Shown: positions 1-64,000, numbered from the stretch's first letter. The stretch is DNA of 64,000 nucleotides from an uncultured Nitrospiraceae bacterium (GCA_963727805.1 CAVSHF010000003.1:512001-576000), one strand, 5' to 3'. Notes: generated from the letters alone by a model not told the origin. Numbers and translations are program-made.

Positions 1-414
1 GTTATCGCGTATGTCGACGATCAAGCGATTACCTATTCTGAGTTCAGAGAAAAATTCGAGAGCATGAGGCAGGTTGTTCCAGATATATCCGAAGAAGAAG
101 CTGTTAATTCCATGATCAATACCCTTCTTCTCCTCGATCAGGCGCGGAAGATGAGATTCGAGGCTGCGTCTGATGATGATCTTGTAAAAGAATATGTCGA
201 TATAAAGATTAAATCGAGGGTCTTCATTAAGGAGGATACGTTAAAGGAATACTACAATACTCACAAAGGGGAATTCGGGGAAAAGGATTTCCTGGCTGTC
301 CATGACACGATAGAAAAATATCTATTGGAGGTTGAGACGAACAAACAGCTCAAAGAACACCTAGAAGAATTGAGAAGCAAGTCGAATATAGTGATCCAGC
401 TTAGAGATAAGTGA
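1..414 (+). CDS. SurA/PrsA-like chaperone N-terminal domain protein (5' truncated by window)
   Basis: Frame open from base 1 (VIAYVDDQAITYSEF...); SurA_N-like start and typical C-terminus 'LEELRSKSNIVI'. Confidence 0.7.
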   Translation, partial: VIAYVDDQAITYSEFREKFESMRQVVPDISEEEAVNSMINTLLLLDQARKMRFEAASDDDLVKEYVDIKIKSRVFIKEDTLKEYYNTHKGEFGEKDFLAVHDTIEKYLLEVETNKQLKEHLEELRSKSNIVIQLRDK

Positions 415-856
415 TGACTGCGTGCTCATCGCATTCGGGGAACTTGTGACATTTGAGGCAGTCCCCCCAAATTTTCTGTGGGAGCTTGGCTTTGTCGATG
501 TCTATAAACCCATTCTTCTTGAAAAACTCGGGTTGATATGTAAGGGCAAAGACTCGCTTGATGCCGAGGTCCTTAGCTTCCTTCAAACATCTCTTTACAA
601 GTAACCTGCCTATGCCTGCCCCCTGGGATTCCTTAAGGACCGCTAAAGATCTTATTTCCGCAAGGTCCTCCCATAAAATACGAAGAGCGCAGACCCCCAC
701 AATATCCCCCGCATCCTCATAGACGACAAAATCCCTGAGGCTTTCATAGATCTCGTTAAGGGCCCTGGGGAGCATCTCCTCTTTCCGGGCGAAATCGTTA
801 ACCAGTCGCTGAATTTTTTTTGAATCAGGAATGACCGCTTTGCGAATCTTTGGCAA
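401..856 (-). CDS. Short GNAT N-acetyltransferase, N-acetylglutamate synthase (ArgA)-like
   Basis: LAEIRSLAV, QGAGIGRLLV, LPQKIWGDCLKC motifs; TTG start at 856 with AAGGA upstream preferred over 895. Confidence 0.8.
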   Translation of the reverse strand: MPKIRKAVIPDSKKIQRLVNDFARKEEMLPRALNEIYESLRDFVVYEDAGDIVGVCALRILWEDLAEIRSLAVLKESQGAGIGRLLVKRCLKEAKDLGIKRVFALTYQPEFFKKNGFIDIDKAKLPQKIWGDCLKCHKFPECDEHAVITYL

Positions 857-1382
857 GCTCGTATCCTTTAATGAGAATTTTCTTATTGATTTCAAGAAAA
901 TTCTTTCTGCGTGAAGGAGTAATCTCGGTAAGAGCGGATAGAAGCGATTCTTTGTTCACCAGGTTCGACAGAGCGGCAAATGAACCGATGAGGGCCATAT
1001 TTGCGGACCCCTTGTTTTTTAAAGCAGCGGCTATTTCGCTTGCCGGTACGGGGATTGAGATAATATCATTCATCGGTCGTGGAGGGCGCATCATCGAAGA
1101 ATCATAAATCCTAGTACCGCCCTTGACAAGTCTCTCTGAGAATTTATTGCAGGATGCGTCATTCATGACAATCAGGAGATCCGCATTCTTCACGACGGGT
1201 GAACCGATCATCTCGTCGGACACGATGACGGTACAGCTCGCCGTACCACCCCGCATCTCGGCGCCATATGACGGAAACCATGTGACTTCCTTGTTGTCAT
1301 ACATCGCTGCGCACGTAATCAGTTTTCCCAGAAAAAGGATTCCCTGACCCCCAGAGCCCGCGATTATGATCCGTTTTTCCAT
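825..1382 (-). CDS. 2-oxoacid:ferredoxin oxidoreductase gamma subunit
   Basis: AGSGGQG and PSYGAEMRGG motifs. Confidence 0.92.
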   Translation of the reverse strand: MEKRIIIAGSGGQGILFLGKLITCAAMYDNKEVTWFPSYGAEMRGGTASCTVIVSDEMIGSPVVKNADLLIVMNDASCNKFSERLVKGGTRIYDSSMMRPPRPMNDIISIPVPASEIAAALKNKGSANMALIGSFAALSNLVNKESLLSALTEITPSRRKNFLEINKKILIKGYELAKDSQSGHS

Positions 1383-2113
1383 GTGTCCTTAAAAATACCC
1401 GGTTTATATACTTTCATCATACTATTTCTAATCCATTCGAGAGACTCTAGTGGTGCAAGCCCCCAATCCGTCGGGCAAGGTGAAAGAATCTCGACGAGGC
1501 CAAATCCTTTACGTTCTATTTGGTATCTGAAGGCCTTTTTGATCATCTTTCTTGTCTGTATTATGTTTTGATAAGAGTCTACCGAGCATCTCGCGATAAA
1601 CGAAACGCCTTCTATCGTCGCCAGCATTTCTGCCACATGAAGGGGGTAGCCCGTAAGACTCACGTCACGTCCCTTTGGCGTTGTTGTAGTCTTTTGAAGG
1701 GGGAGTGTCGTTGGAGCCATTTGACCGCCAGTCATGCCATAAGTAGCGTTGTTAATAAAGAAAACAGTAATGTTGTCACCCCTGTTCGCAGCGTGGACGA
1801 TCTCACCGGTACCTATTGCCGCAAGATCTCCATCTCCTTGATATGAAAAGACAATTGTGTCGGGTAGGGTGCGTTTCATGCCTGACGCAGCCGCGGGTGG
1901 TCTTCCGTGCGCTACTTCGATCATGTCAAAATCAAAATAATCATAGGCGAAAACTGCACAGCCGACCGGAGCAATTCCTATAATCTTTTCACGAAGCTCC
2001 AGATCGTCGATGACTTCGGCGATCAATCGATGAACTATGCTATGTCCACATCCAGGGCAGTAGCGGAAGGTGACATTTTTTAAACTCTTCGGTTTTTCGT
2101 ATATTTTTCGCAT
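1364..2113 (-). CDS. 2-oxoacid:ferredoxin oxidoreductase beta (TPP-binding) subunit
   Basis: YCPGCGH, GDGD, NNATYGMTGGQ, SPCPT motifs. Confidence 0.93.
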   Translation of the reverse strand: MRKIYEKPKSLKNVTFRYCPGCGHSIVHRLIAEVIDDLELREKIIGIAPVGCAVFAYDYFDFDMIEVAHGRPPAAASGMKRTLPDTIVFSYQGDGDLAAIGTGEIVHAANRGDNITVFFINNATYGMTGGQMAPTTLPLQKTTTTPKGRDVSLTGYPLHVAEMLATIEGVSFIARCSVDSYQNIIQTRKMIKKAFRYQIERKGFGLVEILSPCPTDWGLAPLESLEWIRNSMMKVYKPGIFKDTWKNGS

Positions 2114-2158
2114 AAAGTTAATTATACCATATAGCGGTCTAGTGAAGGATTTGCAGCA

Positions 2159-3136
2159 TCACTGGAAATCGCCCGCCTCAAAAAGAACCCCTTCCATAAG
2201 ACCGTAGTCACTTACTATCAGTTCCTGAGCATGGAGTAATTCCATTATCGTCATTATGATCATTGTTCCAGATATTATAATATCCGCTCTTTCGTATTCC
2301 AGTCCAGGAATGCAGCAGCGTTCTTGCATTGGGAGGGCGATAAGCTTTTCAAACATCGATTCAATTGCATCATAGGAGAGAGCCTGTCCATGCACTTTGT
2401 CTCCATCATACGATGTCAGGCTAAGATACATAGAGGCGAGGGTGGCAGGAGTGCCTCCTGTAGCAATGAGGCAGCAAGACTGAGAAAAATATCGGTCCTG
2501 AATGGAAGATAATACTGGATTGAATTCAGCTCTCAAATATTTTTTAATATCGTTTAAATCTGAATGAGATGGAGGGTCATACTTAATAAATAGCTCGAAC
2601 AAATTAACTCCCCCGACTGGAATGCTTGCTTTTGTGCATTGGTCATTGGAACCGATCAATTCTGTACTACCACCACCTACGTCAATTATGATTGAACACG
2701 GGGAACTGAACAGAGTTTTCTGTCCCTGTATGCCTTTAAGAGTCAGTTCAGCCTCTTTATCACCAGAGATAACCGTCACCTCAATTCCTGTTTTTTCTTT
2801 AATTGTTCGTAAGAAAGCACTGCTATCTTGTGCATCTCTAAGCGCACTTGTGCCGATGGCTATAATTTGCCCGACATTGAATTCATCACATTTAACTTTG
2901 AACTTGCTAATGGTTCTAATTGATAATTCTATACTATCATGATTAAGAACGTGCGTCTTACGAAGATCTTTTCCGAGACGTGTGACTTCACGATCAGATG
3001 ACATTCTTACAAGCCTACCTGACCTAACGCAGCCAATCAGCAGCCTTAGGGTATTAGTTCCTATATCAATAACTGCTAGGGGCTTGGAACATAGGCTATG
3101 TCCTATAGTAAATGGCAAGGATTTCCTTGATCGCAT
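2159..3136 (-). CDS. ppx: Ppx/GppA exopolyphosphatase / pppGpp phosphatase (start uncertain, see findings)
   Basis: IDIGTNT, TSALRDA, DVGGGSTE, RADII motifs. Confidence 0.88.
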   Translation of the reverse strand: MRSRKSLPFTIGHSLCSKPLAVIDIGTNTLRLLIGCVRSGRLVRMSSDREVTRLGKDLRKTHVLNHDSIELSIRTISKFKVKCDEFNVGQIIAIGTSALRDAQDSSAFLRTIKEKTGIEVTVISGDKEAELTLKGIQGQKTLFSSPCSIIIDVGGGSTELIGSNDQCTKASIPVGGVNLFELFIKYDPPSHSDLNDIKKYLRAEFNPVLSSIQDRYFSQSCCLIATGGTPATLASMYLSLTSYDGDKVHGQALSYDAIESMFEKLIALPMQERCCIPGLEYERADIIISGTMIIMTIMELLHAQELIVSDYGLMEGVLFEAGDFQ

Positions 3137-4808
3137 TATCGAGCGAAACCTTTTTCGCTTCGCCCGTGCGTCGTATTTTTATCTCAATTTGGTTATCTTT
3201 CAATGCTTTTTCGCCGATTATTACCTGTATAGGGATTCCAATGAGGTCCGCATCTTTAAACTTTACCCCCGGGCGGACATCTCGATCATCAATAAGCACA
3301 TCCATACTTTCTCCGGTTGAACTGTTGTATATTTCACACAGTTCCCTGTACAGACCCTCCGCCACCTCCACCGTTTTTGGGTCGCTCATATTAAGCGGCG
3401 TGACTTGCATATCAAAGGGTGATATGCTCCTCGGCCAGATAATCCCGTTCTTATCATTGTTCTGCTCGATTGCAGCTGCCGCTATTCTGGCTGGGCCGAT
3501 ACCGTAACTTCCCATGATCATTGGATTTTCCTTCCCGTTCTTATCAAGAAAGACTGCACCCAGCGGTGTCGAATATTTCGTCCCCAGTTTGAAAATGTTA
3601 CCGATTTCAATGACTTTCTCACTTCTGAGACTTCCACCACATTTAAAACACAGATCATCAGCTTTGGCTACCTGTATATCTTGCCATTCAACGTCGAAAT
3701 GAACTCCTGGTTTAACACCTTTTATGTGATATTCTGATTTATTAGCCCCCGCGACATAAGATCCCTCCTTTAGGGAGAAGTCTGCCAACGTTCTAACACT
3801 ATGACCCTCCGGCCCTATGAAGCCTGCTTCAACTTTAAGAATTTCCCGGATTTCATCCTTTGTTGCATGTCTAAACTCACCTATGATTCTGTTCAATTTC
3901 TTTTCATGAAGATCATGATCACCCCTAATAAGAGCTAAAATCGGGCCATCGGAACTCATTATCAGAAGACTTTTAATGAAATATGCAGAGGAAATGCCCA
4001 GATAAGCAGTGACCTCCACAATAGTTCTTTTTCCTGGAGTAGCAATTTCTTCACGATCAAATGTCATAATATCAACAGGAGATGCTATGGAACGTGCCAC
4101 TTCGACATTGGCAGTGTAGCCACATTTATCGCATAGAACTATTTCATCCTCGCCTGCCGGGGTGGGGGCCATATACTCATGGGCTGTAGCACCTGCACCA
4201 CCCATCATTCCGGGATCCGACTCGACCTGATAATATTTCAGCCCGCTTCGTTTGAAGATCGAGTGGTAGGCTTTGGCATGGAGCTGATAGCTGATTTCCA
4301 GGCCGTCTTCATCTGCATCGAAACTGTAACTGTCCTTCATCACAAACTCTCGAGTCCTTAAAACTCCGCCTCTTGGCCTAGCCTCATCTCTGAGCTTAGT
4401 CTGAATCTGATACCAGATCTGAGGTAATTCTTTGTAGGATTTTATTTCTTTTGCAGCAACCCAAGCCATAATTTCTTCGTGGGTCATCCCTAGACACATA
4501 TCTCGACCAAATCGGTCTTTCAATCGGAACATCTCGTCACCAATAGAATACCAGCGACCCGTCTGTTGCCAGATGTCAGCAGGATGCAAGACGGGCATCG
4601 ATATCTCCTGAGCTCCGATTTTTTCCATTTCCTCTTTAAGTATGCGATTTACTTTATTTAAAACCCTCCATCCTAAAGGAAGAAATATATAGAGCCCGGC
4701 AGCTAATTGGCGGACATAACCGGCCCGCAACATCAAAAGCTGACATACGGCAGTCACATCAGATGGTGCTTCACGCATGGTAGGGATGAAAAGTTTCGTA
4801 TATCGCAT
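3096..4808 (-). CDS. proS: Proline--tRNA ligase with editing insertion
   Basis: RDEARPRGGVLRTREF, GNIFKLGTKYS, GSYGIG, KFKDADLIG; AGGAGG SD. Confidence 0.98.
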   Translation of the reverse strand: MRYTKLFIPTMREAPSDVTAVCQLLMLRAGYVRQLAAGLYIFLPLGWRVLNKVNRILKEEMEKIGAQEISMPVLHPADIWQQTGRWYSIGDEMFRLKDRFGRDMCLGMTHEEIMAWVAAKEIKSYKELPQIWYQIQTKLRDEARPRGGVLRTREFVMKDSYSFDADEDGLEISYQLHAKAYHSIFKRSGLKYYQVESDPGMMGGAGATAHEYMAPTPAGEDEIVLCDKCGYTANVEVARSIASPVDIMTFDREEIATPGKRTIVEVTAYLGISSAYFIKSLLIMSSDGPILALIRGDHDLHEKKLNRIIGEFRHATKDEIREILKVEAGFIGPEGHSVRTLADFSLKEGSYVAGANKSEYHIKGVKPGVHFDVEWQDIQVAKADDLCFKCGGSLRSEKVIEIGNIFKLGTKYSTPLGAVFLDKNGKENPMIMGSYGIGPARIAAAAIEQNNDKNGIIWPRSISPFDMQVTPLNMSDPKTVEVAEGLYRELCEIYNSSTGESMDVLIDDRDVRPGVKFKDADLIGIPIQVIIGEKALKDNQIEIKIRRTGEAKKVSLDNAIKEILAIYYRT

Positions 4809-4958
4809 ATAATCCTCCTGGATAGGGACGGGGAATCGATTAGTTAACTAGATGAATATATCATTTGATTAACAGAATTTACAAACTAAGCTCTTGAATA
4901 TATTATTGAATGGATATTGCAGCAAAGATCCTTGAAACTCAAGCGATAAAGATTTACG

Positions 4959-4986
4959 ATTTAACATAATATATCTTATCGGACTC
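4959..4986 (-). other. XerCD dif-type recombination site
   Basis: Minus strand GAGTCCGATAA-GATATA-TTATGTTAAAT: 11-6-11 layout, XerD arm identical to E. coli dif; intergenic. Confidence 0.85.
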
Positions 4987-5103
4987 TTTCAATAAACAAT
5001 TAATGTTAAAAACCTGTTACAATAAGTGCTCAAACTAAAGACCGAACATCTACTGATAAGACTTCCTTAGGCGGTGTACAAGTAATGTGCATGGGAAAAA
5101 GCG

Positions 5104-6363
5104 TTATTTGTCTTGAGGTTCGGAACTAGTTATGGGACTTGCTAGGCCATATTCGTTCTCAATCCCCGTAAGCCTAATTCCGACAAGCCTTCCGGGGACC
5201 TGAAAATCATTTCGAGGGAGCAAAACCTTAATATAGTTCGATGTTGTGCCGCTCATCACACTTTCTCCGATTGTCTCGACGATAATTTGATGATCGAGGC
5301 CAATATTTTTAGTAATAAATGCTTGCTTTTTAATCTTACTAGTCTCTCTCAACTGTTTAGCCCGCATTCTTTTAATCGGCCCGGGGACCTGAAACCTCAT
5401 AGATGAAGCTTTTGTTCCGGGCCGAGCAGAATATGGGAATACATGAAGATAGGAAAAATCCATCATATCAATCATATTTATCGTATTTTGAAAAAGGGAA
5501 TCACTTTCTCCAGGAAAACCCAGAATTACATCGGTACCTAGAGCTATATTATTGTAATGTTTCATAATTCTCTCAATGCCTTTCAAAAAATCACCCGCCG
5601 TATAAGTCCTATGCATAAGTTGAAGTATGGTATCGTCACCGCTCTGAAGTGGAATGTGTATATGCTTGCAAATACGATCATCGCCAAATATACCGAGCAG
5701 ATCATCTGTAATTTCATTAATTTCTATGGAACTCAGTCTAATTCTGCCGATTGACGACTTAAGCAATAGAATTTCAAGTAATTTAGTAAGATTACATGCA
5801 GGACTTAAATCCTTTCCGTACATACCAAGATGAATTCCGCTAAGCACTATCTCTTCAAATCCAAATGACTCATATCGTAGGACTTCTTCAAGTACTTCTT
5901 CAGGCCTGATGCTAGAGGATCTTCCTCGTGCACGCGGTATTATGCAATAGCTGCACTCATTATTACATCCATCTTGCACCTTAATTACCGGGCGATGTCG
6001 CTCACTTTGAGACATAGTTAATGTAGCGGCTGATATATTAGGAGTTATCATATTGATAATACTATTTTTATCTCTATTACTTACGACATTTATAGTTTTT
6101 TTCTCATCCTTAAGAAATGCGCTATTCAATTCTGCATAACATCCTGTAACGAAGACTTCAGCATTGGTCTTGAGCGCTCTCGAAATCAATTGCCTAGATT
6201 GATAATCAGCCTTTGCCGTTACACTACAAGTATTGATGATGCAAATGTCGGCATCAACGGCTGAATCTACCGTCTGATGCCCAGCAGCATTCAAAATCTG
6301 TTCAATGTGAGAGGTTTCTGCCTGATTCGTGCGGCATCCAAGTGTAAAAAAAGCTATTCTCAT
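5104..6363 (-). CDS. mtaB: tRNA t6A37 methylthiotransferase
   Basis: TLGCRTNQ, INTCSVT, KVQDGCNNECSYC, LHVFPYSARPGT. Confidence 0.93.
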   Translation of the reverse strand: MRIAFFTLGCRTNQAETSHIEQILNAAGHQTVDSAVDADICIINTCSVTAKADYQSRQLISRALKTNAEVFVTGCYAELNSAFLKDEKKTINVVSNRDKNSIINMITPNISAATLTMSQSERHRPVIKVQDGCNNECSYCIIPRARGRSSSIRPEEVLEEVLRYESFGFEEIVLSGIHLGMYGKDLSPACNLTKLLEILLLKSSIGRIRLSSIEINEITDDLLGIFGDDRICKHIHIPLQSGDDTILQLMHRTYTAGDFLKGIERIMKHYNNIALGTDVILGFPGESDSLFQNTINMIDMMDFSYLHVFPYSARPGTKASSMRFQVPGPIKRMRAKQLRETSKIKKQAFITKNIGLDHQIIVETIGESVMSGTTSNYIKVLLPRNDFQVPGRLVGIRLTGIENEYGLASPITSSEPQDK

Positions 6364-7661
6364 GATTTGTGAAGCATTCCTTCAAGTGAATGTCTCTTAG
6401 CCTTAATTATCTTGACCTTTACAATATCTGAAAGTATTACAGAATCAACGAAAGGAAAGTTGACAATCTTATTTGTACGTGTCCGTCCAGTGAAGACCCG
6501 TCCTCTTCCATTTGTAGCCACCGATTCAATAAGGACTTCCTGTATTGTGCCTGCGATCGCCTTATTCTTCCTATCGGTTATTGCGTTTTGGACATCGATG
6601 ATTTCATAAAGTCGTTGAGATTTTAGATTCTCATCAATGTGACCAGTGAAAGTCGATGCCTTTGTCTCGGGCCGGGGAGAATAATTAAATGCGAAGATTC
6701 CATCAAAGGCAATTTCCTTAAGTGCCCGTATTGTGGAAACGTGATCCTCATCCGACTCTTGCGGAAACCCGGTGATAATATCAGTCGTTATGGAGATATC
6801 GGGCATTATTTTGCGTAAAATATCGATCTTCTCTATATAATCTTCGCAAGTATATTTTCTATTCATGAGTTTGAGTATATGCGAAGAACCCGATTGAAGC
6901 GGAAGATGGATATGTTCGCAGACTTTCTCAATATCGCGCATCGCATAAATGAGATCGATCGAGAAATCTTTTGGATGCGAAGTAATAAATCTGATTCTTT
7001 CTATCCCACTTATCCCATTGATATGCTGAAGAAGTCCTGTAAAATCAAGTTCGCTCCGGTACGAATTTACGTTCTGGCCAAGAAGCGTTATCTCTTTGAA
7101 GCCTTCATGAGAAAGCCCTTGAATTTCATGCAATATCTTTTCACTTGGCCTGCTTCTCTCCCGTCCTCTCGTATAGGGAACGACGCAATAGCTGCAGAAA
7201 TTATCGCAGCCGTACATTATGGTGACCCACGCTTTAATTCGGTCCTTTCTGTCGACGCAGAAGTCAGTATCAGCAAGCAAGGGGTTTTCGGCACAGGCGA
7301 TGCCATGCCCCTGAATTGTACTAATCTTATTAATCAGATGAAGATTTTGCGGGCCGATGACATAATCGACATAAGGAGTCCGATGCAGAATCTTATCCCC
7401 CTCCTGCTGGGCAATACATCCTGCAACCGCTATTTTCAAGTCGGGGTTTCTCTTTTTAAGATTCTTAAACCTTCCGAGTCTGCTGAAGAATTTTTGCTCT
7501 GCCTTTTCGCGGATGCTGCAGGTGTTGAAAACTATCAGGTCGGCATTCCGGGGATCATCAGTTTCTGTATATCCCTCAGCTTTGAGAATGCCAGACATTT
7601 TTTCAGAGTCGTGGACATTCATCTGGCAACCGAAAGTCTCTATATAATATACCTTTTTCAT
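6360..7661 (-). CDS. miaB: tRNA i6A37 methylthiotransferase
   Basis: TFGCQMNVHDSE, NTCSIREKAE, GCDNFCSYC, TRAM tail. Confidence 0.96.
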   Translation of the reverse strand: MKKVYYIETFGCQMNVHDSEKMSGILKAEGYTETDDPRNADLIVFNTCSIREKAEQKFFSRLGRFKNLKKRNPDLKIAVAGCIAQQEGDKILHRTPYVDYVIGPQNLHLINKISTIQGHGIACAENPLLADTDFCVDRKDRIKAWVTIMYGCDNFCSYCVVPYTRGRERSRPSEKILHEIQGLSHEGFKEITLLGQNVNSYRSELDFTGLLQHINGISGIERIRFITSHPKDFSIDLIYAMRDIEKVCEHIHLPLQSGSSHILKLMNRKYTCEDYIEKIDILRKIMPDISITTDIITGFPQESDEDHVSTIRALKEIAFDGIFAFNYSPRPETKASTFTGHIDENLKSQRLYEIIDVQNAITDRKNKAIAGTIQEVLIESVATNGRGRVFTGRTRTNKIVNFPFVDSVILSDIVKVKIIKAKRHSLEGMLHKS

Positions 7662-7663
7662 CG

Positions 7664-9625
7664 CTATGCTCTCTCCTCAGGATGAGATGAGAGTGAACGG
7701 TCGCCAGCTATAGTAGCATCGGAATAATATTTTACATATTTCTTAAGGATATTCTTGATCACACCAGCATCGTTAATCGGGCCTTCAGAGAGTATCGTCT
7801 TTAACTCATCAAGGAGTTTTTCGATCTCATCGAGATTGCGGGTTTCACTGTTTTGGGCTATGAAGACCTTTTCATGCCTGCTCGCCATGGTGCCTTCCTC
7901 AGCGGTAAGCATTTCCTCAAATAATTTCTCGCCGGGCCTGAGACCTGTGAAAGCGATATCGATGTCAACGTAAGGCTCCATACCGTGAAGACGGATCAGT
8001 TCCTCGGCAAGGGTGACGATCTTGACTGGATCTCCCATATCTAGCACGAGGACCTCGCCCCCCTTCCCTATGGTTGATGCCTGAAGGACGAGAGATACAG
8101 CTTCCGGGATAGTCATGAAATAACGGCGCATCTCCCGGTGAGTTACCGTAAGCGGACCACCGTGTTTAAGCTGTTCGAGGAAAATTGGTAAGACGCTCCC
8201 TCGACTGCCAAGCACATTTCCGAAGCGTACAGATACAAATTCTGCTTTACCTGCTGATTGGGTAAAAGCCTGGCATATATATTCAGCGATCCGTTTGGAC
8301 GCACCCATAATGCTCGTCGGCCGTATTGCTTTATCCGTCGAAATGAATATAAACTTCGAAACTCCATAACGGACAGAGGCTTTGGCCAGGGCATAGGTGC
8401 CGAAGATGTTGACCTTTATGGCTTCTTTAGGATTGTATTCCATCATGGGCACATGTTTGTATGCTGCCGCATGGAAGACGATATTGGGCTTGAAAGATTT
8501 AAATATTTCGTCAAGCCGACTTTCATCCCTGATATCGCCGATAATGAAATGACACTTGTCCTCAATATGTGGGAGTGCCCGGTTGATCTTCAGGGACATG
8601 GAATGCAACTCGGTTTCGTCAATGTCAAAAAGAACTACATTCCCCGGTTCAAAAGAGCATACTTGCATCACTATCTCTGAGCCGATTGAGCCCCCTGCTC
8701 CTGTGATAAGCACTGACTTACCACTAATAAAATTACTAATATCAGCATGATCGACTGTAATAGACTGTCGTCCGATAAGGTCTTCTATACGTATTTCCTC
8801 AAGATTCTTGAGATTGATATCGGGACGATGAAAATCGTAGATTCTTGGTACGATTTTTACGGTTTGCAGGCCGCATCCCTTTGCAGAATGATAAATTTCC
8901 CTTAGTGTCTTATGATTAAGAGACGGTATAGCGATAATGACCGCTTCTGCGTGATACTTTGCAATCACCTGTTTTAACAAATTGGTCGTGCCGAGCACCT
9001 TAACTCCGCGTATGTACCCCCCCACCTTTATATTATCGTCATCAAGGATGCCAATCGGGTAAAATTCCGTATGCCCCCTCTGTTCGATGTCTCTCAGGAT
9101 CATTTCCCCTGTCCGGCCTGCGCCGACGATGATCGTCCTTCTCCCCATTTTGCCTTTGGCCCTGCTCAGTACTTTATCTACATAAAGACGCTTGGAAATC
9201 CTCAACCCCGAAAGGAGCATAGTACTTACTAATGCATCGATGAAAAATATACTTCTCGGAAATCCCACAATATATGGCAGAGGCAAAAAAGCGAGATGAG
9301 GACCAAAGGGGATCAGAATCACAACCATTAGCAAAGATTCAGCCGCGGCAGCCGCAACATATATCCTGTTCAATTCAGTGATGCCTACATACCGCCAGGT
9401 CATTTTGTAATAGCCAAATAAGCAAAAAAGCGCCAGCTTTATGACCAAAAAGAATGGAAGTGCCTTGAAAAACATGGCTTTGTAGATGTCGGGAATGGCG
9501 AACTCGAAGCGCATAAGAAAAGCGCAATAGAGAGACAAAACGATGATAACAAGATCGCAGAAGACGAAAAAAGACGTTCGCTTGATTTGGCTCGGTTTCA
9601 GGAGCTTTTTCAGGACATCTATCAT
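7664..9625 (-). CDS. Membrane-anchored UDP-GlcNAc 4,6-dehydratase (CapD/WbpM/PglF family)
   Basis: N-terminal TMs; GAGGSIG, HAAAYKHVP, STDKA, RFGNVLGSRGSV. Confidence 0.95.
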   Translation of the reverse strand: MIDVLKKLLKPSQIKRTSFFVFCDLVIIVLSLYCAFLMRFEFAIPDIYKAMFFKALPFFLVIKLALFCLFGYYKMTWRYVGITELNRIYVAAAAAESLLMVVILIPFGPHLAFLPLPYIVGFPRSIFFIDALVSTMLLSGLRISKRLYVDKVLSRAKGKMGRRTIIVGAGRTGEMILRDIEQRGHTEFYPIGILDDDNIKVGGYIRGVKVLGTTNLLKQVIAKYHAEAVIIAIPSLNHKTLREIYHSAKGCGLQTVKIVPRIYDFHRPDINLKNLEEIRIEDLIGRQSITVDHADISNFISGKSVLITGAGGSIGSEIVMQVCSFEPGNVVLFDIDETELHSMSLKINRALPHIEDKCHFIIGDIRDESRLDEIFKSFKPNIVFHAAAYKHVPMMEYNPKEAIKVNIFGTYALAKASVRYGVSKFIFISTDKAIRPTSIMGASKRIAEYICQAFTQSAGKAEFVSVRFGNVLGSRGSVLPIFLEQLKHGGPLTVTHREMRRYFMTIPEAVSLVLQASTIGKGGEVLVLDMGDPVKIVTLAEELIRLHGMEPYVDIDIAFTGLRPGEKLFEEMLTAEEGTMASRHEKVFIAQNSETRNLDEIEKLLDELKTILSEGPINDAGVIKNILKKYVKYYSDATIAGDRSLSSHPEERA

Positions 9626-9634
9626 AACGATAAT

Positions 9635-10201
9635 TTAGTGACTAACGCCTTCTTTATTAAGGACCTTGAAGCAGGTCTTGAAAATAATGCGTATGTCGAA
9701 AAGAAAGCTCTGATGACGACGATAGAAATCGTCGAAATCCACCTTCACCGGGATCGGAAGCTCATCTCTTCCATTTACCTGCGCCCAGCCCGTCAGACCA
9801 GGGACGAGTTCATGAACTCCTTTTTCTGTGCGCAGCTTGATTAAATCACTCTGATTATACAAAGCAGGTCTTGGTCCGACGAAGCTCATGTCTCCCTTCA
9901 AAATATTTAAAAGCTGAGGGAGTTCGTCGAGGCTGGTCTTTCTCAACAGTTTACCAATCGACGTCATATATTGTTCGGGATTATTCAGGAGGTGTGTGGC
10001 TACAGGGGGAGTATTTATTTTCATGGTGCGGTATTTATACATTTTAAATATCGAGTTTTTCCGGCCTATTCTATCTGATATATATAAAATGGGACCCTTT
10101 GATGATAATTTTATGGCAATCCCGATTATCAGACAAGGGATTATAAGTATAATCAATAGTATAACAGACAGAATAATATCAAATGAACGTTTAGCCGACA
10201 T
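9635..10201 (-). CDS. Initiating undecaprenyl-phosphate sugar-1-P transferase (PglC/WbaP C-terminal type)
   Basis: KRSFDI, SLDELPQL, MSFVGPRP, PGLTGWAQ. Confidence 0.93.
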   Translation of the reverse strand: MSAKRSFDIILSVILLIILIIPCLIIGIAIKLSSKGPILYISDRIGRKNSIFKMYKYRTMKINTPPVATHLLNNPEQYMTSIGKLLRKTSLDELPQLLNILKGDMSFVGPRPALYNQSDLIKLRTEKGVHELVPGLTGWAQVNGRDELPIPVKVDFDDFYRRHQSFLFDIRIIFKTCFKVLNKEGVSH

Positions 10202-10204
10202 ACA

Positions 10205-11164
10205 CTACTTGCTCAGCAGATACTCCGAAACCATGGACTTGATGCCGTCATTCACTGACTGACAAGGGCGCCAGCCAGTCATGCTTCGGAATAAAGTGGA
10301 ATCGACTACGAGAGATTCTGTGAGTCTTCCTATCATAGGACGCAAAGCAGGGATCATCGCGCCAATAATTGAAAAGGCTTTCCCGGGGATGTTGATCAAA
10401 TGCGGGTTTCGGTTCATAGCTCCGGCGATCAGCTTTATAAGCTCTGAAGTCGACAGGTCCTCACCATCACTAATAAGAAAAGTCTGTGCGGCGCATTCCG
10501 TGTTGGTAGCCGACATAAGAAGGACGTCGACAAGATTATCCAGTGAGATAAAGCTGCGTTTGTTACTAATTCCTCCAAATGGCAGTGGGTAGCCGCGGTC
10601 GATATATCTCAGTAATTTCAGCATGTTACCTCTTACCCCCGGACCGTATGCAAGCGGTGGTCTCATAATCACCATTTCAAGTCCGGTCCGCGATGATATG
10701 TCGTGAAGTGCCTCTTCAGCCTCCCACTTGGAGATGGAATAAGCATCTTGGGGGGATGGGCTATCGGTTTCGCGAAAGGGATTCGCCCCACTGCTTTCGC
10801 CGTTAACCTTTGCGGTGCTGACATACACGAATCTTTTAACGCCGGCTTGGACCGCCATCAAGGCCAAATGCCGAGAACCTTCAACATTTATGCGACGATA
10901 TTCCGCAAGTGGATGCTTCAATGATTCGTTCATGACATGGACGCGGGCGGCAAGATGAATGATGACATCCATACCCTTGAGGGCCGCCGACCAATCCGTA
11001 AACGGACCAATATCATTAACAACAGCAAAATCCAGACCCCCCGGGAGGCGAGACTTCACAATTTGTTTGAGTACGGCCCTGACCGAATATCCTTTCTCTG
11101 CCGCAGTGTGGCAAAGTTTACTGCCGACAAAACCATTTGCACCCGTAACCAGTAATGTATTCAC
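10205..11164 (-). CDS. NAD-dependent epimerase/4-reductase (WbpV-like)
   Basis: GANGFVG, HLAARVH, YSISK; GTG start at 11164 overlaps upstream TGA. Confidence 0.88.
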   Translation of the reverse strand: MNTLLVTGANGFVGSKLCHTAAEKGYSVRAVLKQIVKSRLPGGLDFAVVNDIGPFTDWSAALKGMDVIIHLAARVHVMNESLKHPLAEYRRINVEGSRHLALMAVQAGVKRFVYVSTAKVNGESSGANPFRETDSPSPQDAYSISKWEAEEALHDISSRTGLEMVIMRPPLAYGPGVRGNMLKLLRYIDRGYPLPFGGISNKRSFISLDNLVDVLLMSATNTECAAQTFLISDGEDLSTSELIKLIAGAMNRNPHLINIPGKAFSIIGAMIPALRPMIGRLTESLVVDSTLFRSMTGWRPCQSVNDGIKSMVSEYLLSK

Positions 11165-11925
11165 TCGACAACCAATTTTCTTCCGGTTAGTCGCCAATAG
11201 AACATCTGGGAAAAAAAGCGTATCATGCTGGCGAGATGCCACTTCAGATATCTCAAATTGCGATGGCTTTCGTGTCGTGCATCATGGATTATGGAAACTG
11301 AAGGGCACAGAAGAACTTTGTATCCCGCAAGCCACAATCGGGCACAGATGTCTACGTCCTCATAATAGAGAAAATAGTTTTCATCGAATCCTCCGATCTT
11401 TTTATAAGCAGCAGCAGGGAAAAGCATAAACATGCCGGCAACCCAATCCGGTGAAAAGCATTCTTCACCAATTTTGTACTCAAGCGCTTCACCTAATCCA
11501 CACAGCTTCGAGAGTATCCTTAAGGGATTAGGAAAACGCCTGGCGGTCTTCTCAACTACTCCTGCAGGATTAGCAACCAATGGAGCTACAACTCCTGTTC
11601 TTTCGTTGCCGCAGCACTCAATCAAGGTAGGCAAGGGATCGGAGGTCAATTTGATATCGGGGTTTAAGATGCAGAAAAATGATCCCTTGGCATATTTGAA
11701 TGCAGCGTTATGATTCGCGCCAAATCCTCTGGGGTTATCGTTCTGCATAACGCGAATCGGGAAGTTATATTTATCGCAGTTGAAGGAAAGTGTCTCCGGA
11801 ATATTTATTGTCAATAATACTTCTACATTGTTACAATGCCCGTTAATATCGTCCAAAAGGTCTTTTATAAACGAGCTTTGAGAATGGCTCACAATCGAAA
11901 GGCTGACTAGCGGTTGGGCATTCAT
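11161..11925 (-). CDS. GT2 glycosyltransferase (WbbL/rhamnosyltransferase-like)
   Basis: GFGANHN, LNPD, GGFDENYFLYYEDVD. Confidence 0.88.
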   Translation of the reverse strand: MNAQPLVSLSIVSHSQSSFIKDLLDDINGHCNNVEVLLTINIPETLSFNCDKYNFPIRVMQNDNPRGFGANHNAAFKYAKGSFFCILNPDIKLTSDPLPTLIECCGNERTGVVAPLVANPAGVVEKTARRFPNPLRILSKLCGLGEALEYKIGEECFSPDWVAGMFMLFPAAAYKKIGGFDENYFLYYEDVDICARLWLAGYKVLLCPSVSIIHDARHESHRNLRYLKWHLASMIRFFSQMFYWRLTGRKLVVE

Positions 11926-11987
11926 AATTTAAATTCAGACATCGACTTTGGCTATTTGTTAAAGATGTACCATCATATGCTAATTTG

Positions 11988-13835
11988 TCAGTCCTTACGC
12001 TTGCGGGATTTAATGAAAAATCGCAACAATGGTTTTAGACTATTCTTGTAAAAGCCATACGCTGATCGAAGAAGAGTCCCGACAAGAGGATGCTTATAGG
12101 ATATTGATCGATAAACATCTATTACATAGATTTGCCAGCCTAATTCTTTAGAATATTCAACTACTTGATTAAGCGTCATTGGCAACGAAATATCGTTCAG
12201 CTTTCGCCTGGCAACATCATAATAGTCATCGAGCTTTTCTTGTCGCTTTGTTGCAGTTTCAATTTTTGCTGGGACTCTGTACAGGGAGGTTGTTTTATTG
12301 ATAAGGAGAAAATCGTGCACTAGAGAATAACGAATCCAGAGATGCCAATCCTCAAGATTTTCGAGCCCAACGTCGAAACCGCCGTACTGATCATACAACG
12401 CCTTTTTAAATAAAATTGATTGTATAGGGATATAATTCTTATACCATAAAAGAGGCCGTGAGAATTTTTGCCTATAGAATATCTGCCTACTATGTTCAAT
12501 GTATTTTAATGGGGAATAAGATAATATTTCAGTTCCGACTTCATATGCTAGCGCGTATACCGCTCCAATGTCATTTCTCGAATAAAGTTCATTAACAAGA
12601 ACTTCAAAGTGATCAGCAAATAAGAGATCATCATCATCAAGAAAAGCCAAATAATCTCCTTTTGAGTATTCCAATCCTGTGTTTCCCGCAATGCATCTTC
12701 CGGCTTTTTGTATGCTAATATACTGAACAGATGCTAAAAGCTTGTTTTCCTTCAATTCCTCTGCAAACGGCCGGGCCTCTTCTGTGCCGTCTTCAACAAT
12801 AACAAGTTCTATATTGGGGTATGTCTGGTTAAGAATCGATTGTACAGCCTCTCTGAGTATTGACTCGCGTCCTTTATATGTGCGAACTATAACACTTACA
12901 AGTGGCGGGCAATCGAGGTTTTTCTTGAATTCGTAAAAAGCACCATCCCGAGCCTCTTCATAGTCCCATCTCATAAAGGAAAACTTCAGGCTGCTTTTCT
13001 TTCTGGTCAAGAGGAAATATGGCGCTTTCACTATCAGATTGGACGTTACTTTTAACAACCCCTTCAACTTATTTTCTACAGGATATGGCATCACCCAAAG
13101 TGTCGGAAACATGACAAATAATCCTAGTACTGTTGTCACATTTCCATAACGTAGCCTGAGCAGAGCATTCGCTAGAATGTTGCCAAAAAATTGAGTTGGT
13201 TTGAGTTCACGCGGTTTCGAATAACAATAATGCCAGCATACGGCTTTGGGGCAATAACGAAGTCTGTAGCCGCGATCACGCAATCTATATGAGATTTCGA
13301 CATCTTCGCCATACATGAATAAATGTGCCTCATAGCCCCCTATGGCAACAATTGCCTCCCTTCGAAAAAGAACACAGGCGCTGGAGGACCAGGTGGTTTC
13401 CAATGTGACAGGATTATACAACTTAGGATGTTCATATGGTTTTTGGCGAAATTCCCAGCACGCTACGTCATCTGCATCCACTTGAGCAATTCGGACTGCA
13501 TTTGCAATAGCGTCAGCATCAAAGGCTATGTCGACATTCGAAACAAGAAAATACGGAGATGCGCACAATGCAATATTTGCATTGTGTCCAGCCCCAAATC
13601 CGATATTTCCGGATGCCGAAATCTCAAATGAAGCAAATTGTTTTGAGCACGTGAGCTTTTGATGATCAATTTTTTGCACTGTATCGTCAACTGAGCCATT
13701 GTCATGTATCAATACATTTATTCGATCAATTGGATATTCCTGTAACAATAAACTCGAGAAAAATATTTCAATCCACTCAGAGGAGTTGAAAGTAACTATA
13801 GATAGATCTACAAAAGGGTACGAACAGGTTTTCAT
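11988..13835 (-). CDS. Two-domain GT2 glycosyltransferase
   Basis: First GT2 (DNGSVD, FMYGEDV) and second GT2 (VSVIVRT, FLDDDD, LEDW). Confidence 0.88.
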   Translation of the reverse strand: MKTCSYPFVDLSIVTFNSSEWIEIFFSSLLLQEYPIDRINVLIHDNGSVDDTVQKIDHQKLTCSKQFASFEISASGNIGFGAGHNANIALCASPYFLVSNVDIAFDADAIANAVRIAQVDADDVACWEFRQKPYEHPKLYNPVTLETTWSSSACVLFRREAIVAIGGYEAHLFMYGEDVEISYRLRDRGYRLRYCPKAVCWHYCYSKPRELKPTQFFGNILANALLRLRYGNVTTVLGLFVMFPTLWVMPYPVENKLKGLLKVTSNLIVKAPYFLLTRKKSSLKFSFMRWDYEEARDGAFYEFKKNLDCPPLVSVIVRTYKGRESILREAVQSILNQTYPNIELVIVEDGTEEARPFAEELKENKLLASVQYISIQKAGRCIAGNTGLEYSKGDYLAFLDDDDLLFADHFEVLVNELYSRNDIGAVYALAYEVGTEILSYSPLKYIEHSRQIFYRQKFSRPLLWYKNYIPIQSILFKKALYDQYGGFDVGLENLEDWHLWIRYSLVHDFLLINKTTSLYRVPAKIETATKRQEKLDDYYDVARRKLNDISLPMTLNQVVEYSKELGWQIYVIDVYRSISYKHPLVGTLLRSAYGFYKNSLKPLLRFFIKSRKRKD

Positions 13836-13915
13836 ATCATTCTTTGGTTGTCACTTGTGAAATGCGTTCTCAGCTTCAAAACGTCAGTGCAATTACGGGA
13901 AGCCGAAGTAGCGCT

Positions 13916-15070
13916 TTACTGCGATCGTTCCTCTCCCACCTTTGCGGGTATAGGCAAGTCGTTCTCTTGTGGAGATAATCTGTCGACTTTAGTGCCACGG
14001 AGTATCCCCGGAAGGGCAAGCGATGAATTAGCGAAAGATATCATCTGCTTTAGTTTTAAAGTAGGGTTTTCCACAAAGTGCCACGAAAGAATCGCGAGGA
14101 TCAATGTTATGCAAAATGACATAGCAATAAACGCTGAGACGCCGATTCCAGGGCCATACGAGTTCATTATAATTTGCTGCACGGGAAAAGCAAAAACATA
14201 GATACCATATGAAAAGTCACCGAATCTGCCAAAATTGTGCAGTCTTCCAATCTTCATATATGCAAAGTGAATGACCAAATATGGGAGCGCAAGCTGTGTG
14301 ACAATGGGTCCATATGGAGTATGAAATGAAGCGATCACTAGAACGATTAAACAGAAGAATACGTCGTTTCGCAGCGATATCTTCCGCTTGAAAAGGTACA
14401 TGGCGGAACCGGCAAAAAAATACGCGCCCAGCTTAAAAAATTGAAGGACAGGGATTATCCCGAGTACAACATACTTACTTATTTCCGTGGCTTTGAGATA
14501 ACAGAGCACGAAAACAATCACTACATAAAGAATAAATCGTGTGGACAGAAGTCGTGTAAGACCAAAAGCAAAAACCAACAAATACATGACAAATTCCACT
14601 GGCAGCGTCCAAAGAGAGCCATTGACAGCGTTCGGAAACGGATTGGAAGCGAAAAGACCCGGCAGGTTATAGTGAGGAGATAGAATGATGTTTTTCAAAT
14701 AGTTCCACGTCAACGGACTCCTGAAATAGTCTCGCAGATCAATATTCGTAAATAATGGCCCAATAACGAAGATAGCAAGGAGCGCAGTTACGGTCAGAGC
14801 AGGAAAGAGACGGAGGGCTCGTTTCCAAAAAAAGTGCAACCAATTTTTGGAGTTTAAGTACGATCCGCTGACCAGATAGCCGCTTATTATGAAGAAAATT
14901 GCTACGGCCACTCCACCGCCAGTCTCAAACCCTGTCAATCTTACCATGGGTTCTTCTGCATTCCGCCCTGAAAGCGCATAGCAGTGACTGAACAGCACAA
15001 GAGTAGCTGCTGCGAAACGCAGGAAATCAAAACTGTTTCGGTGGTCTGGGTTACTCACCTGCTTTCTCAT
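13916..15070 (-). CDS. Acyltransferase-3 family O-acyltransferase
   Basis: FDFLRF, FFIISGYL, RALRLFP, NGSLWTLPVE, SYGIY, SWHFVE; polytopic. Confidence 0.9.
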   Translation of the reverse strand: MRKQVSNPDHRNSFDFLRFAAATLVLFSHCYALSGRNAEEPMVRLTGFETGGGVAVAIFFIISGYLVSGSYLNSKNWLHFFWKRALRLFPALTVTALLAIFVIGPLFTNIDLRDYFRSPLTWNYLKNIILSPHYNLPGLFASNPFPNAVNGSLWTLPVEFVMYLLVFAFGLTRLLSTRFILYVVIVFVLCYLKATEISKYVVLGIIPVLQFFKLGAYFFAGSAMYLFKRKISLRNDVFFCLIVLVIASFHTPYGPIVTQLALPYLVIHFAYMKIGRLHNFGRFGDFSYGIYVFAFPVQQIIMNSYGPGIGVSAFIAMSFCITLILAILSWHFVENPTLKLKQMISFANSSLALPGILRGTKVDRLSPQENDLPIPAKVGEERSQ

Positions 15071-15306
15071 AATAAAATTTTCCCTGACATCTTTTACCTC
15101 GTTTAGCAATCGACCAACGTTTCACTTATTATAATATCATTTAGGTCAATAACGTGTCAGAAATAAAAACAGCTTGCTCTTCAAGTTATATAATGCATCG
15201 AGCTAGTGTGATTTCGCCAAATCAAAGAACCGCGATTGAGACTCCAAGTGATTATAGGTAAATATAATTTTAACAGGTGGAAAAGTCCAATCCAGACAAC
15301 TTGTAA

Positions 15307-16224
15307 TCAGTGGCTTCGTCTGAGCCAGATGCTGCCCCCTCCTCCAAGTTTTGGGAAGCGGGGGAATACGCTTTTAACTTCCTCAAGGTGATACATTGCC
15401 ATAAAATAGGATGCCCAGATAACTTCGAAACTGTCATTAAACTGAAGAAATGCCCTAAGCAAATACTGCTCATTCCAGTTTCGCCCCTCGTCGATAACCC
15501 ATTTCTTATCATATTCCTGCGGTAAAAAGATATCATGAATGTGAATCATTACTCCCGGTTTCAATCGCGGAATAATCTCAAAAAAAAGATAATTAACATC
15601 GCTGCCAGCTTTTGTTACGTGAGAGGAATCGATAAACAAAATATCACCCTTGCCTAACTTCTCAAAAAATACAATAGGCAGATCCTCAACCTTACTGACA
15701 ATCAGTTTGGTGATACCATCGACACCATCAAGCAAAAATTGACGCGGGAACGGCTCGATGCATGTTAAGTCCATACGGCGTCCCAGTAATCGTCGATTCA
15801 GATCCGCTGCGATGAGAGAGGAAAATCCGCTGCCGATCTCAATCATATGTGCTGGTTTGTAATGGGCAAGAATTGTAAAAAGCACTTCAGCATCTAAAAC
15901 GGGGAATTGATCGTTCGAATAATAATAGAGGGCAGGATCCGCGGGAGGATTTACAGGATAATCAATAAAGCTGACATAGGGGGCCAGATTTCTCAGCAAT
16001 AAAAGTTGTTCCTGTTCATTGAAGCGAATGCCCGGCATTTCCCTGGCAGTATGCCAGATGAGCGTTTCTCGTCGGCGCATGTCATTAGGGTCAACGAACG
16101 GGGAATAGAAATGACCCAATGGGAAAAGATGCTTAATGCCGTCCGTCTTGCACATCATAATCCGTCGCAACCAAGATTTTAAATAGTAGAGATTCAATTG
16201 CATGCTTGCCCTCGCTGAAAACAT
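15307..16224 (-). CDS. Class I SAM-dependent methyltransferase (Methyltransf_24-like); start uncertain
   Basis: EIGSGFSS, LFIDSSH, HIHDIF, WNEQY. Confidence 0.85.
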   Translation of the reverse strand: MFSARASMQLNLYYLKSWLRRIMMCKTDGIKHLFPLGHFYSPFVDPNDMRRRETLIWHTAREMPGIRFNEQEQLLLLRNLAPYVSFIDYPVNPPADPALYYYSNDQFPVLDAEVLFTILAHYKPAHMIEIGSGFSSLIAADLNRRLLGRRMDLTCIEPFPRQFLLDGVDGITKLIVSKVEDLPIVFFEKLGKGDILFIDSSHVTKAGSDVNYLFFEIIPRLKPGVMIHIHDIFLPQEYDKKWVIDEGRNWNEQYLLRAFLQFNDSFEVIWASYFMAMYHLEEVKSVFPRFPKLGGGGSIWLRRSH

Positions 16225-16257
16225 TTCGAAGATATTTTCCAGTGGATCATTATGTTA

Positions 16258-17934
16258 TTATTGCCTTTTTGCTCGGGATAGTAATTTCAAAATGTTACAT
16301 CTCATTTTCCAAGTGCGGGTATTTTTCATATTCTCTATTTCCGTCTCTAATTGCTTAGTTTTCACGTCCAACTCATCAACTGCACTGATCATCCTCTTCT
16401 CGTATTCCCGCAGATAGTGTACACGCATAAAATCAATCTGATCACGTCTCAAAAGATGATTTGCTCTCTTCAACAAGATCCCAAGACCATAAGACTGCAA
16501 AAAATCGACGACTTCGTATTCCTTTCTTAATTCGCTCAAGAGACGGAAGACGCCGAAGTCCCGCTCATAGACGGCCGTGTCATGAAGCAGAATAATACCA
16601 TCAGATTTGACTTTCTTTGACCATGTATCATAATCATGCTTAACCGCATCATAAGTATGCAATCCATCGATATGTAATATATCTATTGAGTTATCTTCGA
16701 ACTGGGATACCGCATCGTCAAAGGTTTTCTGAATCAGTTTACAATTCAAACCACTGTAACATGAATTGACGATTTTCCTGACGCCGTCAAGAATGTCGCT
16801 CTCATAGAAACCGGAATGTTTGTCACCCTGCCAAGTATCGATAGCATATAGTTCCGTATCAAGAAAACCGTCTTTAACTGCCTGGCAAAAGGAAAAAAAT
16901 GAAGTTCCTTTATACGTTCCAAGTTCGACAATTCGCTGCGGTTTTATATTTCGAACGAGATCATAGGCAAAACACTTATGTCCTGCCCAGGCATACGTGA
17001 TGTCATTGAAAAAGGTTTCATATTCAAATACGGGGGAGTGATAAGCCCAGGTCTCATTCGCGGAGGTTAAATCAGAAAAAGAAAATTTACTTACGATTCC
17101 CTCCATGATCAATTGTGCGGCCCTATCTTCTCGGAGAATCAGCAAGTCATATTCTTGATCCAGTGTGCCTTTTTTGTAGCTCTCATACCATCTTCGCCAG
17201 TGGAAACATATCCGTTGGCTAAGCTTTTGATTGCGATCACACGAACTGCCCCCATATATGACTTTTTGCGTAAAGTGTTGATAACTTCTTATTGGAAAGT
17301 GATAAATTGTAATGTCTCTGGATAAGCCTTTTTTCATGAATCCATTATCGACGACATCGTGATTTCCCGCCAACACTTCAAATAATCCATCGGTTGTTCT
17401 AAAAATCACCTTCTGGGGGTATTTAAATAAATAGAGATTTTCACGCAACGAATCTATTTCGAGGTCCGAGGTAGTAAATGGCTTTACAACTGCGTAAATA
17501 GCATCTCCGGGAAAGCTTTCTTGTTTACTGCGGTCTGCTAGCAGTACATTTACGAAAGGAACAGAAAGGACATTATTGGCAGTTGTTGAAATCTCATTTT
17601 TCAAATTTCCAGATCGGGGAAACCAAAATTCATCTGCATCACAATGAATCATATACTCAGCATTGAATTTCTTGTGTGCAATTTCTGCCATCCTGTTGAC
17701 CCAATGTGCCTGTGCGTAATTCTGTTGCGGTTCCAAGATCAGATGGAGGTTGCCTTTTTGTTTGTACTCTTCCAGAATCTCAATCGTACCATCAATAGAT
17801 CCGTTGTCCGTCGCAATAATATAGTCAACACCGTGGTTTAAATGGAACTCGATGTTATGTCGAATGATATCCGCTTCATCTCGAACGAGAAGTGTCATTA
17901 CTAATTTTTTTGAATTATTGTGAATGCTTCCCAT
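16258..17934 (-). CDS. GT2-like + SAM methyltransferase fusion with C-terminal coiled-coil-like tail
   Basis: N: LVRDEAD, DNGSIDGT, DADEF; middle: ELGTYKGTS, LHIDGLHTY; tail ELDVKTKQLETEIENMKNTRTWK. Confidence 0.82.
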   Translation of the reverse strand: MGSIHNNSKKLVMTLLVRDEADIIRHNIEFHLNHGVDYIIATDNGSIDGTIEILEEYKQKGNLHLILEPQQNYAQAHWVNRMAEIAHKKFNAEYMIHCDADEFWFPRSGNLKNEISTTANNVLSVPFVNVLLADRSKQESFPGDAIYAVVKPFTTSDLEIDSLRENLYLFKYPQKVIFRTTDGLFEVLAGNHDVVDNGFMKKGLSRDITIYHFPIRSYQHFTQKVIYGGSSCDRNQKLSQRICFHWRRWYESYKKGTLDQEYDLLILREDRAAQLIMEGIVSKFSFSDLTSANETWAYHSPVFEYETFFNDITYAWAGHKCFAYDLVRNIKPQRIVELGTYKGTSFFSFCQAVKDGFLDTELYAIDTWQGDKHSGFYESDILDGVRKIVNSCYSGLNCKLIQKTFDDAVSQFEDNSIDILHIDGLHTYDAVKHDYDTWSKKVKSDGIILLHDTAVYERDFGVFRLLSELRKEYEVVDFLQSYGLGILLKRANHLLRRDQIDFMRVHYLREYEKRMISAVDELDVKTKQLETEIENMKNTRTWKMRCNILKLLSRAKRQ

Positions 17935-18011
17935 TTTTCACCTCAAAATAACTGCCATTGAAAGTACCCAGATCCTCTGAATTTTGATCGGTTCTACTAT
18001 CCATCTCACTT

Positions 18012-18686
18012 TTAACGTTTTACTATATAATATATCCGATGTTCGCTCTGTTCTATCCTGTCGGACAATTTATTAATTGACAAATAATCGTGAACGGCCC
18101 TGGAGCATCCATCCCAGAAGTAATAATCATCAAGAATGATTACTCCACCCTTTGCCACTTTAGGATACAAACTGTTTAAACAATCAAAAGTAGATTCGTA
18201 CCAATCACCGTCTAACCGCAACACAGCTATTTCACTTGTAAAGGTATAGTGCCTTAGTGTGTCGGAAAACCACCCCTTTACAATGTCCACCTCATGCGCA
18301 TGCGATAACTCCATAGCTCTTTTTGCGAAGTCAATATCAGCTTTACAGTTCTCATAGTAGAGCGGAGCCTCTTTATTTTTTTGCCATGCCACAGCTGCAG
18401 CCCCATCGATTTCTTGAGCCTCCGGTAATCCTTCAAAACTGTCAAAAAGAATATATGCTCGTTCATCTCCTAACATGTCGGCAATCCCGGCTATCATACC
18501 GCCGCGCCATACACCGCACTCCACGATACATCCTGGAACAGCAAACTTTCTGCAAAGATCCAAATTCCCCAAATAGATAGATTCAGGAATCATGGTAAAT
18601 TCTCTGTATTTTGAGTAAATAGCCCTATATTGGCGCAGCAGTAACTGTCGTTGAAGAATTTCTTTAATAGTTTGTAGTAATAGCAT
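18012..18686 (-). CDS. TylF/MycF/NovP-family sugar O-methyltransferase
   Basis: VECGVWRGG, FDSFEG, KGWFSDTL, LRLDGDWYEST, DDY. Confidence 0.92.
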   Translation of the reverse strand: MLLLQTIKEILQRQLLLRQYRAIYSKYREFTMIPESIYLGNLDLCRKFAVPGCIVECGVWRGGMIAGIADMLGDERAYILFDSFEGLPEAQEIDGAAAVAWQKNKEAPLYYENCKADIDFAKRAMELSHAHEVDIVKGWFSDTLRHYTFTSEIAVLRLDGDWYESTFDCLNSLYPKVAKGGVIILDDYYFWDGCSRAVHDYLSINKLSDRIEQSEHRIYYIVKR

Positions 18687-18759
18687 TGCCCTTCCCTATG
18701 ATCCTCTCTCTGACGATCTTAAACGGTGAAAGCAATATCAATGTCGAAAAATCGTCATC

Positions 18760-18825
18760 TCAGGGTACTACTTCAGATACACGGCCGGAAAAGCAGGCAG
18801 AATGTACCTTTGAATTTTTATTCAC
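18760..18825 (-). pseudogene. Possible 5' remnant of GDP-L-fucose synthase (fcl)
   Basis: GTG directly after wzt stop reads MNKNSKVHSACFSGRV, resembling Fcl N-termini (MNKNSKIYVAGHRGLV type); stop after 21 codons. Confidence 0.35.
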
Positions 18826-20118
18826 TTATAATTTATCAGTGCTCCATTTAAGTTTAGGAGCAACGACTCCTGGCAACTTTACTGACGAGATAGCACCACC
18901 TTGCCTCGCACTATGTATTACGAAGTCAAGAACTTCTGTTCCCGGAGCTAATATCCTTATGCCCGGGACTCCAACTGTCGCAAATATTTTAACTATATAT
19001 CGTCCCTTATTTAATAAGTAGGAAGGAATCGTGCATATTGTCCGATGAACACCAATAGTGGTTAGTTCATCCCTTTGATTTTGATCGGTAGATGAAAATG
19101 CAACGATGCCCTCCGAATTGATAATTTCCAAATAAAAAGACATTCCGATAACGTTATCAAGCATGTTATATGTAATTTCTATGTTTATCGGGTTTTCAGC
19201 ATCAAACCGCGAATGTGCATGACTTTCTGTGCCTACAAGTCTGACTGAAATCAACTTCAGCTCGCTCCCGCCCGGAGCTTCTTCAACATTGGGCCAGTGT
19301 ATCTCGCCACTATGAGATAATTTATCGATGCTTGAAAGCATATAAAGATCTACAACTTTTGAGCTTGTGTCATGAGTCAACAATCTACCTTGTGAAAGCA
19401 GTAATGCCACATTGCAAAGTGTTTTGACAGCGCCAAGATTATGACTAACAAACAATATGGTTTTCCCTAGTTTTCCGATATCTTCCATTTTGCTAAGGCA
19501 TTTTTTTTGAAACTGTGCATCTCCAACTGCAAGCACTTCATCCACAATCAAGATTTCTGGTTCAAGATGTGCTGCGACGGCGAATGCAAGTCGAACGTAC
19601 ATCCCTGATGAATAGCGCTTTACCGGGGTGTCGAGAAACTTCTCGACCTCGGCGAAAGAAACGATCTCGTCGAACTTTCTGTTGATTTCGGCCTTTGTCA
19701 TGCCAAGAATTGCTCCATTCAGGTAAATGTTTTCTCGACCAGTTAGCTCAGGATGAAAACCAGTACCGACTTCCAAAAGGCTTGCTATCCTTCCTCTGAC
19801 CTTCAAGCACCCTTTAGTCGGAGCTGTAACACGAGAGAGAATTTTTAAGAGTGTTGATTTTCCAGCCCCGTTCCCTCCAATTATACCGACTGCCTCTCCC
19901 TGCTTCACTTCGAATGAAACGTCTCGAAGAGCCAAGAAACGGCCATTTTCAGAAGATCTAGCCTGAGTACCGAGAGGAGAGATTATTGAGTTCGGGTCTT
20001 CCCTGCCTCGTATTCTAGCCCACCAACTCTGTAAATCCCGGTAAAGAGCGCGATGGCTAATGGTACCAAGCCTGTATTCCTTGTATAAATTCTCGACACT
20101 AATTACGACATCGCTCAT
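18826..20118 (-). CDS. wzt: Polysaccharide ABC exporter ATPase with C-terminal Wzt_C domain
   Basis: GGNGAGKST, YSSGMYVRLAF, DEVLAVGD, long C-terminal extension. Confidence 0.93.
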   Translation of the reverse strand: MSDVVISVENLYKEYRLGTISHRALYRDLQSWWARIRGREDPNSIISPLGTQARSSENGRFLALRDVSFEVKQGEAVGIIGGNGAGKSTLLKILSRVTAPTKGCLKVRGRIASLLEVGTGFHPELTGRENIYLNGAILGMTKAEINRKFDEIVSFAEVEKFLDTPVKRYSSGMYVRLAFAVAAHLEPEILIVDEVLAVGDAQFQKKCLSKMEDIGKLGKTILFVSHNLGAVKTLCNVALLLSQGRLLTHDTSSKVVDLYMLSSIDKLSHSGEIHWPNVEEAPGGSELKLISVRLVGTESHAHSRFDAENPINIEITYNMLDNVIGMSFYLEIINSEGIVAFSSTDQNQRDELTTIGVHRTICTIPSYLLNKGRYIVKIFATVGVPGIRILAPGTEVLDFVIHSARQGGAISSVKLPGVVAPKLKWSTDKL

Positions 20119-20969
20119 TAAACGGTATCCATGAAAGTTTTTTCGACACGACTAAAAAGGACTATGCCTAAGACCAAGACCAGTACAGTTATGCCAAGAC
20201 TGATGCCCCACTGCCAATAATGAATTGTTCCGGTTCCTAAAAAGGCACAGCGAAATATCTCCATAACCGCTGCGACAGGGTTCAGCGCATATATCCATTG
20301 CCACTTTAGCGGAATTTGAGACATCGGATAAACCACAGGAGTTGCGTACATCCACAGTTGCACGCCAAAGCCTACAACAAAGGTGAAATCCCTATACCTA
20401 GTGGTCAATGAAGAAATCAAGATGCCAAATCCCAGACCAAGGGCAGCCATCTGCAACAACAGAAAGGGTGTGACAAGAATCCACTTGGTAAAATAAATAT
20501 GAGCTCCTCGGCTATAAAAAAACACCCAAAATATCAAAAAAAGGCTCAACTGGATCGCAAAAGTCATCATGTTAGTGATAACTATTGAAAGTGGAACCGC
20601 AAGACGTGGAAAATATACCTTGCCAAATATTGCCGCGTTAGCGTTAAACGTATCAGATGTTTTAGTGAAACAGCTTGCAAAGTACTGCCAAACAACTATT
20701 CCCGATAGATAAAACAGAACTGGAGGTAACCCGTCAGTGGGTATGCTCGCGATAAAGCTGAAGACAATGGTAAAGACGAGCGTAGAGAACAGGGGCTGCA
20801 ATAAAAACCAGAGAGGCCCGAGAATGGTTTGCTTATATATGGCGACAAAATCACGCCGCACAAACAGCATTACTAAGTCGCGATATCTCCATAAGTCGAT
20901 AAGATGAATATCGATCCATCCGCTTTTTGGACGGATTATCATTGTCCAGGGCTCTTTTTCTATATCCAC
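20118..20969 (-). CDS. wzm: Polysaccharide ABC exporter permease
   Basis: YKQTILGPLW, KVYFPR, YATPVVYP, LNP; overlaps wzt start. Confidence 0.93.
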   Translation of the reverse strand: MDIEKEPWTMIIRPKSGWIDIHLIDLWRYRDLVMLFVRRDFVAIYKQTILGPLWFLLQPLFSTLVFTIVFSFIASIPTDGLPPVLFYLSGIVVWQYFASCFTKTSDTFNANAAIFGKVYFPRLAVPLSIVITNMMTFAIQLSLFLIFWVFFYSRGAHIYFTKWILVTPFLLLQMAALGLGFGILISSLTTRYRDFTFVVGFGVQLWMYATPVVYPMSQIPLKWQWIYALNPVAAVMEIFRCAFLGTGTIHYWQWGISLGITVLVLVLGIVLFSRVEKTFMDTV

Positions 20970-21039
20970 CCGAATCTTACCCCTTTAATATGCGGTACAT
21001 TACAGCACGTCTATCGTAATATTTGCGAGGCATTATCAT

Positions 21040-21205
21040 GATTACGGACATCGAGTTTTGAAGCTGTGATGATGTCGGTAATGTTCTTGCAGATAACGAC
21101 TAGTGAAATCGAACTGAAATTCTCCAGGCGCAAAAAATTATAGACCGCTCCTCAATTTCCTCTGAATGAGCCTATCAATTGCCCATTTCTGCCTGTGATA
21201 AGCAT
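21040..21205 (-). pseudogene. Decayed dTDP-4-dehydrorhamnose reductase (rmlD) remnant; 3' limit approximate
   Basis: ATG 1 nt after rmlC stop reads MLITGRNGQL (RmlD ITGxNGQLG); shifted frames give APGEFQFDFTS and ITDIITASKLDV. Confidence 0.55.
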
Positions 21206-21206
21206 G

Positions 21207-21773
21207 TTATTCCCATGGCCCAAACATGAAATTATTATCAGCATCCCGCAATAGAGGATGTAATCTATCCTTGGCCGAAAGGACGGGTTCGGAAAGTGGC
21301 CACCTGATATTGATTTCCGGATCGTTCCAGACAATCCCACGATCGTCAGCAAGGGAGTATTCGTTCGTGCATTTGTACATAACTTCAGCTACATTGCTTG
21401 TTACCTGAAATCCATGGGCGAAGCCCGGCGGTACATACAGTATATTATGGTTTTCTTCCGTAAGTTCCACCCCTACCCATTTACCATAGGATGGTGATCC
21501 TTTTCTGATATCAACCGCTACATCGAAAATATTTCCCTTTATGCATGTGACAAGCTTGCCTTGGGCGGTGGGGGTCTTCTGGTAATGCAAACCTCGCAGT
21601 ACCCCTCTAGTCGATCGGGAATAGTTGTCTTGAACCAGGTGATCCTGTATCCCTGCATGTGCGAAATCAGAGTGTTTGTACAACTCCAAAAAAAAGCCGC
21701 GCTCATCGCCGAATATCTTCGGATGTATCAAGACAACAGAAGGTATTTTAAGCATTGTAAATTCAAAAGGCAT
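21207..21773 (-). CDS. rmlC: dTDP-4-dehydrorhamnose 3,5-epimerase
   Basis: DERGFF, QDNYSRS, LRGLHYQ, PPGFAHGF; GGAGG SD before ATG 21773. Confidence 0.96.
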   Translation of the reverse strand: MPFEFTMLKIPSVVLIHPKIFGDERGFFLELYKHSDFAHAGIQDHLVQDNYSRSTRGVLRGLHYQKTPTAQGKLVTCIKGNIFDVAVDIRKGSPSYGKWVGVELTEENHNILYVPPGFAHGFQVTSNVAEVMYKCTNEYSLADDRGIVWNDPEINIRWPLSEPVLSAKDRLHPLLRDADNNFMFGPWE

Positions 21774-21910
21774 TCGGCACCTCCACTCGTGTCCATGACT
21801 CGCAAACGATTGCAGAAGCATCATTCACTTTATTCACTGCTCCGCCCTCTCGGTCACAGTTCATAGTATAATGAATATGCCAAGACGGCCTGAATAAACA
21901 CAAAAATTTA

Positions 21911-22447
21911 TTATAAAGCTTCTACGCTGGAAGCATCTACCTGAATTGACACCCCTTGACGCAGTATGTCGACTGAAAGTACAAGGTGATGCATCCCCTT
22001 CCGTTCAATAAGGAGTCCCTCAACTCCTTTCAGCGGTCCGCTTTTGATCTTGACCCTATTGCCTTCTTTAAGGTACGGATGGGGATCAAGAGTCTCTTTG
22101 CTTTCTACAAGCCTTTTTAGAGCAAGGACCTGATCATCCGGAACAGGCTCTGGGTCCGCTGGTGTTAGCCCTATAAAACGGACCACTCCCGGTGTTTTCA
22201 AGACGCTGAGTTTCTCGCTGTTATTCTTCCTGATGCGGACAAAGAGATACCCAGGGAACAGAGGAAAAGCAACGAGTTTCTTTCTGTCTTTCCAATGTCT
22301 CAGTCGCTCAACAACGGGGAGAAAGTCCTCTATTCCCGATTTCATAAGCCTCTCCGTCACTATAAATTCATGACGTGACCGGACATGCACTGCGTACCAA
22401 TGCATTTCTTCAGAAATCATATTTTCCTGTTCATCATGCATGATCAC
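21911..22447 (-). CDS. NusG-paralog antiterminator (UpxY/RfaH/LoaP-like)
   Basis: WYAVHVRSRHE, PLFPGYLF, KOW motif GNRVKIKSGPLKG. Confidence 0.9.
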   Translation of the reverse strand: MIMHDEQENMISEEMHWYAVHVRSRHEFIVTERLMKSGIEDFLPVVERLRHWKDRKKLVAFPLFPGYLFVRIRKNNSEKLSVLKTPGVVRFIGLTPADPEPVPDDQVLALKRLVESKETLDPHPYLKEGNRVKIKSGPLKGVEGLLIERKGMHHLVLSVDILRQGVSIQVDASSVEAL

Positions 22448-23028
22448 GAGAGATAAAATACCTTTTTATTCGTTATACCCGTCTGCTGTATAGCAGCAAT
22501 AATTTTGTCGTCGATGGATGAAACCAGGATTGCGTCATAATCAAGACCAGTTATATCGCTGACGGTATAAACATGATATCCGAAAAATCCGTTGTCGATT
22601 TTATTTTCAGAGACAACTCCGACTATCGTCAGCGGAAGACCGCGAGTCGATATATAACAAAGCTCGGCAATCTCGCCGTCTCCCCAAAGCAGTATACTCT
22701 TAATGTCGTCAGCCAGCATCCTGGCATAGATTCGCTCAATAGTGATACGGATTCCCCTGAAGTACTTGATAGAATGGCCCATATAGTTATAGGTGAGTCG
22801 TGCTTTTTCGGTAAAGCCTTGAGGCGTAATTATGTATTTGATCCTGTTCTTTGGAAGTGTCTTTACCTTGATATGACCTTTTTTATAAAGCCTTTTGATG
22901 TATGAATTAACCAGGCCAAGGGCGATTCCGAGCCTTCCCGCCAGCGCCCTTTGGGAAATAACTGAATCCCTCGAAAATTCGTCAAGCAGACGGAGAGATA
23001 TTTCGTCTGGTGCATCAGTAGTGTTCAT
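22444..23028 (-). CDS. Winged-helix (MarR EPS-associated-like) regulator with C-terminal Rossmann-like domain
   Basis: SQRALAGRLGIALGLVN, YIITPQGFTEK, LWGDGEIAEL. Confidence 0.85.
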   Translation of the reverse strand: MNTTDAPDEISLRLLDEFSRDSVISQRALAGRLGIALGLVNSYIKRLYKKGHIKVKTLPKNRIKYIITPQGFTEKARLTYNYMGHSIKYFRGIRITIERIYARMLADDIKSILLWGDGEIAELCYISTRGLPLTIVGVVSENKIDNGFFGYHVYTVSDITGLDYDAILVSSIDDKIIAAIQQTGITNKKVFYLS

Positions 23029-23038
23029 GATTTGAACA
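23022..23038. promoter_or_regulatory. Palindromic operator over the wHTH start codon
   Basis: TGTTCA-TGATT-TGAACA perfect inverted repeat covering the ATG at 23028. Confidence 0.6.
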
Positions 23039-23235
23039 TTAACATAATTTCATGTACGTGTTCAATAGAGGGGCAACTAAAAAACCGGAAATTCCATCGG
23101 GGAATCACATATAAAATAATATGGCAATCACATGAGATCGCACCCTCCGGTTCGTATTCATCCCGGAAATTAGTATTATTAGGAGATATTATCCCTAGTG
23201 CCGATATTGTCGGCCGGAGATTGAGGAGGCATCGT

Positions 23236-24690
23236 ATGAGAAAAGAATGGAACAATATGCTAATCGCGATTTTATCAACATTGTTGTTAGTATGTTCGCA
23301 TGCATTGGCTGAAAAGAATGATTCGAAAAACGTCGCTCTCTCGACAACATCGGAAGACCAGATAGCTCTTGCGGTGACCGTTTATAATGTCAATGTCGGA
23401 CTCATCAAAGATCAGAGAGCTCTGCGACTTCCAACGGGTCAGGTTGAATTACGCTTCATGGACGTGGCGTCGCAGATTATCCCGTCAAGCGTATCTATCC
23501 GATCGCTGGTTGATACTGCAAGCCTTCATGTTTTGGAACAGAACTATGAATATGACCTTCTTAACCCTCAAAAACTCCTCGATAAGTATGTCGGAAAGGA
23601 TGTCAAATTATTCTATAAGAATACTTACACAGACAAGGAAGAGATCACAACTGCTACTCTTCTGTCGAACAACGGCGGCCCCATTTTTAAAATCGGCGAT
23701 GAAATCACGTTCGGCCATCCAGGCAGGGTGATATTTCCGGGCGTCCCGGAAAACTTAATGTCCAGACCAACCCTCGTCTGGCTGCTAAAAAATAATCTTT
23801 CCGATGTACAAAAAGTGGAGGCTTCCTATCTAACTGATGGCATAAACTGGCGAGCTGATTATGTGTTGACCCTTAACGAAAAAGATGACCGGGCTGACCT
23901 CACCGGATGGGTTACCCTCGACAACAAAAGCGGCGCGTCTTATAAAGAGGCAAAGTTAAAACTTATCGCGGGAGATGTCCATCGAGTTAAGGAACCAGCT
24001 GATTACAAAGATAAAATGGTAAGACTGGCAAAAGCCGAAGCCTCATCAGTAGAGCCGCAATTCAAACAAGAGGAATTCTTCGAATATCATATCTATACAC
24101 TTCAAAGGTCCTCCACTATCAAGGAGAACCAGACAAAGCAGATAAATCTGGTGGAAGCCGAGAATGTAGCAATAAAAAAGGAGCTTATTTTTAAGGGTGC
24201 CAATTATTACTATTACCGTCAATATGGAGACCAAATGCCAAAGCAGAAGGTGGGGGTCTTTGTTGAATTTTCAAACAAAAAAGAGAATAATCTCGGCATT
24301 CCTCTGCCAAAAGGCATTGTGAGAGTCTATAAGCGCGACACCGAGGGAAGTCTCCAATTTGTCGGAGAGGACTCTATTGATCATACACCGAAGGATGAGA
24401 AATTGAGGATTATGCTTGGCGATGCCTTCGATGTCGTCGGTAGCAGGAAGCAAACGGATTGGAAAAAAATTGCCAAGAATATCTATGAAGCAAGTTTCGA
24501 GGTGGTACTTAGGAACCATAAGAAAGAAGATGTGGCAATCAAGGTAATAGAGCCGATACCGGGTGACTGGACGATCCTCAGCTCTTCTCATGAGTACAAA
24601 AAGACCGAGGCCTTTCTCGCTGAATTTCTCGTCCCAGTTCTCCAGGATCAGGAGGCAAAGCTCATCTACACCGTTAGGATGCAATATTGA
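23236..24690 (+). CDS. Exported DUF4139-like domain protein
   Basis: Signal peptide after GAGGAGG SD and ATG 23236; VTVYN, EQNYEYDL, WRADY, IDHTPKDE. Confidence 0.82.
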   Translation: MRKEWNNMLIAILSTLLLVCSHALAEKNDSKNVALSTTSEDQIALAVTVYNVNVGLIKDQRALRLPTGQVELRFMDVASQIIPSSVSIRSLVDTASLHVLEQNYEYDLLNPQKLLDKYVGKDVKLFYKNTYTDKEEITTATLLSNNGGPIFKIGDEITFGHPGRVIFPGVPENLMSRPTLVWLLKNNLSDVQKVEASYLTDGINWRADYVLTLNEKDDRADLTGWVTLDNKSGASYKEAKLKLIAGDVHRVKEPADYKDKMVRLAKAEASSVEPQFKQEEFFEYHIYTLQRSSTIKENQTKQINLVEAENVAIKKELIFKGANYYYYRQYGDQMPKQKVGVFVEFSNKKENNLGIPLPKGIVRVYKRDTEGSLQFVGEDSIDHTPKDEKLRIMLGDAFDVVGSRKQTDWKKIAKNIYEASFEVVLRNHKKEDVAIKVIEPIPGDWTILSSSHEYKKTEAFLAEFLVPVLQDQEAKLIYTVRMQY

Positions 24691-24700
24691 ACAGCACGCG

Positions 24701-25456
24701 CTATTTTATGATGCGTTTGCGCATGAGCCTGAAAGGATATGGTGCAAGGATCGCCGCAACAACAACTATCCAAATTACGTCTCCGGCAACAACACCAATT
24801 TTGCCGGCTGCAAAAGATCTGCAGATGTTGACGAGATGGTAAAGTGGCGTAAAGTAGGCAATCTTCGAAACGAGAGGGGGAAGGCCGTCGATCGGAAAGA
24901 AAATACCGGAAAAAAGAAACATAGGAGTCATAACAAGAGTGAAAACATAGTTAAATGACTCGATACCTGGGACGATAGCTGTGAAAATCATCGAGATTTC
25001 AGCAAAGATCATCCCGCTCAAAAAGAGGACCGGTATGGCGAGGATGATGAGCTCCGAATCGACAAGGCCGAAAGCCGCGATAACAATCATTATTATGCTG
25101 CCGTAAAACATGCTTTTCGTGGCACCCCAGAAAAGTTCAGCCGCGATAAGTTCATCGATACCAACAGGGGTGGCCAGTATTGCTTCAAAGGTCTTTTGAA
25201 AGGTCATTCTGACGAATGTTCCATACGTACATTCGTAGACCGTCGCAAACATTGAAGATGATGCAATAATACCGGGTGCAATGTAATTGATATAGGGGAC
25301 ACCGTGAATATCCTTGACAAAAGCGCCGAGACCAAGACCCAGGGCGGTTAGATAGAGAACGGGTTCCACAAAGTTCAGGGCTATGCTTGATTTATACAGC
25401 TTAGTATAAACCATGAAATTACGCCGCCATACATGCCCTATCCTTTTAAGCTTCAA
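24701..25456 (-). CDS. ABC-2 permease (NodJ-like)
   Basis: EPVLYL, PMFLFSGIFFP, PLYHLV. Confidence 0.85.
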   Translation of the reverse strand: MKLKRIGHVWRRNFMVYTKLYKSSIALNFVEPVLYLTALGLGLGAFVKDIHGVPYINYIAPGIIASSSMFATVYECTYGTFVRMTFQKTFEAILATPVGIDELIAAELFWGATKSMFYGSIIMIVIAAFGLVDSELIILAIPVLFLSGMIFAEISMIFTAIVPGIESFNYVFTLVMTPMFLFSGIFFPIDGLPPLVSKIAYFTPLYHLVNICRSFAAGKIGVVAGDVIWIVVVAAILAPYPFRLMRKRIIK

Positions 25457-26177
25457 GGGGCCTCCCCGTGAGTTTCAGATAAGTCTCTTCAAGATTCCCG
25501 TTGTGCTGCTTCATTAAATTGGTTGGAGTATCGCTCGTCACAACCCTGCCCGAATCCATGATAGCTACCCTATCGCAGAGCTTCTCAGCTTCCTCCATAT
25601 AATGGGTCGTGAGAATGAGCGTTGTGTTGCCCGATTTCAATTGATTGAGCTTGTCCCAGACGGTGTGGCGGCTGTATGGATCGAGTCCCGTCGTGGGTTC
25701 GTCAAGTATAAGGAGTTCGGGTTGATTGACCAGTGCCCTTGCAAGGAGAAGCCGTCGTTTCATGCCTCCCGAAAGACTCTTAATGTTGACCTTTTCCTTA
25801 CCCCTCAGTTCGAAGAAATCGAGTAATTCGGCAGCCATGCCAAGAGCTTCTTTGCGCGGCATATCGAAATACCGGGCATAGGTTACGAGATTTTCAATAA
25901 CGGAAAGGTCAGGATCGAGGCTGTCATCCTGAGGCATCACGCCGATACGCGCCTTGATCTCGGCAGGCCTGCTTACGACATCCATGTCAAATACCCTGAG
26001 TTCGCCGGCAGTAGGTGGTATAAAGCAATGAATCATGCGCATCACGGTAGTCTTGCCTGCCCCGTTGGGACCGAGGAACCCGAAGCATTCACCCTGAACA
26101 ATCTCGAAGTCGATTGCGTTTACGGCACGCAGGAGCCCGTAATCTTTTACGAGGTTTCTTGCAGTGACAATATCCAT
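25446..26177 (-). CDS. ABC ATPase (NodI-like)
   Basis: GPNGAGKTT, LSGGMKRR, DEPTTGLD, TTHYMEEA. Confidence 0.88.
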   Translation of the reverse strand: MDIVTARNLVKDYGLLRAVNAIDFEIVQGECFGFLGPNGAGKTTVMRMIHCFIPPTAGELRVFDMDVVSRPAEIKARIGVMPQDDSLDPDLSVIENLVTYARYFDMPRKEALGMAAELLDFFELRGKEKVNIKSLSGGMKRRLLLARALVNQPELLILDEPTTGLDPYSRHTVWDKLNQLKSGNTTLILTTHYMEEAEKLCDRVAIMDSGRVVTSDTPTNLMKQHNGNLEETYLKLTGRPLEA

Positions 26178-26215
26178 ATTCTTTTCAGTATACCAGTATC
26201 CCTTTGAAGTATAAG

Positions 26216-26244
26216 AAAGGGCCGGGATGAAAGCCCGGCCCTTT
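26216..26244 (-). terminator. Intrinsic terminator after ppdK
   Basis: AAAGGGCCGGG-N7-CCCGGCCCTTT perfect 11-bp stem with T-rich tail on the minus strand. Confidence 0.85.
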
Positions 26245-26270
26245 GCGTCATTCTACCGTTTTTTTTTCAA

Positions 26271-28988
26271 TTACGATTTAGAGGTTTTATTGATTTTCTT
26301 CGTCATAGATTCTTTCACGACTGCCTGCGCGGCTGCTAGCCGGGCGACCGGAATCCGGTAGGGCGAGCAACTCACATAATTGAGTCCGGTCCTATGACAG
26401 AATTCGACCGATGCAGGATCGCCTCCATGCTCTCCGCAAATGCCAAGTTTAAGATTCTTCTTTACCGACCGACCTTTTTCAACAGCGATCTTCATAAGGA
26501 TGCCTACACCTTCTTGGTCAAGAGTTACAAAAGGATCATCTTTGATAATCTTGGCATCAATGTAAAACGGAAGAAACTTGCCGGCATCATCCCTAGAGAG
26601 ACCATAGGTCGTTTGGGTCAAATCGTTCGTACCGAAAGAATAAAAATCAGCATATGCGGCAATCTCGTCGGAGGTTATACAGGCTCGCGGCAGCTCGATC
26701 ATAGTGCCTACCGTGTAATCGACTTTAGTCTTGAACCGAGATTTCACCTCTTCGGCAACTTTTATAGTAAGCTCTCTTAATGCCTTAAGTTCATTCACAT
26801 GACCGACAAGGGGGATCATGATTTCGGGTACCACTTTAACCTTTCTCGTTGCAAGCTCGCAGGCCGCTTCCATAATTGCCCTCACCTGCATTTCATAAAT
26901 TTCAGGATAAGTTATGCCAAGACGGCAGCCCCTGTGGCCAAGCATAGGATTAAACTCATGTAGAAATTTGTTTTTTGTCCGAAGCTTTTCAACCGGCACG
27001 CCCATGTCTGCTGCGAGGTCATGAAACTCCTGGTCTGTGTGAGGTAGAAATTCATGAAGCGGCGGATCGAGTAACCTCACAGTGACGGGAAATCCCTTCA
27101 TCTCGGTGAAGATCCCGATGAAGTCCTTCTTCTGCATAGGGAGTAGCTTTGCGAGGGCCTTTTCTCTCTCAGGACGGGTATCAGACAAAATCATCTCCCT
27201 CACCGCTTTTATCCTTTCAGCATCAAAAAACATATGTTCGGTCCTGCACAATCCTATACCCTCTGCGCCGAATTCATAAGCTACCTGGGCATCCTTGGGC
27301 GTATCGGCATTTGCACGAACTCTTAACTTTCTCACTTCGTCTGCCCACTTCATTATAGTTTTAAAATCACCCTTAAGCAGAGGCGTGACCAGGGGCACCT
27401 GACCGAGCATGACCTCTCCTGTCGTCCCATTCAATGTGATATAATCGCCTTCCTTGACTACTGTTTCGTCATTAATAGTGAAATACTTTTCCCTTTCATG
27501 TATATCAATCGCGCCGCAACCCACAACGCAGCACTTTCCCATTCCTCTTCCGACAACAGCTGCATGGGAGGTCATACCGCCGCGGGCGGTCAATATGCCC
27601 TGAGCTGCTGCCATGCCCCCTATGTCTTCAGGCGATGTTTCGGTCCTGACCAGAATCACCTTTTCGTTCTTTGCCGCTGCCTCTTCAGCGTCTTCAGCAT
27701 TAAAGACGACCCTCCCTACTGCAGCTCCAGGAGAGGCGGGTAATCCTTTGCACATGATTTTAAAGGCAGCAGAGGGATCGATCATGGGATGAAGCAGCTG
27801 ATCGATCTGGGCAGGATCAATTCGCAACAGTGCCGTCTTTTTGTCGATTACTTTCTCGCTAACCATATCGACAGCGATTTTCAGCGCTGCAGCGGCTGTT
27901 CTTTTGCCGACCCGCGTCTGGAGCATGTAAAGCTTGCCTTCTTGCACAGTAAATTCTATGTCGAGCATATCTTTGTAATGTTTTTCGAGTTTCTGATAAA
28001 TCTTCATGAGATCGCCATACGCCTGAGGCATTGTCTTTTTGAGCTCTTCAATGTGGAGAGGCGTTCTAATGCCTGCGACGACATCTTCACCCTGGGCATT
28101 GATCAGACATTCTGCAAAGAATTTCCTCTCGCCGGTGGAAGGGTCTCTCGTAAAACCTACTCCCGTCCCCGAGTCATCGCCAATATTGCCGAATACCATC
28201 GACTGGACATTACAGGCAGTGCCGAGGTCATCAGAAATACCTTGGAGCTTCCTGTACTTTTTCGCCCTCTCGCCAAACCATGAACCGAAGACAGCGTTGA
28301 TTGCCAGTTTCAGTTGCTGGTACGGATCGACGGGGAAATTGGAAGAGGTAGCGTCTTTATAAATCCGCTTGAATTCCTCTACGACGAGCTTGAGGTCAGC
28401 AGCATCGAGGTCGGTATCTTGGCGAACGCCCTTTTCTTCTTTGAATTTATCGAGCACCTGTTCGAATTTCTGTCTGTCGATACCCATAACGATCGTGCCG
28501 AACATGGTGATAAACCTTCGGTAGGCATCGTAGCCGAACCGCTCATTATTCGTCCTCCTAATGATGCCGCCCAACGTGTCGGGATTGAGTCCAAGATTCA
28601 GGACGGTGTCCATCATGCCGGGCATTGAGAATTTAGCTCCCGAGCGGACGGAAACGAGTAGTGGATTTACGGGATCTCCAAACTTCATGCCCATCGCCTT
28701 TTCGACTCTCTTCATGTTTGTGATAACCGTGTCCCACATGCCCTCAGGATACTTCATCCTGTTTTTGAAATACTCATTGCATGCCGCGGTAGTTATTGTG
28801 AAGCCGGCAGGAACGGGCACTCCAAGATTGGTCATCTCTGCAAGGCCTGCACCCTTTCCACCAAGAAGGTCTTTCATCGCGCCGCTGCCTTCGGCCTTAC
28901 CATTTCCAAAGAAATAGATGTATTTGACGGCCTTCAAAGGTTTCTTGCGCAATGAAGTAACTTCTTTCCCTACTGCAGTCTTAGCCAT
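26271..28988 (-). CDS. ppdK: Pyruvate, phosphate dikinase
   Basis: LLGGKG, SMPGMMDT, GGMTSHAAVV, GTNDLTQ, GICGEHGG. Confidence 0.98.
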   Translation of the reverse strand: MAKTAVGKEVTSLRKKPLKAVKYIYFFGNGKAEGSGAMKDLLGGKGAGLAEMTNLGVPVPAGFTITTAACNEYFKNRMKYPEGMWDTVITNMKRVEKAMGMKFGDPVNPLLVSVRSGAKFSMPGMMDTVLNLGLNPDTLGGIIRRTNNERFGYDAYRRFITMFGTIVMGIDRQKFEQVLDKFKEEKGVRQDTDLDAADLKLVVEEFKRIYKDATSSNFPVDPYQQLKLAINAVFGSWFGERAKKYRKLQGISDDLGTACNVQSMVFGNIGDDSGTGVGFTRDPSTGERKFFAECLINAQGEDVVAGIRTPLHIEELKKTMPQAYGDLMKIYQKLEKHYKDMLDIEFTVQEGKLYMLQTRVGKRTAAAALKIAVDMVSEKVIDKKTALLRIDPAQIDQLLHPMIDPSAAFKIMCKGLPASPGAAVGRVVFNAEDAEEAAAKNEKVILVRTETSPEDIGGMAAAQGILTARGGMTSHAAVVGRGMGKCCVVGCGAIDIHEREKYFTINDETVVKEGDYITLNGTTGEVMLGQVPLVTPLLKGDFKTIMKWADEVRKLRVRANADTPKDAQVAYEFGAEGIGLCRTEHMFFDAERIKAVREMILSDTRPEREKALAKLLPMQKKDFIGIFTEMKGFPVTVRLLDPPLHEFLPHTDQEFHDLAADMGVPVEKLRTKNKFLHEFNPMLGHRGCRLGITYPEIYEMQVRAIMEAACELATRKVKVVPEIMIPLVGHVNELKALRELTIKVAEEVKSRFKTKVDYTVGTMIELPRACITSDEIAAYADFYSFGTNDLTQTTYGLSRDDAGKFLPFYIDAKIIKDDPFVTLDQEGVGILMKIAVEKGRSVKKNLKLGICGEHGGDPASVEFCHRTGLNYVSCSPYRIPVARLAAAQAVVKESMTKKINKTSKS

Positions 28989-29231
28989 GGATACCCTCCT
29001 GCGAATGTATTAATATTTAATTTAATTCTAATGTGGTCTTCAATTTTATCCTACATTCCCAAAAAATTCAAGGAATTCCTACAGGAAGTCCCGCAGCAAC
29101 AACTGTTTCTTACCCCCCCCCGATTAGCCTTTCGATTTAAATTATTCAAAGACACCGCTATGCGTATCAGCCGATATGCCGGCCACTTGATCATCCTTTA
29201 CAAACACGGAGCCAGAGGGTAGAATCAATAA

Positions 29232-30977
29232 ATGAAGAAAGTGCGAATAGCCCTCTGCCAGATCAATCCAACAGTCGGTGACCTCAAAGGTAATGTCAAA
29301 AAGATAGTGAATCGGATCAATGACTTGGAAGCCTACCTGCCGGATATTATCGCATTCCCTGAATTAGCGGTTACCGGCTATCCACCCGAAGACCTGCTTC
29401 TGAATCCGCACTTTATTGACGACAATCTCGCTGCTCTTAAAGAGATACAAAAAGCGGTTGGTAATTCGGTTGTAATTGTCGGCTTCGTTGACAAGAACGA
29501 TGATATCTATAACGCCGCCGCGGTAATCCATCAGGGGAAATTGGTCGATGTCTACCATAAAATCCATCTGCCTAACTACGGCGTGTTTGATGAAGTCCGC
29601 TACTTTAAACCGGGGAATCGCTATCCTGTTTACAAAATGGGCAGTACAAAATTCGGTATCAATATTTGCGAGGACATCTGGTACTCGGATGGTCCCGCCG
29701 CTGTACAGGCGATGAACGGCGCTGAATTCATCATAAATATCAATGCATCTCCTTATCACATGGGGAAGTCGGGCACAAGGATCAAGATGCTCTCGACACA
29801 GGCATCCGATAATGGCGTTGTCATCGCCTATCTCAATACGGTTGGCGGCCAGGATGAACTCGTTTTTGACGGTCATAGCTTTGTCATTAATGAAAAAGCT
29901 GAAATTCTTGCTGAGGGAAGGCGTTTCGAAGAACAAGACATCATAGTCGATCTGGCTATCGAAGAACTCTGCACGAAGAGACTCCATGCAGCTTGCAAGC
30001 GAGAGACTAATGGATTCCGGCATGTGCAGATTGATGAGGTTTTTATAAACCGGACTCCTCAGGTAAGCGAAAACGTCATTATTCCCTCGCATTTTCTTGA
30101 CAGGTCTTCGTCCGACGCAGCGCCGGCCGCCGATGCGACAGTGTACAAGGCGCTCGTCCTCGGTACACGCGATTACATAACGAAAAACGGGTTCAAGAAG
30201 GTATGTATTGGCTTGAGCGGTGGTATCGATTCATCGATAGTGGCAGCAATTGCCGCAGATGCCATCGGCAAGGATAATGTCACTGGCATTTTCATGCCGT
30301 CGCCCTATACTTCATCATCAAGTAGGGAAGATGCATACGCATTGGCAACCAATCTTGCAATAAAAATTATAGAGATGCCGATCACGCCTATTTTTGATGT
30401 CTACCTCGAATCGTTCAGACCAGAATTCAGGGATTCATCTCCAGGGACCGCTGAGGAAAATCTCCAGGCCCGTATAAGAGGGACCATTCTTATGGGTTTA
30501 TCGAACAAGTTCGGATGGCTTGTGCTGACCACCGGCAATAAGTCGGAAATGAGCGTCGGGTATGCGACACTTTACGGTGACATGGCAGGCGGTTTCGCCC
30601 CGATAAAGGACGTCCCAAAGACTCTTGTCTTCAGGCTGAGTGCATGGAAAAACGAGAGTTGTGGAAAGATCATCATTCCCGAAAGAGTACTGACGAAAGA
30701 GCCTACCGCTGAATTGAAACTAGACCAAAAAGATAGTGACAGTCTACCCCCTTATGATGTCCTGGATCCAATCCTCAAGGCTTATATCGAGGACGACAAA
30801 AGTTATGAAGAGATATTGAATCTTGGCTTCGACAGCGAAGACGCCAAAAGGGTTATCATGATGGTCGACAAGAGCGAATACAAGAGAAGGCAATCACCTC
30901 CGGGAATCAAGATTACTCCGCGTGCCTTCGGGAGAGACAGAAGATTTCCGATTACCAATAAATACAGGAGTTGCTGA
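29232..30977 (+). CDS. nadE: Glutamine-dependent NAD+ synthetase
   Basis: Nitrilase domain (PEL, ICED) plus SGGIDS, ENLQARIRG, TGNKSE. Confidence 0.96.
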   Translation: MKKVRIALCQINPTVGDLKGNVKKIVNRINDLEAYLPDIIAFPELAVTGYPPEDLLLNPHFIDDNLAALKEIQKAVGNSVVIVGFVDKNDDIYNAAAVIHQGKLVDVYHKIHLPNYGVFDEVRYFKPGNRYPVYKMGSTKFGINICEDIWYSDGPAAVQAMNGAEFIININASPYHMGKSGTRIKMLSTQASDNGVVIAYLNTVGGQDELVFDGHSFVINEKAEILAEGRRFEEQDIIVDLAIEELCTKRLHAACKRETNGFRHVQIDEVFINRTPQVSENVIIPSHFLDRSSSDAAPAADATVYKALVLGTRDYITKNGFKKVCIGLSGGIDSSIVAAIAADAIGKDNVTGIFMPSPYTSSSSREDAYALATNLAIKIIEMPITPIFDVYLESFRPEFRDSSPGTAEENLQARIRGTILMGLSNKFGWLVLTTGNKSEMSVGYATLYGDMAGGFAPIKDVPKTLVFRLSAWKNESCGKIIIPERVLTKEPTAELKLDQKDSDSLPPYDVLDPILKAYIEDDKSYEEILNLGFDSEDAKRVIMMVDKSEYKRRQSPPGIKITPRAFGRDRRFPITNKYRSC

Positions 30978-31051
30978 TTATGACAATTCTAATGAGCTCT
31001 ACCAGACGGACCTCTGCCTGCGAAAACTCCTCAAAATAGGATATTCAGATC

Positions 31052-31882
31052 ATGGCAGCGGGAAAACTGTATATTGTCGCCACTCCTGTCGGTAATCTTG
31101 AAGATATAACGCTAAGGGCCCTCAGAATATTGAAAGAGGTAGACCTTATTGCAGCTGAAGACACGCGGCATTCACTGAAGCTGCTTAATCATTACGGTAT
31201 AGCGAAACCGCTTATCAGTTACTGGTCGGAAAAAGAGAAGATGAAGGCGGGGGAAATCCTCGGGAAATTGCACACGGGACTCTCCGTGGCCCTTATTTCA
31301 GATGCTGGCACGCCGGGAATCTCGGACCCCGGCTCCGTTCTGATCAAAAGGGCTGTCGAAGAAAAGATCGATATTATACCGATTCCTGGACCATCAGCAT
31401 TTATCTCCGCTCTTTCGGTCGCGGGACTTCCCACAGAAGAATTTACCTTTTTGGGCTTCCTTCCTTCAAAGGGCGGACAGCGTCTAAAACGCCTAACTGA
31501 ATTGAAACACGAGACGAGAACACTCATCTTTTATGAAGCGCCTCACCGCCTCATGAAGGTATTATCCGATATGATTGAAATTTTTGGTGAAAGAAGAGCG
31601 GCCCTTGCAAAGGAGATTACCAAGTTTCACGAAGAAGTCCTAAGGGGGACCATTCCCGAAATTATCCAGGCACTCGAAACCCGGATGATCGCCGGCGAGT
31701 ACGTGATCATCGTTGAGGGGTTTCATAAGGAGAGATTGACTATCGAAGAGGCATTATCCGAAGTAAACTCATTGATGAAAAAAGGCCTGGGAAGAAAAGA
31801 GGCGGTGAAGACTGTTTCTGAGGGTTATGGAATCAGCAAAAAAGAACTTTACGACAAAAGCCTTTCTCTCAATACCACATAA
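31052..31882 (+). CDS. rsmI: 16S rRNA C1402 2'-O-methyltransferase
   Basis: ATPVGNLEDIT, AEDTR, SDAGTPGISDPG, YEAPHR. Confidence 0.96.
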   Translation: MAAGKLYIVATPVGNLEDITLRALRILKEVDLIAAEDTRHSLKLLNHYGIAKPLISYWSEKEKMKAGEILGKLHTGLSVALISDAGTPGISDPGSVLIKRAVEEKIDIIPIPGPSAFISALSVAGLPTEEFTFLGFLPSKGGQRLKRLTELKHETRTLIFYEAPHRLMKVLSDMIEIFGERRAALAKEITKFHEEVLRGTIPEIIQALETRMIAGEYVIIVEGFHKERLTIEEALSEVNSLMKKGLGRKEAVKTVSEGYGISKKELYDKSLSLNTT

Positions 31883-34082
31883 TTTTCTCGAAATCAGGCG
31901 ATGGTACGGTTACGATAATATGGCCCCTCCAAGGATAGCGCTCCATGCTTTTTTCGGTCAAGGAGGCGACTTCCGCGTCTGGTATTAATGTTCCGCCATT
32001 TTTCACAACTTCGAGCGCGAAATGCACTTCATCGCTTTCCTTAGCCCCTATGACCGAAAAAGGAATTTCGATTTCAAAAATATCAGCTGCCGCCGTTTCC
32101 AGACGTGTATCCCCTTCCACCCATACGCCATTTCTGAATACATAAAGCACTGTCTCATTCGCAATGGGATTGAACACTATTTTAATAAAAGAGGGATGGA
32201 AGATATCTATGTGAAGCGAGATCTCTTCCTCGAAACGATTCAGAGGAATGACTGGATCGACCCTGATAAAAAGGCTGTCCTTGTTAAATCCGTAATAAAG
32301 ATCCACTATGCAGCTTTCGGATTTATGCATGCTGCCGCCGCCCCTTTGGATCTGGATATGTGCACTATTGTACCATTCAAAATAGCTTGTCACTATCCCA
32401 TCGATTCTCGGATAAATGAATCCTCTCACCTCGGAATCGGGGACAATTTTTCTATCTTCCAGCAAGATTGGGACATACAAGTTGGGAGGCACTGTGCCGC
32501 CGATGACTTCATAGACCTTCATGAGGTAGTTTCGAAAGAGTTCATCAAATTCTTCCTGGCTTTCAGTGGTATGCTCATCTCCGTACCACCAGTTCCAGTC
32601 GCTCCCCTCAGCGGCGTACAGCGCCTTCCATGCTTCAGAGAGGTCTGTTTCAGGGTGGTTTTTTGCGTAAGCGTCAAGGTCATCCCTTGCAAGTGAAAGA
32701 TAATCCCATGCAAGATTATCTTCTTCATGTCCTATCCAGACATGAAAGTCGGAATTGATCCATGATCCCGCGTGGAGTTTTTTCAGTGGCACGCCCGGCC
32801 CGTGTTCTTCGATGTATTCCGACATCGTAACGGTTTTAAATCTCCTATCGTTGCTGAGAGCAGTATAAAGTGTTTTGAGAAAGTCCTGTCCATCATTTTG
32901 ATAATATTCCCAGGCATTTTCTCCATCGAGGATTACGGGAACAATATAAGGCTCATTCTTCGGCAGAGAACCCCGTATTTGCGATAGTCTGGAGATAAAA
33001 TCATCGACGGCTTTTTCAGCGCTCCATGACGCATAGACAAAACCGATCTGGTCAGAGAGACGATGGTCCCTGAAAAAAAGTGACAAGTTGGCATACCGAT
33101 ACGGCCTGTAAAGTGAGTCAGGATCAATAACAGTTCCCTCATTGTTCCTAAGAGGTCTTTCGAGCGAACGGCCAAGGACTTCCTCGTCAGTTGCAATCCA
33201 TTTGATTCTTTCCTTGCTGATTGCATCGGCAACTTCTTCGCTCACCGATCCCTCGGACGGCCACATACCGTTTGGCTTGAAACCAAAAGTCTTTTCAAAA
33301 AAGGCGATACCCATCCTTATCTGACTGATTGCATCTTCAGGATGAGAAAATCTTTTTTTGGGGAGCTTGACTCGGGGCATCGCTATCCTGGCCGAGTCGG
33401 TGTCCCACAGCAAAGGGAGAATCGGGTGATAAAAGGGACTTACTGAAATCTCGATCTGGCCTGAAGAGCTGAGCTTCCTGTATTCGGGGATAATCTGCTT
33501 CAGGATATCGAATTGTTTGCTTATGAGAATTCCTTTTTCTTCTTCGGTATAATCCCGCTCTTTATTAACAAGCGCTTTCAGAAAGGGATCGCTTTCCCTG
33601 AACATTGGATCGATCCAACTCAAATTGAAAAGCACCTGAAGGTCTCTTATGTCATGATCAGTAAAGTAGCGGATAGTCCGCCCGATATCGTCCTTGGAAT
33701 ACCGAAGCCCTCTTTTTACCAGGAGTTCGTAATAACGTGGGTAAGGTTTTACCATGGTATCCCAGTTTGCGAGGAAGAAATATTCGACGATGAATATCCT
33801 TTCCTCGACCGTTAGACTCCCCGGATGCTTGAGCGTTAATTCGAGGTGTCGGTCCATTGCTTTATTCTCGATATAGTCATTCAACTGTTCAAGGAGCGAA
33901 GGGACAACGTTGAAAGTCTGTTTGATATGGGGAAATTCTTCAAGTATTTTCAATGTATCAAGGTAGTCTTTGACGCCATGCAACCGCACCCATGGCAAGG
34001 TATAAATGCCGCTGAAGGGGTTTTTGTAATAGGGCTGATGCATGTGCCACAGGAAGGCGATATTTAAAGGGGTATCGGCCAT
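31869..34082 (-). CDS. GH57 glycoside hydrolase (amylopullulanase-like)
   Basis: WHMHQP, HPILPL, WPSEG, LDGENAWE, AEGSDWNWW. Confidence 0.92.
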   Translation of the reverse strand: MADTPLNIAFLWHMHQPYYKNPFSGIYTLPWVRLHGVKDYLDTLKILEEFPHIKQTFNVVPSLLEQLNDYIENKAMDRHLELTLKHPGSLTVEERIFIVEYFFLANWDTMVKPYPRYYELLVKRGLRYSKDDIGRTIRYFTDHDIRDLQVLFNLSWIDPMFRESDPFLKALVNKERDYTEEEKGILISKQFDILKQIIPEYRKLSSSGQIEISVSPFYHPILPLLWDTDSARIAMPRVKLPKKRFSHPEDAISQIRMGIAFFEKTFGFKPNGMWPSEGSVSEEVADAISKERIKWIATDEEVLGRSLERPLRNNEGTVIDPDSLYRPYRYANLSLFFRDHRLSDQIGFVYASWSAEKAVDDFISRLSQIRGSLPKNEPYIVPVILDGENAWEYYQNDGQDFLKTLYTALSNDRRFKTVTMSEYIEEHGPGVPLKKLHAGSWINSDFHVWIGHEEDNLAWDYLSLARDDLDAYAKNHPETDLSEAWKALYAAEGSDWNWWYGDEHTTESQEEFDELFRNYLMKVYEVIGGTVPPNLYVPILLEDRKIVPDSEVRGFIYPRIDGIVTSYFEWYNSAHIQIQRGGGSMHKSESCIVDLYYGFNKDSLFIRVDPVIPLNRFEEEISLHIDIFHPSFIKIVFNPIANETVLYVFRNGVWVEGDTRLETAAADIFEIEIPFSVIGAKESDEVHFALEVVKNGGTLIPDAEVASLTEKSMERYPWRGHIIVTVPSPDFEKIMWY

Positions 34083-34095
34083 TTAATTGAACTGC

Positions 34096-35750
<1,655 letters not shown>

Positions 35751-35759
35751 TTAAAAGAA

Positions 35760-37145
35760 TTATTGATTCATGGCGTGAATCGCCATCCCATGTACATCTT
35801 CAGCCGCTTCCATAAGACCTTCTGAAAGAGTCGGATGGGCATGAATCATCTCTCCGACCTCTTTCACCGTCATCCCAGACTTAATCGCCAGTGCCCCCTC
35901 ATGTACAAGGTCAGAAGCATGGGGCCCGATGATATGAACTCCAAGGACCTTATCCGTATCCTCTTCGGCAATAACTTTAAACATACCAGCAATTTCCCCC
36001 ATTGCATGGGCCTTGCCGAGTGTCCTGAACTGGAAACGGCCGGTCTTAATCTTTAAACCCCGTGCCAGCGCTTGATGTTCACGCAATCCGACAGAACCAA
36101 TTTCGGGAGAGGTAAATATCGCTGCTGGAATGACCGAATAATCCATCGATATTTTGACCCCGCAGGCATTGGAAGCAGCAACAATGCCCTCTTTCGAGGC
36201 CACATGGGCCAGTAGCATTCCCCCTACTACATCACCTATTGCATAAACTCCTTTTACATTCGTCTCCATTTTATCATCGACCCGGATTTCACCACGTTCT
36301 CCTTTTTGTATGTCCAAGGCTTCAAGACCGATATTCTCAGTATTGTAATGCCTTCCTATCGAAACAAGGAGTTTCTCAGCTGTGAGTTTCTTGCCCCCTT
36401 CGAGAGAAACATGCACTCCGTCAGTCAGCCTTTCGACCTTTTCCACCTTGACGCCAGTCATAAGTTTGATTTTCTTTTTTTTCAGTTCTCTTTCGAGCAC
36501 ATCTGAGATCTCATGGTCCTCAGTCGACACCGCCCTGCTTAGTATTTCGAGCATGGAGATCTCGACCCCGAATTCTGCAAATATACATGCGAATTCGCAA
36601 CCTATGACCCCTGCCCCGATTATAATCAAACTTTTAGGCAGTACTCCTAAATTCAGTGCGTCGTTACTCGACAGAATGGCTTCGCCATCAAAGGCGAATG
36701 CCGGAATCCGGGCAGGTCTCGATCCTGTAGCTATGATTATTTTATCGGTCTCGACAACCTCATTTGTTCCATCTCTTTTTTCGATCTCCACCCTGCCGGG
36801 AGCAAGAAGCCTTCCACGACCCTCCACAAGGCTGATGTCCCGGTACTTAAAAAGCGAGCGAATTCCTTTTGCCTGAGTGGAAACAACTTTGTTTTTTCGG
36901 TCCATGATTTTCGCCAGGTCGGGCCTGAGATCTCCGCTGCATTCAATGCCGTATTCTGCTAGTTTTCTGGCTTTTCGCAGGGCTTCTGCCGAGGCGCTCA
37001 ATGTCTTTGTTGGGATGCATCCCCAATTGAGACAGGTGCCGCCAACCTCATTACTTTCGACAATCGTTACATGAGCACCGAGTTGAGCGGCCTTGATTGC
37101 AGCTACATAGCCTCCAGGGCCGGAACCGATTATCAAAAGCTTCAC
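35760..37145 (-). CDS. lpdA: Dihydrolipoamide dehydrogenase
   Basis: GGTCLNWGCIP, GAGVIG, HAHPTLSE. Confidence 0.96.
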   Translation of the reverse strand: MKLLIIGSGPGGYVAAIKAAQLGAHVTIVESNEVGGTCLNWGCIPTKTLSASAEALRKARKLAEYGIECSGDLRPDLAKIMDRKNKVVSTQAKGIRSLFKYRDISLVEGRGRLLAPGRVEIEKRDGTNEVVETDKIIIATGSRPARIPAFAFDGEAILSSNDALNLGVLPKSLIIIGAGVIGCEFACIFAEFGVEISMLEILSRAVSTEDHEISDVLERELKKKKIKLMTGVKVEKVERLTDGVHVSLEGGKKLTAEKLLVSIGRHYNTENIGLEALDIQKGERGEIRVDDKMETNVKGVYAIGDVVGGMLLAHVASKEGIVAASNACGVKISMDYSVIPAAIFTSPEIGSVGLREHQALARGLKIKTGRFQFRTLGKAHAMGEIAGMFKVIAEEDTDKVLGVHIIGPHASDLVHEGALAIKSGMTVKEVGEMIHAHPTLSEGLMEAAEDVHGMAIHAMNQ

Positions 37146-37528
37146 TTAGTCTCCTCTTCCACATATGCGTCATACTCTTCGGCGTCCATGAGGTCATCGA
37201 GCTCAGTCGGGTTATCCATCTTGATTACCGCTATCCACCCTTTCTCGTAAGGGTCTTCATTTATAATCTCAGGCGAATCCGCGAGCTTCTCGTTGATCTC
37301 AATCACTAGGCCGCTTACCGGCGCGATCACTGTTGATGTTGCTTTAGTCGATTCGATCTCGGTCAACTCCGAATTTGCGGTGACCTCGATATCGGTCTCT
37401 GGCAGCTCGATATATACGATATCGCCGAGAGATTGCTGCGCATAATCGGTAATCCCGATCGTCGCTTTCTTGCCAGAAACTCTGGCCCACGTGTGTTCCT
37501 TATGAAATTTAATGTCCTCGGGGTTCAT
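37142..37528 (-). CDS. gcvH: Glycine cleavage H-like lipoyl carrier
   Basis: GITDYAQQSLGDIV, lipoyl-Lys in ESTKA, PYEKGWI. Confidence 0.93.
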   Translation of the reverse strand: MNPEDIKFHKEHTWARVSGKKATIGITDYAQQSLGDIVYIELPETDIEVTANSELTEIESTKATSTVIAPVSGLVIEINEKLADSPEIINEDPYEKGWIAVIKMDNPTELDDLMDAEEYDAYVEEETK

Positions 37529-37566
37529 GCATACCTCCTGTTCTCGATGATTAGGTTAATTGGATT

Positions 37567-37595
37567 TTCTTACCATAGTTTTTACCCTTTGTCAA
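37567..37595 (-). promoter_or_regulatory. Sigma-70-type promoter for gcvH-lpdA-eno
   Basis: Minus strand TTGACA-N17-TAAGAA with TG extension. Confidence 0.5.
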
Positions 37596-37744
37596 GAAAA
37601 GACCCCTAAAGGACCCCACAATGACCCGACTAGTACTTGTCCTTCTTTACAATATATTAATGAAAAGAACAAATAAAATCTAATCATGTCTTCCTGCGTG
37701 GGACCTGGCACCCGAGAGGTGAGGCTGTGGTATCATAAAAGACC

Positions 37745-38620
37745 ATGAATACCTTGACGGAGAAGACTTTTCTCTATTTGCGGATGATAAAGATAGCTCA
37801 TTCCGTCTTTGCCCTTCCCTTCGCCTTCACCGCAGCCATACTCGCAGCTTCCGGGATTCCGTCTCTCTCCCAGATTTTCTGGATCGTGGCAGCTATGGTC
37901 GGTGCCCGTTCGGGCGCCATGGGCCTAAACCGAATCATCGACAGGAAAATCGACGCGATGAATCCAAGGACCATTAAACGTGAAATACCAGCTGGCAAAA
38001 TTCAGGTTAAGGACGCCATGATTTTTACAGCAATTTCCCTTGGCGTGTTGGCCTTCGCCGCGTACGAGTTGAATCCTCTTTGTTTCATGCTCTCGCCGCT
38101 CGCAATCTGTATCCTCATATTATATTCCTACACAAAAAGATTTACTTGGGCGTCCCATTTCGTTCTCGGCATAGCCATATCGGGCGCCCCTTTAGGGGCA
38201 TGGATCGCGATCAGAGGCACACTCGATCCGGAAATTATTCCTCTCTCCTTCGCTGTTATATTCTGGCTTGCAGGCTTTGACATTCTTTATGCCCTTCAGG
38301 ATATCGACTTTGACCGGCAGCAGGGTTTGTATTCGATCCCTCGACGATTCGGCATCAAGAGATCCCTTCTTTTCTCGCGGATTTTTCATGGAGTTACGTT
38401 TGGTCTATTTATTTATACGGGGATTCTTTTTCACTTGAACTTTTTTTACTTCGTAGGCTTGATTATTGTAGGGGTGTTGTTAGGATATGAGCATTCCCTC
38501 GTAAAACCGAATGATTTGAGCAAACTCAATATGGCTTTTTTTAATATGAATGGGTATATAAGCATCACTATTTTTGTCTTCACATGCCTGTCGCTTATGT
38601 TTACTAACTTGAGTAAATAA
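37745..38620 (+). CDS. UbiA-family polyprenyltransferase (MqnP-like)
   Basis: [39 protein letters not shown]. Confidence 0.88.
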
Positions 38621-38648
38621 ATTCACTTTTATGGTCAAAGGAGAGACA

Positions 38649-39416
38649 ATGGATACCATTAAGATCGGACTTATAGGGGGGTCCGGTATGGACGACCCCC
38701 GCCTTATGAAGAATATAACGGAAAAAGTCATAAAGACTCCTTACGGTAAGCCTTCTTCACCTCTTATTGCCGGAAAGATTGATGGTATTGATATGGTCAT
38801 CCTTGCGCGTCATGGGAAAGACCATTCCATATTTCCGACGGCTGTCAACTTCAGAGCCAACTTATACGCTTTAAAAAAAGAGGGTTGTACCCATATTCTC
38901 GCAACCACTGCGGTAGGCTCTCTTAGAGAGAAGATAAAACCGGGTGATCTGGTTTTTACAGACCAGTTCATAGATTTTACAAAACACAGGCCCCTGACGT
39001 TCCACGAAAAAAAGGTTGTTCATACACCGATGAGCGAACCTTTCTGCCCAAGCCTCAGGTCTTTACTGGCAGATACTGCAAAGGAATTGAAGCTCAGACA
39101 TCACAAAAAAGGGACTGTGGTTACGATTGAAGGGCCACGGTTTTCCACAAAAGCCGAGTCCCATATGTTCAGAATGCTGGGTGCGGACGTGATCAATATG
39201 TCGACCGTCCCTGAAGTGATACTTGCAAGAGAACTCGGCATCTGCTATCAGTCTATCGCGATGTCTACTGATTACGACTGCTGGAAGGAAGGCGAAGAAT
39301 CGGTCACATGGGATATGATTCTTTCCATAATGAATAAAAACGCAGACAATGTCAAAAGGCTGGTTCTAAAGACCATTTCAAAAATCGACAACACAGAATG
39401 CACTTGCAAGGGCTAG
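38649..39416 (+). CDS. mtnP: 5'-methylthioadenosine phosphorylase
   Basis: [35 protein letters not shown]. Confidence 0.93.
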
Positions 39417-39426
39417 GAGGAATTCA

Positions 39427-39960
39427 ATGCCGATAAAATCGAAGATCAGGACCGTTCCGGACCATCCCAAAAAAGGCATCATGTTCAGGGATATTACAAC
39501 GCTAATAAAAGACCCTGTTGGCTTCAGGCTTGTTATTGATGCCTTCACCCAACGATATTTAAAAGGCGACATCGATTTCGATGTCATCGTAGGGATAGAG
39601 TCCAGGGGTTTTATCATTGGCGGCGCACTTGCTTACACCCTGGGAAAAGGCTTTATCCCCATTAGGAAAAAAGGGAAACTGCCTGCAGAAACTATACGCC
39701 ACGAATACGAACTTGAATACGGGACAGATACAATCGAGATTCACAAGGACTCCCTAACCACGGGTACGAAGGTACTTCTTGTTGACGACCTTCTTGCAAC
39801 AGGAGGCACTGCCCTCGCATCGGCCACCTTGATAGAGAAGCTTGGAGGCAAAGTTGTAGAAATGGCGTTCATCATTGATCTGCCCGATGTAGGCGGTTCG
39901 AAGAAACTTGCAAAAAAAGGATATAAAATATTTCATCTGACCGAATTTGAGGGGGATTAG
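39427..39960 (+). CDS. apt: Adenine phosphoribosyltransferase
   Basis: GIMFRDIT, ESRGF, LEYG, VDDLLATGGT. Confidence 0.97.
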   Translation: MPIKSKIRTVPDHPKKGIMFRDITTLIKDPVGFRLVIDAFTQRYLKGDIDFDVIVGIESRGFIIGGALAYTLGKGFIPIRKKGKLPAETIRHEYELEYGTDTIEIHKDSLTTGTKVLLVDDLLATGGTALASATLIEKLGGKVVEMAFIIDLPDVGGSKKLAKKGYKIFHLTEFEGD

Positions 39961-39975
39961 GCCGGGTCGGTCATT

Positions 39976-41304
39976 ATGGAGAAAGTCGACTTCATCATCT
40001 GTGGTGATTATGTTCTCACCATGAACGAAGAACTGGAGATGATCAAAAAAGGCGCGGTTGCCGTGAAGGGATCTGTCATCATTGATGCGGGGAGTGCTGA
40101 TTTTATCTTAAGAAGCTACACTTCTGAAAAAGTCATTGAAGGCAAAGACAAGGCAGTGCTTCCAGGGCTTATCAATACTCACTGTCACGCCCCGATGGTT
40201 TTTTTCAGAGGTCTGGCTGATGACCTCCCTCTCAGAGAGTGGCTCGAAAAACATATATGGCCCGCCGAAAACAGATGGCTCAGTCCTGAATTTGTTTATG
40301 ATGCTACAGAACTAGCCTGTTTGGAAATGCTCAAGATGGGCGTTACCATATACAACGACATGTATTTTTTCGGAGACAGTGCTGCAGCAGCGTCACGGGC
40401 ACTCGGGATAAGAGCGGTCCTTGGAGCGGGCATAATAGACTTCCCTACAGTAGCCGGAAAGACAGCGGCGGAATATCTTGGTAACGCTGAAAGGTTCATA
40501 GGGAAATGGAAGGGAGACAGCCTCATTCTCACGAGTATTGCGCCGCATGCAGCGCATACATGCAGCCCTGACACTCTTAGGAAATCCAAGGCACTGGCTG
40601 ACCATCTCGATGTGCCTTTGCATATGCACCTCTCGGAAACCCAGTGGGAAGTGGATGATATAGTATCTCGGTATGGCAAAAAACCTGTTGAACATCTCGA
40701 AGCCCTCGGCCTCCTTGATGAGCGGCTTATTGCGGCACATTGCGTTCATGTGGATGATGCGGAGATTAATATTCTTGCTAAGAGGAAGGTTGGCGTATCG
40801 CACTGCATAGAAAGCAACTTGAAGCTTGCTTCGGGAATTGCCCCTGTGCCAAGAATGCTGAGAGCTGGAGTACGAGTGACTTTCGGTACTGATGGCGCGG
40901 CGAGCAACAATGACCTGAATATATTGAGTGAGATGTCGACCGCTGCAAAACTCCACAAGGCAATTGCGAAAGACCCCACCGTGCTCGATTCAAAGACTGC
41001 GCTCCTTATGGCGACTAGATGGGGAGCGGAGGCTTTAGGTCTCGGCAACAAAATCGGGAGCATCGAAAAAGGCAAAGCTGCGGATGTTATCGTCATCAAT
41101 CTGAAACGTCCTCATTTGACCCCCCTCTATGATATTTATTCTCACATAGTCTATTCGGCGATGGCATCGGACGTCGAAACGGTAGTGATTGATGGACAAC
41201 CTTTAATTCGGAACGGTAGTCATGTGAGTGGAAGGGAAGAAGCCATTTTGCAGAAAGCCCTCGAGTGGCAGACGAGGATAGCCGTTTCCAATTCACATCA
41301 CTGA
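39976..41304 (+). CDS. MTA/SAH deaminase-like amidohydrolase (MtaD family)
   Basis: NTHCH, MHLSET, AHCVH, SNLKLASG, GTDGAASNN. Confidence 0.85.
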   Translation: MEKVDFIICGDYVLTMNEELEMIKKGAVAVKGSVIIDAGSADFILRSYTSEKVIEGKDKAVLPGLINTHCHAPMVFFRGLADDLPLREWLEKHIWPAENRWLSPEFVYDATELACLEMLKMGVTIYNDMYFFGDSAAAASRALGIRAVLGAGIIDFPTVAGKTAAEYLGNAERFIGKWKGDSLILTSIAPHAAHTCSPDTLRKSKALADHLDVPLHMHLSETQWEVDDIVSRYGKKPVEHLEALGLLDERLIAAHCVHVDDAEINILAKRKVGVSHCIESNLKLASGIAPVPRMLRAGVRVTFGTDGAASNNDLNILSEMSTAAKLHKAIAKDPTVLDSKTALLMATRWGAEALGLGNKIGSIEKGKAADVIVINLKRPHLTPLYDIYSHIVYSAMASDVETVVIDGQPLIRNGSHVSGREEAILQKALEWQTRIAVSNSHH

Positions 41305-41311
41305 AGTCTTG

Positions 41312-41791
41312 TTATTCGATGACCCACAATGCGTTGCAACTTTTCTGCGAATGAAGAATTTTATTGGAAGTACTCCCGTAGATGAATTCCTCCTGTTTGG
41401 ATATGCCCCTGCGTCCAAGGGCAATGGTACTCGCCCCGATCAGGTTCGCCTCGTTGAGTATGACTTGGGCAACGGATGGATATTCGCCGGTTTTCATGCG
41501 TATTTCAACGAACTCCCCATCAACACCTGATTTTATAAGCATCTCCCGGTAGCCTTCCAGTACAAGCTTTGATTTCATTTCATTGTCCTGTATCCACGAA
41601 GCGCGCTCCTCTGCATTAGCAAAGAAGTCGTCCGGCGGGACAGGAACAATATTGATCAGGGTTACCTTAAAGCCCTGGAGCCCACCAAGCATTAGTGCAA
41701 CATATGCGACCGCTCGTTTTGCGTTATCGGATTCGTCTACAGCGACGAGGATGTGTTTGTTGATTATGCAAGCCTGCCATGACTGTTCCAT
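41312..41791 (-). CDS. Universal stress protein
   Basis: ILVAVDES, LGRRG, GSTSNKIL. Confidence 0.9.
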   Translation of the reverse strand: MEQSWQACIINKHILVAVDESDNAKRAVAYVALMLGGLQGFKVTLINIVPVPPDDFFANAEERASWIQDNEMKSKLVLEGYREMLIKSGVDGEFVEIRMKTGEYPSVAQVILNEANLIGASTIALGRRGISKQEEFIYGSTSNKILHSQKSCNALWVIE

Positions 41792-41819
41792 TTCCTATTT
41801 CCTCCTTTTACAACAATGC

Positions 41820-42803
41820 TTACAAAAGTCGATTTCTAACTATCTGCATATCCTGCAGGAATTCTTCAGTATCTTCATAGAAGACGTTGGCCCCTGATGA
41901 AAAATGCAGCAGGATTTGATTGAGGTCATCCGAGATATACGGATATACCTTCCGCAGGTTGACCACCCTGCTGTTGAAAATAATATTCAGGTCTTCCGCA
42001 CCAAGCGCCTGATATGCCTCTGGGTCCTTTTCTTTCAAGTCGCGGGTTATTACATCCCCCCTACCTGCAAGATAGACGATGACATTCCCAAGCCCAAAGA
42101 GATCATATCCAGCCATATTCTCCTTATGGAGATAATTGAAATCGAAATCAATCCATCTGCAAATGCCGGTACTTTTCTCCTTGATGATATGGTCCCGCCT
42201 GATATCACCGTGTTTCTCACCGTTATCGTGAAGGAATTTGATGGCCTTTGTAAGTTCGATAAACTCATCCAGGACTTTGGGGAAATAATTGTAAAAATAA
42301 TCCTCATGGTCCCTACCCAGAAGGAGCACGCTGTCAGCTAGCGTTTTCCCCTGGATATAATCGATAACCCTGACAATGTTGCCGGCAGTGTCAAGTATAG
42401 GAACTCCCTGCATAAAACGCTGATCCCCTTTTACGAGATCGAGAATGCGGCCTTCTTTTTTGGGACTCCTGTAACATTCGAAGGATAACTCGCCGACCTT
42501 TGCGACAAATCGTTCATGAAAAGTGAGTTTTAGGATTTTGATGGAACCGTCGATAAGGTCCACGGCCCTCTTTACCCAGAATTTCTGTTGCTCTTCTATC
42601 CCAAACCTTCCCTCGCGCTCATTATGCCTGATCAGATAGGGCTTTTCACCCAAGACAACGACGTCATCGTACTCAACGCTATAGAAGTCGGAGGTATCGC
42701 TGATTAGTCTGATTTTACTCGGTACCCGCTCGGGACCCACGCGCCGCGCGATCATGTCTTTGAGTTCGCTATCGCTGAACATATTTTTCAGTGAACTTAT
42801 CAT
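41820..42803 (-). CDS. Protein-kinase-like (atypical Ser/Thr kinase fold) protein
   Basis: KILK, E-helix (PKKEGRIL), HGDIRRDH catalytic loop, WIDFD, YDLFGLG. Confidence 0.7.
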   Translation of the reverse strand: MISSLKNMFSDSELKDMIARRVGPERVPSKIRLISDTSDFYSVEYDDVVVLGEKPYLIRHNEREGRFGIEEQQKFWVKRAVDLIDGSIKILKLTFHERFVAKVGELSFECYRSPKKEGRILDLVKGDQRFMQGVPILDTAGNIVRVIDYIQGKTLADSVLLLGRDHEDYFYNYFPKVLDEFIELTKAIKFLHDNGEKHGDIRRDHIIKEKSTGICRWIDFDFNYLHKENMAGYDLFGLGNVIVYLAGRGDVITRDLKEKDPEAYQALGAEDLNIIFNSRVVNLRKVYPYISDDLNQILLHFSSGANVFYEDTEEFLQDMQIVRNRLL

Positions 42804-42961
42804 GCTGACAGAATCCGCGGTTGTTATCGCACTTACTTTTCGAGAGCAACTTCATTATGCGCTGACCCATGTTTATAATATTATCATTTCTTTGGTTTTC
42901 ATCCTATTCCACTATTCTGTTAAAATAATACTGGGTAACAGAGCCAACAGAGGAGGAACTC

Positions 42962-44587
42962 ATGATTGAAGGTTTCAACAATGCTGCGTCCTGCTGGAAG
43001 ACTATTCTTGCCGATACGTCAGCGAACGGGGGGCTGCTTCCGATTATCGAAAAATTCGCACGCGAAAATGCTGCTCCTTCGTCCGTAGTATTCGGGACAT
43101 CGGGATGGCGTGGCGAGATAGGATCCGACTTTACCTTCAATAACCTGCGCATTGTGACGTCGGCAATTGTCGAGATTTTCAAAGAAGAAAATCCTACTGT
43201 CATGGAGGCGATCGGCATTCGAGGATATGAAGAAATAAAAAGACGCGGTGTTGTGGTGGGCCACGATAACCGCTTTCTCGGACCTCAATTCGCCTGGGAA
43301 GTGATCGGCATACTCCAGAGAGAAGGCATAAAAACATGGTATGCAGGAGAGGCCCCAACGCCAGAATTCTCCACAGGTATCGAGATGCTTGGCGCTGCCT
43401 GCGCAATTAATCTCACACCGTCACATAATCCAGCCAATTATGCCGGTTTTAAATTCAATCCCTCCGACGGGGGACCAGCAGGAACAGAAATTACTACGGA
43501 GATAGAGAAACATGCCAACCGGATGATGACGGCAGGGCTACAACTCGATCCTGTCTTGCCCAAAGACATCGAGCGTGTAGATTTGACGCCTCTCTATCTC
43601 AAGTTTATCAACAGCAGAAAAACGATTGATATCCTCAAGATAAGGGATTTTGTCGATAGCAACGACTGCTTCATCTGCATCGACAATGTTCACGGCTCTA
43701 CGCGGAATCGCATCCAGCGGATAATAGGGGAGAGCCCGAAAATCCTGTATCTCAGAACTGAAGATGATTATCTCTTCGGCGGGATTGCCCCCGAACCGAG
43801 CGAAAAGAACATGGCAGGGATCGAGTCCTCCTTGAGGGAGAGTAATGCGCGTTTTAAACTAGGGATCATCATGGACCCGGATGGCGACAGAATACGTTAT
43901 ACTGACGGAAAGATTCAAATCCCGATGAATTATTTCGGCGCCATGGCCCTTCACTTTCTTTATATCCATAAAGGATTTCGGGGAGTCGTGGCAAAGTCTG
44001 TCGGCACGAGCAATTTTGTCAATGCAATCGCTGAAAAATTGGGGATCCCTATTAAAGAGACGAAGGTCGGCTTTAAGAATTTTAGGCCCTATCTGCTGCA
44101 AAGCGCCCCTGAGAAGGCTATCGTCGCCTTTGAGGAATCTGATGGTATATCTGGATATAATCATACTCTCGAGAAGGATGCCCTCTTCGGTCTACTCCTG
44201 TCGATCGAAATGATGGCAGCAACAGGCATGAATCTCGGTGAATACCTGAAGGAACTCATGGATGCCTACGGATATTTTTACCCCGACCGCTCGGGCATCA
44301 ACGTTGACAAATCGCTGGTAGGTAAGCCGCTCATGGACAAATTAGCGGCGCTTGCAATGCAATACAAGGAAGGAAGCCGCATCGATATCGACGGGTGTGA
44401 CCGTACCATAATAAAGGTTATCTCCGTGGATGGGTTGAAGACTGTTTTTGATGATGGCTCCTGGCTCATGATCAGGCCCTCTGGCACTGAACCGAAGGTG
44501 CGTTTTTATATCGAGGCGAGGACAGAAGAGGAAAAAAAGGCTATTTTCGATACTGCAGAGCGGATCACTAAAGAGGCATTAAGCTAA
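42962..44587 (+). CDS. Phosphoglucomutase/phosphomannomutase
   Basis: FGTSGWRG, TPSHNP, DPDGDR, EESDG, RPSGTEP. Confidence 0.93.
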   Translation: MIEGFNNAASCWKTILADTSANGGLLPIIEKFARENAAPSSVVFGTSGWRGEIGSDFTFNNLRIVTSAIVEIFKEENPTVMEAIGIRGYEEIKRRGVVVGHDNRFLGPQFAWEVIGILQREGIKTWYAGEAPTPEFSTGIEMLGAACAINLTPSHNPANYAGFKFNPSDGGPAGTEITTEIEKHANRMMTAGLQLDPVLPKDIERVDLTPLYLKFINSRKTIDILKIRDFVDSNDCFICIDNVHGSTRNRIQRIIGESPKILYLRTEDDYLFGGIAPEPSEKNMAGIESSLRESNARFKLGIIMDPDGDRIRYTDGKIQIPMNYFGAMALHFLYIHKGFRGVVAKSVGTSNFVNAIAEKLGIPIKETKVGFKNFRPYLLQSAPEKAIVAFEESDGISGYNHTLEKDALFGLLLSIEMMAATGMNLGEYLKELMDAYGYFYPDRSGINVDKSLVGKPLMDKLAALAMQYKEGSRIDIDGCDRTIIKVISVDGLKTVFDDGSWLMIRPSGTEPKVRFYIEARTEEEKKAIFDTAERITKEALS

Positions 44588-44593
44588 CCCGTC

Positions 44594-45694
44594 ATGTCGA
44601 AGAATAAAGTGGGCCACATCTCAGTCCCTCTCCAGAGGGTGCACATCGAGCTTACCAATGTATGCGATTTTAACTGTCTCTTCTGTCCCAAGGCCGAGAT
44701 GAAACGACCATATGGCTATATGAAGGTGGATCTTGCAAAAAGACTCATTTCAGAGATAGGCGAAAAAGGAATCGCCGAAAAAGTGACGTTTCATGTGATG
44801 GGAGAGCCAACACTCCACCCGGATTTCTTCAGTATCCTCGACCACGCCTGCAAAGAAGCAGTAAAGGTGGGTCTTACCACCAACGGCAGCAGACTCGGTG
44901 GTGAAACCGGTCAAAGACTGCTCGATTACGACCTCCACCAGATCGATATTTCCCTTCAGACACCCGATGAAAGGTCCTTTGTTCTCAGAAAAGCTGGCAC
45001 ACTCTCCTTTGAACGATATCTTAAGGGCATATTCGATTTCTTTGGCGCCTACCATAAAGGGCATAACAATACGATTTTTAAGTTCCGTTTTCTGAATACG
45101 AGGTTCCCCAACAAATCGATGGAAGATAGAATCGGTCCTATCCGTGTTATGTCTTCTACTGCGGAGTTGCGGGACACCTTTCGATACTGGGCTGCCCGTA
45201 TCTACGATATGCTTCCAGTCGACCATGAGAAAAAAAGGTTAGCTTTGAAACGCATTGATAGTCTCGTTGCATACAAGTGGAATGTGGTGGAAGTCTATCC
45301 GAATGTATTTTTTGAAACTTATGTCCTTAGCGATTGGGGGCACGCCTTTGGCGATGATGCCATTCACGAGGCCTGGGGAGGCTGCTGCTTCGGGATGCAA
45401 GACCATTTTGCGGTGCTTTATAATGGAGATGTCATTCTTTGCTGTGTCGATTACGACGGGAATACGAAGGTCGGAAATATCAGCGATTCTTCTCTTACTG
45501 AGATTCTGTCCTCTGACCGGGTAGGAGAGATCGTAAGAGGTTTTAGGAAAATGCAGCTCGTCCATCCTTACTGCAAGAGATGTCTTGGAAGTAAATCCCG
45601 CATATCATGGCTATTTAAACCGCTAGTATCGGCAGTCGGGATAAAATTATTGAAGCCGGTCTTTTATAAAAACACGAGACTATTCGACAAATGA
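44594..45694 (+). CDS. Radical SAM protein with C-terminal SPASM/twitch-like domain
   Basis: CDFNCLFC, GEPTLH, GDVILCCVD...CKRC. Confidence 0.85.
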   Translation: MSKNKVGHISVPLQRVHIELTNVCDFNCLFCPKAEMKRPYGYMKVDLAKRLISEIGEKGIAEKVTFHVMGEPTLHPDFFSILDHACKEAVKVGLTTNGSRLGGETGQRLLDYDLHQIDISLQTPDERSFVLRKAGTLSFERYLKGIFDFFGAYHKGHNNTIFKFRFLNTRFPNKSMEDRIGPIRVMSSTAELRDTFRYWAARIYDMLPVDHEKKRLALKRIDSLVAYKWNVVEVYPNVFFETYVLSDWGHAFGDDAIHEAWGGCCFGMQDHFAVLYNGDVILCCVDYDGNTKVGNISDSSLTEILSSDRVGEIVRGFRKMQLVHPYCKRCLGSKSRISWLFKPLVSAVGIKLLKPVFYKNTRLFDK

Positions 45695-45704
45695 TTTTCG
45701 GAAA

Positions 45705-46298
45705 TCAGATCTCCCGTCTTCCTTCAAGGGCCTTAGTGAGCGTCACCTCATCGGCGAACTCGATATCGCTTCCGATGGGCAGGCCATAAGCAATCCGCGA
45801 TATTCTGATACCGAATGGTTTGAGCACCTCGGTCAAGTAGCGCGCTGTCACCTCGCCTTTGGTATTCGGGTTTGTCGCCAGTATGACTTCCTGAATGTCA
45901 CCCTGCTTTACCCTTTCTACAAGCTCATTTATCTTCAATCTGTCGGGAGTTATTCCGTCGATCGGAGAGAGTGCCCCGAGTAGCGCGTGATAGGTGCCAT
46001 TGAAGCTTCTTGTCCTCTCGATAGCGAGTATGTTGCTCGGCTCTTCTACTACACAAACACGACTTTTGTCTCTAGATGGAGAACTACATATCTCGCAGGG
46101 GTCGGTATCGGTTATAGTGAAACAGATCGAGCAGAAAAGGGCTTTTTCCTTGACATCGGTTATCGCAGCTGCCATCGCCTTTGCTTCTTCCCCAGACATG
46201 TTCAGAATAAAAAATGCGAGTCGCTGGGCAGTTTTTCTGCCGATACCCGGCAATTTGGTCAGCTGATTTACGAGATTATCTATTATCCCCTGAGTCAT
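45705..46298 (-). CDS. recR: Recombination mediator RecR
   Basis: LPGIGRKTAQRLAF, CxxC...CxxC, RIAYGLPIG; ATG 46298 preferred. Confidence 0.96.
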   Translation of the reverse strand: MTQGIIDNLVNQLTKLPGIGRKTAQRLAFFILNMSGEEAKAMAAAITDVKEKALFCSICFTITDTDPCEICSSPSRDKSRVCVVEEPSNILAIERTRSFNGTYHALLGALSPIDGITPDRLKINELVERVKQGDIQEVILATNPNTKGEVTARYLTEVLKPFGIRISRIAYGLPIGSDIEFADEVTLTKALEGRREI

Positions 46299-46311
46299 AT
46301 CCGGAACTCTA

Positions 46312-46653
46312 TTACTTGCCGAGAATATTGCCCAATCCGCCCAGGCCGGGGATATTAAGCCCCATGGTGAGTTTTGACATCTCTTCATTCACCATCTGCT
46401 GCGCCCTTCTTAGCGCTTCATTCGAAGCGGCAAGAATCAGGTCCTGCAGCATCTCGATATCGTCGGGGTTGACTACATCCTTTTCTATCTTGATTGAAAC
46501 GAGTTCGCCTCCTCCGTTTGCCACGATAGTGACCATACCACCGCCAGCCGAGGCCTCGACCTTCTTCTGCTTTGCTTCCTCCTGAGTTTTCTGCATCTCG
46601 GCCTGGAGCTTCTGGGCCTGGCGCATCATATCACCGAGCATCTTCTTGGACAT
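46312..46653 (-). CDS. ybaB: YbaB/EbfC nucleoid-associated protein
   Basis: MMRQAQKLQ, AGGGMV, DIEMLQDLI; dnaX-recR synteny. Confidence 0.95.
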   Translation of the reverse strand: MSKKMLGDMMRQAQKLQAEMQKTQEEAKQKKVEASAGGGMVTIVANGGGELVSIKIEKDVVNPDDIEMLQDLILAASNEALRRAQQMVNEEMSKLTMGLNIPGLGGLGNILGK

Positions 46654-46667
46654 ATGCTCCTCCTTTT

Positions 46668-48377
46668 TTATGAGTTTTTGTCTTTATCGTTAATCGGAGA
46701 GATATCCATAATTCTTCCATCGAATAATTCGAGTGCCTCCCTGACAACAGGATTGTTCAGCGCCTTTTCCTTTAAATCTGTCTTGCTCAAAGATTTCATT
46801 TCTTTAGTTTCGATATGGATAGGTATCGACTTTCCCGTAAGATTCTTAACCGACTCTTTCAGAAAGGTTATATTTTCCTTAACGGACTCGGCAAGCACGG
46901 ATACCCCACCATTGAAAAGTATCGTTATCCCTTCGTTCGATACGGAGATGTTGCCCTCACGCAGCTTGCTTGCGAGGGGAGCATTCGCCTTCTCGATTTT
47001 CTCAAGAACGGCATTCCACATGTCAGTATCAGGCAGCATAAGTGGTTCAGCAGGTGCTTGCGGGATACTTTGAGTTTTCTGTATCTTTTTTGGCACTTTT
47101 AGGGGTTCTGCAGGGGTTGCATCCTTTGGGGGGTCGTCATTATGTGTGACCTCAGGGGTCTGCCTTATTTTAGCTTCTTTCACCGGGGATGATTTCAACA
47201 ATGCGGTTCGGGATGCAGATATTTCTTTACCTGGCATCGTCGTCGGATCAGATGATTTAAACATCTTAATCGCTTCGTCGACGGTAACAAAATGACTCAT
47301 CATGCCAAGTCGCAGGAGCGTCATTTCAAGGGCTATTCTCGGAAAAAGGGCCGATCTGATCGAGGGTTCAGCCTTAATCAATTCACTCAGCAGCAGTGCC
47401 AGGTGTTCTTCATTTGTCACTCCGGCGAGAGAATGAATCAATTTTACTTCTTCCTCGCTCAAGTCCATAATACCTTCAGTATCGCCTACAATTTTCGCTA
47501 TCAGAAGGTCTCTCATGAACTGCAAGTAGTCCTTGGTAAAAGTCTTAAGGTCAGTTCCGGCCATGGTGAGATCAGCAATTATACCTACGATGCTTTTTCT
47601 ATCCCCTTCTATCACTGCTGCTGCGAGTCTCGAAAGTGTTTCTACGTCCGTAAAGCCGAGAAGATCCTTTACATCTTCAGCCGTTATATCCTCGGAAAAT
47701 GAAGCAATCTGGTCAAGGAGAGTCAACGCGTCCCTCATACTCCCGTCGGCCGCCCGAGCCACCATTTCAAGAGCCGTGTCAGCGATCTTCAATTGCTCTT
47801 GTTTGGCGATATGTTTAAGCCTTTCTTTAATTTTTTGAGTCGAAATCCTCCGGAAGGGCAGATGCTGGCAGCGAGAAAGCACGGTTGCGGGTATCTTCTT
47901 CGGGTCCGTTGTGGCAAGAACAAAGATCACGTGCGGGGGGGGCTCTTCAAGGGTCTTCAAGAGGGCATTGAAGGCCGCGGTCGAGAGCATATGTGCCTCA
48001 TCGATGATATAAACCTTATGTCCCCCTCCATAGGAGGCATACCGCACTCTCTCTCTGAGGTCCCTGATATTGTCAACGCCCGTATTGGAAGCTCCGTCGA
48101 TTTCAGTTACGTCCATTGAGGAACCATCAGTAATCGCCACGCAAGATGGACATTTCCCGCAAGGTTCGGCTGTCAGACCCTGATCGCAGTTCAATGCCTT
48201 TGCAAGTATCCGCGCGGTGGAGGTCTTCCCTACACCTCTCGGCCCCGAAAAAATATAGGCGTGGGGGACTTTATTATGCAGAATAGCGTTTTTCAGGATG
48301 CCGGCAATAGGCCCTTGGCCGGTCAGTTCATCAAAGGTTGTCGGTCTCCATTTTCTTGCAAGTACCAGATAGGACAT
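46668..48377 (-). CDS. dnaX: DNA polymerase III subunit gamma/tau
   Basis: LARKWRP, GPRGVGKT, IDEAHML, LLKTLEEPP, SRC. Confidence 0.97.
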   Translation of the reverse strand: MSYLVLARKWRPTTFDELTGQGPIAGILKNAILHNKVPHAYIFSGPRGVGKTSTARILAKALNCDQGLTAEPCGKCPSCVAITDGSSMDVTEIDGASNTGVDNIRDLRERVRYASYGGGHKVYIIDEAHMLSTAAFNALLKTLEEPPPHVIFVLATTDPKKIPATVLSRCQHLPFRRISTQKIKERLKHIAKQEQLKIADTALEMVARAADGSMRDALTLLDQIASFSEDITAEDVKDLLGFTDVETLSRLAAAVIEGDRKSIVGIIADLTMAGTDLKTFTKDYLQFMRDLLIAKIVGDTEGIMDLSEEEVKLIHSLAGVTNEEHLALLLSELIKAEPSIRSALFPRIALEMTLLRLGMMSHFVTVDEAIKMFKSSDPTTMPGKEISASRTALLKSSPVKEAKIRQTPEVTHNDDPPKDATPAEPLKVPKKIQKTQSIPQAPAEPLMLPDTDMWNAVLEKIEKANAPLASKLREGNISVSNEGITILFNGGVSVLAESVKENITFLKESVKNLTGKSIPIHIETKEMKSLSKTDLKEKALNNPVVREALELFDGRIMDISPINDKDKNS

Positions 48378-48470
48378 AAAAGCATCACCTGTATAAACCC
48401 GTTAATAAAAAGTTTTTCTATACTCAGGGACCGGCGCTCCGAAAACACTGTCATGCTGCCGTAATAATAT

Positions 48471-48567
48471 GGAGCCGGCTTGCTGCGGCACCCAGACAAA
48501 ACGTTTACCGCTGCTTCCTTCCGGACCTGACGGGATTCACATCCGCCTGCTGCGCAGGGCCGGCCCC
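48471..48567 (-). ncRNA. ffs: Signal recognition particle RNA (small type)
   Basis: Domain IV TCAGGTCCGGAAGGAAGCAGC within terminal stem GGGGCCGGC...GCCGGCTCC; upstream of dnaX. Confidence 0.95.
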
Positions 48568-48588
48568 TGATTATAGAAAACCTTTTCA

Positions 48589-48680
48589 TGGCGGAGAGGG
48601 AGGGGGTCGAACCCTCGGTGAGGTGTTAGCCCCACACACGATTTCCAGTCGTGCACCTTCGGCCTCTCGGTCACCTCTCC
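48589..48680 (-). tRNA. tRNA-Ser(GGA)
   Basis: Acceptor GGAGAGG/CCTCTCC-GCCA, anticodon arm CACGA-CTGGAAA-TCGTG, long variable arm, GGTTCGA T-loop. Confidence 0.96.
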
Positions 48681-48912
48681 TCAAAAATAATACTTTTTAG
48701 GTTAATGCATCAAGCGGGCCAAAAGCAACTTGACTTCCTCTCAAAGACCAATTCGGCAGCAATACATTTTTTCAACGACAAAGTAAAAAAAACGTCAATG
48801 GCCGAAACGATCTTGAATAAACGGCAAATTTTGAGTTAATATTTCATTAAATAGTCTTACGCAAAATATAATAAAATGTAAGATCTAAAAAGAGGCTTCA
48901 GGGAGGGGGAAA

Positions 48913-49290
48913 ATGGCTGTAGGGTTATCGGATCAATTGGAAACGCTCCTGCGGCAGGCCCAAGAATCGATTGCGGGTCTTGAGGCTACTGCATTAGTAT
49001 CCATGGATGGGCTAATCATTGTTAGCGCTCTGCCGCCTGACATCGAGGAAGACCGTATCGCTGCGATGACGGCTGCAATACTCGGTCTGGGTGAGAAAAC
49101 CGCCTACGACCTCGGGCGTGGCATGCTGGAACAGATTTACATAAAGGGTCCTAACGGATCCATCCTGATTTTGGCAGCAGGAGACAACGCTGTGCTGACG
49201 GCTATTGCTGGTCCCGAAACGAAACTGGGACTTTTACTTCTCCATCTTGGCAAGACTGTTGAACAAATCGGGGATTTGCTTCAAAAATAA
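48913..49290 (+). CDS. Roadblock/LC7 (MglB-like) protein
   Basis: ALVSMDGLII, RIAAMTAAILGLGE, KLGLL; GGAGG SD. Confidence 0.88.
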   Translation: MAVGLSDQLETLLRQAQESIAGLEATALVSMDGLIIVSALPPDIEEDRIAAMTAAILGLGEKTAYDLGRGMLEQIYIKGPNGSILILAAGDNAVLTAIAGPETKLGLLLLHLGKTVEQIGDLLQK

Positions 49291-49534
49291 CCTTTCGGGA
49301 CCGTACAAGAGATTTTTTTCATCGTCATTCGGCTGGCCATAATTTTACCGTCTTCGCAGCATGCTCTGTTGCTTACCCTACCAGGAATCCTGTTTTAAAG
49401 AAAGTAAGCAATTCACCGAATAACACGTATTTGCCTTTAATCCTCCTTAGTCCAGCTGGACAGTGCCACCTCAATTGCCGCACACGATTGAGAGAGAGGT
49501 TTTCATCATCCCCTCATTCCTGTTATAGTTAGGA

Positions 49535-51565
49535 ATGAAGGGCCACTTCCTTATAATTGGAATACTTCTTTTTATAGTTTCTATTCTTATTTCTCTGAAT
49601 ATTTTTTTCCAGCAGTCGCTGCAGATGGAGATCGCCCAGGAGTTCAGCAAGCAACAGCAGCTTATTGCCCAATTGATTGCGAGCAACATCGCAGATTTCA
49701 CCCGATTAAGAAAGGAACGGGTTCTCTATTCAGCCCAACTTCTCTCTGGAATCGATGCCGGTAGCAAAGCTGATATGGACCGGCTTGCACGCGAGATATT
49801 GAAAAGCAGGCACAATGTGACAGCAAATTTCGGGATACTGAATGCCAAGGGAGAAGTCGTCTATTTTGAAGGGGCCAAGGATTCACTCAGCAGTCTTTCT
49901 CCCGAGATTATCAACAAGGCATTAGTATTGCCTGAGGGGCAAGTCGGTCTCGTGGAACTTCCTACCATGCTCTATTTCATGGCTGCGGTGCCAAGAAAGA
50001 AAGGTGATTCCGCCGCCGTTTTTCTCTCCATAGACGTGGAAGAGATCACATCACGGTTTACAAGCAAGCTCGACATTGTTGATAAGGGGAATATCTGGAT
50101 CATGGATCAACGCGGCACGCTCCTTTACCACGCGGTTCAGCCGGCTATGGTCGGTAACAACATCTACAAGGCCGATGCACCCTGTTTGAAATGTCATCAG
50201 TCCTTCGATATAGAGAAGCGAATAATTGAATCGGCCACTGTCAGGACCGGTAAGTATGTCGGCCCTTCCGGGGAAGAAAAGATTCTTTCCTTCGCACGTA
50301 CTGGCGACGATCTCTCGTGGATCGTCTTCGTCTCATCACCCTTCTCTGACATCACTCACATGACAAAGCAGAGTATGAGGTTTTATTCATTTCTGATAAT
50401 GTCGATACTTGCCACGACCATCATCGTTTCGACTGCCCTCATCGCTTTCAACAAGAAGAGGATTCAGGCTTCAGAGATATCGAAACGTCAGCACGAAATG
50501 GAACAACATGCTGCCAAGCTTGAGGAAAAGGTGGAAGAACGAACGGCTGAACTGCTTGCTGAAAAAGAAAAATTAAATAGCATCGTCAGCGCCATCGGAT
50601 CAGGCATTCTTCTTCTCGATAAACATGGCGTGGTGCAGTGGGCAAATCAAATGGCTGAATCTATGGCAGATATGGAACTCGTCGGCAGGTCCTGCGAAGA
50701 ACTCTGCGCCGAGTGTGAGGTTTCAAGCAGTTACTCCAGTGACAATATCGAAACAGTCATCGCATCCAAACTCTTCGGACAGCAGGGAAAATTCTATCAG
50801 GTAACCACGGCTCCAATAAAGGGTCTCGATGGACCGGTAAGCGGGTACATACGGCTCATTCATGATGTAACAGAGATTAAAAAGATGGAAGAACAGATGA
50901 GTAATTCCGAAAAACTCGCTTCTATCGGCCGCCTTGCAGCAGGGATAGCTCATGAGATCGGCAACCCGCTTACATCGGTCTTTTCTTTTGTCCAGATATT
51001 GCTGGAGATGGAACAGGACGAATTCAAGAAAGATAGTCTCCAGACGATTTATTTCCATATCAACAGGATTTCGGAGACGTTAAAACAGCTTTCGGGCTTC
51101 TCGAAGATGCCTACAGCGGAGCCAAGAGAATGCCAAATTAATGAGATTATCGAAGCATCGATTAATCTCATACAGTATGATAAGCGCGCGAGGGACATTA
51201 TCATCAATAAAGAGCTTTCACCATCTCTGCCTTCTGCGGTGGTTGATGCGAACCAGCTCTCTCAGGTCTTTGTGAATCTTATCCTGAATGCCATCGACTC
51301 CATGTCCGCAGGCGGTTCACTAACGTTGCGAAGTTATGCGACTAACCATGCGGTTATCATTCAGTTTGAGGACACGGGAATCGGGATACCCAAGGACAGG
51401 CAGCTAAAAATATTCGACCCTTTCTATACCACCAAGGAGAAAGGCACCGGATTGGGCTTGGCGGTGAGTTATAATATAATCAAGAAAATGAACGCCACCA
51501 TTTCGGTTGAGAGCGAAGTAGGAAAAGGCACGAAGTTTACCATTACTATTCCGGTTAAAATTTGA
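49535..51565 (+). CDS. Membrane sensor histidine kinase: periplasmic Cache-like domain with CxxCH, PAS, HisKA, HATPase
   Basis: Two TMs, CLKCH between them, AHEIGNP, NLILNA, DTGIG, GTGLGL. Confidence 0.92.
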   Translation: MKGHFLIIGILLFIVSILISLNIFFQQSLQMEIAQEFSKQQQLIAQLIASNIADFTRLRKERVLYSAQLLSGIDAGSKADMDRLAREILKSRHNVTANFGILNAKGEVVYFEGAKDSLSSLSPEIINKALVLPEGQVGLVELPTMLYFMAAVPRKKGDSAAVFLSIDVEEITSRFTSKLDIVDKGNIWIMDQRGTLLYHAVQPAMVGNNIYKADAPCLKCHQSFDIEKRIIESATVRTGKYVGPSGEEKILSFARTGDDLSWIVFVSSPFSDITHMTKQSMRFYSFLIMSILATTIIVSTALIAFNKKRIQASEISKRQHEMEQHAAKLEEKVEERTAELLAEKEKLNSIVSAIGSGILLLDKHGVVQWANQMAESMADMELVGRSCEELCAECEVSSSYSSDNIETVIASKLFGQQGKFYQVTTAPIKGLDGPVSGYIRLIHDVTEIKKMEEQMSNSEKLASIGRLAAGIAHEIGNPLTSVFSFVQILLEMEQDEFKKDSLQTIYFHINRISETLKQLSGFSKMPTAEPRECQINEIIEASINLIQYDKRARDIIINKELSPSLPSAVVDANQLSQVFVNLILNAIDSMSAGGSLTLRSYATNHAVIIQFEDTGIGIPKDRQLKIFDPFYTTKEKGTGLGLAVSYNIIKKMNATISVESEVGKGTKFTITIPVKI

Positions 51566-51574
51566 GGGCACCTA

Positions 51575-52936
51575 ATGAAGCCAAAGATATTGATCGTCGA
51601 CGATGAAGCTGATATATGCAAGGCCCTGCGATTTCTGCTTGAGCGGGAGGAATATGCGGTAACGTGCAAATACAGTGGGGAAGAGGCCGTCGCAGCCCTC
51701 TGCAGAGACTGCTTTGATGTAGTCCTTACAGACCTGAAGATGGGGAGAGTGGACGGCATGGCAGTCCTTGAAAAGGTGAAGGAAATAAGCCCGGACACGC
51801 CGGTGGTCATCATGACTGCCTTTGGTTCAATCGAATCAGCCGTCGAGGCGATGAAACACGGCGCTATCGATTATATCGTCAAACCATTCCTTAACGAAGA
51901 AATAAAAATTACTCTTCGCAGGATAATAGAACAGAAGAGAATCATTCGCCGGATCATGAAGGAAAACATAGCACTTAAACAACAGATAAGCCAGCGCATG
52001 GCCTGTCGTGACTTCGTGGCTAACTCCGATGCCATGATCCGTATCGTCGAGACCCTCGAAAAAGTTATCCCGACGAAGAGCAATATCCTCATCTTGGGCG
52101 ATAGCGGGACCGGGAAAGGACTGCTGGCTGAACTTGTTCACTGCAATAGTCCGCGGAGGGACAAACCCTTTATTACAATTAATTGTTCAGCCATACCTGA
52201 AGGTCTGCTGGAATCGGAGCTATTCGGCTATAAGAAAGGGGCTTTTACCGGTGCCGTAGCGGACAAACTTGGACTCATTGCGTTGGCTCATCAAGGCACG
52301 CTCTTCCTTGACGAAATCGGCGATATGCCGATAAGCCTTCAGGCGAAGCTGCTGAACGTCATCGAAACATCGGAAGTATATCCTCTTGGTGAGACTAAGC
52401 CGAGGCTTGTTGACATAAGGGTCATTGCCGCAACAAACGTGGACATTGAAAACAGGATCAAGGCGGGAAAATTCCGCGAGGATTTGTACTGGAGATTGAA
52501 CGTTATCGAGATAAAGATCCCGCCCTTGCGGGAGAGAAAAGAAGATATTGAAATGCTCACGAACCATTTTATCACTAAGCTGGCGCAAGAGCACGACAAG
52601 CAAATCAAAGGGATCGAACGAGACGCTCTCGCCCTGCTCATCGACTATTCATGGCCGGGTAATGTGAGGGAACTCAAGAACACTATTGAGCGCTCTATCG
52701 TTCTTGCGGAGGGGCCGAGCCTGACCGTAGAAGACCTTCCTGAAAAATTGAGAAAGGAACAGAATGGGAAAGACCTCCCTCCTCTGAAGGCTTATCTTGG
52801 CGATTACGAAAAAAACGTTCTGTTCCAGACTTACAATACCCATAATAAAAATAAAGAGGAGACCGCAAGGGCACTCGGCATCGACCTCGCCACTCTCTAT
52901 CGGAAATTCAAGAAGTACGGAATCGAATCTGAATGA
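51575..52936 (+). CDS. Sigma-54-dependent response regulator (NtrC family)
   Basis: Receiver (VDDE, TDLKM), GDSGTGK, GAFTGA, WPGNVREL, Fis-type HTH. Confidence 0.96.
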   Translation: MKPKILIVDDEADICKALRFLLEREEYAVTCKYSGEEAVAALCRDCFDVVLTDLKMGRVDGMAVLEKVKEISPDTPVVIMTAFGSIESAVEAMKHGAIDYIVKPFLNEEIKITLRRIIEQKRIIRRIMKENIALKQQISQRMACRDFVANSDAMIRIVETLEKVIPTKSNILILGDSGTGKGLLAELVHCNSPRRDKPFITINCSAIPEGLLESELFGYKKGAFTGAVADKLGLIALAHQGTLFLDEIGDMPISLQAKLLNVIETSEVYPLGETKPRLVDIRVIAATNVDIENRIKAGKFREDLYWRLNVIEIKIPPLRERKEDIEMLTNHFITKLAQEHDKQIKGIERDALALLIDYSWPGNVRELKNTIERSIVLAEGPSLTVEDLPEKLRKEQNGKDLPPLKAYLGDYEKNVLFQTYNTHNKNKEETARALGIDLATLYRKFKKYGIESE

Positions 52937-53202
52937 AAAGTAGGATTTTCCGTATTGGCGCCATACTAGGTGGTCTACTTGGGATTCTAATCGCCATCGG
53001 AATGGATTATGTCTCGGGGGATGTGCCGGGAGGCGGATGGACCGGGGCTGTAGCCCACGACTTGTCACTGTCTACGGATAGTCCTGCTGCCATCATTGTC
53101 GCTATTGTTTCCATAGGGATTATGGTGCTTATCAGTGCCGTGTTGGGTGGTATTTGTGGACTCATGCTCGATCGCTTCTTCAAGATTTTCACACAGGAAT
53201 AG
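52933..53202 (+). CDS. Small Gly-rich two-TM membrane protein
   Basis: ATGA overlap with regulator stop; two hydrophobic segments; terminator follows. Confidence 0.7.
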   Translation: MKSRIFRIGAILGGLLGILIAIGMDYVSGDVPGGGWTGAVAHDLSLSTDSPAAIIVAIVSIGIMVLISAVLGGICGLMLDRFFKIFTQE

Positions 53203-53224
53203 TCTCTACCCTATTCAAGAAACA

Positions 53225-53264
53225 AAAAGGCCGCTGCAAGGACTTTCCTCTCAGCAGGCCTTTT
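53225..53264. terminator. Probable bidirectional terminator between convergent operons
   Basis: AAAAGGCC-GCTG...CAGC-A-GGCCTTTT imperfect stem with A/T tracts. Confidence 0.6.
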
Positions 53265-53289
53265 CTCGGTCTTTGCTGTTTTGTTCTCG

Positions 53290-53679
53290 CTACTTCTTAG
53301 CCTGTTTCGACGCTTTATTGAACCCCTTTGTCCCGATATGACATCTGGCGCACTGGGTATCCGAGGCGAATGCCATGCCGTCCTTTGCATGGCATGTTCC
53401 ACAGTATTTCTTATCATAGAGACCCTTCATATTGAAATCAGGCTTATTCTGAGCACTCAATGCTTCCATCTGAAAGATCTTCTCATGGCATGCATTGCAA
53501 TCAAGCCCCATGGCTGCATGACTCTTATGGCTGAACAACACTGATTTCACAGGCTTGCCATAGATAATCTCCCCGCCTCCGATCGTTTCATCTTCTGCAA
53601 TGCTCCGTCCCTCATACACGGTCATCATCACCGCAACGGCGAGCAAAATAATTAACACAGATATATGTTTCATGCGCAC
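53290..53679 (-). CDS. Periplasmic triheme c7-type cytochrome
   Basis: Signal peptide, FSHKSH, CNACH, CGTCH, CARCH. Confidence 0.92.
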   Translation of the reverse strand: MRMKHISVLIILLAVAVMMTVYEGRSIAEDETIGGGEIIYGKPVKSVLFSHKSHAAMGLDCNACHEKIFQMEALSAQNKPDFNMKGLYDKKYCGTCHAKDGMAFASDTQCARCHIGTKGFNKASKQAKK

Positions 53680-53703
53680 TGGGTACCCTCCCTCCTCATT
53701 TTA

Positions 53704-54459
53704 CTAACCTTTTGTGTAAAAAACATTCGGCTTTGCTCCGGCTTCAGGCCTCAATACCCATACCGTCTTTTCGAGGTTATGCACCGTCCGGAATACCTCG
53801 CTCCCTGAATCCGAAAGGTCTCCAAAGGTCCTGCATTTCGCCGGACATGCTTCAGCGCATGCAGTCAACTTCTCACCTTTGGAAAGCCGCGAGTTGAAGC
53901 AGAAATCGCATTTATCGACTGCTCTCGTCTCTTCATTAAAATACCGGGCGTTGTACGGGCAGGCCGCCAGGCAGGTCTTGCACCCAATGCACTTTTTTGA
54001 CTCCATCATAACGATGCCGGTCGTTGGGCTCTTGTACGTTGCCTTTGTCGGACATCCGGTTACACAAGGAGGATTATTGCACTGGTTACACAGCACCGGG
54101 ATGAATTCCCTGGACCTCTCCACCGCCTTGCGGTCCTCACGCTCCAGTATCCGCGTCCTGTATCCATAGGTCGGAACATTGTTCGTCTTGGCACAAACCG
54201 TCGTACACACTTCGCAGTCGATACAGCGGTCCTGATGTACAACCATACTGTAATGAGGCTTGTACGGATACTGTTCTGTAAACTCGCGGGTCGACGCAAA
54301 GGCCTTTCCAACTATCGAAGTCGCCGAAAGAATGCTCCCCCCCGCAAAAACCCCGGTGATCAGCAGGCCGAGTTTCAGAAAGTCACGCCTTTCAAGCGAG
54401 GGTATGATTTCGGGACTCTCCCGCTTCATACCGTCTATGTTTATTTTTTTGGATATCAT
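53704..54459 (-). CDS. Tat-exported 4x[4Fe-4S] protein (NrfC/PsrB family)
   Basis: RRDFLK Tat motif, four Cys clusters, PNVFY end; GGAGG SD before ATG 54459. Confidence 0.92.
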   Translation of the reverse strand: MISKKINIDGMKRESPEIIPSLERRDFLKLGLLITGVFAGGSILSATSIVGKAFASTREFTEQYPYKPHYSMVVHQDRCIDCEVCTTVCAKTNNVPTYGYRTRILEREDRKAVERSREFIPVLCNQCNNPPCVTGCPTKATYKSPTTGIVMMESKKCIGCKTCLAACPYNARYFNEETRAVDKCDFCFNSRLSKGEKLTACAEACPAKCRTFGDLSDSGSEVFRTVHNLEKTVWVLRPEAGAKPNVFYTKG

Positions 54460-54487
54460 CTCACATCCTCCATTGCCAATATCAGTC

Positions 54488-55711
54488 TCAGTGGATTTCA
54501 CTCTTGTGCCCGCTAAACACTTTTTCGCCTAGCAGGAAAGTGAGGCCTACGAATCCCATGCCCCCAAGCACGATCATAATCTCATGAGCCGACGGCGTGT
54601 AGGTAAGAAGCTGCGAATATTCGTTGACTCCCATCTCATAATACACCGGAACAAGCTGTCCCACGATTACAAGATCGTATCTCATGAAGAAGATACCGAA
54701 GATCATCAGGGCCGATGCCGTTACGATCATTTTGAGGTTCTGTCCCCGCGACAGTATGAACAGTGCCAGCGGAATCACCATGCCCGCCGCTACCTCTAGA
54801 CCCCAGAAGTTGAACGCATAGCTGCCGGTCAGTAGCAGCTCCAGCGCTGCCGTCTTGGCTTCTCCACCCACAAAGCCGGTAATGAACTTCCAGGCCGTGA
54901 AGAACAGGATCACCGAGATGAGAAGAATCCCAACCTTCGTCGTCACCTGCAGTGCCTTTTTCATTAAACCATCCATCTTTTGACCGTTGACCTTGTAAGC
55001 CAGCCACGTGAAAAAGATGATCGTGGCTGCTCCAGACATCATGGCAGATGCGATGAAGTAAATCGGCATGTAAGGTCCATACCAGAATTCCCGGCCATGG
55101 AGCATTCCGAAAACCGCGCCCAAATTGCTATGTGCCGCAATACCTGCAACAACCCCCATAAATCCAACTATAGTGGCTATCCGCGGTTTGTTTATCACAA
55201 GAAACGTGAATTCTACCGCCATAAACAACATATAAGCTCCGTAGAGAGTTCCCATCCACCAGATGTTAGAGGTCAAATTCGGCGAAATAACATTGTAGAT
55301 CGCCATCCTCAATGGATTCTCAATCTCAAACGCTATGACGAAGAATCCCGCCATAATCGTCATAATCGATAGAAATATAGCCCTCTTTGCTATAGGCATA
55401 AAATCCTTCACTCCAAATACATGCCCTATGGAAGATACAAGACACAATCCCGTAGAGGTTACGACAAAGAAAACATATGTCGAAATCAAAATACCCCAGG
55501 GCACTTCCCTCGATGCCCCATAAGCATGCATTGTGCCGACATACTGCGCATGAATCCCCGCAGCCACAGCGGTAAGTAAAAGAAGCCCTGAGATGATTAG
55601 TGCTGCATAGTAACCTTTTGTCCCCTGCAGGCTCTGTAATACTCCAGCGGTTCCCGCTCTCCAACCGGTTAGTACTGCAGCGTCAGCAGTCTTTGTGACA
55701 TCTTCAGCCAT
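54488..55711 (-). CDS. NrfD/PsrC-family quinone-interacting membrane subunit
   Basis: VPWGILISTYVFF, SNIWWMG, AHSNLG, RYDLVIVGQ; about 10 TMs. Confidence 0.92.
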   Translation of the reverse strand: MAEDVTKTADAAVLTGWRAGTAGVLQSLQGTKGYYAALIISGLLLLTAVAAGIHAQYVGTMHAYGASREVPWGILISTYVFFVVTSTGLCLVSSIGHVFGVKDFMPIAKRAIFLSIMTIMAGFFVIAFEIENPLRMAIYNVISPNLTSNIWWMGTLYGAYMLFMAVEFTFLVINKPRIATIVGFMGVVAGIAAHSNLGAVFGMLHGREFWYGPYMPIYFIASAMMSGAATIIFFTWLAYKVNGQKMDGLMKKALQVTTKVGILLISVILFFTAWKFITGFVGGEAKTAALELLLTGSYAFNFWGLEVAAGMVIPLALFILSRGQNLKMIVTASALMIFGIFFMRYDLVIVGQLVPVYYEMGVNEYSQLLTYTPSAHEIMIVLGGMGFVGLTFLLGEKVFSGHKSEIH

Positions 55712-55742
55712 TTCCCTTTCCTCCTTTATCTTCTGTCTCTAA

Positions 55743-56075
55743 TTAACTCTTTTTCTCTTTTACCGTCAGTCCTACTTGCGCCGTCTTGCCTGCTCTTACC
55801 GTATCCGCAACGGTTCCCGTCAACCACCCTATGATCGATATGCCAACCACAAATACAAATCCCGTTACCAAAACCGCCAGTACCATCGAAAGACCTACCA
55901 GCATCCTGGGTACAAGCTCCATGCCAAGCGGAGTCCCAAAAAGATGTCCCGCGATCTTCAATCCTAAAACACCACCAATAAATGAACTCGGCAGCAACCC
56001 GATTATCGCAAACAGTACCAAGCCTGCTACCGCCCCTGAATAAAGTCCCTTTCTTGCTATGTTGCCTGTTTTCAT
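55743..56075 (-). CDS. Gly-rich small membrane protein, paralog 2
   Basis: AAGGAG SD; clearly similar to 56114-56419. Confidence 0.8.
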   Translation of the reverse strand: MKTGNIARKGLYSGAVAGLVLFAIIGLLPSSFIGGVLGLKIAGHLFGTPLGMELVPRMLVGLSMVLAVLVTGFVFVVGISIIGWLTGTVADTVRAGKTAQVGLTVKEKKS

Positions 56076-56113
56076 AACCCACACTCCTTTCATATATAAT
56101 TGCGTTGAAATAG

Positions 56114-56419
56114 TTACACTGACCCCTGCAACCTTCTCAGCCGTGCCGCCAGGTTGATATTGGCTATCGCCCAGCCGATCAGAGACGTCCCAACAACAAA
56201 AACAAGCCCCGTCACCATTACCCCCGTTACCATCGATATGCCCACAACAGCCCTTGAAAGTAACGCAGTTTCTACGGTAGTTCCCAATACGTATGAAGCG
56301 ATCTTCAATCCAAGTACTCCACCTACAAAGGAACTGGGCAGCATGCCGATCAGTATGAATAAAACCAATCCTGCCGTCGCCCCTATGTATAAGCCTTTCT
56401 TTGCAGTTTCCGTTTTCAT
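56114..56419 (-). CDS. Gly-rich small membrane protein, paralog 1
   Basis: AGGAGG SD; shares GLVLF..IG.LPSSF.GGVLGLKIA with neighbour. Confidence 0.8.
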   Translation of the reverse strand: MKTETAKKGLYIGATAGLVLFILIGMLPSSFVGGVLGLKIASYVLGTTVETALLSRAVVGISMVTGVMVTGLVFVVGTSLIGWAIANINLAARLRRLQGSV

Positions 56420-56454
56420 GTGCCCTGTCCTCCTTTGTTCAGTTATCTATATCA

Positions 56455-56470
56455 AGCAGATTCCATGCCA
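56455..56470 (-). promoter_or_regulatory. Sigma-54 (-24/-12) promoter
   Basis: Minus strand TGGCATGGAATCTGCT (GG-N10-GC), 35 nt upstream of ATG 56419. Confidence 0.8.
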
Positions 56471-56512
56471 TCTCTTATTTCATTGATATTTCAGATATTT
56501 TTGTTTGATTTG

Positions 56513-56530
56513 TTTTGCAGAAATGCAAAA
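56513..56530. promoter_or_regulatory. Candidate enhancer (UAS) palindrome
   Basis: TTTTGCA-GAAA-TGCAAAA perfect inverted repeat upstream of the sigma-54 promoter. Confidence 0.6.
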
Positions 56531-56893
56531 ATATTTGCGGCTATAGGCATAAAAGCGAAAATGCTATCGATTGAAGGACGCTTCAGATCACGGTCCATCC
56601 ACACGGCGCCGCCTTCCGCCCCGGACGGCGTGAACACTGATAAACCTCAGCGCCGTCAGTATCATGAATGATTATGGAAATAATCATCGAACCGGCGTTA
56701 TCGTGCTCTATTTAGAGTCATTACCGCAGAGACATGGTTTATTATACAAGCTTTCTTGCTGAAGTCGAGACCATCGCTCGCCATGGAGGATGTTGGTGCC
56801 ACCTGCCAGTCACGAGTTCTCGCAGTATGGCCAGATCAATGATTAACAAAAAAGCTCACTGACCCGCAGTAGGTTGTTTTCTCAGAGGGAAAA

Positions 56894-58483
56894 TCATTCT
56901 GTCGTCTTCGGCTTTGGTAGTGTGAAGTAAAACATAGCGCCCTGTCCCATAATGCTTTCGGCCCAGACTTTTCCGCCATGTCGGGATATAATGCGCTGCA
57001 CATTCGCGAGGCCAATGCCCGTACCTTCAAATTCCTCCTGTGTATGTAGTCGCTGGAATACGCCGAAAAGCCTATCTGCATATTTCATGTCAAACCCTAT
57101 GCCGTTGTCTTTGACGAAAAAGATAGTTTCATCCTTGTCATTTTTATAGCCAATCTTAATTTCAGCATGGGGACGAGTACTCGTGTATTTAATTGCATTA
57201 GAGACCAGATTAGAAAGTACGAGACTCAGCATCGATGGATCACCATATACGTCAGGAAGTTCATCAATATCCCATGTAATATCTCGCGCCTGCACTTCAT
57301 GCTGACCTTCCCGGATAGCCGATCTCACAAGGGCACTTAAGTTTATTTTCTTCCTTTGCATCTCTGCACGGCCCATGCGGGAAAAAGCAAGAAGGTCGTC
57401 GATTAGCATCCCCATCCGTTTGGCAGAACCTGCTATCATATCTATATACTGTTGGCCTTTCACATCAAGTTGGCTCTGCACATGCTTTCGCAGCAATTCG
57501 ACAAAGCTCGACATGTGCCGGAGGGGGGCTCGAAGATCATGAGAAACTGTGTAGCTAAACTTCTCCAGTTCCTGATTCGCAGCAGTCAATTCGGTTGTAC
57601 GCTCCGCCACCAAATCCTCCAGATGCATCCGATATCGCTCCAACTCTTTCTCAGCTCCTTTGCGTTCGCTGATATCGCGTGCGACATGTACTCCTCCAAC
57701 CAACCGCCCATCCTTGCCGCGTAACGGCGAAACGGTTACCAGGTAATCAGCAGCCAAGCGGTCGTCGCGCATCTCCACGGTGCATTCTCGTCCGTCCTCA
57801 AGAACCCGGCTGTATGGACAACTCGGCGGGGCCACGCTGTTACCGCAGACTGCGCCATAACATGTTAGTCCGACACATTCCTCTGGTGGCATGCCCAGCC
57901 TGACTGCCATAGCCTTGTTCGCACGGACAATTCGATATTCAAGGTCTAGCAAGGCGATCGCGTCGGGGACCGCTTCGAATGTTCGTTCCCAATCGTCCTT
58001 CGCTTGAAGGACGGCCGTCTCTGAAATTTTGCGGGAGTACGTTGCTCCAATAAGTCCGGCAACTGCCAAATAGAGATCAAGTGTTTCATTCTCCAGCTGA
58101 GTGGCCGATAGGTGCCCCACCATCATCACCGCGATCACATGATTTTCATGAGGTATGGGAAAGAAGGCTGCAGCGATTGGATCATCAGATGGAATGGATA
58201 TAAACGTGAGAAAGCCGTTCTCAAAAACATCGCCCATCGCTTCGATGATTTCAGGTTTCGAAAGCCGACGTGAGGCACCCCTATCGGAAAATGCCCAGTG
58301 GTCGATCTCGATTGCTCCGTCAGGATGCTGTCTTCCAAAGGCAGCAAAGTCGGCCCCGAAAAACTTGATCAGTACCTTTCCCGCCTCTTCCCAGATATCC
58401 TGCCCGGTTGTCAGAGCGGCTAAATATTGGGCGGCATTTATAAACGCCTTCAATTGGTGCTTATCAGAAAACGATCTGGTCAT
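56894..58483 (-). CDS. Soluble sensor histidine kinase (GAF-like, PAS, HisKA, HATPase)
   Basis: No TM; WERTFEAVPD PAS, SHDLRAPL, DNGIG, FQRLH, GTGIGL; start 58483 (alternative 58525). Confidence 0.9.
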   Translation of the reverse strand: MTRSFSDKHQLKAFINAAQYLAALTTGQDIWEEAGKVLIKFFGADFAAFGRQHPDGAIEIDHWAFSDRGASRRLSKPEIIEAMGDVFENGFLTFISIPSDDPIAAAFFPIPHENHVIAVMMVGHLSATQLENETLDLYLAVAGLIGATYSRKISETAVLQAKDDWERTFEAVPDAIALLDLEYRIVRANKAMAVRLGMPPEECVGLTCYGAVCGNSVAPPSCPYSRVLEDGRECTVEMRDDRLAADYLVTVSPLRGKDGRLVGGVHVARDISERKGAEKELERYRMHLEDLVAERTTELTAANQELEKFSYTVSHDLRAPLRHMSSFVELLRKHVQSQLDVKGQQYIDMIAGSAKRMGMLIDDLLAFSRMGRAEMQRKKINLSALVRSAIREGQHEVQARDITWDIDELPDVYGDPSMLSLVLSNLVSNAIKYTSTRPHAEIKIGYKNDKDETIFFVKDNGIGFDMKYADRLFGVFQRLHTQEEFEGTGIGLANVQRIISRHGGKVWAESIMGQGAMFYFTLPKPKTTE

Positions 58484-60089
58484 GGCAAATATTCTCAATA
58501 CTAGATTGTAAATGGAGATTTTCAAGGAAAAGCGTCTCGAACTCGGCGACGGAGGATAAATTTACAAAGACTGCATTACTCCTGACCTCCTGCAACCGTG
58601 CTTTAGCGTCAGGCGAAAGGAGCAATGCTTCGCATCCGGAGAGTGCCGTGTTGCCAGAAGTTTCTATAGATAGCCCAATGATTGCCGGCAGAAGCCCTAT
58701 CTGCTGAGCATTTGCTATATTGAGATATTGTCCGAAAATTCCGCCAATGCATATTCGCCGCAACTCGCGATATTCCATGCCTGCTTTCGTCATCAGGACC
58801 TTGACGGCTACTCCGATGGCGGCTTTTGCGCGTTGAAACATGTCGATGTCTCTCTTGGTCAGGACAATCTCCAGGTCGTCGCGACGAATTGGCAATCCAT
58901 ATGCTGGAACGGACGGTGCGAATTGCCCCTTGTTGTTCAATGTCCCGTTTCTAACGAGGCATGCAAGCAGGTCTACCATGCCGGACCCGCACAAACCTCG
59001 TGGTTCGGCGTCGGCAACGACGTCGAATGCAAGCTCTCCTGTCGTATCGGAAATATGTACACGGTAAATGGCGCCCGGTTCCGCCGCCATGCCGCAGCTT
59101 ATACCGCAACCCTCAAAAGCTGGGCCTCCGGCTGCAGATGTCGCCCATAGCTTGTTCCCGTCCCAAAGGGCTACCTCCGAATTGGTCCCAAAATCGACCA
59201 GAAGAGCACCGCGACCATGTTCAATCAGGTTTGTTGCTATGACGCCGGAAAGAAGATCGGAGCCTACAAAACCTGCCAAGGGAGCAATAACGTCGATAGC
59301 CGCTTTCGAGCTAATCCCCCAGTTAGCACCCCATGATGCCGTTTCCAGAGGAAGGCATTCAATAGATTCACTCCAGTAGCGCGGTTGCAACAAAAGATGA
59401 TGGTTTTGCCCCGACAACAGGGCCAGCATCGCGGTGTTTCCCACTATAACAACACGTTCAACCCTTCGCAGGTCGATTCCCTCCCTAGTTCCAATATCGT
59501 GCAAACCCTCACCTATTGCCTGAATAACCTGTCGGCTCAATTTTTCACCATGTTCGTCTGATTGTGCCGACATCAGGCGAGTCAGGACATCGGTGCCCGA
59601 GTCAGATTGCGGATTAAGGCCACGGCGCCCCGCCAAACGGCCGTGGGTTTGAATATCCAGCAATGAAATTGAAATGTGGGTAGTTCCGAGATCTACACTG
59701 GCGCCGATAGGATGTGCTGTTTCCGGGTGAGACGCCCGTTGTGAGCCCGGGATGCAGGTTTTGTTCCATCCCCGGTCGAGGCTACGCCATACCGATTTGG
59801 GGGCGGGGCTGAGAATCTCGATTTGCATATCCCGCTCCACTTTCACCTGGCAGGCAAGCCGCACCCCTTGAGACAGCAACCTTGTGCCGAGGTTTGTCAG
59901 CTCATTCACCGAAGGTGCCCCCGCGTTGCCGCCCACAACCTTGATGCGGCACATGCCGCAGGCGCCCGCACCGTTACATCCGCTGCGGACCCGCAGGTCA
60001 GTTTCATCGAGGATATCACGGACGGAACGACCGGACAGGAATGGCATCTGTCGATCTTTATCCGCCCGCTTAACAGTGAGAATAGGCAC
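58464..60089 (-). CDS. RACo-type ATP-dependent reductive activator of corrinoid proteins ([2Fe-2S] + ASKHA)
   Basis: CNGAGACGMC...RLACQ, DLGTT, DFGTNSE, GPAFEG, GLCGSG. Confidence 0.9.
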   Translation of the reverse strand: MPILTVKRADKDRQMPFLSGRSVRDILDETDLRVRSGCNGAGACGMCRIKVVGGNAGAPSVNELTNLGTRLLSQGVRLACQVKVERDMQIEILSPAPKSVWRSLDRGWNKTCIPGSQRASHPETAHPIGASVDLGTTHISISLLDIQTHGRLAGRRGLNPQSDSGTDVLTRLMSAQSDEHGEKLSRQVIQAIGEGLHDIGTREGIDLRRVERVVIVGNTAMLALLSGQNHHLLLQPRYWSESIECLPLETASWGANWGISSKAAIDVIAPLAGFVGSDLLSGVIATNLIEHGRGALLVDFGTNSEVALWDGNKLWATSAAGGPAFEGCGISCGMAAEPGAIYRVHISDTTGELAFDVVADAEPRGLCGSGMVDLLACLVRNGTLNNKGQFAPSVPAYGLPIRRDDLEIVLTKRDIDMFQRAKAAIGVAVKVLMTKAGMEYRELRRICIGGIFGQYLNIANAQQIGLLPAIIGLSIETSGNTALSGCEALLLSPDAKARLQEVRSNAVFVNLSSVAEFETLFLENLHLQSSIENICHDQIVF

Positions 60090-61105
60090 TAAATCACCAC
60101 TTGTCGTGTGGCGCGCACCATGGCGACCACATTCTCAGGTTTGGATTCTGGGGGGATTTCACATCCGGAAGAGAGGATAAGGCCTCCGTGCGAACTGAAA
60201 AGTTCCAGCAAACTTGCCGACTCCTCAGCAATGTCGTCTGGTGTAGCTTCGACAAAAGAAAGTGGTTTTATGTTGCCGTCAAGACAGGTCTGGGGCAGAA
60301 TCTGCCGTGCACGAAGTGGATCGATGCAGTAATCGAAATTTGCAATGTCCACTCCGGCCTCCGGATAAAAAGGATAGATCGTTTCAGCCGGACCGGCGAT
60401 ATGAAGCCAGCTGGCAAACGATCCTCCTGACTTCAATGCAGAAAAAAGCCTTTTTATGCGCGGCAGCACGAACTCACGGAAAAACTGTGGAGGGATGACC
60501 GCTGGCGAGGCGGAAGGATCGAATACCAACGGCAGATGTGCCCCTGCATCGATCTGAGCCAAGCCGAAAGAAACAGCAACTTCTAATGAAAAATCTAGAA
60601 CTTTGGCAAAGAGATCCGGTTCGTCTGCGGCAAGGAAAAGAGTCTTCTCTGGCCCCATCAATTGCATTGCCAGAGTCATCGGGCCTAAGACGCAGCCGAC
60701 AATCAGGACCTCGTCCTGCAGCTCACGGCGCATAATCTGCGCAGCCTTGAGTATTTCAGGCATGCGACCGCTCCGTTTGGGATCCGGCACAGCGAGCTTA
60801 TCCACGTCCCCGGCATCCGCAATTGCATACTGTTCGATAAATGGGTACATATCGGCGCGGTAGGTCAGGCTCGCACCAACCGCTTCGGTCTCCACGCCGG
60901 CATCCATGAGTGCGAAGACGGCATCGTAGCCGTAATAAGAAAGTGCATTCATCTGGCAGCGCGCCAATAGTTCGCCGTCTCTGACATACGATCCCAGGGA
61001 CACATTACCGAGGACAGCCGCATGCCCGAAAACCTGAGCAATCACAGGCACTCGGTCAGGTTTTCCAAAACTTAACGTCGCCTGAATCCGATCCAGGCTG
61101 TTCAT
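60089..61105 (-). CDS. URO-D/MtaA-CmuA family methyltransferase-like protein
   Basis: PDRVPV, ETEAVGA, GRMP, GNI, LSSGCEIP, PENV; located between corrinoid protein and RACo. Confidence 0.85.
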   Translation of the reverse strand: MNSLDRIQATLSFGKPDRVPVIAQVFGHAAVLGNVSLGSYVRDGELLARCQMNALSYYGYDAVFALMDAGVETEAVGASLTYRADMYPFIEQYAIADAGDVDKLAVPDPKRSGRMPEILKAAQIMRRELQDEVLIVGCVLGPMTLAMQLMGPEKTLFLAADEPDLFAKVLDFSLEVAVSFGLAQIDAGAHLPLVFDPSASPAVIPPQFFREFVLPRIKRLFSALKSGGSFASWLHIAGPAETIYPFYPEAGVDIANFDYCIDPLRARQILPQTCLDGNIKPLSFVEATPDDIAEESASLLELFSSHGGLILSSGCEIPPESKPENVVAMVRATRQVVI

Positions 61106-61740
61106 TTTATCTCCTGGTTAGGACGATCGAGGTAACGAATGCCATCAAAAACGGAATCTGCCACATAATCCACATTGAGAATATCCTCACTAGCCTGCTT
61201 CAATGCTGCTCCCCCCGCTAAAATCTTTACTTTTGTCAGACCGCGCGCTCGCGCCAAAGGCATGACCCGCCGCACCAATGGGATAACGCTCGTTATAAGG
61301 CCGCTTATAGCAATTATCTCTGCCCCTTCCCGAACGGCGGCATCAACCAGTTTCTCTACAGGACAGTCCTTGCCGCAATCAACGACCCTGTATCCCTTGG
61401 CAGTCATGATAGTCTTGACAATATTTTTCCCCAGGTCATGAACATCACCTTCAAGGCTTGCAATTACAACAATTCCTCGTGTGGCTAGAGGGGGCAAATC
61501 AGGATAAAGTGTCTTGATAACTCCCATCACCGCCCGCCCGACAAGCATTATTTCAAGCAGGTTGAACTGCTCCACAGTGCATTTTGTATCGAGCAACTCC
61601 ATGGCTTTCTCAATGCCATCGGTAATGATCACTTCATTATCAATGCTGGCATTTCGCAAGACAGTTACCTCAGAAATGGCACGTGCCTGATCACCATCTA
61701 GCAAAGCTTCAATAAGTTTTTCCAGAGATTGGTTATTCAT
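61102..61740 (-). CDS. Corrinoid (B12-binding) protein, MtaC/MtbC-like
   Basis: Helical cap, EGDVHDLGKNIV (DxHxxG), SGL, GGA. Confidence 0.92.
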   Translation of the reverse strand: MNNQSLEKLIEALLDGDQARAISEVTVLRNASIDNEVIITDGIEKAMELLDTKCTVEQFNLLEIMLVGRAVMGVIKTLYPDLPPLATRGIVVIASLEGDVHDLGKNIVKTIMTAKGYRVVDCGKDCPVEKLVDAAVREGAEIIAISGLITSVIPLVRRVMPLARARGLTKVKILAGGAALKQASEDILNVDYVADSVFDGIRYLDRPNQEIK

Positions 61741-62336
61741 AGATCATCTGAATATATTTTCTATGTTAGAATGACGGAAAGCTTCTGGTCAAGAAAGTGC
61801 TGTGGGAGAAGGTGCATATTTTGCTCACAGACCATTTCTTAAGCTATGGAAGGCGGATATGTTGTTAACCCCTGACAAAAGGTGTTGACCCTATTTCCAT
61901 GTAACGACACATTCCGCCTAAACTCCACAACGGCAGTCTGTTTGGCCTACCTCCCTTATTAACTGCAGTCCAATATACTACTTTAAATCTAAACCGGTTT
62001 AAATGAAGCGGGTCAACTATATGCAATCATTCTGTGCGGCGTCCGAACTACATTGGAACTCGTGTACAAACCTGCTCGGAATTTCCTGCTTAGTCTTTCC
62101 GCTTCAATCAGCAACGCTCGCATATCCAAAAAGCATTTACTTTCGAGAAGTTATTCGCACTGTAGTTTGCATTTTATTTGTAACATAGTAGACGTATACA
62201 TAAATCCTCCAATATCAAGCGTTTATTTCACAATAAAAGCCGGCTTGTATCAATAGATGGGACTTTAGCGAGCGAAATGGTATATATTAGTTACCCCATA
62301 TAACAAGTTAACACTACTTCAGCCACGGCAACATCA

Positions 62337-62717
62337 CTAGTGGCTGCACCCTCCCCCCTGACTATGTCCCGCACAAGTGTGCTGAGGGGTAAACTGCGGC
62401 AGGGAGCCGGCTTTCAACAACCCAACGTTTTCACCTATAGTTGTCTTCTTCGCTTGAAAGACCCTTATACCTTTCTGGTTCAGTTTGTTCAAAGCACCGG
62501 CACCGATACCTCCCACCACTACAGCGTCAACTTGCTCACCGTTCATAGCCATAACGGGGTTACAAGCCCCATGTTCATGGTGCTGATCACTGTTGCTGAT
62601 CGTTGAAACACTGCCTGTCTCAGTATTAACAATGACAAAGTTTGGCGCAGACCCAAAATGGTTATAGACAATACTGTTCATGTCCTTATTTTCCAAAACG
62701 GGAAAACATATTTTCAT
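62337..62717 (-). CDS. NifB/NifX-family metal-cluster-binding protein with His/Cys-rich segments
   Basis: HFGSAP, HHEHGAC, GGIGAGA, HTCAGH...GCSH. Confidence 0.88.
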   Translation of the reverse strand: MKICFPVLENKDMNSIVYNHFGSAPNFVIVNTETGSVSTISNSDQHHEHGACNPVMAMNGEQVDAVVVGGIGAGALNKLNQKGIRVFQAKKTTIGENVGLLKAGSLPQFTPQHTCAGHSQGGGCSH

Positions 62718-62739
62718 TACTCGACCTCCATAAATTTAT

Positions 62740-62821
62740 TATGCACATATGCTCATATTATACTTTCTTCACCGTATATGTCAAACAATTCTTGACATAA
62801 TTTTGACCATATGCCGATAAT
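62740..62821. promoter_or_regulatory. Divergent sigma-70 promoters with two CATATG-centred operators
   Basis: Minus TTGACA(62784-79)-N16-TATAAT(62762-57); plus TTGACA(62792-97)-N18-GATAAT; operators 62740-57 and 62802-19. Confidence 0.7.
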
Positions 62822-62827
62822 ATTCTC

Positions 62828-63115
62828 ATGCCCAGACCAAAAAAGTGCAGGCACATAAAGTGCCAGCCCAACTCCTACTACTTTAAACCGAGAGGCATCC
62901 CGCTTGTTGATTTAGAAGAGGTTGTACTTACGATAGATGAATTTGAAGCAATCAGGCTTGCGGATCACAAGCGGCTTTACCAACATGCAGCGGCAACTGA
63001 AATGCGCATATCACGGTCAACTTTCGGACGCATCCTTGCCCAGGGGCACAGGAAAGTGGCTGAAGCCCTCACATGTGGGAAAGCCCTTAAGATTGAGGCT
63101 TTAACTAAAAAGTAA
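62828..63115 (+). CDS. DUF134 family HTH protein
   Basis: MPRPKKCR, FKPRG, EFEAIRLAD, ISRSTFGRIL. Confidence 0.92.
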   Translation: MPRPKKCRHIKCQPNSYYFKPRGIPLVDLEEVVLTIDEFEAIRLADHKRLYQHAAATEMRISRSTFGRILAQGHRKVAEALTCGKALKIEALTKK

Positions 63116-63461
63116 ACACTTTGGATTCCGCTGCCAAACTAATCAGCATTTTCGCTTTTTCGAACCTCGCCGAGGCAACAAGGTCTTCTTCCCCCATGTG
63201 TCGTGCATTGGCACAGGGGGTGCAAACGAAGATAGGCACCTCAGCCTTTATAAGATAATCCAATAAAGGTTTCAATTCGTCGCCGGTCGGAGACTTCATA
63301 TTGTCCACCATGCCAATTCTGGCAATATTCACGCCGTCTTCTATCAAGAAGACACTTACCTCATGTCCTTCCTCTTTCGCGACTTTCGCCAAGTGGATAC
63401 AACGGGTAGCTCTAACCGGATCATCCGTCCCCCTACTTAAAACAAACAGGAATTTTGCCAT
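63105..63461 (-). CDS. DsrE-family protein
   Basis: VFLIEDGV, VCTPCANAR; AGGAGG SD before ATG 63461. Confidence 0.85.
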   Translation of the reverse strand: MAKFLFVLSRGTDDPVRATRCIHLAKVAKEEGHEVSVFLIEDGVNIARIGMVDNMKSPTGDELKPLLDYLIKAEVPIFVCTPCANARHMGEEDLVASARFEKAKMLISLAAESKVFTF

Positions 63462-63805
63462 CTCAGCCTCCTTAAAACGTCTCTGACAACCTTCCCGGCA
63501 TAAATGCCAGGAATTCACGGTATAGTGAACATTCGTTCACTTAAATGAATTTTGCCTACACAACAGACAGACGGCACGGCTTATATTCCCACGATGAATG
63601 ACGGACGTTTTCGCCGCCCTCTCATACTTTACGTAAAGAATCTTTTTTCATGACATTGGGATCAGGGATGCAATTTCTCTTCTGAGGGGACGTATTGCCC
63701 CGACCTGTCAGCTTTGAGCTATATCATACCTTTCAGTATAGCAAACTAGGCAAGTCCCATACCGTTATTTACATTTAGTTTTTCCGATATTTGTATATCG
63801 AAGCA

Positions 63806-64000
63806 TTAGAACATGTAGACGAAAGTTCGCGGGTCCCGGTACTCATGACACTGACTGCAGAGGCTTCGGGCCTTTTCTTTAACTATCCATGTATGCTGCC
63901 TGTGACAATGCATACAGTCTATGTTATTTTTTGCATGGGCCCCGTGCTCGCCAATAGAAAGCTGCGACCGATGACATTCGGCCGTGCATGTTGCTGAAGT
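63806..64000 (-). CDS. Multiheme cytochrome c, C-terminal part (runs off window; absent from ORF track)
   Basis: Manual translation TSATCTAECH...IDCMHCH...LCSQCHEYRDPRTFVYMF*. Confidence 0.85.
   Translation of the reverse strand, partial: TSATCTAECHRSQLSIGEHGAHAKNNIDCMHCHRQHTWIVKEKARSLCSQCHEYRDPRTFVYMF

Follow-up and report, generated by a model that had tools for sequence, protein, structure and literature searches.

Four genes lie on the minus strand at positions 56894-61740 of the window, the 64,000-nucleotide stretch of DNA that we analysed, in the places that a preliminary description had assigned to them. The first in reading order (61102..61740) encodes a 212-aa corrinoid protein with a cap four-helix bundle and a Rossmann domain, which we propose to be the mobile subunit of a sensor. 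It is followed by genes for a 338-aa MtaA-like homolog of the URO-D-fold methyltransferases with an altered zinc site (60089..61105), a 541-aa ATP-dependent reductive activator of the RACo/AcsV type with an N-terminal 2Fe-2S domain (58464..60089), and a soluble sensor histidine kinase of GAF-PAS-HisKA-HATPase architecture (56894..58483), whose frame opens at a TTG at 58525 and which is 529 aa long from the ATG start at 58483. The gene overlaps described earlier can all be read from the DNA: an ATGA at 61102-61105 with AGGAG ahead of it, a TAG and a GTG that have base 60089 in common, and 20 nt shared by the activator and kinase genes at 58464-58483. The flanks, said to be free of credible genes for about 0.5-0.6 kb, hold no gene-like open reading frame in the 474 nt on one side (56420-56893) or the 596 nt on the other (61741-62336). 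These overlaps suggest that the four genes are co-transcribed. Scans of the region gave 6 promoters against 7.0 by chance and 6 terminators against 5.9 by chance, and because these counts are at chance level we claim none. No response regulator gene is adjacent to the kinase.

The corrinoid protein matches Pfam B12-binding (E = 2.2e-21), and its nearest solved relatives are the methyltransferase corrinoid proteins 4jgi, 7xcn and 1y80, with which it aligns over its full length in the cap-plus-Rossmann layout of the MtaC/MtbC/MttC type. Its DxHxxG motif (residues 99-104; 61429..61446, minus strand) contains the predicted His-on cobalt ligand, with D99, H101 and G104 invariant in 85/85 aligned rows; GxxH and GxxxP are present as well, and by analogy with the MetH/MtaC family the protein would bind its cobamide His-on. 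The family-specific part is the cap, where the motif KC-T-x-E-x-FNLLEIML-x-GR (residues 53-69; 61534..61584, minus strand) has C54, T55, L61, E63, I64, M65, G68 and R69 invariant across the same 85 rows. Cys54 aligns with the Phe of 4jgi, 7xcn, 1y80 and 8ssd that is found in methyltransferase corrinoid proteins and MetH, and it stands in every row in place of the aromatic cap residue of MtaC/MtbC/MttC-type proteins. We take this upper-face aromatic residue to be Phe708 in E. coli MetH numbering. Cys122 and Cys126 are also conserved, and Cys54 might form a disulfide or a metal site together with Cys126. A CarH-type photoreceptor was rejected as an identity for this protein, which scores 21.6 bits against the CarH NCBIfam cut-off of 400 and lacks the GxxW and EH cap motifs; the matching positions read DTKC and IM, in a register presumed by aligning other cap domains and from the known layout of CarH.

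The MtaA-like protein belongs to Pfam URO-D (E = 2.3e-69), and every NCBIfam score is below its cut-off, the best being MtaA/CmuA (TIGR01463) at 164 bits against 235. Its structure model (pLDDT 96.1) finds its best fold match in MtaA 4ay7 (Z 43.2, rmsd 1.7, 328 aligned), with a weaker match to UroD (Z 37.7). HemE was rejected at 88.8 bits for TIGR01464 against an equivalog cut-off of 302.95. The database label "uroporphyrinogen decarboxylase" that is common among its relatives derives from the Pfam family name, and is corrected here. The zinc site reads His235-x-Ala237 (x = Ile), Asp258 and Cys315; LHIAG aligns with LHICG of 4ay7, and A237 and C315 are invariant in 85 rows. What is missing is the His-Cys-Cys zinc site that defines the MtaA/MtbA/MtsA S-methyltransferases (PMC10418091). 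Zinc-altered or zinc-free enzymes of this fold act on O-methyl or halomethane donors (PMC10418091, PMC13222342), and since the thiol-activating site is changed, an O-methyl compound or methyl halide would be the likeliest donor class here. The family has a mean column identity of 72%. In a sister subfamily of about 40% identity even the zinc His is gone, so the protein may be a scaffold and not a catalyst. In the FastTree phylogeny of the family 38/86 branches are open and the backbone is unresolved.

The activator exceeds the cut-offs for Pfam Fer2, Raco_middle and RACo_C_ter and falls below that of the AcsV equivalog. It has the features that define RACo/AcsV/RamQ, a 2Fe-2S domain and ASKHA ATPase motifs, and among 109 full-length relatives the Fe-S and ASKHA motifs are kept in 107, 108 and 102. 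The host genome encodes two further RACo paralogs, CobS, and an AcsE-like gene within a Wood-Ljungdahl cluster. The last of these qualifies the earlier statement that there is no THF methyltransferase, which is correct for the window.

Pfam recognises PAS_4, HisKA and HATPase_c in the kinase and nothing in its first ~165 aa. The H, N, G1 and G2 boxes of a HisKA sensor histidine kinase are intact, and the kinase would be the output in the host genome. It lacks a transmembrane stretch (peak 19-residue hydropathy 1.15), in line with its earlier description as soluble, and all four cassette proteins are soluble. The PAS domain (57659..57979, minus strand; PAS_4 1.3e-15) is variable, missing from many relatives and outside the conserved module. 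Residues 4-165 from ATG 58483 (57989..58474, minus strand) form a dedicated N-terminal GAF-fold domain that has no Pfam model and no Pfam GAF match at E<=0.05. Its structure model (pLDDT 91.1) matches the GAF domain of PtsP 3trc (Z 14.8, rmsd 2.8, 139 aligned), 3mmh (Z 14.8) and 4g3k (Foldseek E 2.6e-7), and its Atlas neighbours are GAF clusters. A search of 1.84 billion representatives finds 382 clusters of the family at E<=0.001. The residues conserved in 97 GAF sequences are Gln, Tyr, Phe, Leu, Gly, Ala, Pro and Val; at no position does Cys, His, Glu, Asp or Lys reach 85%.

It is confirmed that the four genes form a conserved cassette, which recurs in many unrelated bacteria and archaea, and the identical order and tight spacing in related loci make the arrangement more than chance. 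The loci compared came from two sets of matches to a close-family pattern, the best 80 of 240 in one and the best 80 of 413 in the other; the sample is not random, and kin within it are not independent. In this best-match sample the corrinoid gene lies directly upstream of the methyltransferase-like gene in 124/124 testable loci (136 distinct), and a protein with the same N-terminal GAF is encoded downstream in 97 of the 98 testable distinct loci. The gap between corrinoid and methyltransferase-like genes has a median of -4 nt and is at most 30 nt in 133/142 cases. Among 301 genomes of the phylum, the 14 with the GAF family all fall within the 17 that have the methyltransferase-like family; 13 have it in the cassette, and the 14th has it behind a corrinoid gene fragment. 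In a sample of 401 genomes from the phylum of G301 the GAF occurs in only 2, too few to repeat this reciprocal comparison.

As the preliminary description had envisaged for its GAF-like domain, one GAF family heads interchangeable outputs: several kinase classes, GGDEF, HD-type and SpoIIE. The 106 GAF proteins comprise 58 plain, 15 hybrid, 2 HisKA_2 and 1 HisKA_3 kinases, 10 GGDEF proteins, 1 SpoIIE protein, 10 cut by contig ends and 9 without a same-frame output, and Pfam searches of 42 and 56 picked GAF proteins added HD and GGDEF+HD. A cultured carrier with a diguanylate cyclase output is Ca. Thiodictyon syntrophicum Cad16 (plasmid pTs417, THSYN_RS29480-29495). Natural fusions join the corrinoid protein to the methyltransferase (P0122, P0123), a full RACo to GAF-HisKA (L103), and Fer2, with intact Fe-S cysteines, to a GAF-kinase (6 loci); a weak search of 77 longer corrinoid-protein candidates found no corrinoid-GAF fusion. 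Related loci resemble ours in having a single methyltransferase-fold gene, with one URO-D gene in 159/160 and a second in 1/160. No AcsE-like match was found in loci L018-L193, nor any second folate- or CoM-methylating methyltransferase in 65 scanned flanking genes; the profile searches of the loci covered AcsE-like and URO-D genes. Signalling proteins make up 23 of 33 scanned downstream neighbours, and among the scanned neighbours neither a catabolic gene nor a gene for cobamide synthesis or uptake recurs.

We predicted the complex of the corrinoid protein with two GAF copies and obtained an ipSAE of 0.64, against 0.00 for the best of 3 controls. The score mark is reached by 116/157 solved complexes and 2/215 mismatched pairs, counts that hold only roughly here because the complex was folded without cobalamin, from custom alignments and with two GAF copies. 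Runs agree in at least 88% of contacts, with partner pLDDT of at least 79. The cap helix (residues 59-72, of which 59-69 belong to the family-specific motif) is predicted to dock between the two GAF copies, and together with Rossmann residues 106 and 123-126 to contact a patch from both protomers. Conservation is higher at the interface than elsewhere (0.70 vs 0.49 for GAF, 0.91 vs 0.65 for the corrinoid protein), although the model had used these very alignments, which makes the comparison dependent on it. Mirror-distance correlations of 0.79 (GAF-corrinoid), 0.80 (GAF-methyltransferase) and 0.70 (corrinoid-methyltransferase) point to joint inheritance and do not single out the binding partner of the GAF.

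That the corrinoid trio is the input module of a signalling protein, the main idea of the preliminary description, is well supported by this prediction and by the varied outputs of the GAF family, and the opposite pattern, homologs beside catabolic methyltransferases with no signalling gene, was looked for and not seen in the clade. Since the four genes recur as a unit, with a B12 protein whose predicted docking site is the kinase input domain, the cassette is likely to be a sensor not yet described, by which cobalt chemistry becomes a cellular signal. No characterised system with this layout had been known to the preliminary description, and we found none in the main texts of the literature searched. 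We think it fairly probable that the free corrinoid protein is an enzymatically rechargeable organometallic messenger, with the MtaA-like protein as writer alongside RACo, tuning by Cys54, and as reader a GAF dimer that can be attached to kinases, diguanylate cyclases, HD phosphodiesterases or phosphatases. More tentatively, and with chances a little short of even, we propose that it docks on the kinase GAF dimer and that its cobalt state, set by methylation from a small non-thiol donor, switches the kinase. If family chemistry is a guide, RACo would use ATP and an electron relayed by its 2Fe-2S centre to bring Co(II) to the Co(I) state, and the MtaA-like protein would deliver the methyl donor to Co(I), yielding methyl-Co(III). 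The patch on the GAF reaches across both the cap and the Rossmann domain, and for this reason the GAF would bind the capped corrinoid protein and release it once the cap opens to admit the methyltransferase or RACo. On binding, the long GAF helix that leads into the PAS/HisKA coiled coil would move and so alter autophosphorylation or, in relatives, the synthesis of c-di-GMP or the activity of a phosphatase. If methylation runs one way and has no acceptor, an off-switch is required; the reset, the least supported step, may be slow methyl loss by oxidation, by photolysis, through Cys54 of the cap or through a methyltransferase acting in trans (AcsE, for instance), after which RACo would act. RACo had been suggested as the reset; to make it an obligatory one is too strong, since among 114 raw loci the activator is absent in 5 and cut down to its 2Fe-2S domain in 4.

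The same docking could instead report an oxidant, a low-potential electron pool or light, with the methyltransferase and RACo only keeping the cobamide charged, and we regard this as possible if rather unlikely. The flip would be oxidation of Co(I) by O2, N2O or NO, or photolysis of methyl-Co(III), with Cys54 acting as a cobalt ligand or as a trap for the methyl radical. An invariant Cys where methyl carriers have the cap Phe would suit this, as would the conserved Cys122 and Cys126, the retention of a GAF-fused 2Fe-2S domain where the ATPase part is lost, and the phototrophs Thiodictyon, Chloroploca and Oscillochloris among the carriers. The MetH cap, which covers the cobalamin upper face, sequesters the methyl radical on Co-C homolysis (PMC10293825). 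Many carriers, however, are methanogens or sediment and peat anaerobes by their record titles, the CarH-type signature (PMC11796333) is absent, and a pure redox sensor has no obvious need for so conserved a methyltransferase.

If the trio were a small catabolic or detoxifying module (one bifunctional MtsA-like enzyme, its corrinoid protein and an activator) with no closer tie to its regulator than a common operon, the GAF pocket would sense the compound itself. Precedents exist in three reports: MtsA/MtsB and the fused MtsD/F/H need one methyltransferase only (10.1101/548461), Methanosarcina kinases regulate mts transcription (10.1101/2021.03.04.434021), and the mec cassette couples a PocR kinase with corrinoid genes (10.1101/2021.08.30.458270); host AcsE could also accept methyl groups in trans. 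We nevertheless doubt it, as the outputs include cyclases, HD proteins and SpoIIE phosphatases and are not dedicated transcription regulators, the sensor gene stands at the end and overlaps the one for RACo, fusions of RACo and of Fer2 to the GAF exist, no catabolic neighbour recurs, the residues conserved in the GAF map to the predicted protein interface, and the S-methyltransferase site is changed. It is more improbable still that the module reports cobamide availability, with apo- and holo-protein binding the GAF differently and the URO-D-fold protein loading the tetrapyrrole: such folds do bind tetrapyrroles, UroD matches at Z about 37, and zinc ligands erode across two subfamilies, but the fold is closer to MtaA, cobamide genes do not recur beside the cassette, RACo implies redox cycling, and the host encodes CobS. 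Covalent transfer of the methyl group to the kinase N-terminal domain, the alternative raised earlier, would fit the lack of a soluble acceptor enzyme in the loci and the predicted nearness of the GAF to the cobalamin-binding face, but is scarcely credible given that none of the Cys, His, Glu, Asp and Lys residues of the GAF reaches 85% conservation and that the predicted contacts on the cap helix imply a capped arrangement with shielded cobalt.

Known B12-based sensing includes riboswitches. It also includes adenosylcobalamin photoreceptors (PMC11796333), and a methyl-carrier corrinoid protein as input to a kinase or cyclase would work on a different principle. Small molecules that are almost invisible to an ordinary binding pocket react with Co(I), and anaerobes could thereby sense otherwise inert compounds such as methyl halides, O-methyl compounds and N2O. 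With carriers among methanogens and among the anaerobes of peat, soil and sediment, the cassette may reveal a C1, halomethane or redox cue, and it defines a GAF family with a predicted protein partner.

Several known systems share parts of this layout. The Methanosarcina systems MtaA/MtaC and MtbA/MtbC, and MtsA/MtsB, MtsD/F/H and MtpA/MtpC with their single methyltransferase, also combine a cap-plus-Rossmann corrinoid protein with a URO-D-fold methyltransferase, occasionally fused, and a reductive activator. The cassette, in contrast, has His-x-Ala for His-x-Cys, a cap Cys for Phe, no acceptor methyltransferase, and an overlapping signalling gene with a dedicated GAF; the Methanosarcina kinases are described as regulating mts transcription and not as reading the corrinoid protein (10.1101/2021.03.04.434021). 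In anaerobic dichloromethane degraders the mec cassette (MecA PocR kinase, MecB corrinoid protein, MecC, MecH activator), as described, likewise has a kinase gene next to genes for a corrinoid protein, for URO-D-type methyltransferases and for a reductive activator. It differs in having MecE and MecF, the latter a THF methyltransferase, along with a transporter and a PocR sensor for which direct binding of the substrate has been proposed, and mecABC alone adjoins cfrAB in Dehalobacter (10.1101/2021.08.30.458270). Type 1 mlp clusters (Kountz and Balskus, PMC10418091) resemble ours in MtaA-like gene(s), a corrinoid protein, a Ram/RACE activator and no nearby folate methylase, but have at least 2 Mlps with His-Cys-Cys beside sulfur or selenium genes; with one URO-D gene, His-Ala-Cys and a signalling gene, our locus was not assigned to them. 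CdmB/CdmC of Acetobacterium dehalogenans and CmuA of Methylorubrum also use a URO-D fold to feed methyl groups to Co(I), although CmuA is only 27% identical and keeps H-T-C, CdmB is distant (family profile match 4.1e-9 over half its length), and both have a folate methyltransferase partner and a catabolic role. CdmB, which works without zinc (PMC13222342), is by analogy our proposed model for the input step. Three-component catabolic systems (O-demethylase, Cdm, Cmu, mec) were set aside for want of a second methyltransferase among the loci and flanking genes scanned. CarH and the photocobilins also place a signalling output, including a diguanylate cyclase, under a cobalamin-binding domain, but theirs are adenosylcobalamin domains with GxxW and EH that are fused to the output (PMC11796333), whereas the B12 protein of the cassette is separate, comes together with a methyltransferase and RACo, and has a GAF domain as its predicted target in trans.

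The cassette comprises four minus-strand genes, coding for the corrinoid protein (61102-61740), the MtaA-like URO-D-fold protein (60089-61105), RACo (58464-60089), and the kinase (56894-58483). As the preliminary description had it, each gene overlaps the next, and the ATGA, TAG/GTG, and 20-nt overlaps can be read in the DNA; both flanks (474 nt and 596 nt) are without a credible gene, and the last gene codes for a soluble kinase with intact catalytic boxes. The further claim that there is no THF methyltransferase is true of the cassette but not of the host, which encodes AcsE in a Wood-Ljungdahl acs cluster, so a folate methyltransferase is present in trans. The genome also encodes CobS and two further RACo/AcsV paralogs, making the cassette RACo a third copy (acs cluster and paralogs at G000:C3 near 275900 and 1419000-1425100, and C5 near 98000; loci L213-L215 of the window's genome). 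In tblastn searches of this genome, the corrinoid gene and the kinase N-terminal domain had no second match and the methyltransferase had one other, weak at 24%, while none of the other ten B12-binding-domain matches lies in a MetH-length frame. Nitrospirota/Dissulfurispiraceae is the label of the closest relatives among the matches listed. Just beyond the cassette lies a tandem pair of similar hydrophobic proteins, one of 116 aa (55743-56093) and one of 101 aa (56114-56419), both on the minus strand; the latter is without a Pfam match, and the pair heads a gene run at 53290-55711 encoding NrfD, a 4Fe-4S dicluster protein, and cytochrome c7.

The four-gene cassette is real and widely conserved. 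An alignment of 32 methyltransferase relatives served as the query: of 240 matches in species genomes and 413 in metagenomes, the best 80 each were taken, and removal of near-duplicates reduced these 160 loci to 136. Where the flank is long enough, the corrinoid gene lies directly upstream of the methyltransferase gene in 124 of 124 loci; downstream, a protein bearing the kinase-type N-terminal domain follows in 97 of 98 testable loci (the single exception, L170, has a broken RACo), although these best-match loci were picked by closeness to the query, kin included, and the counts therefore describe this clade rather than corrinoid clusters generally. By record title they span Nitrospirota, Thermodesulfobacteriota, Myxococcota, Chloroflexota, Acidobacteriota, Bacillota, Pseudomonadota, and Fermentibacterota, as well as Methanocellaceae and Methanomassiliicoccales on the archaeal side. 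The spread is patchy: the input domain occurs in 14 of 301 genomes of its own phylum and 2 of 401 of another, and all 14 fall among the 17 that hold the methyltransferase family. A sister subfamily, in whose loci a Pfam-recognisable GAF kinase comes next, is found in the remaining 3 and at a second locus of one of those 14 genomes. Sister loci L029, L030, L031, and L033 keep the corrinoid cap motif, Cys included, and several conserved cysteines in their kinase GAF are possibly a metal site; L033 is without RACo. A decayed cassette (L210:3181-6029) retains its GAF hybrid kinase, preceded by a remnant that matches residues 4-54 of the corrinoid protein, in a genome that holds the sister subfamily at another place.

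Residues 1-165 of the kinase have no Pfam match, and their model (pLDDT 91.1) has a GAF fold (3trc, Z 14.8, rmsd 2.8, 139 aligned). A profile of this domain recovers 382 clusters at E<=0.001 and 339 at 1e-10, and in all but three of the best 150 members it begins within the first 30 residues. The prediction of a GAF-like head with varying outputs was borne out, with HisKA, HisKA_2, HisKA_3, hybrid kinase, GGDEF, GGDEF+HD, HD, and SpoIIE outputs behind it; by BLAST the best 150 include 105 kinases, 7 GGDEF, 1 GGDEF+HD, 3 HD, and 5 SpoIIE proteins, and 29, many of them short, are unassigned. In the cultured "Ca. Thiodictyon syntrophicum" Cad16, a plasmid-borne cassette has a diguanylate cyclase output. 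Here the head is constant, the outputs vary, and the same corrinoid genes always precede them, as in a sensory input module.

In the corrinoid protein, DxHxxG is retained and the cap motif is invariant, with Cys54 aligning where MttC, MtaC-like proteins, and MetH have Phe; we take this Phe to be Phe708 of E. coli MetH. On uncapping, the MetH cap, which covers the upper face of cobalamin, shifts by ~25 A, and it also sequesters the methyl radical (PMC10567725 and PMC10293825). The nearest structure to the URO-D-fold protein is MtaA, with the zinc motif His-x-Cys changed to His-x-Ala and with Asp258 and Cys315 invariant. S-methyltransferases are described as His-Cys-Cys and O-methyltransferases as having one or both cysteines replaced (PMC10418091), and CdmB as a zinc-free URO-D-fold chloromethane methyltransferase (PMC13222342); with these precedents the altered site speaks against a thiol substrate, without naming the donor. 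Since the zinc His is lost as well in the sister subfamily (~40% identical), the methyltransferase-like protein could instead have a scaffold role.

Structure prediction supports binding of the corrinoid protein to a GAF dimer. Against 0.00 in all three controls, two GAF copies with the corrinoid protein gave an ipSAE of 0.64 (runs 0.64, 0.65, and 0.63). Among solved complexes 116 of 157 attain that mark, and among mismatched pairs 2 of 215 do; these counts are only a rough guide because the prediction used our own alignments and a chain of two GAF copies, folded without cobalamin. Contact agreement between runs was at least 88%, and partner pLDDT at least 79. The predicted interface joins GAF residues 88-93 and 132-140 of one copy and 16-23 and 33-41 of the other to cap residues 56-72 and Rossmann residues 106 and 123-126, which are the most conserved positions (GAF 0.70 vs 0.49, corrinoid 0.91 vs 0.65), a comparison not independent of the model. 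The prediction is unlikely merely to recall a solved complex, because no GAF-corrinoid complex was seen among the titles of structure matches.

Fusions tie the GAF physically to the corrinoid-handling machinery. One archaeal protein of 834 aa is a whole RACo-GAF-HisKA fusion (L103:2489-4993, Methanomassiliicoccales), and in seven loci (L021, L023, L024, L062, L104, L171, and L178) the RACo ATPase is gone and its 2Fe-2S domain is fused ahead of the GAF kinase, with the four cysteines intact in all six checked. Two other proteins, of ~550 aa each, are corrinoid protein-methyltransferase fusions. The preliminary description had cast RACo as a reset; it is usual in cassettes, but its reduction in these loci and absence altogether from 5 of the 114 raw loci that have a long downstream flank make it common rather than essential.

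In the leading mechanism, which we put forward tentatively, RACo would prime the corrinoid cobalt to Co(I), the MtaA-like protein would use a small non-thiol donor to methylate it, and docking of the capped methyl-corrinoid protein across the GAF dimer would alter the output. A less probable but credible reading keeps the docking and makes the signal an oxidant, an electron pool, or light, with Cys54 as a ligand or radical trap; the CarH signature GxxW and EH (PMC11796333) is absent from the cassette corrinoid protein.

The neighbourhoods bear on a third reading, that of a catabolic module whose regulator simply lies beside it. When 735 flanking ORFs were clustered and identified by reading representatives, the only families seen in more than 6 loci were kinases and response regulators; no relative of the host AcsE was found in any locus searched, and 1 of the 160 loci has a second URO-D gene. 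ORFs matching the kinase core had been set aside, and dropping near-duplicates and two truncated genes left 33 of 38 downstream and 32 of 36 upstream adjacent same-strand genes for a scan. Downstream, 19 have a receiver domain, 3 GGDEF, and 1 CheB/CheR; upstream are unrelated housekeeping genes or signalling genes (six), and no corrinoid methyltransferase was found on either side. Homologous trios beside catabolic MT1/MT2 genes and without a signalling gene, the outcome set in advance as refuting a signalling role, were looked for in this clade and not seen, and we consider the catabolic reading improbable. Just upstream of one Methanocellaceae cassette is a gene for a MEDS-PAS histidine kinase (L049:5245-7020); the MEDS domain is linked to sensing small C1 or halomethane compounds. 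Cobamide sensing appears quite unlikely, and methyl transfer onto the kinase, raised in the preliminary description, very unlikely indeed. We have good confidence that the corrinoid protein is the kinase input by one or other of the non-catabolic routes above, and the cassette probably serves kinases and cyclases as an input module that reads corrinoid state.

Several known systems come near to this one. These include the mec cassette, in which a PocR kinase stands among corrinoid genes (10.1101/2021.08.30.458270), the Methanosarcina kinases regulating mts genes (10.1101/2021.03.04.434021), and the one-enzyme Mts/Mtp systems (10.1101/548461); mlp clusters and B12 photoreceptors are further near cases. 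In each of the five, at least one defining feature differs from the cassette. A full-text literature search, confined to main texts and covering few subscription journals, returned no corrinoid methyl-carrier protein that feeds a signalling enzyme. Within that scope such a module was not found in print, and the cassette appears new as a system, assembled from known protein families.
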